Shown one piece after another: positions 1 through 64,000 of a DNA stretch of 64,000 nucleotides. Source of the DNA: Perna viridis. Taxonomy: Eukaryota. Location: assembly GCA_037379345.1 (NCBI GenBank), contig CM074523.1, positions 29,790,995 to 29,854,994 on the forward strand, written 5' to 3'. The position numbers and the translations under genes were made by a program. Below the pieces are notes generated by a model. That model searched no databases and was not told where the DNA came from. It worked only from the letters and a program-made list of their open reading frames with translations. The first letter of the stretch is position 1, and every line of letters begins with the position of its first letter.

Positions 1-1065
1 GTGTCGTACGTAAACTTAACCGAGATTTTGAAAGTGGGTTCTAAAAGGGGTGGGGGTCTAGAAAAAAAGGGGTGTGTCATAGTATAATATTTCCTCATTT
101 TCACCAAAATTTTGCATGAAATTATCCACATTAATCCAATTATATCATTTTTAATACTTCTTTTTTGAATATAACAACCAAAGGATTTTGATAGGCTATT
201 ATAAAAGTCCTTGTATATAATTATATTTACTGAAAGGATCTGCTTACTAGTGAATGAGTTTTTTTTTCTTTTAATTTATATAAGGTTTTTATAATTTTAC
301 TAACGAATTAAAACCGTACATGTAACAGGGAGTTATAATTAATTACAGGTGTAATTGCGTATAACTGTCACCAATGATTTTACAGTCCATGCTTTAATTT
401 ACATTACAAAACCGAATTACTGCAGCCCGTGAAAGAGGTTCGCTTGCATGCACCATCCTATGGACGAACGGAAATGCCAGCATCCTACGTTAGATCTGGG
501 TATTAAAATGTACACGTACTATGTTTAATCAAGACAAAGTCCCGAGAAAGTACAGTTTCATTCGTTAGCCCAAGGATTTATATTATACATAGCATTTACC
601 TAAATTTAACTCCTTCGCTAGCTATGAAATAACTTTTTGTACAACTATTTACTACGTTACTGGAATGCTCATCTTGTGCGTTCCTACATCGATATATTAA
701 CAAGTGTTATACGAAAGGATAATTACAGAGGAAACCTAAGATATGTATTGTCAGTCAGTGGCGAAACGGGGTGCCGAAATCACGCATGACACAAGACGCT
801 TTTGTATACGGTTCATTCCCCGCTATGACCTCGTCCCAGCAGCGAGATAAGGTCTCAGTATCGTATTAATTTTTCCATAGACTTCTATAGTGAAGTGCAT
901 ATTTTTAGGATTTTTTAAAAAATATGTAAATTGATTCAATAAAACTTTCACTTATGTAGCATTTCTAAGGACATGTGAAAAAATAATTTCCCGCAAAGAA
1001 AATAGGGTGAGTCCACGAAGATCGGACAGAAAAGTAGTCTCGAACTATAAATAGCCATTTTCCCT

Positions 1066-1083
1066 ACTTTCACTTTCGTTTTG
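1066..1083 (-). promoter_or_regulatory. ISRE/IRF-E-like motif
   Basis: Minus strand reads AAAACGAAAGTGAAAGT, a tandem GAAANNGAAA match. No linked gene is established. Confidence 0.25.
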
Positions 1084-4000
1084 CACTCACCAAACCAACC
1101 TTTTCAGTGGAACATTTTTATGATATTATGTTAGATTTTCTTTTAAAAAAGTTCTTCATCTTACAGTGTGATGTTTGCTCTATTTTATAAGTCATTGTTC
1201 ATATCTTTTGACAAAATATTAGTTTGTAGAGAGGCAGAAAGAAAATGCACTATATTTTTATAGCATCCATGTTTTGACGTACACCTGCTCAGGGATATGC
1301 AATACGATACTGGTACCATAAGTGTTGATGCTGCAGTCGTTCAGAAACTAACGAATTCAATACAGCAATGAATGCATACGTCAAGTTCCGACTACAGTAA
1401 GTTAGGAGTTGTACTGCTCCAGAAAATCTGCATGATTTGCTCTGACTACTCTGCTCCTGAAACAGTCACAGTTTGGGAACTACAGCTGAATTCTCGTGCG
1501 GTGTTTACCCATTATAAAATTAGAATTGTTTTTAAAGTATTTTATTTGAAGCGGGAATATTTATTGTATCTGAAGAATCCGTTTTTGAATTAGGTTCACT
1601 GTAATTGTAATATTTAATGATTAAAGTTACCGTGGTCAGGGAATTTATATCACAGGGACTGGTCACTCCTTAACAAGTTTATAACATGGAGTAGGCATTT
1701 CCTAAATCAGCGAGCACAGTGATCTTTACTGTATATGTACCATCTTTGCAAGACTTATAAAAATAATAATGAACATTACAAAGTGGGGGGGGGGAGGGCG
1801 ACCCGGATGAAAAAGTGCAATATCTTTATTTATATTTAACCAGCAAGCAAAATCAATATTTCCACTTAAAAATATGTCTTGTTAAGTAATGGGGAGTTTT
1901 TTTCAGCGATACTTATTTAGTGAAAAAATGAATACACAGCCCTTTTTACAAATTTCTGGATCTGCCCAGCATATAGCTCCTTATCTGTCAAAGAAGAATT
2001 AAAGTATTTGTAATCAATTCAACCTCATTTGAACATTAATTACAATAACAAGTCACAAGTTTTCAGTCAGTAGAATAGACTTATAATTTGTTTACTTATA
2101 GTACAAACAGGCACTACCTGACAATCCTGCAAAAAGTTTTAACTGGATTTGTTGCTTAGTATGTGTTCCTAATACATGTTAGTTCTTAAAAGTTCTTAAA
2201 TAGAACTTAAAATAAGATATGATGTGTGCAAAGATTGAAATATGTTGATTGGCATTTGTTTTTTGTTTTTTTTGGGGGTTTTTTTTGGAGGTGGGAGGGT
2301 TCAATACCAACAGAACCATATTTAACTCAATCTTTACACATGTGGCTGGCATTTTAATACTTGTACAACTAAATTTGTCTAGCTGTATTTTTACTTTTTC
2401 AGACCTTTAAGTGAAGACTTGTATTTAAAAGAGAGACACTTACACATTTCTTAGAGAAGAATAATGACCAATTAAAAAGGGCGATTATCATTTAACACAT
2501 TTACTGTAGCAGTAAGTACTTATACATGCAATACTCAGTGATTATTAAATAATTAAACTTTTTTTTTTCATCCACAGGTATGCATTTTTTAACATAATCT
2601 TGATGACATTGTAAATATGCTGAAAATTTTGCTTTGAATACACAGGAAGCTTTCATGACGCACATTTTAATAGAAAGCACACTTAAACTCGTAAAATAGA
2701 AGTGGAAATGTTTGATTTTGTTTTCGTTTAACAGACTATCAGAAACTTTCACGCATACTGTTTGAATGATTAAAAAGTCATCTAATTTTTTATATTATTA
2801 AAATTCGAAAGTTAGGCTTTATGTAAAGATATAATATATGCACTAGACCCATAAAGGGAGATAATTAAACTGATTGGTTTTTAATGTGAAAACCTTGTTA
2901 GCACAGCTCCTCCAAAACCACTCAAGGTATTTAAAAAAAAATATGTGAAGAAATGCATCAGTAGAGATTCAATGCAGTACTTTTAGCTTTGTATATTGTA
3001 GGGACAACCTGATAATACCAGATGACTATTAATACATTGACCAACCTGATGGATTGGGTTTTGGATCCTGTAGTGAGAGCAACATATGATAACTTGTAAT
3101 TACAGGTATTCCTATATATGCATGGTAAAGCATTACTTGTACATGATTTTGATGGTTTTTTTTAGGTAATCAGTTTACTTCAAATTGTTATTAATGTTGT
3201 GCACTCTGTTAGTTGATTGAGCACAAGAAGCATATTACTTGTAGTTAGTTTTTCAACTTAGCACATTAAGTTCTGTCTTTATACATGAATGAGTTACATA
3301 TAAATCAGAATACATTAATAAGTTATAAATATTTGTAAGAAACCTTATAGAGTTGAAGACCTACAGATTATGCTTTGCATGGCTTTGAAAAGTGAGGGGG
3401 TGGTTGTTGCCTGCTGAAACTGACCAATCACCCTCATAGTAATTAGTCAGCCAGTAACACAAATCATGTTTACATTAGGTTGTTACTTTATTATCTTTCA
3501 AGGTAGGTTTTTGATAATTGGCATGTTGTTAAGCATTTTTAAGATGTATAGCCTTCTACATGCTCTAGGGTTAATTACAATTGACCTTGACATCACATTT
3601 TTGTGCTTTGTTTGCATTTTTTTTAATTAAAAATCTACCCAATACTATGACATTTTTAGGTATCATTATTGGTTGGGATTCTATGGTCAGAATAGCTACT
3701 GGTATACAGCAAGAAATTCCTGCAAAATTTTAGGAGGATTTTCACATTATATTTAAGAGCAACACTATCATGATCAGATCATCACTACAAAGTGTGCAGT
3801 ACATAACATGAGCTCTTACTATTATTACCATCAAATGCGAAATTGAGAATCTTCTTTTGGTGATACTGGAGTACAGTTGTAAAGAAATCATCATTGCTAC
3901 CTAAATATGATATATGTACATATATGTACTTGTGACTGCTAATATTATTCCCACTGAAGCTAAAGTGTTGACATTCAAGAAATAGTTTAGATGTATCAGC

Positions 4001-5044
4001 CTCATTCACAGAAGGGTAAAATTGGAGGAAACTGTAGGGATTTAGACATAAGCAACAAACATGTAAATTTTGAAATAGGAATGTAGTTACACGTTTATTC
4101 ATGAGAAGAAATCAATTCATTTTATTCAAAACCCCACCATTGCAAAAAAGGTTTTAATTTTTTTGAATAATCATTAATAAATGTCTGCCGATTCAGTAAA
4201 AACTTAGAACATACATTATTGTACCTTACTATGATTTGATGTGCTGTAATGTGTATCAAGCATTCATATTCTGTTTAAGTAATTTTATATCTGTTTACAT
4301 TCATGACAATATTAGGTGTTTTTATTATGTCTATGTTAGCCAGATTGCAATAGTTTATATGAACGGTGGTTCTTGCCCATGATATAAGGTTCAAAATGAG
4401 TTAGACTTTGATTCAGACATTTAATTCCTGTCAAATTGCATGGGCATCTATTTCATATCCTTGGAAATTATGAAAGGTTTAGGCGTTAATTTGCTCATTT
4501 TTGCCAAAATTTTGCACAAAATCAACCCAATTTTTACCCAAAAGGGGGTGTATTAAATAAAGTTGATTTTGCATTTTAACACTTTTTGTTTAAGAATGGA
4601 CATAAAATGCCAAAAAATACAAATACTTTTGTGTTGAATGTGGATATGGTTATGAATTGTGATGAAAGACTAACCTTTTTGTAGTTTATCAACAATATCA
4701 GTACTTTTGCAATGCAAAAAAAAATGAACTATATTTTGTTATAAAGCATGTTCAAGAAATAACACTTATCAAGATAATTTAGCTTCAATTCTTTTTTAAG
4801 TTGAGTAATTAAATACATAAAAACATGCATATTCCTTATAAAATTTAATAAAGTAATAAATATACTTACTAAATGTGAGAATGCATTGGTTATTACTTGC
4901 TTATAAATAATAGAGATGTAAAATTATTTAAATTCTACAGCTTTATTCAATCTACACACACATTTGTTCTTTCTGGTATCTTTTCATAATACCTCTTCAT
5001 ACACATGTACCCATTTTTATATGTTTCTAACTGTATTGATTTAC

Positions 5045-5196
5045 AAACAAAAAATCCCATGGGACAAAAAAAATCCCATGGGACAAGAATAATCCCATGG
5101 GAGAAAAAAATCCCATGGGATTCTATGAAAATCCCATGGGATTTCATGAAATCCCATGGGATAATGAAGAATCCCATGGGATAAAAAAATCCCATG
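5045..5196. repeat. Minisatellite, ~19-21 bp units with palindromic core TCCCATGGGA
   Basis: About 8 copies of AATCCCATGGGA separated by short A-rich spacers. Confidence 0.9.
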
Positions 5197-6395
5197 ATTT
5201 TTAAATTGAAACTATAAGTTTATTTTATCAAAAATTGTAAAATAAAATGCATTTCATTAAATCCCATGCGAATCTGCATCCAATGGTTACTCACATGACA
5301 TGGTAGGTTGAAGAAAAAGCGGCGCAAGATTTGCAATTCAGTGTTTTGCAAATTTAAATTGTCTTGTGTTGGGTGCCAGTCCAATTTTCAACTTCTATAT
5401 GTAGAGAATTCAGAACTAAACATCAGTTGTTAAATAAAAAAAATAACATACCTATTAAACTTTTTTGTATGTTCAAAAAGGGGAGATTGTCAGCTTTCTA
5501 AGACTGAGATTTAGCGTAACGACCTTTTTCGAAAATAAAAAGGATAATTTTGCTAGAAATCCAAGTACAATATACAAAGATGAGACAAAAATATAAAATC
5601 TATGATAATCTCATTAATCCATTAAGGGTTTTTAATAATTGTTTGACTAATTAGTACTAAAAAAGGACCAAATATTTGTTGATTGCTTCTCAATGTTTAT
5701 TTTGTTACATTAACATTGTATTTATGTCAATTTAATAAGCCATTTAAAACATAATTTGTGCACTATATCTGCTAAGAGGGAGATGTTTGGGGGGAGAATG
5801 TTGGGAAAGAGGAAGATCTGTGTCCCCCATATGGGAGACTTTCTCAGAGGAAGATTGACCCTCCTGAAGAGGGAAGGTTAAACAAGTATGAAATAATGCA
5901 AATTAATTCTGAACATTCCATCATAACCTTAATTAAAGGATTTTGTAATGTCTATTTGTCACTGTTAGACCCAACTTTTCTTGCTTTTCTCAAGCCATTA
6001 ATAAGGCCTAATCCTAGATTAGATCATTCTTCAACATGACAGTATGTAGCTGACTGACACAATATCACTTGTACATTTGTACATTTTTATATCTACAAAA
6101 ATCTGTTTCAGATTCAATAGGGTCAGACCTGCTGTATCCGCCCCCTTTTTTATAAGAAAACTACATTTAAAACAATATTTTTGGCACATTATATTGATTT
6201 TTCACAATTTCTATTGACCTGAATTATGTGGCCCCCTTACATAAAACTCTGGATCCGCCACTGGCTTTTGGTATATTCTTAGCTTGACATGTGTTCTTAA
6301 TTGAAATTGGTTTTCGTTTTTATTTAAATTGAATTGAATATTACTTTTCCCTGGTCACTCCAATCACAAAAATATACAAAAATATGGACATATAG

Positions 6396-7132
6396 CAAGC
6401 CAAAGTGGACAAAAATCAATATTTTGTAATATTACAAATTCATTTTGTAATATTACAAATTCCTGATTTAGTAATATTATAAAATATTACACATTTTGTA
6501 ATATTACAAATTGAATTTGTAATATTACAAAATGAATTTTTAATATTAGAAAATCACTTTGCAATATTGCAAAATCAGTCACATTTTTTACTATTACAAA
6601 ATGATTTTCTAATACTACAAATTCAATTTATTTTTTAATATCAAAAAGGTGTTTTGTGATATTAGAAATCTAATTTGTAATATTAGAAAATGAATTTGTA
6701 ATATTAAAAAAATACTTTTTAAAATTGGAAAACACTTATTTTCTAATATTAAAAATTCATTTTCTAATATAACAAATTCCTGATTTAGTAATATTATAAA
6801 ATATCACACATTTTGTAATATTACAAATTGAATTTGTAATGTTAGAAAATGAATTTGTAATATTAGAAAATAAGTTTGTAGTATTAGAAAATCATTTTGC
6901 AATATAGCAAAATCAGTCACATTTTTTAATATTACAAAATAATTTTCTAATATTAGAAAATCAGTTTCTAATATTACAAAATGATTTTCTAATATTCAAA
7001 AATAGTTTTTGAATAATAGAAATTCAATGAAATTTTTAATATTAAAAAGTGTATAAGAAATCCGATTTGTAATATTAGAAAATATCATTTTTTTAATATT
7101 AGAAAATGCTCATGTTTGTCCACTTTGGCTTG
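6396..7132. mobile_element. MITE with 18-bp perfect TIRs and an internal array of palindromic ~21-bp units
   Basis: CAAGCCAAAGTGGACAAA at 6396 and TTTGTCCACTTTGGCTTG ending at 7132. The interior consists of variants of TTTGTAATATTACAAA. Confidence 0.85.
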
Positions 7133-7924
7133 TATATATACAATTATATGTCTCTGATGTTAAACTAACCATGCCCATGGACTGGGGAAATTTTCTAACA
7201 TGTATATGTTCACTTTCATGCACGTACGGAGAATAATTAAGATAAAAATATGAAGCGACTGGGTTGTTACTTCTATCAAAATGTCCATGCAGGGTGTGTA
7301 TTTTACAAAACCGTACCCATAGGCCTCTTGTGAAGGCTAGAAACCACTAATTCCACTTCCCATAGGCTTTTATGCTAATTTCACAATATTCAGTGGCTTC
7401 TCTGGACTTTACCTTAACTTTAACCTACAGAGGACTATATATCAGCACGATTCTACATATGTCAGCTCACAATCCTCAGAATGGCATGTGGGGTTAGCAG
7501 ACTTGCAGTGCAGTACTGGTCACCGGAAGTGAAGGGTCTATAAATAGCATGGGAAATCCCAGTGTTTTCACAAGATAGGGGTATATTTAGAAACCATTAT
7601 GGAGATTAGGCTTCACATCACCAGAAGCAAAATGCACCTATAAAATGTACAGAAATGTTTTTCCTTTCAGAAACTGTTTAAATTTTTTAAACAAGATGAG
7701 AACTTTTTTCACAGCACTATGAAGAACAGGGATAATTTCTGCGTAGGACTATTTTTGCGTACCTTCCAAATGTTCATTAGTTGAATTGGTGGTCTGTAAC
7801 CTGAATTCGCTTGACACTCCTGTGTAATGTATAGTTAATCCCAATCGAGGGGCAAAGTAATTAATTAGAGCAACACTCCACCAGGTTGATTTGCGTACAT
7901 ACCAAATCTCTCAAATTTCGAAAT

Positions 7925-9470
7925 TTCATAGATTCATAGACAAGATTTTATTGATAGCCTCAGACACAGTAGATGTACAAGAGGACAAAAAAACCCAAAC
8001 AAACAAACAAACAAAAAATAAATACAAACATGTACATACATGGAAATAAGACAAATACACAGACACAATACACAGAACAGGCAATATCATAAAATATGTG
8101 AATACAAACAGATTCACATTTATATTTTAACACATTCACTTTCATATGATATTAGCAATTTTTCGTAAAAAAGCACACACTCTTTTGTATAACTGAACAT
8201 TACAGATAGTCAACAACCCACCAAATTTACTCATATTCGGTTGCTTCGAGTAGTAATCTGGGATGTAACGAGATCTTAAATACTTAACCGTTGGATTATT
8301 GCACTGGAAGAATATGTGAAATTCATCTCCCACACCTTCTTTACAAAGATTTCATATTCTTTGACTCCGTGGGACTCCAGACCACCTCCCAGTTTCTATT
8401 GAGAGTTTTAAGTTGGAACATCTTTAGTTTGTCAAATGAATACGTTCTTTTGGGACAATCTGAGAAGATATGGTTCAATTCTGAATTCACGTTTAAAGGT
8501 GGAGTAGAATTCACCACGAGATGTGTTGTCCATTTGTGAAAACCAAGACTGATAGAACTGATCACATAATGTCTGTTTAACTGCGACCTTAAGCCAGTTA
8601 ATATTTACTTGAACGTGTTCGTTCCATAAGTAACTTAAGACCCGTATCATCAAAGATAGATTTAATATAGTTAACCCACCTAAATTAGGTTGGATTATTG
8701 TCATGCAATTTTAACATAAGCCGAAGCATCAGATTTGACAGTTTTTGTTCTTTTTACATAGTTCTTGCCCAAAAGCTAACCATTCTTACTTTAACAAATA
8801 TTTCAAGTGGAATTCTACCCAACTCTCCATAAACCATAAAATTTGGAGTGCTGCTTCTCAGCTTAAGGATATTTTTACAAAATTTAAGATGCACCTTTTC
8901 AATGTTTTGCTTATTTTCAAAACCCCAGACCTCAGAGGAATATAACAGTATTGGTGATATCAAAGTATCAAATAACTTCAACTGTAAATCTATTGGCTGT
9001 GGAATGTTTCTTAGTTTCCTATAGAGACCAAATAGAGCTTTTTGGTCTTGATCTATTAGACGCTTTCTTGCAATAGTGAAACTGCCGTTGTAATTGAAAA
9101 CCGTGCCTAGATATGTATACGACTCTATTTCTATATTTTTGTTATATATTTGAAATTGAAAATGTTGTTTACACTTTCTTTTGGTGAAGACAACAACTTT
9201 TGTCTTTTCAGTATTAACATGTAATTTCCATTTTTTAAAGTAATTAGCAAACACATCCAAATTGAATGCTTTTCGCATAGCTTCCTTTGTTTCTGACATT
9301 ATAATTGTATCATCTGCATAAAGCATCACAAATAATTTGACATATACATCAAACATTTCTGAGCATGAACTTTCTATCAAATCTAGATTTTGTACTTCAT
9401 TGTCTTGCAAAAAGATTTCTAGATTATTAAAAAAAATTGAGAACAGAAAAGGCGACAAGTTTTCTCTTTA
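7925..9470 (-). mobile_element. 5'-truncated non-LTR retrotransposon (RT C-terminal half plus 3' UTR; RTE-X/CR1-group-like), frameshifted
   Basis: ORF 8754-9458 has SPFLFSIF, LYADD, YTYLG, PILLYSSEVWG and YGELGR. Downstream fragments carry GDEFHIFFQC. The 3' end is AATAAA followed by (TCTATGAA)x2. Confidence 0.85.
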
Positions 9471-9980
9471 CAGATGATTGTCCCGATGTTGTTTGGGTAA
9501 AAAAAATGTTCAATACACACATTTATTATTACTTATTTGAAAGAATAGAAAAAAGATATTTTGTGTCATTTGTTGCTTACTGGGTAACATCTTTTTGATG
9601 ACAGAAGTACATACACATGTATTTTATTAACTTTGTAAAATTTATGCAAATGTATTTCCTTCTAAATTTGGTGTAATACAGGAAAGAAAACATATTACCA
9701 TTAATTGACAAAATATCTTCTTTCTGATCTTATAAATAAACGATATTAAATTTATTTATTTAACAATTTTCTACGGTAAGTCCACACTTTATGGTCTATA
9801 GAAATATCCAAGAATACCACTATATGCAAATTCCTCTCCCTATTTTAGTGGGCATATGGACAAGCCTTCCCTTTGGTCCACGCCCGATATATGACTAGAG
9901 ATATTTAGATTAATTTACGACACAACAGTAATATTGTAGATCTAAGGATTTGTTTTGGAAGTATCAATATATAATTTACA

Positions 9981-10108
9981 CGGGCGGATTCAGGCGGGGG
10001 CGTGGCGGGCGTGCGCCCCTCTAAATTTGCAAATCATGGGTATATAAAAATTTAACCTCAAAAAAATTTTAACTGCGCGCCCCCTAATCTAAAATCCTGG
10101 ATCCGAAC
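9981..10108. mobile_element. Short GC-rich MITE of the GGCGGATCCAGG...CCTGGATCCGCC type
   Basis: GGGCGGATTCAGG at the left end and CCTGGATCCG at the right. Related ends lie near 1957, 6250, 39071-39240 and 42935. Confidence 0.55.
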
Positions 10109-13100
10109 CAGAATAATTTAACTATTTGATATACTATAAGTGCACGTTGGGGAATCAACCATTCACAGGTTTCAAATGCAGGGACCTGGACTATTTACAA
10201 GTTCTGTTTATTTTGTATGCAGACTTTGCTTGTACAATCTATACGCTCCGGGATATACGTGTACATGGTCGAATCCCTGATCTTACTATACCATCCTAGT
10301 ATCGATATATCGGGTTGGTTTGCATAAACACTACATAAGGGGAGGGCCCCAAGATGTTCAATGGGGAGGGGTCCCAATTTTGCTCGAAATTAACAAAAAA
10401 TTTTCAAAAAAGCCGGAACCCCTGCATCAATTATAAAAATCCTTGCCTGCATTTACCACAGACTTCTGTTATAAAACATTTGCTCGATTCCAGAATTATT
10501 TCCCGGACAGAAATCGCACTAAAAAGTAAACATAGATTGGAGGGTCCCCGGGTTTTTATGGTCATAGGAAATTTAAAAGGCGTCAATAGCTTTGGTACGA
10601 AATGACCTGCTAAGTAAATATACGCACTACCTCGTTCATTTCTTGCCTCCAAAAAATCCGAAATTGTAGTTCTTTTTTAATTCCTTACCAATTACCTTGG
10701 AAAGTCTACAATCAATAGGTAATGTGCAACTATAATTTCATCGCCTTGTGATTTATGGGGCTTCTGCCTTTACTAAATAGTTTATCCCGGAGAAGACTAT
10801 ACATGTTTATCACCTAAATGCCGCATACTTACATTACTAACACTGAAAATATCATAGAAGGTTTAGTACCTTGAAGTGCCATGGTCAATGATCTAAAAAT
10901 AGAACGGAAATTCCCCTACATACTTAAAAAAGAGGGAGTCTTCAAGCAAAACTCATAAAAATATTTAAATTCAGTACATCGCAGTGCCATAAAAGTAAAG
11001 AAAGTGTAATTTACGTCTTAAAATAGATTCACTATTGTGATTTTACTTTTTCCACAGTGATATTACACAAGCGCACAAAAAAATTGTTTAGCCTTTAGGA
11101 CCATTTTTGTGTACATTCTAAAAGCGCAGTTTTTGAATAAGTGGTTAGCAACCTAAAGAGATATTTTTTCTAACAAAACTAAAAGCATTCATTCTGTTAA
11201 ACCAATAGAATATTTAAACAATTTACAAACTTATAGACAGTTTCAATGAGTGGTTTTAGGGGGAAACATGGTTTTAATGTTTGTAAAAACATCTTTTTTC
11301 GACTTAATTTATCAATTTAACATTAAAAGATTAACAAAACAACAAAAACAATGCAATGAAGTCAAGACTATCTTGAATTTATCAGTTTATGAAAATAAAT
11401 GCTAAGCCCCCTCCCCCTTTTTAACCATCTTCGCTAATAATTATGAATTTTCTGTATCTTCAATGAAATACCTTTTTTAGGTGATTTTCTGGTAAAATTC
11501 ATGTATTCATACTAAAATGTCACATATGAAAGTCTTAAATAAGTAAGAATTTTCAGAAATTTTAATTCTTATACTTAATATGTGAGCTGGACAAATACAT
11601 GTAATGTTATTTGCATACATGAAATCTTAGTTTTTTTCCAAACTTTACCGCCTTGCACTTGCCTTAATCTTTCATAAATTGGTATGATTAACAGGTATTA
11701 CTACAAGTCAGTTATAAGAATCATTAGAAATGACATACACTACTTACTAACATCATTACTTAACTCCGTCAGCCCCAAACAACTATAATTTAATGAAAAA
11801 AAATATTTGTCTCTTGTTGTAAAGTAGTTATTGTATTACTGAGATGAACAATTAGGTGTTATATAAAAAAATATGTAGAAGATGAAGAAAAATCACCTTT
11901 TATAAGACCCTGGAAAATGTTTTTGATCAAAATATCTATTTTCACCTTGTTAAAGGTTTAAACAATTAATTAGTATTTTCATTATGTAATAGCCGATATT
12001 AATGAATTAATTACTCATTATGTAATAACTGATATCCACAAAACCAACTTGTCATCCCAAAGGCTTTTGTGGGGTTCCGTTATTTTTGCTGTACTGCTGT
12101 GTACTCTACTGCCAAAAAATGGAGTGCTGTTCAAATGATGAGATGTAATATATTTACTTGCATATATATCATTTCAGGTGATATGCTGACACAGAATTAC
12201 CAAGTCTTGAACATGTTTTGTTATTACCAAATAGTATGTAAGAGATCTTGAATGTGTTTTAAGACAAATATTGTTTAATTGGTAACTTTATTATGATAAA
12301 AGTTGCTTATTTCAGATATTGTAAGTAATGGTAGGCTAAAGAACTTGTACTAGATTAAATGCAGCAGTTTATGTGATTTGCACACTCAAAACTTATGTGT
12401 GTCTGTCTTATGTTCATATATCTGGTAGTCATCTTATGCAAATATATGTTCTGAAATTATTTAGCTGGCTTGTCTACTGTCACTTTTATACCTTTGATTT
12501 TTCAAGAATTATTTAAATTTAAAAAAGACAGGTATTAAGGTGGAACATTTCAACATTTGTGTCATGTTGCTTTTTGTGTTCATCAGTTTTTGAATTTATA
12601 TTTACTTTCATTGAATATCCTGAAGTTATGTTTTGTGTTTCATCAAACTTTGTGAGACGCATTGTAAAGAGGAACTGAGAGTTTTTATGTATTCCATCTG
12701 TAAGTTTTTTAAGAAAAAAATGAAATGAAAGTTTGAATTGTTGGTTTTGTTGTTTTAGGCTCCCATTACATTGTGAAAATTCCAGAAAGTAGTTTATTGT
12801 ACACTGTATCTATGCTCAACTATAACAAGTGACTTACACATATCATGTCTTAATCATTATTTAAATCATGTCTTAAAATGACACTCTTCCAAATAATTAA
12901 AAACCACGACTTTGCGACTTTACAGGAGTCTGTTGTTAATGGGTGAAACAGTCCTCCAGTGTGACTGTGTTATAACATCTGACACAAAACAGCAACAGAT
13001 ATTTATCAAACTAATTACCTGAAATACAGTGTTTCCTAAGCCAAGTCAATTCCATCACCTAGTTCATCTCCACTTATTCACTGTTACAGCACTCTCCTAA

Positions 13101-13339
13101 ACAATCTCAGAGGACACACCAACTAAGACGATCAAGCTTAGTCAGTAACCTGCTAACCATCAAACCCAGAAAGACATTTGTTTGAATGCTTATTAGAAGT
13201 TATAGTTTATATGTATAATCCATTTATAGACAGTTCACTTATAACAAAATCAAAATGATTCCTTGTTTTGATGTAACCAGTACATACAATTAATAATAAT
13301 TTCAAATCAAAAAGTAAAATCAAAAAGTAAAACTTCTTC

Positions 13340-13708
13340 TTGAAGCTTGTTACTCTAAAATTTCATTTGAATTTTCCTCTGATAGAATTTTTGCAAGAGA
13401 TATTTTGTTTTGGTGCATTCTCTGAAGACCTTTTTTTTTCTTTCAAGTTAGAAAATTTACTCAAAGGAAACTTAAATGAGATGAAATTTCCTTTGAGGAG
13501 ATTTTTACACGATAAGTTTCCTGAAGGAAAAAGTTTTTCCCTAGTTTAAGGAAATTTAAAGTGATAGAATTTCCTCAAAGGAAATTTAAATTTGATATAT
13601 TTCCTAGAGGAAACACTTTTTCCATAAAGTAAATTTTAATTCAATAAATTTCCTTAAGGAAACAGGGGCGGGTCCAGGTAAGGGCGTAATGGGCGTACCC
13701 CCCCCCCC

Positions 13709-13744
<36 letters not shown>

Positions 13745-14345
13745 ATCGTTATAATCTGCTAGTATTGTATTGAATGATGGCAATTTATCATATTCATTAA
13801 TTAAACACATACTCTGATTTCTTTTTATACTGATTCCCCAATTTGATGGGTCATCATCAACCGTAAAATTTCGTTTCTCGGAGTCCGGCATGTTCGACTC
13901 TGCGATTAGTATCCATTGTTGTTGATGTGATAAAGAATTCTTAAAGATGTCGATGTCAAAAACAAAACGTCAAAAGACCTTAAAATCGTATCAAGGTGTC
14001 TTGGACACCTTTTTTAAACAACCAAAACGGTAAGTAAATCAGTATAATACATGAATTTTGGTTGTTTTGTGTGACACTAACTCGGCATAAAAAATGTCAC
14101 ACCCTGACACTTTAACTATAAAATATACATGCTCCAAGTCAGGAACCGTTACATTAGTGCAATTCTCTATTATTTTATGTTTTTAAGCCAAAAAAGGTCC
14201 AAAAATATTTTATTCTACGCCCCCCCTTTCAAATATCCTGGACACGCCCCTGGGAAAAACTAGGAAAAAGTTTTTCCTTAAAGGAAATGCTTCTCAGTTT
14301 GAAATTTCGTTTAAGGTAATCAGATTTCCTCAGAGGAAATTTGGT
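13340..14345. repeat. Degenerate array of AAATTTCCT/AGGAAATTT palindromic units, interrupted by the hAT-like element
   Basis: Many copies of GGAAATTT and AATTTCCT on both sides of 13663-14252. Confidence 0.6.
13663..14252 (+). mobile_element. Internally deleted hAT-like DNA transposon
   Basis: TIRs CAGGGGCGGGTCCAGG / CCTGGACACGCCCCTG with GGAAA on both flanks. It retains a mini-exon MSMSKTKRQKTLKSYQGVLDTFFKQPK followed by GTAAGT (13947-14029). Confidence 0.7.
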
Positions 14346-15288
14346 TTAAAATGCTTATTGTGGTTAGATGGTAAGCAAAGTAAGAATGTAACTTTTACAA
14401 ATTTTTTACTAGGATGTTAGTGCATCATCTCAAACACAAAATTTTTCACTGCGACCATTTTTGCACTCACCGAAATTGCAAAATTGTTCCGGAGACTGTT
14501 ACATTTTCAATCTTCACCGATGTGGGACTAAGACAGGAGGTAAGTTTTGTTTCCTTTTCAGTTTACGAGTAGAAATTAAAATCCGGATACAGGAATCTTA
14601 AAAAAAGAGTTATAATAATGGGTTATAATTCAGGCGTTTTGCGTAGATAACGTACGATTGTACATGTAGTACGGGGAAGAGGTTTCCAACTGCTGAACGA
14701 CTTTAAATAAGCTTGATTGGTTACGATTTTAATTCATGAACAATAGTAGTCTTTGTCTTTTAAAATGCAGTTGCGTGAAATTTGTGACCAAAAGAATCAG
14801 TACTAGTCGCACGAAGACAAAAAATAATACTTATTTTCCAAAAATGCCACTCCGAACAGTTCCGATTGTCAGTGCGCTATTTTTAGCTTATAGCTATTTA
14901 AACGGTGTAGGGTAAAATATTCATTTACCAATTTAGCCCGGCTTTGTCACCGGAACATTTTTTGGCCTTCAATTAACTGCCATTAATTTATAAGACAACG
15001 TATTTAAAATGTACATTTCACGAAATTAGAAAGATGTAACTGAAATCTCTTATCAGTACTAATTAGTCTGCTTTTATGATAAAAAGTGACAGTTTAATAT
15101 ATTTAGTTAAATATCAATATAATATGATATTAAAAAAATAAGAAAAAAAAAAGTCACAGATCATTGTTAATTAGACAATAAATTATCCTGTATATTTTAA
15201 TTATTTATTGCTGTATGACTGGTTTACATGTATTAGTTTCAACAAAAAAGGAAATCACACATGATCAAATTTATATAATAGACTGGAA

Positions 15289-15525
15289 GATGTCTAAACT
15301 GAACTCTGAATACATCGATGACCTGTCTAAACTGAACTCTGAATACACTGATGACCTGTCCAAACTGAACCCGGAATACATTGATGACCTGTCTAAACTG
15401 AACCCTGAATACATCGATGACCTGTATGAACTGAACTCAATACATTGATGACCTGTTTTAACTGAACCCGGAATACATTGATGACCTGTCTAAACTGAAC
15501 ACGGAATACATTGATGACCTGTCAA
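15289..15525. repeat. 33-bp minisatellite, ~7 copies
   Basis: Unit ATGACCTGTCTAAACTGAACCCGGAATACATTG. It explains the LSKLNPEYIDD repeats of ORF 15215-15448. Confidence 0.9.
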
Positions 15526-17235
15526 AACCAGGTTTCTTGTATAATCCTTCCATATCAATTTCAATACATGCATTTAAACCTGTATAAACTGAACATTATC
15601 CTAAAAAAACCCACAATCCCAAAGACAGGTTTTATCTTAATGTAGAATATGTATTTTTGTTATATGTAATTACATGGTGTATATCCATTCTTTTTCTTAT
15701 ATTGTTTTAGTTTAAAGTGTCTGTGGAATATTTAGATGACTTAAGAAAACGAGGTAAAATGAAAAATGGTAGGTGCAATGCTCAAATAGATTCTTTAGTG
15801 CACTAAATCATTATGAATATAAATTTTTAATAAAACATAGTTCATTCATAGGGGTCAAGTTACAAAAATGTGTGACTAGATAGATTTCTACAATACATTC
15901 AATATACATTATGAACATTATGCAATTACTTGTAAGTACATACTAAATTAACAAAACAAACATACTAACTAATAAAAACAAAGCAAAGCAGTTGAGATGT
16001 TTTGAGAAAATATGAATTCGACTTTGACCTCACTTAAAGTTTGCTTTAAAAACACAAAAACATGGGGTAACTACCGTAACTTACAGCTCAAGCTGAGGGT
16101 TGCATTTTCGTACAAAATGTTACCATAGTTACTGACTTCGCGAAAACATTTCCGACACTGTCTGTCTTCAGATAAAGGACTGACAATGTAAAATGTTCTT
16201 TCAAACCAAAAGATACATGTACTTCACTCTTAAGGCTGTACATGAATTTGTGTCTTTACTATCCCCAAATGTACATGGATATCTGCTGTCGTATTTTATC
16301 GATTTTTCACCCCAAAAATTTTCGCCCTGTCAAGATTTTAAATTTACCTTAAATATCTTTCAATCAAAAATGTAGCAAAAAGTATAAGCTTTACGAATAT
16401 GATAAATATTTTGGACAGACAGAAAGTAAATTTCAGATTTTTTTGCTATACCCCCGTAAAAAATGCACAAATCAGGTACATGTAACAGAAAGAGTCCGTC
16501 AAGATTTTTTCACTTTAACTTTCTCAAAATTAGATAATTTGTAGATCAAAATATACCGTTTAATACATACTTTAAGAATTTCTAAAACTTTTTGGACAGT
16601 CATATAACTTAGCTTAGTACACACACCCGATACCCAACATTTCCTCTTAGAAAAAGTTTATCCTGTCAAAATTTTGAATTTATTTCTGGACATATTTCCA
16701 AAACATATACACCAAAATGTAGCAAAAAGTATACGCATAAAGAATATTATAAGGATTTTTGACAGACATTAAGTAATTATCAACTATGCGGTGTCTTGTA
16801 ATCGTATACCCCTAAAACGACACAAAATCAAGTAACAGAACAAATAAATTTTGTCAAGATTTTTCCATATTGTCTGATATATATCAAAATGTACACAATC
16901 GACGTGTACATGTCTATTTACCTATCAGAAGAATAAGTTTACATTATTTGACAGACATGGTGCCCATGATGACAAATTTTATCAACAATGAACTTCATGT
17001 CAATTTGCTATATTTTGATGGGTTCACTGCCAGAGTAATATTCAAAATCAAAGATTTAAAAAAAAGACACTTCCATTTTCAAATACATGCAAATTTAGAA
17101 GGAAAAAATAATCAAAGAAGTAAATAAAACACATTTTAAAAACGAACTATTAAGAAAAAAAATACAACAACTAATTATTAGGATTTATTGTGAAAAAAAA
17201 AGAAATGGAACATTCGGTATTGTGAAGTTAAGAAC

Positions 17236-17350
17236 ATATAGCTAAGATGGTGATAGAGAGTTTATTACCCCTTTAAAATACATGGTTACCTTGGGGGTAA
17301 CAATGATTTTCTCGGGGTAACAAACTGCTCTTTCACCTTCTTATCTGTAT
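17236..17350. mobile_element. Small imperfect palindromic element (possibly a non-autonomous Crypton-like repeat)
   Basis: TAAGATGGTGATAGAGAGTTT pairs with AAACTGCTCTTTCACCTTCTTA, with inner TTACCCC/GGGGTAA inverted motifs. Confidence 0.4.
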
Positions 17351-17709
17351 GTTATTTATATATAATTCATCAACACGTCCCCGTTTTTATCGCCATTTTC
17401 TTGTCCGAATAAGTTCTTGTCAAGATTTTCGCTTTATTATTTGATACTTCCCAAAAAACCTTTCATATCGATTAAAACACTTTTATCCTTCTTTATAGTT
17501 TTTTTTTTAATTTTTGAATTAAATTTAGTAAAGCTAAAGTTATAGCCTGTCCTGTTTTAGACCAACCCGCTACGCTTTTTGTTAGGCATTTTATTAATAT
17601 ACAAGTAATGAAAGTTCTTAGATGATGATATGTATATTTTGCATTAGTTAGTTTTCATTAGTCGACTGAGCGTTAATCATTTTTTTTATTATTTCTTTTC
17701 TAGCCGTCC

Positions 17710-18327
17710 ATGGACGTCAAATCGGGTCAATGGAAAGGATATTACGTACAATACAAAAAACGTCAAATGTTTTCTACGAACTTGCAGTTCGAAAAAGACA
17801 GCGTAACTGGAACCGGAGATGACGAAATCGGTAAATTCTTGATCGAGGGGAATCTTAACAGAAAAAAATGCATTATTGAGTTCATGAAAGTATATGAAGG
17901 TGCTCATTCCGTGAAATACTCGGGTGAAGTTTCTCCGGACGGACTCACTATTAAAGGCAAATACACAATTAAAGGTGGAGAAGACATTTTTTCTATGTCA
18001 TTTCATAAATGTTCATATATAGATGTTAAATCTGGACACTGGATCGGATATTATATGCAATATAGGGACCGTCACATTTTTTCTATGAACTTAAAATTCG
18101 AAACAGACACAATAACCGGAAGTGGCGATGATGAAATTGGGTCATTCTCAGTCGAAGGAACGTTTGACAGAATGACTGGCAATGCAGATTTTATTAAAGT
18201 TTACCATGGTGCCCATTCAGTAAGGTACTCTGGTGAGATTACCCAGGATGGGTGTACAATGAAAGGACAGTACACAGTTAGTGGCAGTAAGGACGATTTT
18301 ACTATGTCTATCAATTCATGGTGGTAA
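17710..18327 (+). CDS. Uncharacterised 205-aa protein with two tandem ~100-aa glycine-rich all-beta (probable beta-barrel) domains
   Basis: Intact ORF with a clear internal duplication (DVKSGxWxGYYxQY...GxGDDEIGxFxxEG...FxKVYxGAHSVxYSGE...GxTxKGxYT). Polypyrimidine/AG acceptor ends at 17703, ATG context is good (TCCATGG), and AATAAA overlaps the stop. Confidence 0.85.
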   Translation: MDVKSGQWKGYYVQYKKRQMFSTNLQFEKDSVTGTGDDEIGKFLIEGNLNRKKCIIEFMKVYEGAHSVKYSGEVSPDGLTIKGKYTIKGGEDIFSMSFHKCSYIDVKSGHWIGYYMQYRDRHIFSMNLKFETDTITGSGDDEIGSFSVEGTFDRMTGNADFIKVYHGAHSVRYSGEITQDGCTMKGQYTVSGSKDDFTMSINSWW

Positions 18328-19924
18328 TAAACATTTAGAAAATAATCCGTATTCAAAGGAAAACATTTTAATTTGTTGAACGACAGTGACGGTTCAAAGA
18401 GGAGGGTTTCGTAGGTTGGAAGTTGGAACTCCTTTTTGTTGGAATGCATATTGTTATTTTTCCGCAAAATTATGGCACTAATGTGAAAAAGACAACCTGG
18501 AACGCCAATTTAAAATCTTTTAATCGGAACTCCCCTTCCCTGTAAATATCTTGATCCATTCCTGAACGAAGTTTTGTTACTTCTATAGAATGAATAGTTT
18601 GCTGGTTTAAAGAATTTTTCTAGACATGCGAAAATGTAATCGGTAAATTTAAAACATTGTGAAGCAAATGCAATCCTATATATATAGTCTGTTCAGGTAA
18701 TGATTAATCATACTTTACCGGATATGAACTTTATCGTTTAGCACGATACATGTCTTACAAAAAGGCGGGAACTGCTCACTCTTCCGAAGAACCTGAGCTC
18801 AGCCTGTTTGTTTTTCTGTGGTTCGTGCTGCTCATCAATGTGTATCTTATTAAACCTTGATTTACCCTCACTGGTATCCCCCATTTTTATTTGCACTCAT
18901 GTATTTTTGAATTACTTTTTATCCATTCTTTTCAGCGAGTATATTGCACTTAGTAGACTTAGTAAACTTGCGTGAGGTTCGCTGCTTACTGTCTAGATGT
19001 ATTATCGTATATTATACGGTATACATTTTTTGTTTATTTTTGAAGAAAAGACATAAATGTATGTACCGTTGTATAGTAATCTATCGTGAAACAGAGACAA
19101 TTCCGATAGAACAAAGAATATTTCGAATATAAAGCTTGTTACAATATGTCATGGTGTGTAGATTAAAGGGACTTTAATGAAAGCTTTTGTGTTGTTTTCT
19201 TTTGTTCTTTATTTTTGTATAGTTGGTTATATTTCATGCTTGAACTTCATTTTAACTACATGATATGTCATATCATTGTATATTTATCGGTCTGCCATAC
19301 GACTCTGGGATCAGGAATTGTTTTTTTTTTCGTTCTGGCACATGTACATAGACATATATCCGATCATATATGCTGAAATGTTGCACTCTCACTTTTTTCT
19401 GAAGGCAAACATTGTTTACTTCATATATTTCTGATATATCAAAATAGAAAAAAATGCCAGAATATTTTAAAATATTTAATGTTTATATCACCGTAAAACA
19501 TGGTGTTTCACATTAGTATCATGCTGGCAACCTCCGTGTGCGAACAATAACTTTAGTACCACCACACGATGCCATACCAAAAACCGAAGGTTGGGATCGA
19601 TTTTAGGGATTTTGACTTAAACCGTGTAGGAATTGTGGGCCACAATGGACCAGAATCAAGCATTTTCATGCTTTCCAAACAACAACCTGACTATTTTTTA
19701 AATAATATTTTATGGAACTGGAACCATTTTTGAAAAGGGGGCCGCAAATGTGCGACTTTAATTCTAATGAAATTCTTATTCTGTGTCAAATATTTTATCC
19801 CATTGAAAATTTAGATCTCTGTCAAGCTTGTCCGTACTTGTCCCCGGACTTCGACCTCTTTTTGCGTATTAAGCTGCGACCTGCGAAGCATGTTATTACT
19901 ATTTGAATTATCATTTCATCGCAT

Positions 19925-20545
19925 CTACCCCAAAGAACTTGAGATAACCTGATATCTTGACCTACACTTAGAAATCGATGGTAAAGGAAAACTATTGACC
20001 AAACTTTACGACAAACGTGATGACTTTTCATTCAGAATTGTGAACTTCCCTTTCATCTGTGGCAACATCCCTTCAGCACCTGCGAATGAAGTGTTCATAT
20101 CACAACTCATACGTTATGCCAGAGCTTGCCGAAACTACGCAGACTTTTTGTATCGCGCTAGAACTCCAACAAATAGGCTTCTGGAACAAGGTTATGTTGC
20201 TACAAGATTGAAGTCATCACTACAGAAGTATTATGGTCGTCATCATGAACTCGTGGATCGTTATGGTGTGTCCATCTGCACCATGAAAACTGATTTATTC
20301 AACGGTTTATAGATTTCCTTTCCTCGTTTGTCTACCCCGGACTTTCCTTTTATGAGCAACTCGGCGGGTGTTTCTAGAAAAGCAGAGGACGCTTACCCTA
20401 CCGGTGCACCTGGTCCATGCTCCCAGTTTTTAGTGGAGTCCGAGTTGCTCATTTGCTTTTGTTACTTTGTATATATGATTTTAGTTACTTTATGTTCTTT
20501 GTTGTGTATGTCTGTTTTCCATGTATGGTCTTTGTCTTTGACTAT
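19925..20545 (+). mobile_element. Penelope-like element 3' fragment (RT C-terminus plus 3' UTR)
   Basis: YLDLHLEI...LYDKRDDFSFRIVNFPFICGNIPSAPA..VFISQLIRYARAC...KYYGRH. Related UTR pieces occur at 18765-18840 and 39720-39870. Confidence 0.8.
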
Positions 20546-20679
20546 CGTAAGGTTTACACGTTGTACATGTAGAACTTTAATAGCTTTTCAATGGTGTATT
20601 GCCTTTCATTTTTATCATAATTAAATTTTATAGTCGACTAATTCATCACCTACAACAGATGGATTCTACCTTTTCATTT

Positions 20680-21140
20680 TTATGGGGCTCTATCGGGTAA
20701 ACCGATTTCTTTTACATACTTTCAATGTTTACATGTCGCATGTATTTGACCTGATGTTATGGGGTCTATTGGGTAAACCATTGAGGAATTTTAAATTTTT
20801 CTCCTTATTTTCATTTGTCGTTTGTTTTCTACGCCCTTTTTTGTTAAAGTTTGAGGCTTATATGATCGCTTAATGTTTGTCTTTTGTTATTATAAGGAGA
20901 CTGAACTTTTTACTGCTATATTATATTTGCATGTCGCGTACACCCAAACTTGCTTTGAACGTGTTATGAGGATCTATCGGGTAAACCGGTTTCTTTTTCA
21001 TACTTTCAATGTTTACATGTCGCGTGCACTAGATTTGACCCGTTATGGGGTAAACCATTGAACTGTATACGGAATTTTATTTTTCTCTCATATTTTCATT
21101 CGTGGTTTGTTTCCTTCGTCCCCTTTTTAGTTTAAGTATT
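20680..21140. repeat. Degenerate direct duplication, ~285-bp period
   Basis: TCTATCGGGTAAACCG...CATACTTTCAATGTTTACATGTCGC occurs at ~20689 and ~20973. Confidence 0.75.
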
Positions 21141-21364
21141 GTATGATAGGTTCTTTAATGAACTTTTTCCCGCTATAGTATGTTTTCAAGTTATTTACAC
21201 TCAAACTTAACCCGTGTTATGAGGCTCTGATAGTAAATATGTTTGTTATGCTGTCGCTAACAGTTTCTGTACCCCAACCTCCTTTTGTAAGGAGGGAGTC
21301 TCTTTTTCTTTTCTTTAGTGTAGTTGCACTGTACCACTAGATACTCCTATTAGTATCCTGTTGC

Positions 21365-21830
21365 TGGTTGCGACACTCATATTTCAGTCATAAATCTTCA
21401 AAATGACACATTTTTGTAAAGTGTATGTGTGATAACACTTTTAATATACCTATTAGTCTATATAGATTGTAAAAAATGTTAAAATTGTCTATATCATTAT
21501 TATGTTAATGGCTGTGATACATATATTTCAGACCAAATTCTTGAAAATGAGATATTTTTTTGCAAATTGAATAAGGGCGAACACTTGAAATTACTTTTAT
21601 GGTCTTATATTATGGTTTAAAACGTTAAAATTGTCACAATAGGCGTTATATGTTTGGCTATGACATATTGATTTCAGTTCAATTACTTAAAAATGTCACA
21701 TTTCTGCTTTTTGTTAGGATGCGAACAGTTTTAATTTCAATAATGGTCTAAAATTCGTGTATAAGATATTAAAAACGGCAATATTGTTGTCCTTTTCGAG
21801 GTTGCGACGAACGACATATTTCTGCCAATT
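21365..21830. repeat. Degenerate ~145-bp tandem repeat, ~3 copies, present only in the left arm
   Basis: Recurrent CATATTTCAG...AAAATG..ACATTT...GTTAAAATTGTC at ~21378, ~21522, ~21668 and ~21815. Confidence 0.5.
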
Positions 21831-22209
21831 GAAAGCTAAGGGAATAAACATTTTTTATTATTTTTGAAATGGTCTTGTTATTATTGCTTAATGTGTTTAA
21901 TTTGTCAATATCAAAAACATACGAGTGTCTCCGACACAAAATTATTTCGGTATCAATTTTGAAAAAAAATAATTTACGTTTAGAAATCGTATGAGCGCGA
22001 TCATTTTCAATCAATAACAAATGTACTTCCGGTTAATATTTAAAAAAATTTCAATGAATAATGAATTGCGGCACCTGTAATAATTAAAAATTACTTTAAA
22101 ACAATCTTGTTTAAAAATTATTTTAATTGCTGTCATAGAATTATGATATGCACGTTGCGTGCGAAAAAAGACAGAACAATTTGTTTGATTGACCAATCAA
22201 AATTATTCA

Positions 22210-22375
22210 CACGCCCGATTCCCCTATTCATTTACCCCATACCCAATGCCAAATTACCCATTGCCCCATTCCCCATTGCCCCATCCCCCATGCCCCATTG
22301 CCCCATCCCCCATTCCCCATGCCCCGTTCTCCATCGCCCATTCCCCATTGCCCCATTCTCCATCGCCCCTTACCC
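22210..22375. repeat. C-rich simple repeat (CCCCATT/GCCCCAT)n
   Basis: Seen directly. It generates the spurious Pro-rich ORFs at 22107-22448. Confidence 0.85.
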
Positions 22376-22728
22376 AATAAAATGTGAAGTTTATCCCATA
22401 CAGGTTCTGTATAATCGTGTATGAAACAAAAACATTTTTATTTTTCATTTTGAATGATTAAAAGAAATATAAAAGCATCTTTACGTTATAGCACAAATTG
22501 TTTTAATCTCTAATAATCTTTTTTTTATCGTCCAGTTAAGTGTTTCGGTTTAGTGTCCTTGTTAGACAAATAAGTAGTGTACACCCGACGCAATTCTATG
22601 AATATAAATAAGTTTCATCATTTAGTAACAGTGATTATCGAACCAAAACTTTTTTTGTGACGCTTGGTATACTTATACTTGTATTTTTTAATAAAAAAGG
22701 GAGATCACCCTGTTTTTCTTTTTCAGAA

Positions 22729-23090
22729 ATGTCATTCCTATGTGAGGTATGCGGAGAGACATTTGAAAACAAAAAGAATTTTATCCATCACCATAGAACT
22801 TTCCACGACCTCCATCGTATTCCTGTCGTATATACGGAATGGAATTTACACGCAATTATAACAGAAAACGACATGAAGGCAAAATTCACGGCGAACGTTC
22901 AACAGGTGAATGGTGTTCATGTGTGAATACATCCAATATGACTCTAAACCAAAGGTTTCCTTTTTCGCGCTGTTCTAAAATATTGAGTCGGAAAGACAAC
23001 TTAAAGATGCACATCCGGTTGGTTCAGAGAACCAGAAAAATATTCATCAGAGCATCACCTTGCCATCCAGAACAATGCAAATATATGTAA
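22729..23090 (+). pseudogene. Three-finger C2H2 zinc-finger gene, left-arm copy (frameshifted)
   Basis: CEVCGETFENKKNFIHHHRTFH, then a frameshift near 22810, then EFTRNYNRKRHEGKIH and RCSKILSRKDNLKMHIRLV. Confidence 0.7.
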
Positions 23091-23606
23091 AATCAGTACA
23101 CAGAGATGTTATGATAGGGCCGATTACAAACCTTTCGTACATATGTGAACCACAGAACACTGTTACATTACAACCGTATCTGTATTCGGTCTCCAGTTGT
23201 TGTCATGGATAAGGACCGTTTCAGGAATAGTTTTTGTATACATATATAACTCAACTACTTCGATCACCTATGAACACTTTAATATTTTTCTCGTATTTGA
23301 TAATTGATGGATTAATTGTTGAAGCTTGATATATTGGTGTTCTTTCTATATATAAGTAAGGACAGTGCCCCTTATGGAGTTCTGTGAATCAATCATACGT
23401 AACTTACATCTTGGCACCTCTATTGACATGTTCCTTCCGCCATCGGCTACATGTATAATCGTTAAATTTCAACCCATTTCTGAGCAAGTATTGTAGGATG
23501 GGAAAGGCATTGTATCATTTAAAGTTATGGCACAACAATATATCTGTCTTTTCGATACCGCAACTTCATAAGTCTTCTGTTGTATCTTCTCCCTTAAAAT
23601 TTAGTC

Positions 23607-24097
23607 GCCCCGTGCAGGTCCAGGTGTTAAAAGAATAGGCCTGCAGCAGCGCTAAGCTTGTCGTATAAGGCGACTAAATAGTGCTCAGAAACCTAGCCGG
23701 GGGCTAGGCGCTATGTCCACAGAGCAACTGGGATGTGTGCCCCAGGTGGTGGAATGGGGTACCCCTGGCGTGTTACATGCTGGGGTTGTCAGGCTACAAT
23801 ACGGAAAACCTGACCGCAAACCATAGTGGTGCACCGTGTTGGGAAAAATGCCACGTTCCTCGCACGTTAAAGAACCCTGCTGTGGTATTCGATAGGAGTA
23901 GGAACCTTTGCGCTCCGCCACAGGAGACTAAATTGCCCTACCTTACCCATCCCCCCTTTTTCCAGTGGCAATCAAGATTTGTCGACCCTTTTTTTCATTT
24001 CATGTTCATTTTATCATCAATTTCATGTTCATCGTCTGAATATAGCTGAAATATTGCTGCTCGGACGTTAAACCCCAACAAACAAACAAACAAACAA
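23607..24097 (+). mobile_element. SINE-like non-autonomous retroelement with 11-bp TSD
   Basis: AAAATTTAGTC at 23596-23606 and 24098-24108. Tail GCTGAAATATTGCTG...CGTTAAACCCC(AACA)n. Absent from the homologous site in the right arm (~28200-28245). Confidence 0.85.
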
Positions 24098-25289
24098 AAA
24101 ATTTAGTCACATGGACTCTCTGCCGTCTTTCTCTTGGCATACTGTGCTAACTATTTTGTACGACACACAAGTTTGATCAATGTTCGATAGCTCCAAACTT
24201 CGTAGTAAGACAGTTATAACCAGCTCCATGGGGTCGAATCTTCTTGTATCTGTCTTCCGTTATCGGAGGAAATCCATGTTGATCAACCTTGGCTTTGGTC
24301 GTTATCAGGGAATTAAGGCTTCTCATATGAGAAAAATTAAGTGTTTTGAATTTAATTGAAAGTTTTACGATATCATCTTTTTAAACTTAATTAGGGTATC
24401 TTGCACTTTATGTCCTTGTTTTTAGGTCCAGTCTTCAATTTTGGTCCTGATTCTTTTATTGAAGTCATCTTGTACAACAAATTTGATGTAGACTATACTT
24501 GTGACTATGTATAAACATTTTTGTATATTATTTGTAATAAAATATATGGACACATATCTCTTCTTGTTTCTCAACATACAAACTGATTAAGAATAACAAA
24601 GTGCAACATCATAACAAAATGAACAAACCCCGAGAAAACAAAGGAAGCCTTTATTGTAAAGCAAGAATATCTAAAACTCGGAGAAAACATTCATTTTACT
24701 TTAAAAGTTTCATGAACATCTTGATATGACACTAAATGCAGTCGGAAAACATCTCTTGAAAAATACCACAAGTTACTGGAAAACCTCAATGAGCCTCGCG
24801 AATAAAACACAAACTAGCAGCTACAACAAAAAGCAGCAGATTTTCGCCCATATTCAAGCAGAAACAAAGATACCTCAAATATACAACCAGCAGTAGCAAA
24901 AATATCCCCATATTCGACAAACAGCAGCAGAAATACCTCCATATACAAGCAGCAGCAGGAAGGATGACCCCGAATACGACCAGAAGCAGCAACAGAAATT
25001 TCTCTTAACGTACAAGCAGCAACAGAAATTTCTCTTAACATACAAGCACAGCTGATTCAGCAGCCACCGGAAAGAGGTTCAACACTAGTAGGGTCTTGCT
25101 TTAATAATAACATTGATAACACAAAGGTCTAACACCAAGCCTTAACACAAAGGTCTAACACCAAGCCTTAACCAATACAAAACCTGCGATAATCGCAAGT
25201 AACCCGGCAACTAACTCTATTCGACCGCAAAGTGCATCTCCTTCTAGAACTGTAACCTAATCTATAAATAATTTCTCACATATATTGGC

Positions 25290-27265
25290 CATAACCCTAA
25301 CCCTAGGCAGATACCATGGCTTGATCCCAACCCTTGAAATAAACATAACCCTAACCCTTTGCTTAATTATACCCCTAACCCTAACCCGAACCTAGATCTA
25401 GAACTGTCTTGACACTGGACCTTATCTGAATCTAATCCTAACCTTAGTTCTTTGACCCGTACGCTAACTTCCTAACTGTTTTCCTAACATTGATCCAAGT
25501 CATAACCCTGAACCTAAACAAGTAACGAGACCTGACCCTAACCCCCATAACAAACTCTAGGTCTGACTTTCATTGAGTCTAAGACCTAACATAGACCTAA
25601 CTCTAGACTTAACCATAACCCTAGACAAACAGCAACATCTGACCCCAACCTTAAACATAACCCTAGGCCTAAATCTACACATAACCATAAACTTAACGTT
25701 TACCATACACCTGACCGTAGATCTAACGGTTGAAACTAGCAACTTTCTTGATACTAGACCTTATCTGAAATTCAAACCCTAACCCTAGCTCTAACTTTAT
25801 CATGACAATTCACAAGATAGGATAAGAGTCAGGGTTAGGGTTAGTGTTGAAACAATAGTAAAATAACTACAGCAAAGATTAGGGTTAGAGTTAGGGTCAA
25901 GAGCTAGGAATAGATAATAGAAAAAACAAACAGAAAAAGGATTAAGGTTAGAGTAGGAATCGGGGATAGGGTTAGGGTAAGCCTTGGGGTAAGAGTTAGT
26001 TACACAAGGGAAAACAGTCAGCACAATGATATGGAATAGACCTAAAGAACACATTATACATAGTCACATGACTCACGGTTAGGGTTGAGGAGGGTTTACA
26101 TAGAACAGACAGGTTTGATGAAGATTAGGGTTTGCAATAGCATAATTGTCAGAACAAAAGTGAAGACGAAACCTAAAAAACACAAACTACAAATAGTCAC
26201 AGTTTTAAGCTAGAAAATGTGTTAGGATAGGGTTATGATAACGTTAGTGTTGAGTAAACATAAAAAAGACCGGGCTAAAGAGAGTTATGGTAAAATCTAG
26301 GATAAGTGTTATAGTGAGGGTTATAAGTCACGGGTTAGGGTGAGATTTAGTGTTAGATCTCGGCTAAGTTCTTCGTCTTGGATACGGTTACATCTAGGGT
26401 TAGGTCTTCACTTGATTACATTTAAATCTATGGTTCGGTATAGGGTTATGTCTACACTTATGATTAAGTATAGGGTTGGGACCAGGTCTTAGTATTTGTC
26501 TAGGGATAAGGTTATGTCTACACTTATGATTAAGTATAGGGTTGGGACCAGGTCTTAGTATTTGTCTAGGGATAAGGTTATGTCTACACTTATGATTAAG
26601 TATAGGGTTGGGACCAGGTCTTAGTATTTGTCTAGGTATAAGGTTATGTCTACACTTATGATTAAGTGTAGGGTTGGGACCAGGTCTTAGTATTTGTCTA
26701 GGTATAAGGTTATGTCTACACTTATGATTAAGTGTAGGGTTGGGACCAGGTCTTAGTATTTGTCTAGGGATAAGGTTATGTCTACAGTTATGATTAAGTG
26801 TAGGGTTGGGACCAGGTCTTAGTATTTGTCTAGGGATAAGGTTATGTCTACAGTTATGATTAAGTATAGGGTTGGGACCAGGTCTTAGTCTAGGGATAAG
26901 GTTATGTCTACAGTTATGATTAAGTGTAGGGTTGGGACCAGGTCTTAGTATTTGTCTAGGGATAAGGTTATGTCTACAGTTATGATTAAGTATAGGGTTG
27001 GGACCAGGTCTTAGTATTTGTTTCGGTATAAGGTTATGTCTACACTTATGATTAAGTGTAGGGTTGGGACCAGGTCTTAGTATTTGTCTAGGGATAAGGT
27101 TATGTCTAGCGTTAGATTAGGTCTATTTTAGGTTTCGGTTAAAGTTAGATCTAGACTTAGGTCTATGGCAAAGGTTTAGTTTATGGTAAAGTGTTTGGTT
27201 AGGCTTAGGGTTATGTTTAAGGTTGGGGTAAGATGTGGATGTTTGTCCAGGTTTATGATTAAATT
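25290..27265. repeat. Degenerate telomere-like hexamer region: CCCTAA-rich (25290-25790), then TTAGGG-rich (25820-27265)
   Basis: Runs such as ACCCCTAACCCTAACCCGAACC and GGGTTAGGGTTAG, with a polarity switch near 25800. Confidence 0.8.
26443..27108. repeat. Homogeneous 66-bp minisatellite, ~10 copies
   Basis: GGGACCAGG recurs at 26478, 26544, 26610, 26676, 26742, 26808, 26874, 26934, 27000 and 27066. One unit has a 6-bp deletion. Confidence 0.92.
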
Positions 27266-28749
27266 CGTATTCGGGGTCATCCTTTCTTTGGCTGCTTGTA
27301 TGTTGAGGGATATTTCTGCTGATGCTTCTGCTTGTATTCGGGGTCATCCTTTCTGCTGCTGCTTGTATATGGAGGTATTTCTGCTGCTGTTTGTCGAATA
27401 TGGGGATATTTTTGCTGCTGCTGGTTGTATATTGGGGGTATCTTTGCTGCTGCTCGAATGTGGGCGAAAGTCTGCTGCTTTTTTGTTGTAGCTGCTAGTT
27501 TGTGTGTTATTCGCGAGGCTCGTGAGAATTTCCAGTAACTTGTGGTATGTTTCGAGAGATATTCTCCGACTGCATTTAGTGTCAAATCAAGATGTTCACG
27601 AAACTTTTAAAGTAAAATGAATGTTTTCTCCTAGTTGTAGATATTCCAGTTTTAAATTAATGACTTCCTTTGTTTTCTCGGGTTTTTTCATTTTGTTATG
27701 ATGTTGCCCTTTGTTATTCTTAATCAGTTTGTATGATGTTAAGAAACAAGAAGAAATATGTGTCCATATCTTTTATTACAAATAATATACACAAAAAAGT
27801 TTATACATAGCAACAAGTATAGTCTACATCAAATGTGTTGTACAAGATGACTTCAATAAAAAAATTAGGACCAAAATTGAAGACTGGAGCTAAAAACAAG
27901 GACATAAAGTGCAAGGTAACCTAATAAATTTATAAAAGATGATGTCGTAAAACTTTCAATTAAATTCAAAACACTTAATTTTTCTCATATGAGAAGCCTT
28001 TTTTCCCTGATAACGACCAAAGCCAAGTTGATTAACATGGATTTCCTCCGATTAAGGAAAATAGATAGAAGAAGACTCGACCCCATGGAGCTCGTTATAA
28101 CTGTCTTACAAAGACGTTTGGAGCTATAGGGATTGATCAAACTTGTGTTTTGTACAAAATAGTTAGCACAGTATGCCAAGAGAAAGATGGCAATCCAGAG
28201 AGTCCCTGTGACAACTGTGAAAAACTAAAGTAACTTTTAAAGGAGAAGATACAACAGAAGACTTATGAAGTTGCAGTATCGAATAGACAGATACATTGTT
28301 GTGCCATAACTTTAAATGATACAATTCTTTTCCCACACTACAATACTGTGGGATGAAATTAACAATTATACATGTAGCCGATGGCGGAAGGAACATGTCA
28401 ATAGAGGTGCAAAGATGTAAGTTACGCATGATTGATTCACAGAACTCCATAAGGGGCACTGTCCTTACTTATACATAGAAAGAACACCAATATATCAAGC
28501 TTCAACAATTAATCCATCAATTATCAAATACGAGAAAAATATTAAAGTGTTCAAAGGTGATCGAAGTAGTTGAGTTATATATATGTACAAAAACTATTCC
28601 TGAAACGGTCCTTATCCATGACAACAACTGGAGACCGATTACAAATACGGTTGTAATGTAACAATTTCTGTGGTTCACATATGGACGAAAGGTTTGTAAT
28701 CGGCCTTATCATAACATCTCTGTGTATTGATTTTACATATATTTACATT

Positions 28750-29098
28750 GTTCTGGATGGCAAGGTGATGCTCTGATGAATATTCGTTTGGTTCTCGTGA
28801 ACCAACCGGATGTGCATCTTTAAGCTGTATTTTTTTTACTACATATTTTAAAACAGCGCGAAAAAGGAAATCTTTGGTTTAGAATCATATTGGATGTATT
28901 CACACACGAACACCATTTACTTGTTGAACGTTCGCCATGAATTTTGCTTTCATGTCGTATTCTGTTATAATTGCGTGTAAATTCCATTCCGCATATACGA
29001 CAGGAATACGATAGAAGGTCGTGGAAAATTCTGTGGTGATGGATAAAATTCTTTTTGTTTTCAAAGGTCTCTCCGCATACCTCAGATAGGAATGACAT
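28750..29098 (-). pseudogene. Three-finger C2H2 zinc-finger gene, right-arm copy
   Basis: SEVCGETFENKKNFIHHHRIFH, YSCRICGMEFTRNYNRIRHESKIH, and a third finger broken before LKMHIRLVHE. Confidence 0.7.
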
Positions 29099-30004
29099 TT
29101 GTAAACACAAAAAAAAAAAACAAAAAAAACAGGGTGATCTCCCTTTTTTATTAAAATATACAAGTATAAGTATACCAAGCGTCATAAAAAAGTTTTGGTT
29201 CGATAATCACTGTTACTAAATGATGAAACTAATTTGTATTCATAGAATTGCGTCGGGTGTACACTATTTATTTGTCTAACAAGGACACTAAACCGAAACA
29301 CTTAACTAGACGGTAAAAAAAGATTATTAGAGATTAAAACAATTTGTGCTTTTATATTTCATTTAATTATTCAAAATGGATCTATCTTGAACTCGTCGGC
29401 GTCGGACTAATACACTTTAGCAAGGGCTGGAAAGGGTAAAAAAATCTGTGGTTAATATGGTCAAATTCCAAAGGGTCGATGGTCCACTTCCGACTATGGG
29501 TGCCCGGATATGTCTTGGAATAACACCAAGAACGTAGAACGATGAAATCGTAAATAAAATAAACAAAAATAGTTGTACTACACTAAAGAAAAGAAAAAGA
29601 GACTCCCTCCTTACAAAAGGAGGGTGGGGGAGTACAAAAACCGTTAGCGACCGCATAACAAACATATTTACTATCAGAGCCTCATCACACGGATCAAAGT
29701 TTGAGTGTAAGTAACTTGAAAACATACTATAGCAGGAACAAGTTCATTCTCCTTATAAAGAACCCTTTATTAACTTTAAGACCCTCCCTTCCTAGATCAG
29801 TGGGTCCCTATGTTCTCTTTATTGGTCCCCATCTAAGTCCACTTCCGGTAATACCCAAGGTGCTCTACCGGTCACTTTCGGTCCACTGCCACCGGATGTG
29901 ACCGCATGCGCATTGAGATGCACCTCCATGCACCCCCGCCCCCCGAAAAATACTAATCGTTTCCCACAAGTATACTACTCAGAAGTCTTAAATAATTACC
30001 CAAT

Positions 30005-30312
30005 CGCCTCTGTTAGCATGCTTACTTCGGGTGCGAGAGGTCGTGGGTTCAATCTTCTTTAAAATTGATAGTCACTGCTTCTCCGCCAAGCACGTAGTAA
30101 TAATAGTAAAGCGCGACGACTGGTTGGTCGGAGTCAGAAGAAGGTATCCGAGTGGCCATGCGTGCGGTTGTTTCTCGGAGCTAGCACATGCAAAAAATAG
30201 ATCCGGCTCATCCTGTCGATCTACTACAAAGCAGGGTACATGTATGTTCGATTGGCAAAATGTTATCCTCTTGATACGTGGAATATCTGTCATAGAATTA
30301 ATCAATCAATAA
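30005..30312 (+). mobile_element. Degenerate tRNA-head SINE (bivalve V-domain-like)
   Basis: B-box-like GGTCGTGGGTTCAATC, body CTGCTTCTCCGCCAAGCACG...GACTGGTTGG.CGGAGTCAG...TCCGAGTGG, and an (AATC)n tail. Confidence 0.65.
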
Positions 30313-31553
30313 TTGATGAATGTTAGTTTGTAAGTTTTAAAGAGGAATTTTCAGGTTAATAGCAAGTAGAAACCGTTGTTCTGTTCCATATTAATTACAT
30401 GTACATTTGATTTCAGCTTAGTTTACATATTTTCATGTTACCAGTGAAATTGGACAAATTGAGCAAAGATTTAATAAACACAAAGCCTTGATTTAACAAA
30501 CATTATTATCGGTATTTACATTTACTAATTGTGGAGAACCACTATGGACATGTACGTGGGAATCAAAATTAGAATCAGGAAGAAAATTTAAATGGAAACT
30601 AGAATTACTGTGAGAGAATACTTTCGCTTCTAACATTCAAGTGGATTATCTCTCTTTGGAGTCCTCCGAAAAGAGTTAAATCAATTCACGCACATCTTCA
30701 TTTGACGCCAAATGTAATCATAATTGAGTGGTTCAGGAGGTTCATCAATGGGGTTTTGACCCATAAAACCACCAAATTTGGTTATCTCCTTTTGGAGTCC
30801 ACCGACTTCATTAATATTGCTTCATGAACATCTATATAATTTGTCCAATTTATAGCTACCTATGAAATTTCATTTAAATTCCTTGAAAAAGTTGGGAGGG
30901 CTTGCGAGTATGATGTTTTAATATAAAAACTTTAAGATTGCTTATCTCTCCTTTGAATCGTTCTACAATGATTATATTGATTATCAATCAGGACTATACT
31001 CGGCCATTACCACTAGACTATAAAATAACCTCGGATGCAGAAAGTAGAATTTCTTCTTGAAAAAAAAAGCCGGAATTGTAGTCCGTTGTGAATCAAAATA
31101 ATTCTATCTATAAAATGTACCTGGTCATGTTGGTAGCGCTTAAATATTTAGTTGGATATCACTAGAAATAAAGAATAATAACTCAAATATTTCCGCGAAG
31201 CGAGGATCGAGCGAAGAAAAAAGTACTGATAAAAATAATCAGCCAGTTTAATTATAATTTAAGAATCGGATCGTTCAAATTCCGGACAGGTCCTTCCGCC
31301 TAGTGCCTTCTAGGTTTTTCTTTTGTGTAACAAGAAAACTGAGGAGTTTCGATTGATTCATTATGAGTCTTCTTTTCCTGGAAGAAGGCTCCGTGATATT
31401 ACTGGATCACTTTTTGAGTGCACTGTTTTGGAAAGTTCTTCTCGAATGGAAACAAATTCTGTATTATTGTAATATCTTAAAACCACACATTTACATTGCC
31501 TTGCAGTTATAATGAGTTGTATTTGTCACTTTCATTCACAAATCAATAGATTC

Positions 31554-31559
31554 TATAAA
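31554..31559 (+). promoter_or_regulatory. Candidate TATA box for the lectin/PAN receptor gene
   Basis: TATAAA about 75 bp upstream of the ATG at 31632. Confidence 0.3.
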
Positions 31560-32139
31560 TGTATGGTGATTTAAGAGAATGTTTTGGTAAATTGATTCTT
31601 TCTTGTTTAAATCACGTGACAAGTGACCAGGATGACAGAACAAATGTTATTCGTTTTATTCGTTTTTTCGATGGGTAAGTACTTTTTAAATTTTTTTAAC
31701 GTTATATTTTAACTACATGAAGCAGTTATTTATTTTTTTTTATTCATCTTAAAAGTAAAATGTATTCAAACAATATTATGAAGCTAGTTTACACACATAT
31801 ATATATATAATAAATCGTCTAAATAATAGTCAACAATCACTCTTACGGGGTGATGGATCGTTAAAAACGATGCGAAACATAATATGTTTAACATCACCAG
31901 AAGATGGTAAATTTTAAATTGAATATTTCGGATAGCAGATATCCTTCCTCAGCATAAAACTCATAAAACTAAATATATATATATGAACCACTTGCACAAA
32001 TTTATCAAATAGTCTGAGAAGGAAATAGATATTTACAAATGTGAACAAACATAGACGTGTTATAAAAGTCACTTTTGTTGAACATAAAATGCTAAATATT
32101 GAATTTGTTTGACTATATACTACTTTATGGTATGCTAAA

Positions 32140-35100
32140 TATCAAATGTCAAATCCGCAGCCACAGGTGCCAATATTTTGAAACTTGATATCGGTCTACT
32201 TTTTTTGTGGCTCGGGTAGCTCTGACATAGGTGCCATTGAAACCCTATGGAGAAACACATTTTGGTTTACATCTCTGTTTTAACTTAGTCGTGGCCAATC
32301 CTGGCAAAAATAACTAGTCAACTTGAACATGCGATAAAATTCCATTTCCGCTTGATTAAACAAGATAGCCACCAGAGGCTATTTTAAAAGCTTCTGAATG
32401 CCCATTTTTTAAAGATCAATTCCTCTGAAACCACAAATGCCAATGTTTTGAAAATTGATAGTTATTTTTATCGGTCGTAATGCCCTATACAAATTTAATG
32501 ATTTACTTGTTGTGTGGTTCAAATACATATAGCTACATGGCTTTGCCATTGAAACACATTTTGGCCTACATACATGTATCTGCTTCAACTCAGCCAATGG
32601 GGACAAAACATGATGGTTATGAAAACATCCAATTGAGAAGATGGTAAATTTTAGCACATATTTTGAACAGATTTAAAGACTTTTAGTGTCACCTTACATC
32701 CACATCTTGTAGATATTGTAAAGTCAGCACCATAATATCATCTTAACCAGTGTTTTACCGCATGAACTGTGTTTTGAAAACAAAAATTACACATATTTTA
32801 CATTCCGTCCAGATCTCCAGCTAAATTTTAAATCGGTTTTAAATCGGCTTATCCGTCCAGTTTAAACTAGATTTTTTTGTCTACCCACGTTTTATTGTTT
32901 TTATTGTCTGTTCAATTTCGACGTAGTAACCGTAACCGAAATCCCAGAAACTCGTTCACACCATCCAGGAACAACATTTATCAACACATACCACACAACA
33001 CACTCGGAATCACCAACTGCGGGTTTCAGTGATGAACCAACGGCCAGCACTACTCGACCACCGAACTATCACGATGAACCAAACGATACCAACATGACCT
33101 CCGCAATACCAATAGCCATTGTCTCCTATAACGTTAAGGGTTCCAGGTCCAGCAAGCCATGCATCAATGAACTACAAGCCATATACGATATTATTGTCAT
33201 CCAGGAGCACTGGTTATACAATTTTGAAAAAAAAGGAAATCCAAGAATTTCTAACAGCCTTCGCCTGCATTGTAAAACCAGTTGATGACGGCGATCCAAT
33301 ATCAGCATACAAGGCCAACGCCCCGGGGGAATGGAAGGAGTGGCCATTTGCTATAAACACAGACAAGGAGAAAAAAGAAGAAGAAAAATCTGACGGGTCA
33401 CATCGTATTGTCGTCATCAGACTCAATATTCCATCCAAACCACTGATTATTATTGGAGTATACTTAACATGCATGTAGAGGTGAACCACAATCTGATACT
33501 TAGTAGCCAATACAGGGAACATCGACATCACTTTTGCTTGAGACCTTAATGTATCCTAAGCAAAAGATCAACCCACTTCTGGAAATAATATCATGGTAGA
33601 ATTTAAATGGACGCATAGCCTTCATAGACCCATAGACCCACAGACATACTCACGTATTACTATCAAAGTGGCAAATGCATAACACAAATTGACCTCATAC
33701 TTAAGAATAACACGGAAATAGTGAACAACTACAAAGCACTGGAACGACAACACCTAGCAATATGACCCAATGGTATGCTCTTTAATTGCGGCCATCATTA
33801 AAAAGGACAATGAATGAACACAACCAAAATCCAACTCTAGACCCAGAAGGATCAAAGGATAAACCACAATACGTACAGTTCTTGATGTGAAAACAAGCAG
33901 GGAATTTGAAATCCTCAGAGAAATTCACTATACTTAGACATGAGCTCGGGAAAGAAACAGAGACAGCTTAAAGCAAAATCACGATCCGAGATATACGAAA
34001 TTCTTATGAATGCTCATGAGGAAGATCAAACAGTTTTCTATAAGCTTACAGCGGAACAACGACGTAATGCCCAACCAACCACCCGCCACCTTCTGGTCGA
34101 CAATCAACAGAAATGAACAAATTAGAGGTTGGGCAAAGTATTTCAAGGACTTGGGAACTGCAACTCCTGTTGACAACGCCTACTATCACAAAGAAGTCGA
34201 ACTAGACGCCCTGATTATAGAAAATATAGATACAACAAAGGGAAAATTTGAACCGTTTACAGAATCAGGTCTCTTTACATAACGGTAAATCCCCAGAGAA
34301 GCAAGTTATCTCCACTGAACATCTTAAGTACGGCGGTGACCTGGCCATAAATGTTCTGACTAACCTCATCAACAACACACTTAAATGCAGCCAGCTTTCA
34401 CGCTCCCTCAAGACAGGCATCGTAACAACAACTTGTAAAGGGATAGGAAAACCAATGCACGATCCGAATTCTTACAGAAAAATTACAGTGTCCAGTACAA
34501 TATCGAAGATCTTGGAGAAATTGTTACTGTTAGGAACCGAAGACACTTTCCTCCAACACCAAAGGCAACTACATATATGATTTACCAGGGGTGTCTCCCT
34601 ATCAAGTGTAGCGTTGAACCTTACAGAAATCATTGCAGAGGCAAGACAACAATAATTCCATATATCATGATTTCCTTGATACACAAAAGACGTTTGAAAA
34701 AGTCTGGCACCATTCCATGTCACGAAAAGTCTACCTGAGTGGAATGGAAGGTGACGAGTGGACGATAATCAGAGATCTATATTGAGACCCGAACTCACGA
34801 ATCAGATAGAACAATGCACTATCCTCAACATTCGAAGAAAAGCAAGTACTCCAAAGAGATGTCCTGTCCCCCCTGTTACAAGATAATCATCAACACCACC
34901 GTTAAAAATGTATGAACCGCACCAACCTGGATGCCACGACGGTTCCATATACTGACGGTTTCATTCGACAAAGATGAGCTTCAGACCCTACTGAATGTAC
35001 AGGGATACTACACAGACCAATAGACGGTCAGTGAGATCAAATCCCAGATTTTACAAATAAAGGACGAAGGAATTGGAGTAGATCACACACTCAATGGAAT

Positions 35101-36690
35101 ATCAATACCATACCATGAAGTACTCATCTAGGAATTCCCTGGGACAACCATTCAAAATATAGCACAGGAACTGTTGCCCTAGAAAGAATCAGCACATCAA
35201 GAGAAGCGTTATATGCAATGATTGGATCAGGTCTACACGGAGCCAATCGAATGAATCCTGGAGCATGCTAACACCTGCTTAGAATCTGTGTGATCTCTCG
35301 TCTTGTCTGTGGCCTGGATGTAATTCGATCCACAACAATGGGCATTGCTCTCCTCACTGCCTTCCACAAGAGGTTACTGAAATAAATCTAACACCTTCCA
35401 GATAGAGCATCGGATGCGGTTTCATACTTGCTACTTGACGATATTCCTTTAGAAGCAGAGATCCATAAGCGCGCTCTTACCATGTTTGGTCAGTCTGTTA
35501 GGACCAGTGCCCTGTGCTTAACTAGCTAGCGCCAATTAGCAACTACAAAGAAGTCATACCATAGCTGGTTAATACATATCTCATCGTTACTGGAGAAATA
35601 CAGCCTGCCGAACTCACTTGATCTACATTTTTGTACTGGAGATGCCGCCCGAAAAAACATACCTGGAAGAGCATTAGTGTATGACGCCGTAAATGATCAC
35701 TGTGATTACACGCTAAAGTCCATCGCTCAAACCAAATCCAAGCGGAAGTATGTTAACATCGACAGGTTGAAAGTCGGGAGAGTGTAGAAAGCTGGATGTG
35801 AAAAAAATGGCAGTTACAAAGCCCAGTGTCAAATGCCGACTCCTGACTGGCAGCTACGTCTTGCAGTCAATGAAAAACCGCTTTAAACAGTATGAAGTTG
35901 ACCTAACTTGCATCAGGTGTCACTTCCTCTTTGAATGTTCAGCACTCCACGAAGCACGTGCTACATTTATACAGGCGATGAGATATAACGACGAGCTGAC
36001 CAACTACCATAAAAGGACATTGAAAAAGCGGTAATACTAGACAGTGAGAATCCCCATCGAACAGCTAGAGGGAAAGACCACCTTGATAACATAACAAGGA
36101 GGTGTGCTTCAAACTTCATACCACTAGCAGTAACCTACTGAAGGATATCAGCCCCAGGTGCTGACTTTCTGAGTCTCAGTACCGATCAAATATATTTGTG
36201 TGTCTTACAGATGAAATATGCGTAATGTTACACAGTTCTCTAGTTAGTGGAGGAATACATGTATATTAAAGAACATGGCCATATTAATGAAGGGGAAAAC
36301 TTGAACATGTGATAAAAACTACGTTCCGCGTGATTAAACAATACGGCTGCCAGAGGCTATTTTAGCTTCTGATTTGCCAATTTTCAAAGATCAACTCCTC
36401 TAAACCAATGTATAATAACTTGCAGACTTCAATGCATTCTACAAACAATTTGTGTAATGTTCAGGCAGCTCAGTGTGTGACTGCGAAAAACTCTGAAGTT
36501 ACTTTTGAAACCCTATGGGGACTATACATTGGCCGATATCTCTGCCTTTACGTGGCTCATGTGGTTCATTTGATGACAGGAATGGTGTAAGTGTAAGAAC
36601 TGTCTTAACTTTTTGTTTTAATTATCAAATGATAATGATTTCAAATTTCCACAGGTGACCGATTCAGGCTCTTTAGAGCCTCTAGTTTCA
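32140..36690 (+). mobile_element. Helentron/HINE-like non-autonomous element split by a LINE insertion
   Basis: A related internal unit lies on both sides of the LINE (32320-32432 and 36298-36408). The end signature CAGGTGACCGATTC-AGGCTCT-TT-AGAGCCT-CTAGTTT is at 36652-36688. Confidence 0.55.
32900..36270 (+). mobile_element. Highly degenerate LINE ORF2 (APE endonuclease plus RT; RTE-X-like)
   Basis: IVSYNVKG...DIIVIQEHWL (APE); GKSP...EHLKYGG, DPNSYRKITVSSTISKILEKLL, GSGLHGAN and a C-terminal CIRC...HFLFEC. Many stops and frameshifts. Confidence 0.85.
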
Positions 36691-39070
36691 TAAAACCGCG
36701 ATTTTCACTAATTCTACGTACCCAAAAATTGTCTTCCCTCGCTTGATGATTGGCATTTATTTCTATTCACGCCCACTCTAACCTGAAATTCTGGATTCCC
36801 CTATGGAATGTACATGTATAACGGTCTAAACAACAGCTTGAAACTCACAGGGATACACGTAGGTTTGTAAAAACAGATTATTCGTCATTTATACCTAGAG
36901 GAAGACAGTTACTGGTAAATGAACTTCAGGCGCTTTAAATTCACTTCCGAATTAGATATTATAGAGTTAATCTAGCCGTCAATACCAGCCCACATGGAAG
37001 TTAGCGGTCAATAATGATGCTTTCAAAATTTGAATTAAGTTACTTATGTAATAAAAACGACATATAGGAATGAACATAAGTAGATTTTTTCTGAATTGTT
37101 TTGTCGCCAGTCGTACTACTGTATCAGGGAAGGTTTAGAAACTTTGAACAGGGGGATTCTAGATGGGTGCCTGTTTTTTTTTTTTTTTTTGGTTATTTCA
37201 CAAGTCTTTATATTATGAATTCGATTATATAAGACAATTACACAATCAACAAAAAAGAGCTCCAGTCATTTCCGAACCAAATTGGAAGTCGTTGGCTAGA
37301 ACCAATATCCATTAGTTCATCTTAGGACTGGGATGAGAGGTTAGGCCTAAAAGACTATCAATTCCGTAAACATATGGAATTACCATATCTTCCTCTGTTG
37401 TTGAGAAACTTCTTAAATGAGGCTACGCTTAAAACTTACGCCAAAGTCGGTTGCTAGAACCAAGGTCCGTTGAGAAAAAAGGGGGCCTTGAGTAATGTAT
37501 ATGTGTGGGTAAAAATTTACGTCTATAATGGTATTAGAAACTGCGTATTCAATTACACTGGATTTTTTTGTCATATATTTCATCATAAAATGTATTTAAT
37601 ATTAAACATCTACATATATGATGTTAAAATGAGGCAGGTGTAATATGTAAAAAGGAGAACTACAAAAAAATGTACCTAATTGATAATTGGGTGGCGTCCT
37701 TGGTCCTAGGCAACCTCGGACGACTTGTCTGCTAGCAACTTCGCAACTATGAAAAATGTGGTGTGCCAGTCGAGCAGATCACATTTTATGTTTGTTGAGT
37801 GAAGGCACTTGAACAGTCCAATCATGTTCAATATCAAACCGGTCCTTCTGTTGTATGCATCAATCCTAGATGAACCAATACTCAACAATAAATTATTTAG
37901 TACAAAATAACCCACATTGACGATAATTTTCAAATATTACGGTAAAAGTAGTTATCTATTGTCACCATTGATTTTGAACTTGATATACTTCTTTGCTATT
38001 AGGTTTATTTTGTGCATTATGAACATGAAATGCAACTGTAAAGTGTATTTAACGGTTAAAATTATTAATCCTAGTGATATTCACCATATCCATTTTTCTT
38101 ACATTTGTTTAACCTGGGAGCAAATCTCAATGGAAACCAATCCAAAACTCCAAAGTTTATTTAAAAGCACGTGTCTCATTACAAATCGTTTATTTCTCAG
38201 ATCAATATCACGTCCTTTATAATGTACAAATAGTTACAAACATTTCACATTGTTTAGAAAATAGTCGAGAATGACTTATTGCTTTCTTTTCAACAGGGAC
38301 ATGCTTTGGAATGAATGAAACGATTTATGGTAATGATTAATGTAGCACTAGACGGAAAAAGCTGTACAAATGTATAGATTTAATCATTATAAAACAATAA
38401 TTCAAAAAAATAAAAATTGCTAATTCATTCAACAACATGATGTCGTAAGCATGGTAAGAAAATGTCGCGATTAATTTATCGAAGCTTAGCCTAGTTTATA
38501 ATCCATTGGTAAATCCATGTTTCATGCATATTGAAAACATTTGATCAACCGAACATACTTCGTACATATAGTAGATAGAAACGTTGAGTCGTATTTTGAA
38601 TATACAATGTACCTGCAGCTCACAGAATCAACTGCCGAGAAAAAAAAATGAATGTCGCCACACTCAGACACATTAATCTGATTCTGAGCCATTGTGTGCC
38701 ACTCGTGACTGTACTCAATAACAGATACAATCATATCGTTGATATCTTAGTATGGTTATCTGCACTACTTACATGTAGTTAGGCCATTATCACTGAAACA
38801 CAGTCGTGCCTCAATAAAAGTACTATTCATATCCCGAATACATTATGTAAAAAGCAAACAACCCAGGGCATGGTTAGGCAAACATCACACCATTTATCTT
38901 TTCAGCAGGAAAGGGGTGGAATGAATACGGTACATACGTCATTATTCCGGATCCGGTCACGTATTATGCTGCTGCACATACATCATCTGGATTCGGAAAA
39001 TATACTATCGACAGAAAAAATGCATTAAAACATGTTGCAATCAATATTTCAAGCAGTAGGTAGGTAGAAA

Positions 39071-39240
39071 GGGGCGGATCCAGACATTTTGAAGGTGGGA
39101 CTAGAGGACTTAAAGAAAATGGTTCCAATCTATTATTTGCTCGTTGTTCCCAAAATTTTGCACGAAGGTGTTAACAATTTGTTCAGTAAACGGGGAAGAA
39201 GTTTTTCCGACCCCAAGACCCCAGTCTCCTGGTTCCGTCC
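39071..39240. mobile_element. GC-rich MITE (GGGGCGGATCCAG...CCTGGTTCCGTCC)
   Basis: Imperfect TIRs, same family as 9981-10108. Confidence 0.55.
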
Positions 39241-40529
39241 GGGATATGTAGGAAGAAGACAAAATGACAGGGTAAGTACTGATATTTGAACTCGTAGAAT
39301 AGATTTCAAACAAATACTACCTAATTATACGTTGACGGGAACGTTGAGGCCACACGACTGAGCAGAGAAAGAAATCACTCAAACACACAAAAACACGATA
39401 AACGAACGTTCATTCCTAGCGTGCGTTCAAACACACCATATACGAACGTTCCCACTTTAATTAGAAAGAAAAAAACTTGGTTTCAAGTCAATCCATGATA
39501 GTTTTTTAATATTCTGTATTATTTCAAAAATTCCGTACCTCTAAAGATATTTCTGTATTTTCTATAATGTGTTAACCTATCAAAAAACAAGAACACAATC
39601 AGGAAGAGATGTTTCATCGAGTTGGGTTTTTATTTATTTTCTTTATGAATATACACACGTAAGGATAGCTTTTAAATCATAAGTTATAAGTGTGTAATTG
39701 TCTTTCTTTAACTCTAAGTTCGAGTTGCTCATTTGCCTTGTTACTTTGTATGTATGATCTTAGTTACTTTATGTTCTTTGTTGTGTATGTCGATTTTCCA
39801 TGTCTGGTCTTTGTCCCTGGATTACATTCTTTTGATTACCGCTATAACCTCGGTTCCCTTGATTACTTTCGTATCCCTATTCAATTGACAGTATTCAAGG
39901 AAATGCACTGTAGACATTAAAGAAGGAGCATTTTTTTTATAATATACATGTAATTGTATTGTGCAAGAAGAGGAAGTGAAAAACTATGTTCAATATTTTC
40001 ATATTTCATTGATACATACATGTAGCTTTAACATGTATCAAATTGTTTGTATTTCTAAGTACTTTCTAAAACCATATTGCTTTTATTGGTCTATATCAAT
40101 AAAAAGCACATAAATGTTCATTAATATCTGGTAAAATACGACATCTGCTGGACTGGTGGGTAATTTAAGATCGACAGTCTTTTTTAACTTCACAGTAAAT
40201 AATCATCTCCGAATACACCAGAACAGTGTCGGTGTATTACGGTTATTATGCACATCACGGTGACTCTACGTGACCCGAACAATAAAGGAGTTCAAGCTAT
40301 AAAGTGTCATCCAGTGCTGTACCTGAAGCGTCAGTGTCGGTCTTTTTTTTCCATTCGTATCTGACGCTTCTTGTCGCCTCTTGTCGCTAATTGTAGTGAT
40401 GCCGCTATCAGCTTATGGATATATGCGTTACATCGGAGCGCCTTCCATGGCATCAATGAGCAAAAAAGATGGAATATAAATAAAAATATTGCAGTTTAAT
40501 CAAGGCAGAAGAAATACAATTAACATAGA

Positions 40530-40770
40530 ATTATTTTGTAATAATAAAACATTCTTGCATGCTAATTTAAAAAAAATCTTCTATTATAATGATAAAATCT
40601 TACATATTATTAAAAGATTCTTGCATATCAATAAGAAATTTGGCATCATGATAAAATATCTTCCATATTAAAGAAAAAATCTTGCACATTAACGAGAAAG
40701 TCTTGCATATTGAAGAAAACAAATTGAATATTTGTGATAAAATCTTGCATATTATTAAGAAAATATTTAA
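40530..40770. repeat. Degenerate ~21-bp AT-rich tandem repeat (AAAATCTTGCATATTATTAAG-like)
   Basis: Recurrent TCTTGCAT motif. Confidence 0.65.
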
Positions 40771-41716
40771 TAAAAATTGAAAACTGATGAATTTTGCATC
40801 ACATCTCTCTTAATTTGTTTTATATATAACAACATAGTTCTTCGTTTTCACGAAATCTACTTTTCTGTATGTAAACGAACACTTCAATCGTGCGTAGAAC
40901 TATCGAACCCAAGATATGTACAAACAATAAACGCTAAGCTTAAAAGGTAAACTTAAAGTCTCGTGGCGTGTACCACTTTGAATGATCTAAAGTTGTCTAT
41001 ATAAAATTCATAAGACCCATATTAACAGATTAAGCGAATAATTAATCATAATTTAAGTTAGATAACATTCGATATTAATCAATATTTAGTGATCAGTCGA
41101 GTTTTATGAAAAATATTAGTGTCGTTTCCATGAAAAATAACCAGACGTGAGAAATCAATATATTTTGCTATATGTAGTCTTTCAAGAAAGGGAACAGAGT
41201 GAGCTTTTTTAAATGGAAAATAAGCAACATTCTGCTTCTATAAACAACTTGTGCTCTGCTATTTAAATTTCAGACACTGCCAATGGTAAAGTGTTTCATG
41301 ATGAAGAAAAACCCACCAAATAAACGATACCTTTTCAGTTTACATATGATATATATTCACATAACAATAATAATTTCTGCATTCAAATCTGGACTTTTTG
41401 AAAATCATACATTCATATCCCACTAAAATCGACCAAATGTAGCCAAATAAAGAACGGTAACTCTCGCAATGTGCAAATTCCATATACAATCTATATAATG
41501 TTTTTTTTTTTTGTCAAAAGCGCAATAACCAAATGAAATACTAAGTCTGGTTACGTGATCAGTAACTGTCTCTGAACAAGATATAAAACTGAATTCTGTG
41601 GGTTTTTGACATGCACGAATCACCTTCTGTCTGTTTTTAGAATGACTGCCACTTAATACGTTACATTGTACTTTTGTGAATTGCACATTAGAATTTTAGA
41701 TTTATTTTTTTTTCAG

Positions 41717-41949
41717 CTTCATCAATGACCCACTAGTTTGGATAGGAGCTATCAAACCTGATCACGATGAGTTACTCTACTATTCGGACCGTTGTGAACC
41801 AGTTACCGTGAACAATCTGAAACTTCATCCAACCTCCGGCAGTAGAGGATGTGTAGCTTTGAATATAACTAATGTAGCACAAAAAGTACCCATGGAGTTT
41901 TCGTACGACGATTGTATGAACCTGCATCCATATATTACATACAGCCTAG
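41717..41949 (+). CDS. Exon: C-terminal half of a C-type-lectin-like domain
   Basis: Acceptor TTTTTTTCAG, 77 open codons FINDPLVWIGAIKP...GCVALN...FSYDDCMNLHPYI, donor AG|GTACAT, phase 2 to phase 1. Missed by the ORF track. Confidence 0.75.
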
Positions 41950-42437
41950 GTACATGTAAGAGTATTATTCTGCACGATGTTTGAAAATTAGAGATAAAAG
42001 TATGCTGTCCGTCTGTCCGTTTTACATAAATCATTTTAGACGTTCGTTGATATAATGGATTTGCTGAACGCATAAAAGGGACCCTTTGGTACATACATGT
42101 ACGTACTTCTCAGAAAGATATAAAAATTATTTGTCAAAGGTTTACGGTCAAGATCCGTCAGTTTGTTATGGCCATTGAGAGTCATCATTTACGTTGTGTT
42201 CTCACCATCAATGGAAAAATGCGATCATTTAAATGAACTTACAAGTGTGTTTCGAATTTGATCCATTTTGTCTACTTTTTTGAATGCATATCTTTGCAGT
42301 TTTGTTGTTGTTTTTGTTCTGAGTTGCTAAACATCGTACTTGAACTCTTGAAGAATCATAAATAATAGGTATTGATAAATTTATTCAGCATTAAACAGTA
42401 TGATCAAGTCAAACTTGAACTTAATTATTTCTCATAG

Positions 42438-42716
42438 AAAATGGTAATTTTCCCGAACAAAGACGACAAAATGTATCATTGGAAACAGTGTACGGGGTAA
42501 ATGCAGTTTTTCAGCAGGACGCAACAACAGCAAACATATGCCATAGAAAATGCAGATATGACATGCAGTGTGTTGCCTCCATTTTTGACATTGAAATCAA
42601 CTATTGCCATAATTATAAAAGTAGAAGTCATGAAGATATTGGATTTAAGCAAGAGTTTGTGCTAACAAACAATTCATCGGTGTTTACGGAATTCGCCTGG
42701 AAGTCTTGGCAAAGAG
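42438..42716 (+). CDS. Exon: PAN/apple-like domain
   Basis: Symmetrical phase 1-1 exon with C-x3-C-x5-C-x10-C spacing. Confidence 0.75.
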
Positions 42717-43239
42717 GTAAATCTTGAATGTAGGATTTAATTTGTATACAGTATAATATGTATTTGGCAACCAATATGAAAAATGAAAGAAGTTATGAGA
42801 TAAACCTCGAGCAAAAAATCACATTATGTGAGGTACAATATATTGCATGGAGGGGACGATGGCAATGATATAGAAACCTGGAGAAATCTTAATTTGTACT
42901 TTTTAATTTAATTCTATATCATTAATGCCTAGCTGATGGATCCAGAAGAGGGATGAGTCAGACAGTTTAAACCCCTTTTGGATTTTTCAACTTTCGTGCA
43001 AACTTTGGGCAAATATGAGCACATACCTGTAATAGCATAGGAATCCTACTTTTCTGCAACCACTTTTCAAAATCTCCCGATCGACGCCTCCCCCCTCCCA
43101 CACACACACACCTTTGGCGCTGACCAGCTTCTAAAAATATATTTAATTTCAACTTGTTTTTTTTTTTTTTTTGTATTTTAAAGTTTTTATTGGCGTCGAG
43201 TCATTCTCTGGTCAGGACAGAACCCTGGACGACCGTTTT

Positions 43240-43745
43240 TTTACGTGTGAGTACTACATTAACCCAACATGTGTTTGTTTTTAAGTCCGAGTATTGTACA
43301 CTATTGACCCAACACGTGTTTGTTGAGTACGTGTGAGTACTGTATTAACCCAACTTATGTTTCTTTTAAACGCGTGCACCTGAGTACTGTATTAATCCAA
43401 AATGTGCCTGTTTTATATGTGTGAGTACTGTATCAACCCAACGTGTGTGTGTTTTATACGTATGGTATGTATTAACCCATCATATGTTTGTTTTATACGT
43501 GTGAGTATTGTACAATATTTACCCAATATTTGTGTTTGTTTTATACGCGTGAATACTGTATTGACCCACCATGCGTTTGTTTTATGCATGTGAGTACTGT
43601 AATAATCAAACGTGTTTGTTTCATAACTGAGTACTCAGTGTATTTACTAAACATATGTTAAGTTTATACGCTTGAGTTCTGTATTAACCCAGAATTTATT
43701 TTTGTTGTACGTGTGAGTACTGTATTAATCTAATATGTGCTTATT
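43240..43745. repeat. Degenerate ~41-bp intronic minisatellite
   Basis: About 12 units resembling GTGAGTACTGTATTAACCCAACATGTGTTTGTTTTATACGT. Confidence 0.85.
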
Positions 43746-44566
43746 TAATAGGACTTTTTTTCACATTTTTATTAAAGAAAGGAGGAAGCTATTTTTCTGG
43801 TATGTAACTTTTTCACATACAAAGCAGAAACAGGATTTTCGAATTTCTATAATGTAAATGTAATGTAAATTGTTAGCGAGTATTTTTACATTAAACCCCA
43901 TGTGCTTTGAACATGTACATATATTACGATTTTCAGGCAATATCAGATTTATTTTTATGTCGTTTTGCAACTTTGAGGAAATTACACAAATTCAGTATAG
44001 CCAAATATGCCGGACAAATTGTTTGGTCCAGTATTGTATTTCTACGGAACGCCCAATCGTAAAAAAAACGAGAGAATTAAAACAAAATCGGATAGAATTT
44101 GGATAACGCAGGGTTTATACGATGTTTGTATCTCAAATAAGGATATAGTAAATAACCTTGGTCACAGGCCTGGTCATGCTACCAGGCATAATCAAACACC
44201 TGAAAATAGGCGGGCTGTGTAGGTAAGCCCATTGTGTGCTGGTAGTTGTACATATATATCATATATACATTAATTGGTATCTTTTTAATAGGTAGTGTTG
44301 TCAAACAAAGTTTGGGTGAGTAAAATGCAATGCTTGTTTTTTTTCTGCTTAAAGAAGTATTATTTTACTCTTGAATATTTCAAGTTCAAATGCATACACA
44401 ATAACATAAAAATTGTACTAAGAAATATTTATTTATAACTTACTGGAATTATCATAGCAGGTTTGGCTATCTTTATTTTGATTGATTGATTGATTGATTA
44501 ATTGACAATCTTAATTTATTAGTTTTTGGGACTTCTTTTTGACTCTACCTTGATTTTTCGTTTTAG

Positions 44567-44862
44567 TAGATGAGTTCACTACTTCCCAACCTAACTGCGA
44601 TTGCGTACAAGTGTGTACAACCAAAAACTCAACTGTAATGACACCAGACCAAGTGAAGAAAGTTCAAGATGAAGTTAAAAGGGAACTAAAAATAGACAAA
44701 ACAGAATTATCGACTGCTAAAAGGAAGCTGATTTCTGCCGAGGACGCACGCGCGTCTTCGCAGGCCATTGGTTGGCTTGGCGGTTTGATCCTTGGGCTAA
44801 TTGTAGCCCCCATTATAGCAGCAGACGTTCATTCCTTGTTCCATTTTGTAAAGATGGGGTGA
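44567..44862 (+). CDS. Terminal exon: Cys motif, helical stalk and transmembrane helix (bivalve-type C-terminal module)
   Basis: NAGNAG acceptor TTTTAGTAG, open frame to TGA, hydrophobic IGWLGGLILGLIVAPIIAA. Confidence 0.75.
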
Positions 44863-45428
44863 TTAAATTTGAACTATATCAAGGCAAATTGTATCACATC
44901 AAATGATGTTTTCTTAAAATATTCAATCATCAAAGGATGCATACATTGTCTATATGAAAACGTTCGATTATTCAGCCTAACACGCAGACCATGTATAATG
45001 TTTTCTATTATTTTTACTAGGAATACTTTTTATGACTGAAAGTGTTGTGAAAGATGTATATTTGTAATAACTTAAACTCGCATGTACAATTAATATCCCA
45101 AATATACACTGTATCAGAACTTCATAAGTATAATTACAATTCATTGCGAGACTACACGTATAAAAGTTAGTGTGTGTCGTTAATTTCAGTTTTGTTTAAC
45201 CTTTTTGTCAAGTTTTATTGTTTAATTGCTTTAAACATTGTATATGACTGCAAAAAATGCAGTCATATAAATTGTTTTGCCGATGTTCGTCGTCATCAAT
45301 AGACACGTTAATTCCGCTGATGATTAACTTGTAACATTTTTTGGGAGGAATGACGTTGCGGTCCAATCCGTTTTGTTATAGCCTCAATTGACCAACAGCA
45401 TTTCATAAAACTGTACAAATCGCGCATG

Positions 45429-45708
45429 TACGGTGGCAGAATGCGGCCATGAAAAAAAAATGTTATGTTGTTCCCTCAAGAAAGTATGTAGTTCGAACAA
45501 GATAAGTTTCTCGTTCCCTCACGAAAATATGTTGTCCCCTCAAGATACTACTTCGTTCCCACAAGATACATATATCGTTCCCTCAAGATAATATGTGGTT
45601 CCCACAAGATAATATGTGGTTCCCACAAGATAAATATCTCGTTCCCACAACATAATTATAATTCCGTACAGACAACTCTCATTCTGCATTTGGGAACTAA
45701 AGAGTCAA
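45429..45708 (+). mobile_element. MITE with TACGG/CCGTA ends and internal CGTTCCCACAAGATA repeats (copy 1)
   Basis: A closely similar inverted copy lies at 63526-63785. Confidence 0.8.
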
Positions 45709-47316
45709 ATAGGGTTAAACAATGTACAATGTTTTATTTTACTGTTGGAAGAGACTAATGGAGTGATGAATTACTTTGTAAAAGAAGATGAGACGTATTC
45801 TTGTTCGTCGTAATTGTTAAGCTAGCTAATTTAGTTGTTCCAGCATGTCAATTACGGAGCTAGTGTTGTGGTATTTGTTGCAGCTATAGCATGCTGCTCT
45901 ACGTTGTTACCATACTATTTCAAACTGTTGTGTTTGTGATTTGTTGTTGCTGCCGTATTCTAGTTTTGGCCTATGAGTCAACTTTTAGGTTACGTTTGAA
46001 AGTTTAGTTGTGTTGAGGCTGCTGGTGTTATGTAGTCTATGTGTTTGTTCCATTTGATGTTGTCCAAGATATTGTGTAGCGATTACTTCTTGTAGTACAT
46101 GTTGTGTACATGTAGTTATGCTGTATTGGATTTTTCTTCGTTGTTGCATGGAGAACTGATCACTTGTCAGGATGGAAGGACATGAGCCAGTCCTCCTCCC
46201 ATTCAACTGCAGCTGATAGATCTTCTTGGAGCTGTTCAGCATCTGTGTATTTTTGATAGTTTTAGATATGATGCTGTCATCTGCAAAAAGCCGTTAGATA
46301 ATATGTTTGATGTAGTCATTAAAGTCATTGATGCATACAAGGAACAGTATAGGACCCACTACTTTCCATGTAATACACCGGATGTGGCATGAATTGTTTC
46401 TGAAGTCTCATCTTCAACAAAGACTGTCTGTGTTCTTAGTGAAAGGAAATCGTCAATCCACTTTAAGATGTAATAATCTATGCCATAGTGACTGAGGTTA
46501 TAAAGGAGTCTTTTGTACGGGACCTTGTCAAAGCCTTTGGCAAAGTCCACCACAATTACATCCGTCTGAATGTTGCTATTGTTATTTTGAGCAAATACTT
46601 GAATAAATGAAACTAACTGGGTTTTGCAGGATCTTGAATGGTGAAATTCATGCAAAAGGCCGTGTAAGATGTTGTTACACTCAAGCTGTTCCATTACGCT
46701 ACTTGCAATGATATGCCCCTTGATTTTGCAGAGAATGCATTCGAGTGATATTGGTCTATAGTTTATTACGTTGTGTTTTTCTCCTCTTTTGAAGACTGGG
46801 CGAACATTTGCAAGTTACTACAATCTATTGGTATTCTACCGGTGTCAGTGTTTTTTTTTGTTTTTTTTTGTTTTTTTTTTTTGCATGTAATGATGCATAT
46901 TGCCACACAGTTCTTTTAGTCCCTGTCCACATATCAGATCCGATCAGTGGCTTTGTGTGGATTTATTTGTTGTAGGGTTTAATTGCACCTTATTTTGTGA
47001 TGTTGATTTTTCCATTAGTGGATGAGTTGATTTGCCTTTATATGGTAGTGGTTTATCAGTAGTTTCAGTTGGGAATGCTTTTTCGAATTGGCAGTTGAAG
47101 ATGTTTGCTTTTTCAAATAAATTTTCTTTTTTTTAACAACAAATAATATTCTTTATTATCAATAAAGCTTGTTACAGTTTACGTCAGAAGTCCAAGCACC
47201 TTCTGACGCTCCCTGTTCATAATCACTAGTTACCCAGGGTAGTAAAAAGTGTCAAAATAAAATATTTCAAACATAAATTTACTAATACATAAATACATTC
47301 AACTTAACATACAATA

Positions 47317-50300
47317 TCACTTCTGATAGTTGTTTGATACATAATTTTTGATGAATATTAATTTTGAATTACTATTAACTGAGTTAATTGTAGTCTTCAA
47401 TTCTTTAACAAAGATATCAAAAGTATTAACATGTTTGGTTCTATGTTCAGATACATAGTATGCTTTATAAATAGAAAAACCTATTATAGTTAATAAGAGA
47501 TTTAACCAAAAATATGTTTCTTCAAATATTTTATATCCCAAAACAAGATGTTTTAAAGTTATCTCAAAATTCATATTACATACACGAAGAATTTCTTGTA
47601 TTTTTGTCCAAAAATTATCTAAGCACGAACAGGATATAAAGTAGTGAAGATAATCTTCGTCTTCATTACAGAAATTGCACTGAATATTTTGAGTTATTTT
47701 CCACTTACATAATAGTTTTCTGTTAGGAATTATGAATTGTAGAAGTTTCCATCGAAACATCTTCAATTTGTTTTCTTGTAAATAACCAAAAATAAAATTA
47801 TAAATGTTTGGCATAAAAAACACGTCTTTTATATCAAAAATTCTTAACCAATTGCTTACTCTCCAATAGAGGATTCAAATTTTTAACTATAAATGATTCA
47901 TACAATATCTTGTTCGAAATATTTTTTTACATTTATATCTATATTTTTCCAACAAATTTGAAATCTTTTTAAAATGAACCACACTCTTTACAGAATTTTC
48001 TGATGATAAAGATTGTTTCCATTCGAAAGGTATGGCTTTTTTCAAAGTTTGAATTTCTGCTATCCAGTTCGATTTGTTTTTCAATTTACTTAAAATGATT
48101 TCTTGAGATATGCATCCATTTGCATCTATTATGTCATTTATATAAATTATATTACTTTTAATCCAATTATAAAAAAAAAATACAGGTTTATTGTCAAATT
48201 TAATATATTTATTATTCCATAATATTTGTTTTCTTATTTCTGTGAATGTAGTAGGTTTTTCTTGATTGCCCCCACCTGATACATTCCAACTTTTTAATAC
48301 TTCTTCGTAAAAACCAGGTATATCTTTAAAATATTTATGTTTTATACTATTATCATTATTCGTCATAAAAATTAACCAATTTGTACCAATACCATTAAAA
48401 TATTTATGAGGAATAACCTTCCAATTTACAATTTCTCCGATAGCTAATCTTTGCACCCACGCGGCTTTCAATGAACAAAAATAAGTCCTTATGTCTACCA
48501 TTCGCAATCCCCCTACTTCATATCTACCAATAATTGTATTTCGTTTTACTTTATCTGGTTTATTATCCCATATAAATTTAAAACATCTACTTTCTATTTC
48601 TTTAATGTACACTTCTGGTACGATACAAGTGGACCCTATGTATGTAAAAATTGGCAAGACAAGTCTTTTTGTTATTAAAATTTTTCCTAAAATTGTTAGG
48701 TTTCTCTTTTTTTCATGTATCAAAAAGTCTATTCATCTTATTTATTTTCCCAATTTAATTTTTCACATTCTTCCCTACAATAGCCAAAATATACCCCCAG
48801 AGCTTTTACTGGATTTATAGTCCAACTAATTCCTGCAACTTTATCTTTACAAGATTTTAACTTCCCTACCCATATTCCCTCCGTCTTGTTTCGATTTAAT
48901 TTTAACCCAGAAAAAGACACAAAAATTTCAATTTCGTTCATAGCAAATTCTACTTCTTGCTTTGAGCTACATAACAGAGTAGTATCGTCTGCTAACTGAG
49001 AAATTTTTATACTATGATTTCTTTGGTCTAATTTGATATTGATACCTTTGATGTCATTATTACTTCGTATTCGTGATGCCATTGTTTCTACAGATAATAC
49101 AAATAAAAGAGCAGATAAAGGACATCCTTGGCGTATTCCCATTGTGTTTTTTTAAATATTTCAGAAATCCATCCATTATTAGTGACACAAGTTTGAATAC
49201 CATTATACAACGTTTTAACCCACGATATAAATGAATCATTAAAACCAATATGTTTAAGAACAGTTAACATAAAGTTCCATTCTAGGGAATCAAACGCTTT
49301 TGAAAAATCAACAAATACAAGTGCCCCTTCTATTTTATATAACTCTGTGTAGTCGATAATATCTTGTATTTGCCGCAGGTTGAAACCAATAAAACGATTT
49401 TTAACATAACCAGTCTGATCTTCATTAATGATATCAGTTAAAATTTGTTTTAACCTATGAGCCAGAATATATGACAGAAGTTTCAAATCCACGTTTAAGA
49501 GCGAAATTGGGCAATAATTATCCAAAGACAAAGGATCTCCCTTTTTAAATAAAAGTGTTAATACACTTGTACGTTGTGAATATGTGAGGTTTTGGTTTCT
49601 ATAGCCAGTATTTAAAACCGAAACTATAATATTTTTCAATTTCCCCCAAAATTTTCTGTAAAATTCGACAGTTAGTCCGTCTAAACCAGGTGACCTATTA
49701 AGCTTCATTTTAAAAATAGCGTTAGTACATTCGTCTAATGTTATTTCTCCGTCACAATTAGATTTGTCAAATTGCCTATTTTAGGATCAAGATTAGTATT
49801 AAATATGTTACTGGTCACTAAGTATTTTGTCTGGATAAGAAGATGAATATAAATTTTCATAATAATTTTTAATATTTGTTAGCAACTCCCCCTGATCTGT
49901 TAGAATGTTTCCATCCCCGGACGTTAATTTGTTAATTGATTTCTTAACTTGTCTCTGTTTTTCTAAACCAAAAAAATACGAATTATTTTTTTCACCAAGT
50001 TCAATCCATTTTTCCCTAGATCTGATTTGTGCCCCTTTTGCCTTTTCATCGTAAATTTTACCAATTCCAATTTCAAGATTATTAATTTCCTTATCTGTAA
50101 TATCTGAATCTACGTCTTGTTCATCCCTTACCTTCAACTTATGTTCCAATTTTTTCTCAAGAAGTTTCATATTTTCCCTAGTTGTTTTTGTTTTATTTCT
50201 GCAATATTCAACAGTTATCTCCCTTACCTCAATTTTGAAAACATCCCATGCCAATTGTATGTCATTAGTATTTTGTTTATCTTTAAAACACTTATCAATT

Positions 50301-51120
50301 AATAGATTAATCGTATTTACATAAACATCATCATTTAAAACCGATTTATTTATCTTCCAATAACCCCTCCCTTTTTCTGAGATACCGGTCTTAAACTTTA
50401 AAAATATGCTCTGATGATCTGTATAATTAATGACAGCTGGCTTAATTTTACAACATTCTACATACGGGATAAAATCTTTTCCGATCAATATCATATCTAT
50501 GCGACTCGCTTGAGACTTATCCTTTCTCTGTCAAGTAAATTGTTGTTTATTTTCATTTAAAAGTCTCCAGATATCAGTTAACTTATTTTCTTTTATTAAA
50601 ACTTTAAGACTGTTAACTGGTTGGTTATTTTGTGTCCCTACTCTAGTACTTTTCCTATCAATACTTTTGAAATTATCGTTAAAATCACCCCCCAATATAG
50701 GAATTCCAATCCCATGTTCTTAAGCATACTATTTACTTTTTTAAAAAATGCATTTCTACTAGTTTTACAATTAGGCGCATATAAACATAATAAAGAGAAT
50801 ATACAATTATCTATTTCAATATTAATCAAAATGATCCTACCTTCCTCATCTGAAAATGTATCAATAATTTTATGATTTAATGATTTTTTAATTACTATTG
50901 CAACACCACACCTGTTTGTTGTTGCATTATTGCAATAAACTTAAAATTCGTCGTATTTCAACATTTCTTTTTCAATATTAATATCAAAATGTGTTTCCTG
51001 TAAAAAGCAAATCGAATACTTATGTGATTTAATCCATTCAAAAACTCTATTCCGTTTATTTCTACATTTCAAACCGTTTACATTTAAAGTATTTAGATTT
51101 AATACATTTTCAGATCCCAT
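47317..51120 (-). pseudogene. Tx1 ORF2 (APE endonuclease, RT, C-terminal zinc finger), multiple frameshifts
   Basis: MGSENVLNLNTLNVNG...FLQETH, YAPN, TDH, GYWKIN, SPGLDGL, PISLLNVDLK, DFSKAFDS, GIRQGCPLS, QLADD and CNFC...HYFISC. Confidence 0.92.
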
Positions 51121-52096
51121 TGTAAATAGTGATAATAATATTTATATTAAATACATATATATCAATATAACATTTATTAACATTTACACAAACAAAAAAC
51201 TTTACACAAACGATGACACAGATATAGTTACAAAACACACTTAAAACGGGTACAAACATTGGGTAAAGTGTACGTGACCTGATAGCACCTATTGACCTTG
51301 TCTGTGTCAAAGCTTTATAATGATAGACACAAAACATGTGGTCAAGAGCGTGTGCTATTTTACCTGGATATTCACTTTTTTCATCTAAAATAACATTAAC
51401 ATCCGTAAAAAGTGGAAAAATTATTGTTCTGAAGTGACAATGGGTATTAGCCTGAGAAATATAAAAGATGTAAGTTGTGACAATTGCGTATTTTGTGAAA
51501 GATAGCTGTAAGATGAAAACTTTGGAACAAAATGTGATGAATTCGGATTGAACAAGTGTTTCCTTACTCAAAACGAGATAAAAATTATCAATGTGTTCTT
51601 TGAAACGCACCGAGACAGCAAACCCTACAAAGACGTGGAGCTCGAGACACAAACGGATAAAATACTGTGAGTATTTCTCAATTATATAAGTTTCTTCAGT
51701 ATAAGCTAGCAAATATTTTTTGCAGACATCGTGTAACATATGCAAGTACACGTATAAGATGTTATGGAAACACCGATTGAGACAAATATTGTAACCACTT
51801 CTAGATCGGATGAAATATGAAGTGATAAGTAAATTTTCAAAATTTGGTCTTAAATCAGAATTTAAATGGACAGTGTCGTACATACATACTATAAAACGGT
51901 ATAAACAAAAACCCAAATATAGTTTGTCTAGTGCTAAAAATAGAATAGGTAAAATCCAATTTAAAACGTAAACAAACTTCAGCTGTTTTAATAAACGTTT
52001 GTAAACATAAATAGGATATGTGATCTTGACATATTTTATTCTTTCGTTTTTGTTTGTAAACGAATTATTTAACAGGCTATTGTTGGTAAAACTCAT
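51110..52096 (-). CDS. Intact 328-aa hydrophobic ORF of unknown function between Tx1 ORF1 and ORF2
   Basis: 987 bp with no stop codon in very AT-rich DNA, several hydrophobic stretches, and a 3' end overlapping the ORF2 ATG in another frame. Confidence 0.5.
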   Translation of the reverse strand: MSFTNNSLLNNSFTNKNERIKYVKITYPIYVYKRLLKQLKFVYVLNWILPILFLALDKLYLGFCLYRFIVCMYDTVHLNSDLRPNFENLLITSYFIRSRSGYNICLNRCFHNILYVYLHMLHDVCKKYLLAYTEETYIIEKYSQYFIRLCLELHVFVGFAVSVRFKEHIDNFYLVLSKETLVQSEFITFCSKVFILQLSFTKYAIVTTYIFYISQANTHCHFRTIIFPLFTDVNVILDEKSEYPGKIAHALDHMFCVYHYKALTQTRSIGAIRSRTLYPMFVPVLSVFCNYICVIVCVKFFVCVNVNKCYIDIYVFNINIIITIYNGI

Positions 52097-52574
52097 TTCA
52101 CAGTTTTTGTAAATTAAATCAGCTACATAGTTAGAAATAATTAACTCTATTTTGGCAACTCAGTTATTACCACTTTCTATTAAATATTTTGATTTTACAT
52201 TAGAACCTTGTATTGTTTTACATTTTTTCATAGTTTGTAACAACGTAATAAAGTAAGTGCCTGTACGGTACAATTTAATTATAGTGTTACACAACATTAA
52301 AGATATATTGCATACAAAAGAAACACTAAAACAAGTTTTGATTTTCTTTATATTAGAATCCTTCACACAAATATTAATATCATCTCTATGTGAAATATAC
52401 ATCACAATTAAATTCAATACAACAAACTTTAAGAAAAGAATCATTATCTTTTCACAAAAACACAATTCAATGTTTACTCTTTTGAAGAGCTTGTTTTTAC
52501 ATACCATTTTTATCTTTTTTTAAAGTTTTTTTTGGGGGGTTTAATTAAAATTACACTATTACATAATAATTAAC

Positions 52575-53641
52575 CTTTATTTGCTTTTTTACCTTTGTCC
52601 CTCTCCTCAGGTGTTGGAGGAGTGTGTTGATTTTTGTTTCTACCCTTACCATGTTGATTTCTACTTTCTGGAGTGTTTACAGAAGCGTCAATTATACCGT
52701 GAGATTTAACAAAAGAAACAGACTTTTCATTTTTTTGGAAGTGTTTTGATTTCTCCCAGTTCTTGGCTTTTCTTGTTGATGGGGTGTCTTGTCAGATTGC
52801 CCAAAGGCCTGTCCATTTGACTGTTGACCCCCTTTTTCTTTCTGCTGTTGTTTCATTGTCTGTTGTTGTTTTATTGTCTGTTTTTGTTGTTCACATTGTT
52901 CTTGTTGTATCTCAGGCTCATCAGCTTTTGTACTATCATTATCATTTTCACTTAATTCAACATCATCATCATCATCATCTTTACCTTCATTGTCACTAAA
53001 CATTTCTGGTGTTAATGCTTCTGGACAATCCATTTGTCTGTGCCCTGATTCATTACACCTTTTACATTTCCAATCATTTGGACATTCTAGAATCATATGC
53101 CCAGTTTCAAAGCATTGTCTGTAGGCTGGCCACTGTGTAAGACTATAGCACTGTATCTCCCCATTTTCATGAATTTAGGTAGAGGTTCTATAAAGGTTTT
53201 ACACAATAGGATCCTGTCTCCATTTTCACAGTTAGTGAGTCTCCCATCAACTCTGATATGTGCTCTTGTTATGAAATCCACTTTTACTCCTTTAAGTTCT
53301 ATTGTTCTTTTAATAATGCCATCATCAGCACTAAGAGGGACCCCTTTCACAATAACTTTCATTATGGCCAGGTTTGCAGTCAAAGGGTTGTTTGGATTGT
53401 GTGTGTGAATGTTTATTTGCTTGCCCCTCAGCGCAATGCCCTTTGTTAACAACGACAAACGACCTTCCTGGTTGTCCATATATATACGCCACATACGACG
53501 AATACGTTGGATACCTTTGATTGTACATGTGTCTACTACTTCGCTGATAGCCTTGTATATTTCAACATGTGTGACAAATGATTGTTTTTTGGGAATTACA
53601 GAACCAAATATATCACTGTCTTTTACGAAAATTAGTTTCAC
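52575..53641 (-). pseudogene. Tx1 ORF1 (RRM-like region, CCHC zinc knuckles, acidic/Gln-rich tail), 5'-truncated and frameshifted
   Basis: GIQRIRRMWRIY, KVIVKGVPLS, GRLTNCENGDR and CKRCNESGHRQMDC. Confidence 0.85.
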
Positions 53642-55459
53642 AGAATTAGATCACTGAATTTTCAGTGAGTGTGCCATTATTTCATAGTGCTGCTATGCCG
53701 TTGTTGTCGTTTTTCATACCTTTGAAGTAAGTAAAGAGATTTTTTGGATGTTTTTCTGTTTTCATCAGGCTCGCATGCTAGCAAGTCAAATATAAAGTTT
53801 TGGATGTAGCACCAGTAGGCTTTTCTTATATCTTGTGATGATTATTTTATTATGTTTATACTCCTTTGTATATTCTGCACTCTTGTTTTTTTTTCATAAA
53901 GAAGTTTTGATTGGTTAATTTTTTTGTCTGAGTTTGTTGTCAATCCAAGTAGTTTCTTTCTGCTTGTTTTGTGGGATGCTGTCATCAATAGGCTGAGAGA
54001 CAAACTGAAAAACGAGGTGAGCTTCGTAATCGATAGATTTTAAATGACTGACTCTTATTACCAAGTTTTCGATAACGTTTCATAATTCATCAACATTGTA
54101 GAATGCTATTTATTTTGGGAATAAATATTGGCACTTAAACTGTCCTTACCATAAGTAGATCCCCTTAATCTACATATTTCATTGGCTTTGAACAAGTTTT
54201 CAGTTAAGTTCAATATCTCAGAAACTACCCGTAGTTAAGGGTTGATATTTGTTCACTGGATATATCTTGGATAGTCACCAACACATATGTCATGATTACG
54301 AAAATTAGGTCACCCTGAAGTTTTTATGATAGCATGATTGAATTTCCATACCTTAGCAACCACAGTGGTGGAAGTACATGTATGCTTGGTCAGTCAGAAA
54401 GTGGATATAACTTGCTGGATAATAACTAACATCCGCACCAGGATAAAGTCGCCTTGACGTGTATTTTCTGCATAATTGATTTTAAGTTTTTGGTCATTGT
54501 CATCTCAGCAACAAGTTGCAGACAGGTTGACATTTCCAATTAGTCAGTGGGTACATCTTACATATAGGTAGTAACCTAACAAGAAAAAAGTTATCTTGAA
54601 ATATATCTTCCGCAGAATTGATTTGATCAAGTTTTTGTTAATGGCTATATCTATGTTCGTGTTGGATGGGTGCTTAACATTCTGCATATACCACTTGGTT
54701 AACGAGCCTTAAAACATCATCCCTGATCCACTGACCAAATACCATCCAATCTCATATAGCTGTTGAGATATTTCAAGTCAAGTTGAACATGTTACTTAAA
54801 CAACTCATTTGTGTGGCTTTTTATATTTTTTTTGTTTTTTGTTTTTTGAAGAACGACCAAGAACTTCTTTTACCTTTGTGCTTTTAGCTAGAGATCTCTA
54901 AGCATACCCCTAGATGGAATGTGTGACGGGTGGGGAGGAAGAGAGTAACCTTGATGTTTTCCAGAACTTGGAATATGTATTTCATGAGTGGTCACACGTA
55001 CTTTTCAATCGGTATTCCTCCATTTTCTATTGTTTTGATATTTAGGAAACAATACCACACCATGGGAGCCTGAGCAATGAGAAGTGTGTGTAGCTATCAT
55101 ATTACGACGGGGAATTATCACAGGGAAGATGTTTGTAAAAATATATTAGCTACGCACGTTCATGGACAAGGACTTCTTTTTGACCGCTACTACCTATACA
55201 TCTACATCGTTTTTGCGTCCAAAATAACTGTTGTATTTTATTGCGCTATTTTGAATTTTTTTTGGTTGAAACTTTTATATTAAATTGATAATTTATAATT
55301 GCATTCTAACATTGTCGAGGATATTACAGAAATGAAAATTTGCATTTTTCATACTCGTTTGCAAATGTTTTTTACCTGAATATCTACTTACCGTTCAATC
55401 ATAGATACAACATACACTCACATTTTCCATTGTTCAAATTCCCAAGGAGTGAATATGGA

Positions 55460-55712
55460 AACAAGAAAATGAGTCTCTAAGACACGGATGTTCCGCTCGG
55501 CACTTATTTGTGGAAACCCCCTAACCTTTATGCAGTTCATTTGTTATTGTCATGATGAATAAGTGTACAAAATTTCATCAAGATCAGACTTACAGCTCCA
55601 GAGAAATCAACTTAAATGCAAAGCTTAACATAGGTGTGACGGTCGGATAAACGAACAAACATACCGAAATATATATATATCCTACAACAAAGCTTGGGGA
55701 GATAAATAAACA
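55460..55712 (-). mobile_element. Short degenerate HINE-like element
   Basis: AACAAG...GTCTCTAAGACACGGATG at one end, a GACGG/CAAA microsatellite-like tract, and a small hairpin followed by ATAAA at the other end. Confidence 0.4.
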
Positions 55713-55814
55713 AACGAACCAACCAATAAAATCAAATAAAATAAGACAAATAACGCCAATTAGAAGTGATTTTTTGGTTGAAATTCTTATTAACAAGGGT
55801 ATTCATACCAATTT

Positions 55815-57643
55815 TATTTTCTCTCGCTTCAAAAAATGCCTCCTTTATATAATCAATGTAATACATGAGAATTGTAATTTCGTAAGGCGATATATAAATC
55901 AACATTGGAATAAGGATCATCGTTTCTGATCCATCCTATCTCCTCTAATATATTGTTACAAAAATCATATATGTCAACGTCGCATACACGATTATTGTTA
56001 AAAGAACATTCATTCAAACATACGTCGACTTCGTCTTCATTTACTTTATGGATATAATCTTCAGCATCAAGCAACGCTGGCATTCTGTGTAATAGGTATG
56101 ACCTCCCTGAAGATGCGGCTGTTGATGAGTTGTGCCTTATTTTGTGCTGATTCCAATCTGATACAAAGATACAAAAGCTTTTATATCTTTCTAGAAAAAA
56201 TAAGCAAATATTATCAATAATCAGATTACTAATTTCCTAATCCGCTGGGGTAGCTATAAAATGCGAAACGAAATCGAAACGAATCGAAGCGAAATCTATA
56301 AATTGCGAAACGAAACTGTGAAATGCGAAACGAAGGGAAGAAAAAAATCATTATTTTGTCACGTAAGAGTTGAAACGTGTTTCGTATAATTTATCGCTAA
56401 CGCTCATGGTAAAATTTTAGGTATAAATTGACTACCCATAGTATAATCCCCAGAAATTTACCCTTCTATGAATAGACCCTTTTTTGCTGACAATGAGTTA
56501 GTCGATGAGCATGCGTAGAGCATGCTCAATATACATTTCTGCCAGGAAAATTCTTTTGTTCTACCCAAGCCCTACCTCATGGAAGTGTATATTGAGCATT
56601 CTCATCAACTTACCACAAAATTGTCTATTAAGTGTTAAATAAACTATGAAGGAGACGTTATATTGTGCCTGGGAGGTAGACAAATCATTTACAATCACGA
56701 CCAGCATGTACCCCCATAAAACATTATAGAAAATGAATCTAGGATCATTTAGAAATGGGATTTCTCTTGCACTCGCGAAAACTTTTAGAACTTGTAACAA
56801 CTAAGATTTATACATACCTGAATAAGCTCCATAAAATAAAATTGAATTAAGTTGACGTCACGTCCAAGATTGATCCGTTGAAAAGATTATAATGTTTCAG
56901 CAGTTTGAACAGATTTATCCAAAACTCTGCACACTGTTTGCGGAACATTGCCCACAGTGATTCAATTCTCTGATTGTGTGTACTTGAGCCGTAAATATAG
57001 CACTCAACCGAATGGATACTATTTCGGTGGAAGAATCGCTGCATATGTTCAACAAACTTATTTTCTGTTCCAAAGTCACTTCTGACCGATTTCGGGCATT
57101 TCAGTCCTACGACAGCTTCGATATAGTATCCTGCTATAACTTTTGGGTCATTGTTCGTTATTCCAGCCTTCATCCATATAAGTTTTCTAGAAAACTATCT
57201 ATACATCCGTGAATGGTTATGCCGAAAGGTTTGAGTTTATCGTACCCGTCTATATGCCAAATGCTGTTGGGTCCACAAGATATGTACTCTCTGCATTTAA
57301 ACTTGCGTCTTTTCCGAAATTCAACACCTTGCCTATCCAAAGCTTTCACAATAACACGAACGTTCTCCATGCTAATCACTAAGTTGTTCTTTATACACTG
57401 TTGATGAACAAAGCGATATCCATGTGATCCATTTGTTTTTGTCAGAAACGATTGAATAAATTCATAGCATCTTTCTATACTTGATTCTTTGCGTTTATAA
57501 AGCCCAATAGAATTTGCAATTCGACGTAAATGCCGTGTACTAATACAAATATCATGTTGATCCTGAAGTAAAAGCTTCATTTCTGAGTAAGAATATCCGT
57601 GTCGGAAATAGGAATACAGAGATGGAAGCCACCATTTTTCCAT
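55815..57643 (-). pseudogene. IS3EU-type (IS3/IS481-related integrase-core) DDE transposase pseudogene, two coding exons
   Basis: GPNSIWHIDGYDKLKPFGITIHGCID, RSDFGTEN, GSSTHNQRIE. Intron 56817-56191 (CAG|GTATGT ... TTTTCTAG). Exon 2 contains WNQHKIR. Frameshifts near 57190 and 56165. Confidence 0.8.
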
Positions 57644-58320
57644 ATTCTAAGAAAAATCTGAAAAAGGAATATTAATATGTTTACATCGGCGCTGGACTTC
57701 TTGGGTACAGTAAAGCTAAATATACAATAATTTTTTATTGGTAGCAATTAAAACATCTTGAACATTTCTTAAAAAATCGAAAAGATTAATTAATTTGATT
57801 AACAGAACTACCGATAAATTAAATTTGCACATGCATGTGCACCGCAGCATGGAATGCAACCGCCACACATATGTACACTCTAGAGAGTCTGTCTAGAGAG
57901 GAAACATAGCAACTTTCTCCTGCGATAAGTTAAAATGTGCATTTTGATATATATGCTTGATTTTATGTTACATGTACCAATAGCAGAATTTGGACCTTTC
58001 ACAACTTAGTGTTTCGATTGAAAGAGCTTTCTATCTATCAGAAAATCGGGCCATCAGATAGCCGCTCATTGATTTATTTTTTCATTTGCTCTTTTGCGTT
58101 TTCCAAAATAAAAAATATTCATGAGTCCCTTTTCTGCATTCATTTGATCTATTAGCATTCTGCTTTTCGATACATTTTTAAAGTTCTGTCAGCCCTATTT
58201 TGCGTTTCAGTCATTCTACTCCGCTCGAATTCCAGTAAACTATATAACAATTTATTCTATTATTTTTCAATAAAAAAACAAATTAATATATAATTGAATT
58301 AAAATAAAATTAATCACCTG

Positions 58321-58721
58321 ATATGGGGTTCCACAATGCAATATATTTATACACATAATCTCTCATTTTATTTATTTATTTTTTACTATAATTATTTTTT
58401 TTACTTTTGTGAATCATGTACACATATGCTTATGAAACATATCTACCGCGCCGATAGCTCCAGTCGTGTGTAGTATAATGTCGCGTGCGTTCTTCTTAAA
58501 AAAATAAACTCCCAAATAAGTTTATGACATGAGTTTATTTTTTTAAGAAGAACGCACGCGACATTATACTACACACGACTGGAGCTATCGGCGCGGTAGA
58601 TATGTTTCATAAGCATATGTGTACATGATTCACAAAAGTAAAAAAAATAATTATAGTAAAAATTAAATAAATAAAATGAGAGATTATGTATATAAATATA
58701 TTGTATTGTGGAACCCCATAT
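58321..58721. mobile_element. Near-perfect 400-bp hairpin element (~190-bp arms, 19-nt loop), TATGG...CCATA ends
   Basis: 58321-58511 is the reverse complement of 58531-58721 with only a few mismatches. Confidence 0.9.
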
Positions 58722-59068
58722 TTTTTTTATTTTCCTTATTTTACTACTTTGGCTTACAAATACATTTTTTATTTGCTTCTTTGGCTAATCTTAACTGTAA
58801 ATTTTGATTTACATTTACACTTGTTAAATTCTAAAAGTTGACCAATCTAACCAATGATAATCAATCCAGTTTTCAAACTTATAAAACAAATTTGGTCAAC
58901 CCATTCACCAGAAGCATGAGCTGGAACGGTCTCGTGTGGCGTTAGTAAAACTGCGTACTAACGTCGTGTGCTTGCACGGTAAAATATGGGAAATACGCCC
59001 GGCTAGACAAGGCAGTCTAAATTTACGTACACTTTTTGGCTCGGCATAAATTTTTCGGCATTCTAAAA

Positions 59069-61384
59069 GAGGTGTCATCCCAGTTGTCCCACATTTTATA
59101 ATTACAGGTAAAAATCTGTGGGACAAGTGGGAATTGTGTACGTGTTAATTAGTTGTTTTCACACCCTTATTACAATAGGTAATTATGTATAGTCTTTTTC
59201 TGAATATTATCTAATTGTATTATGTAGTATCTATAGATAAATTGTTCCTGAAGTATATTTATTGCTATAAAATATGTAACTTATTATAAAATAAAATAGA
59301 TCTTTTCCAATCCTTTGTACTGATGCCTGGTAACAGAGGGAGATATTCCATGTGGATAGTTTGAATGCATTTTGAACTGTGCTTTTTGATGATGCTTTTT
59401 CCATATTAATATTTTTCTCCTTGGGTGATAATTGAAACAACAATAATATTTTCTAATATTTATTAATTGCTTTATGATATTTATGAAAATAACAAGATTC
59501 ACAAAAATTAACAGAGAATGATAATAATGCACTATTACAGTGTAAAACAAACAGTAAAATGTTCATACACTTCTACCCAAGGTGAATAAGCTGAGATGCT
59601 GCATCAGCATAATTGATAACTGTGATTTCCCCGTTGCGTAGTCTTTGTTTGAGTAGTTGCAGTCTGTTGTTAATATTTCTGTATTTGCGGCGCTTTCTTG
59701 TTGGTAGTCCCCCTGCTCTAATTTGGATGATATTTACTTCATTGGCTGACTGGATCTGCTTGAGATGAGTAATGAATGTGTAGATGTTCGGATGTGCCTG
59801 CTGTATTTGTTTCTTAATCTTGGAATGCCATCCCTCTAAGTGGTTGGTTGTTCTGGATTCATCATGGTCAAAGTGGTTCTAGATTTGCTGATCAGACTCT
59901 ACCCACTGCGTTGTTACATAGTCTGTAAATGGTATTGTGTTGATGTTAATATCGGCATTTTCCAAGTCAGTCAAAGCATTAAACCACACATCATCTACAC
60001 TCTGCAGAGGAACTAAGGGTAGCACTGCTGCTCTGCGTACCAGTGTCTTGATGACTTCATTTTCTTTGTACTGTGTTTGTAGTCCTGATTGCTGTGTCTT
60101 CCTCCAAATACACTGCGTGAAATGAAAAAAACACCCTCGAATTGCAATGTTAGGAAAGACAGTCTTTGCTGCATTGATTGTTGCAGTCTCGAAGTCAAGA
60201 ACAAAAGTTGAAGGCTGAAGTTGAAGTTGCTGGTTTGTGCAGTTGGTATGTACAATACTAAAAAAAACCTTCTGTAAACGTCTTCACTCTTGCCAGGGAG
60301 TAGACCATAAACAAGAGGATACATCTGACCATTTACTTTGCCATGAATTGTGTAGAGTTGAGTAAATACAGAAAGGCAGGTGAAGAATGTACCATCTCCA
60401 AAGATGGTGTCGTTATTGGCTAGTAGTTGAAGATTCTGTTGCGTTGGGAAGACCAATATGCGTTGTCCATTGTTGTCATCTGCAAGAAGGAACTGTTCAC
60501 CAGCTGATGTTTGGGTCCATTGACCTTGTAAATCAATGTCGTTGGTTGATGTTGGCAACTTTGGTAGTAGACGGGAACGTTGTCTATAAAGTATGCTTCT
60601 AGAAGACTGGAATGTTGGTAGTTGTTCAACCATATTTTGTACTTCTTCATTCCATTCAGGTGTTCTCAATTTTGCTACCTCTTCATCATAGAGTTTTGGT
60701 ACAGCTGTTGCTTCTTCTCTACATCTTTTTTTTTGATTGTGTTTAACATCTTTGCTGCCTCTAACTTATATGGCTCTGCTCTGTGGTTGTGTTGAATGTT
60801 GTAACCTACTGGTATGTTGTTTAAGGTTCTTATAGTAGCTGGGCATGTTCTGACAGCACACCGCCAGTAAACCCTTTCTTCACGACGATTCTTTACCTGG
60901 AAACGGTAATTGTTGTGAACAAGACTTTGTCCACCTCTACTGTTCTCTATGAATTCTATGTTTAGCTGTGCATTAGCCATTTTGACTTTGATTCAAGTTG
61001 ACATTTTTACTTTCTATATATACCTCTTTTGAGATGTGTTCACATTGATTTCAACAAGCTGAAGTGGCATGTTGCTCATAAGCAAGCCCACTTAGAAAGA
61101 AATTGATAAGCCAATTAATGTGGTCAGTTATTAAAAGTTATTATATGACTGCTGGTTTAATTAGTTAAAATAATTAACTTCACTTATTATTTTTATTATT
61201 ATTTTTTTTTTTTAATTCCAATCAAAAATATGTATCTACATGTATATGACTAGATGGTGATAGTAGAGTACTAGAAAAAGACTATAACTTTGTCAAAACA
61301 CTAATTAATTATTTGTTGTTATAAGAATCTGGACAACTGGGAATATTGTTTTTTTCAAATGTGGGGCAAATGGGAATCAACCTC
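59069..61384 (-). mobile_element. Mutator-like (MULE) DNA transposon with degenerate TIRs
   Basis: Left GAGGTGTCATCCCAGTTGTCCCACATTT; right, reverse-complemented, GAGGTTGATTCCCATTTGCCCCACATTT. Contains a FLYWCH-MULE transposase. Confidence 0.8.
59560..60980 (-). pseudogene. FLYWCH plus MULE DDE transposase, frameshifted
   Basis: LVHNNYRF...YWRC...CPA...HNH (FLYWCH), GDGTF...QLYTIH, DFE, GCFFHFTQC and RTTNHLEGWH. Shifts fall in or near homopolymer runs. Confidence 0.9.
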
Positions 61385-62857
61385 TAAAAAAGCATACACC
61401 TTTGGTACCTGAAACTCCAACATTATCAATTATTAAATTTGCACTTCATCTTTGGATATTCACTAAACCACACCCATTTGACTCTAAAACGCAAACTAAA
61501 TCACACAGGTCTTCCGCCTTCTTGGTCCGACTGGTTGTCCTTTTGGCTTCTCCATCCAAATTGGCATTTTCCTCCTTTACATGGTCCATTTTTAAATTTC
61601 ATATTTACTATTCACTATTTAATTTCTAACATTGCAGCTATTCATAATTTTTATTACCTTTTTCCTATTTTTTTTTAAACAACTTTTTTTGGTTATAAAT
61701 ACAATTTAAATAAATAGCAAAATTATTTAAAGCCCACCAAATTGGGCCGTCCATGCGAGACCCGACAGGGTAGTCAAGGACGTTAAAAACCCCGTTAGTT
61801 AGTTATATTGTTTTTTTTTTGGGGGGGTTTATTCTTACGTTTATTATTAACACAAACTACTGATACTCTTAGTCATTTTATATCCCTTTGATTTCGATTT
61901 TTTGTCTCTTTCAATTGCATGTTCTATAGTTGTAATTGCAGAGATGCGTATAAGTGTCTAGTTCTTGTTCTCTTAAGCGAAAATTCATGATTTCGTTTTA
62001 TTTCTACATTACCCGATCGACGGAAAACGTTCCAAACGTTCAAAAAGTGAAAGTTCGCTAGACATTTGTTTTGGTCGAATTTTATCCGTTTTTAATGGTT
62101 TAAACCATAGAAAATGAAATATGTGTATTCTTAAGTGTATGTACTAATTATAAAGTGTCATTATTTCATAGAAGAAATTGGCAATGGATTGTAGAATTGC
62201 GTTGGAGCATGACATTTTCTCAACGAATTACATAGAAAATATTGACATCCGACATTTCGCTAGACGTTTTCAAAAAAGATGTAACTTTTTTGTTTGTACT
62301 GGAAATTTCATCAAATGCCGACGTAGAATTGCTGAAAGTATGTACATTTTTGGAAAAATTAATCGGAAAAGAATATTGTGTAAATAAGTTCTTACATTAA
62401 TAACAGAATATGATTACTGAACGCTCTTAGAAATATGACCATTTACCAACACTTTCATTTTTGCATTGAATATCTTTTTTACCTAAAATTAACGCAATTT
62501 TGATAACTATCTCAAAAAGAACACATGAAATTATTCTTCCATGCAAAATTTGGCAAATTTGATACCTTCTGCAATACGCAATTCACTATTTTAGCTTTTT
62601 TGAACCTACTCAGTGTTACACCTGACATAAGGAGTTTTGACTTTTTTTACGGGTTTTTGGAAAGTTTAATTGATTATAAAGAATTAGAAGTACCATTTGT
62701 GACAAATTTTAGAACTTATTATTAGTCCATATTCCAAAAGTATACAGCTTTCACATAATCACAGTTTTGATTTGTATACAATAGTCATTTATAGTTGAGA
62801 TAGGTGTGTTTTTCAACACTGCCGCAGTAGCATGCGCAACGTTATATACTAAAGATT

Positions 62858-63430
62858 CTAGAGAGCTGAATCGCTCACCTGGTTAAACAGATGCATAAAC
62901 TACAGATGGTCAAATACTTATGCAAATTTGCATGAAGAATAGATCTTATTTGATTAAGCTTTTAATGATTTTTTCCTATTTACATTGAAGTAATCTGCTA
63001 TTATTTCCGAAATAATCAGAAAAATGACACTTTTATGAGCTATTACTCTAAAAAGGATCAACAAATTTTTCTGAAATTTTAACAAATGACACACCTTATT
63101 ATTCCAACCATTTTTTCTCAATTACATTAATCATCAGTCTGTCATTGTTTTCTTAATAATCTGCTATAACTGGAAAAATCACCAAGAATTACTCTTTCAC
63201 TTGTCGTAACTCAAAGAAGGATCAACACATATTTCTGAAAAATGCACCAGAAATAGATCTTACAATGCTCAACAATTTTCTAATGTTATTTGAACATCAA
63301 TCTGCTTCCGTTTTCTAAATAATAAGAAAAAACTAGAAAAATTCACAAACAAAAAATGACACTTTCAAGGACCCTAACTCCAATAAGAGTTACATTTTTT
63401 GTCTGAAATTTGAACCAACGATAGATTTTA
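62858..63430 (-). mobile_element. Helentron/HINE-like element fragment with internal ~170-bp repeats
   Basis: Minus-strand end CAGGTGAGCGATTCAGCTCTCTAG. Recurrent TAACTC..AAGGATCAAC...TCTGAAATTT units. Confidence 0.55.
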
Positions 63431-63525
63431 ATGTTTGGGGGTTAGGGAATAGTGGGCTAGTGTGCGTTAAGAGGCGCTTTACCTTTTCGGGATCAATCTC
63501 TTTAAGTCACTGTGACCATCACGTC

Positions 63526-63785
63526 TTGACTCCTTAGTCCCCTTGTGCAGAATGAGAGTTGTGTGTACGGAATCATAAATATGTTGTGGGTACGAGATAT
63601 TATCTTGTGGGAACGAGATATTTATCTTGTGGGAACGATATATGTATCTTGTTGGAACGAAATAGTATCTTGAGAGGACAGCATATTTTCTTGAGGGAAC
63701 GAGAAACTCATCTTGTTTGAACTACATGCTTTCTTGAGGGAACAACATAATATTTTTTTCTTCATGGCGCATTCTGCCACCGTAC
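63526..63785 (-). mobile_element. MITE with TACGG/CCGTA ends (copy 2)
   Basis: Reverse complement of 45429-45708. Confidence 0.8.
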
Positions 63786-64000
63786 GCATGGACTAAAGTG
63801 TGTTCGATTTAAAATCTTGAATTGATGGGGTTTCTTAGTTGATTTATCGTGTACACATTAAAGTCTTAGAGGTCAAAGTTAACATAAGGCTTGTTCCAAC
63901 TATTTATTTGGGTTTATTGAATTCCTTCTTTATGTAAACGCTAGTGTGACCTAGATGCACCTTTATTTTATTTTTGTTTAAGTGCAGTCGTCATTTAAAA

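Follow-up and report, generated by a model that had tools for sequence, protein, structure and literature searches.

A T-rich open frame between ORF1 and ORF2 of an L1/Tx1-type LINE family in Perna viridis, probably a translated spacer with a largely unconstrained peptide

The gap between ORF1 and ORF2 in an active Tx1-like LINE family of Perna viridis (family A) holds a conserved open frame of 465 codons, here called MID, whose predicted peptide looks like random T-rich stop-free sequence. On balance, and judging from sequence comparison, MID is probably a translated spacer that would relay ribosomes to ORF2 by termination-reinitiation, its peptide being largely unconstrained. A T-rich middle ORF likewise fills all or most of the gap in six other families of this genome and in one intact metagenome element, and it usually ends at the start of ORF2 (ATGA, TAATG or short overlaps), sometimes by way of a stop-restart chain. 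Elements of the L1/Tx1 type normally encode ORF1 and ORF2 only; the majority sequence of family A, a young LINE with a full length of 6.87 kb, instead holds three ORFs, laid out as ORF1 (398 aa), 63 nt, MID (465 aa), an 11-nt overlap, ORF2 (1264 aa) and poly(A). We call the family Tx1-like from the type of its ORF1.

The window that we analysed is a stretch of 64,000 nt (assembly GCA_037379345.1, contig CM074523.1, forward-strand positions 29,790,995 to 29,854,994), in which a family A copy lies on the minus strand at 47119-53649, 97.8% identical to the family majority over 6587 nt. This copy is 5'-truncated and decayed: it lacks about the first 293 nt of the element, and its 5' end is at 53649. 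A DNA search of the same genome returned 17 matches, of which 15 (the window included) span most of the region at 95-100%; besides the window copy there are 16 matches at 95-98%, and locus L022 was left out of the copy counts as a duplicate of L019. The earlier note on this DNA had described the element as bounded by target-site duplications (TSDs), and these are indeed present on the minus strand at 53651-53663 (5' copy) and 47113-47126 (3' copy), albeit in degenerate form (GAAAATTCAGT-GA vs GAAAATTTATTTGA, 11 of 14 columns matching) and around a copy that has lost its 5' end. Clean TSD-like matches of 9-17 nt occur in six of the 11 longer sister copies, and the sister 3' ends, all but one, converge on an AATAAA with a short poly(A) tail (47127-47157, minus strand). 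The poly(A) tail, variable TSDs and 5' truncation seen in the family are features of the L1 superfamily. Family A is dispersed, and its locus L018 has no Rfam target. The insertion interrupts an older decayed LINE (46359-47112 and 53664-54200, with an RVT_1 match at 46362-46814) which reads on across it, and which we take to be CR1-like. Elsewhere in the window lie split ORFs with an integrase core domain (rva_4; 56847-57643, minus strand), a MULE transposase fragment (59879-60283, minus strand), a further RT fragment (8754-9467, minus strand) and a beta/gamma-crystallin-like frame slightly below the cut-off (17704-18327, plus strand).

The coding parts of the window copy are all on the minus strand. 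ORF1 survives as a frameshifted remnant (52570-53649); when intact it has 398-399 aa, with zinc knuckles (zf-CCHC in two stretches, E 7.8e-6) and an acidic/Gln-rich tail, and it has 32 homologues, the named ones being from Mytilus and Pinctada, whilst no relatives were found among viral contigs. An A-rich spacer of 62-63 nt (52508-52569) leads from the ORF1 stop to the MID ATG. ORF2 (47323-51120), broken in this copy, carries an APE endonuclease (Exo_endo_phos, Pfam E 1.4e-11), then a reverse transcriptase (RVT_1, E 6e-34) and zf-RVT. Between them, MID occupies 51110-52507. Two separate ORFs had been reported here, an ATG-initiated one of 328 codons (51110-52096) and one of 115 codons (52160-52507); both exist, but they are really a single 465-codon MID, open in the family majority and split by a premature TGA at codon 116 (52160-52162) that is private to the window copy. 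No other family A copy has this TGA, and no nonsense change is common to copies. The frame ends, as had been stated, in TAC AAT GGG ATC TGA and overlaps the ORF2 ATG (51120), and this 11-nt overlap (ATGGGATCTGA, 51110-51120) is the putative reinitiation junction.

The aligned copies bear out that the third ORF is a feature of the family, and not an insertion in a single copy, and that MID is separate from ORF2. MID is intact in five of the 14 family A copies covering it, ORF1 in three of 11 and ORF2 in none of 15; private stops and frameshifts have similar rates in all three, as expected after insertion. The claim that such openness exceeds chance held up well: an open run of 328 codons has a P of about 3e-12 and one of 465 codons a P of about 5e-17, and the longest open frame has 469 codons, whereas 500 dinucleotide shuffles averaged 69 and never exceeded 152.

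RNA reads lie mostly in the orientation that a stranded library would give for sense RNA. Their peaks are truncated copies within host transcripts, with one loose end at 1155 and another, which matches the L030 flank, at 6268, and for this reason the reads do not establish element-driven expression; no holder is on record as RNA. The 3' end of family A at L018:700-1155 is highly expressed within another transcript, with 648 reads that have one loose end. One RNA-type contig spans MID and ORF2. We considered MID as an intron and rejected the idea, there being no splice joint in MID in four runs nor in four further contig runs, at a thin raw read coverage of 0-2x. Folding in 120-nt windows gave no run of low z-scores around the MID-ORF2 junction.

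Searches with the endonuclease and ORF1 brought out two older relatives of family A, families B and C, which share with it 36-58% identity in ORF1 and 44-57% in the endonuclease. Their majority sequences have ORF1-ORF2 gaps of 1.7-1.8 kb, most of which is taken up by long open frames of hydrophobic character. Some breaks in these frames, lying in A-runs, are uncertain, and an insertion obscures the 5' part of C; BLAST shows no similarity between the middle frames and MID. In the family C majority, TAATG closes the last frame at the ORF2 start, exactly so in three of the six copies shown, whilst in B the TGA of the last frame is followed by 4 nt and then the ORF2 ATG, with an internal stop-TTC-ATG in five of the six copies shown. 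A 320-nt palindromic, high-copy (MITE-like) insertion sits within family C spacers (L124, query 224-543).

We examined 20 more distant loci, those not classed here being truncated, decayed or further copies. Two of them (L205, L206) are intact elements with a middle ORF, and four (L199, L203, L204, L207) have gaps of at most 51 nt, three of the four adjoining tRNA genes. In another clade, no ORF fills the 728-1171-nt gaps of L209-L213, which contain just an open frame of 55-90 codons that ends near ORF2, and ORF2 is intact in none of the five. Many intact two-ORF LINE copies lie in tRNA gene arrays on several contigs (L203, L204 and L207, and also L199); L209-L213, along with L215, L216 and L218, are L1-type, with a coiled-coil-like ORF1, long gaps and a hydrophobic 55-90-codon frame ending at the ORF2 ATG. 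Following up L205, for which 14 of 30 loci were read, yielded families D1, D2, E, F, G and H, with T-rich middle ORFs of 144-240 aa. The junction with ORF2 is ATGA in D1/D2 and a 26-nt overlap in F, and G has ATGA with ORF1 and ATGAGTGA with ORF2. The middle ORF of E stops 30-40 nt before the likely start of ORF2, with no ATG there, and H adds a 20-codon ORF, its chain ending about 60 nt short of the ORF2 start. The ORF2 frames of E and H (L206:1096-4599; L240) have no ATG at the expected start, and the same 1168-codon frame length is seen at four loci, which suggests a near-cognate start; L1 ORF2 can start without AUG, and this would fit both families. At L232/L248 the middle ORF of family F is preceded by two different ORF1-like frames in tandem, of 245 and 377 codons.

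These families also keep particular company: D lies beside U2, E beside U1, F beside U5 and G beside U4 genes or fragments, and they are apparently target-specific. Intact LINEs flanked by U2, U1, U5 and U4 stand at L205, L206, L232 and L237 (the G000 C12, C2 and C5 arrays), with U1 next to SRP RNA genes. The accessible part of the account of Tx1-clade targets in PMC4494074 does not name U1 or U4. Middle ORFs of different families do not align with each other, and among 28 pairs there is weak residual similarity between E and F and between A and the metagenome element L269 (P<0.005 and 0.01). In an RT tree of this genome's families only, in which four of the 29 rows have no RT, the A/B/C group and D/E form separate, well-supported clades with the two-ORF families on the D/E side; the layout therefore either arose more than once or was lost repeatedly.

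A metagenome scan with the ORF1 alignment gave 25 loci, of which 14 were read, and three of these hold both ORF1 and the ORF2 start. One, L258, is fully intact, with an endonuclease 57% identical to that of family A and an ORF2 that matches human L1 ORF2p at E 6e-92 and R2 at 4e-19. Its layout runs from ORF1 through 76 nt to a 313-aa hydrophobic ORF, then by ATGA to a 41-aa ORF ending 32 nt past the ORF2 ATG, and the composition of its middle ORF departs from the composition null described below (p=0.017). The decayed L269 has a four-link chain (as few links in 0 of 500 shuffles) and the more distant L262 a two-link chain (2 of 500). The middle ORFs of L258, L269 and L262 do not align with MID.

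Does MID encode a membrane protein? The earlier note had read such a character into it, from about four hydrophobic segments. Four Kyte-Doolittle segments of at least 1.6 are present, but this is the number that composition alone gives: our null, stop-free codons of the same base composition, has 3.5-3.7 (P about 0.5). GRAVY is likewise 0.39 against 0.37-0.38 in the null, and the amino-acid composition fits it (chi2 24.7, p=0.17). Codon positions show GC1=GC3=0.30 and marginal periodicity (p=0.06), whereas ORF1 and the RT portion of ORF2 lie far from the null (chi2 68 and 92), with GC3 below GC1. GRAVY and TM count fit the null in all seven middle ORFs tested from the genome and composition in six, that is, in 6/6 and 5/6 of the families D1-H. 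U-rich codons generally encode hydrophobic residues, according to the accessible text of bioRxiv 10.1101/2022.07.20.500724. The membrane-protein reading is thus not supported, hydropathy, segment count and composition all being explained by T-richness. A HMMER search of 1.84 billion representatives with the 465-aa query found one homologue, P0002 (95-98%), as did a word-seeded search with the 328-aa piece; MID matched no Pfam family and no PDB entry and, within its own genome, nothing but family A copies. AlphaFold gave a pLDDT of 34 for the family A MID, a single-sequence prediction that is uninformative, and of 42 for the family D middle ORF with five rows.

Selection on the peptide appears slight in family A. 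For variants found in at least two copies, dN/dS is 0.85 in MID (12N/5S), 0.68 in ORF1 and 0.37 in ORF2, the contrast between MID and ORF2 within this family alone being not significant (p=0.34). Variants pooled over A, B and C number 47S/141N in the middle frames and 77S/134N in ORF1 and ORF2 together (Fisher p=0.017), with B and C counts that come from old copies and include homoplasy; our own arithmetic puts the pooled middle-frame dN/dS of the three families at about 1.06. Shared changes thus stand near 1, against the accessory protein that had been supposed, and the radical ones common to family A copies include T88K, R236I and I241N. Between D1 and D2 the middle ORF has a dN/dS of 0.75-1.0 and ORF1 of 0.14-0.19. 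Here the replacements alter hydropathy less than those of a neutral no-stop simulation (P 0.002-0.006), second-position changes have a P of about 0.012, and the sole internal indel is in frame; this conservation of hydropathy is our main reason to suspect some constraint at the protein level. The D1/D2 pair is evidently recombinant. At L219 and L222 the last 39 middle-ORF codons are identical, the ORF2 starts near-identical and the ORF1s 67% identical, and ORF1 would seem to have been swapped by recombination inside one snRNA array.

What these elements have in common is that the way from the ORF1 stop to the start of ORF2 stays open, while the length, sequence and integrity of the peptide vary, and it is from this that we infer a relay. 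Ribosomes would terminate at the ORF1 stop, start again at the MID ATG 62-63 nt downstream and translate their way across the U-rich spacer, until termination over the ORF2 ATG let them initiate once more at that ATG. Under such a scheme, stops and frameshifts leaving ribosomes stranded at a distance from ORF2 would be selected against, and amino-acid changes would not; each restart would lower the ORF2p:ORF1p ratio, and the MID peptide would be a by-product under little constraint. Stop and restart codons overlap or stand close in A, B, C, D1/D2, F, G and L258. After an ORF as long as 465 codons, reinitiation is normally efficient only with a cis signal. No such signal was found, nor any folding enrichment at the junction, which counts against the relay, as do the D1/D2 hydropathy conservation, the gaps of L209-L213 and the junctions of E and H. 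The relay also leaves the persistence of the spacer unexplained (perhaps an RNA element, or dosage control), as deletion would be simpler.

A useful product would more easily explain the keeping of 1.4 kb. MID could be a real, fast-evolving hydrophobic accessory protein (a membrane tether, an agent of cell-to-cell transfer or a host-defence antagonist) born from a T-rich spacer and translationally coupled to ORF2, which we consider rather unlikely. Long frames are kept in at least two separate clades, the start context is strong, D1/D2 conserve hydropathy (P about 0.005) along with an in-frame sole internal indel, and the faint similarities of E to F and of A to L269 also speak for it; yet GRAVY and TM count fit the null in 7/7 cases and composition in 6/7, dN/dS is about 1 with radical shared changes, lengths range over 144-465 aa with split versions, and one 95-98% sequence is the only homologue, with no Pfam or PDB match. 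It is improbable that the open frame instead protects the RNA, ribosome coverage shielding a long U-rich stretch from nonsense-mediated decay, with ORF2 started from an IRES or a subgenomic transcript. Such protection would account no less well for an open frame whose peptide is neutral, IRESs have been predicted in long vertebrate L1 intergenic regions (PMC5381506, in its accessible portion), and L209-L213 do have long gaps with no full ORF. However, a protective frame need not place its stop on the ORF2 ATG, where ATGA, TAATG and short overlaps recur, and MID shows no splice joints in four runs whilst the RNA-type contig covers it together with ORF2.

The earlier note had also raised the idea that programmed frameshifting joins MID to ORF2p as an N-terminal extension, for which we found no support and which is very improbable. 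In its favour are the 11-nt overlap and an ORF2 frame that is open for 7 codons upstream of its ATG, but a +1 shift within about 10 codons would be needed, and no slippery heptamer is seen there; the frame relation and spacing vary by family, including a 4-nt gap in B, and ORF2 opens with an ATG of its own, in a strong context, from which a standard endonuclease start follows. Near-neutral evolution would, finally, befit a recently captured piece of a host gene, or an antisense shadow of coding sequence, open by descent and devoid of function. This origin is hardly credible and already largely refuted: there is no other source in the genome or databases, the layout recurs with unrelated sequences, MID has no codon-position bias, and all three antisense frames hold 23-45 stops. 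First-position changes in D1/D2 had prompted the antisense-gene version, which was rejected on the stops in every antisense frame.

Could the translated spacer be part of something wider? It is possible, although we hold it with more doubt than conviction, that L1/Tx1-type LINEs of bivalve-like hosts are widely tricistronic, that the long U-rich spacer of two or more lineages has turned into an ORF, or a chain of them, selected only for translatability (a ribosome conveyor setting ORF2 dosage), and that in some lineages the hydrophobic product is being co-opted as a de novo membrane protein. If this were true, the conveyor would take the place of the IRES as an account of long L1 spacers, and the families would offer a natural series for de novo gene birth. 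The elements make relay, IRES and protein models separable, and hence the question of ORF2 translation testable. A long ORF kept open with little sign of protein selection bears on ORF annotation, and the case of MID bears on dN/dS as a test of function and on de novo gene birth from U-rich sequence.

Full-text searches of the open literature turned up no L1/Tx1 element described as having a third, sense-strand ORF between its ORF1 and ORF2, although Repbase descriptions may already note such ORFs. One parallel is the vertebrate L1 spacer: long ones are treated as non-coding, with an IRES predicted and no ORF mentioned in the accessible text of Boissinot and Sookdeo (2016, PMC5381506), where ORF2 translation across them is stated to be open, whereas the family A spacer, at 1.45 kb, is both longer and free of stops. 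For SART1, termination-reinitiation is reported, and for LINE-1 it has been proposed (PMC5972666, accessible text); both share with our families overlapping or closely spaced stop-start junctions; the human L1 spacer of 63 nt even equals the ORF1-MID gap in length. SART1 and mammalian LINE-1 are two-ORF elements, however, whilst here at least two successive restarts would take place across a long ORF with no cis signal found. Extra ORFs occur in other retroelements too. Primate L1 ORF0 is short, antisense and upstream of ORF1 (PMC5203782, in part), and env-carrying LTR elements have Env genes with conserved fusogen folds and cysteine patterns (PMC13524379, in part), unlike MID, which has no detectable fold or conserved residues. 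The Tx1-clade non-LTR retrotransposons (Tx1, Keno, Kibi and Koshi), as far as the accessible part of PMC4494074 describes them, have the same APE, RT and zinc-finger ORF2, zinc-knuckle ORF1, poly(A) and TSDs; Keno sits in U2, and other families described here lie in U2, U1, U4 and U5 snRNA and tRNA gene arrays. The difference is that family A is dispersed, and that a third sense ORF here fills the gap between ORF1 and ORF2.
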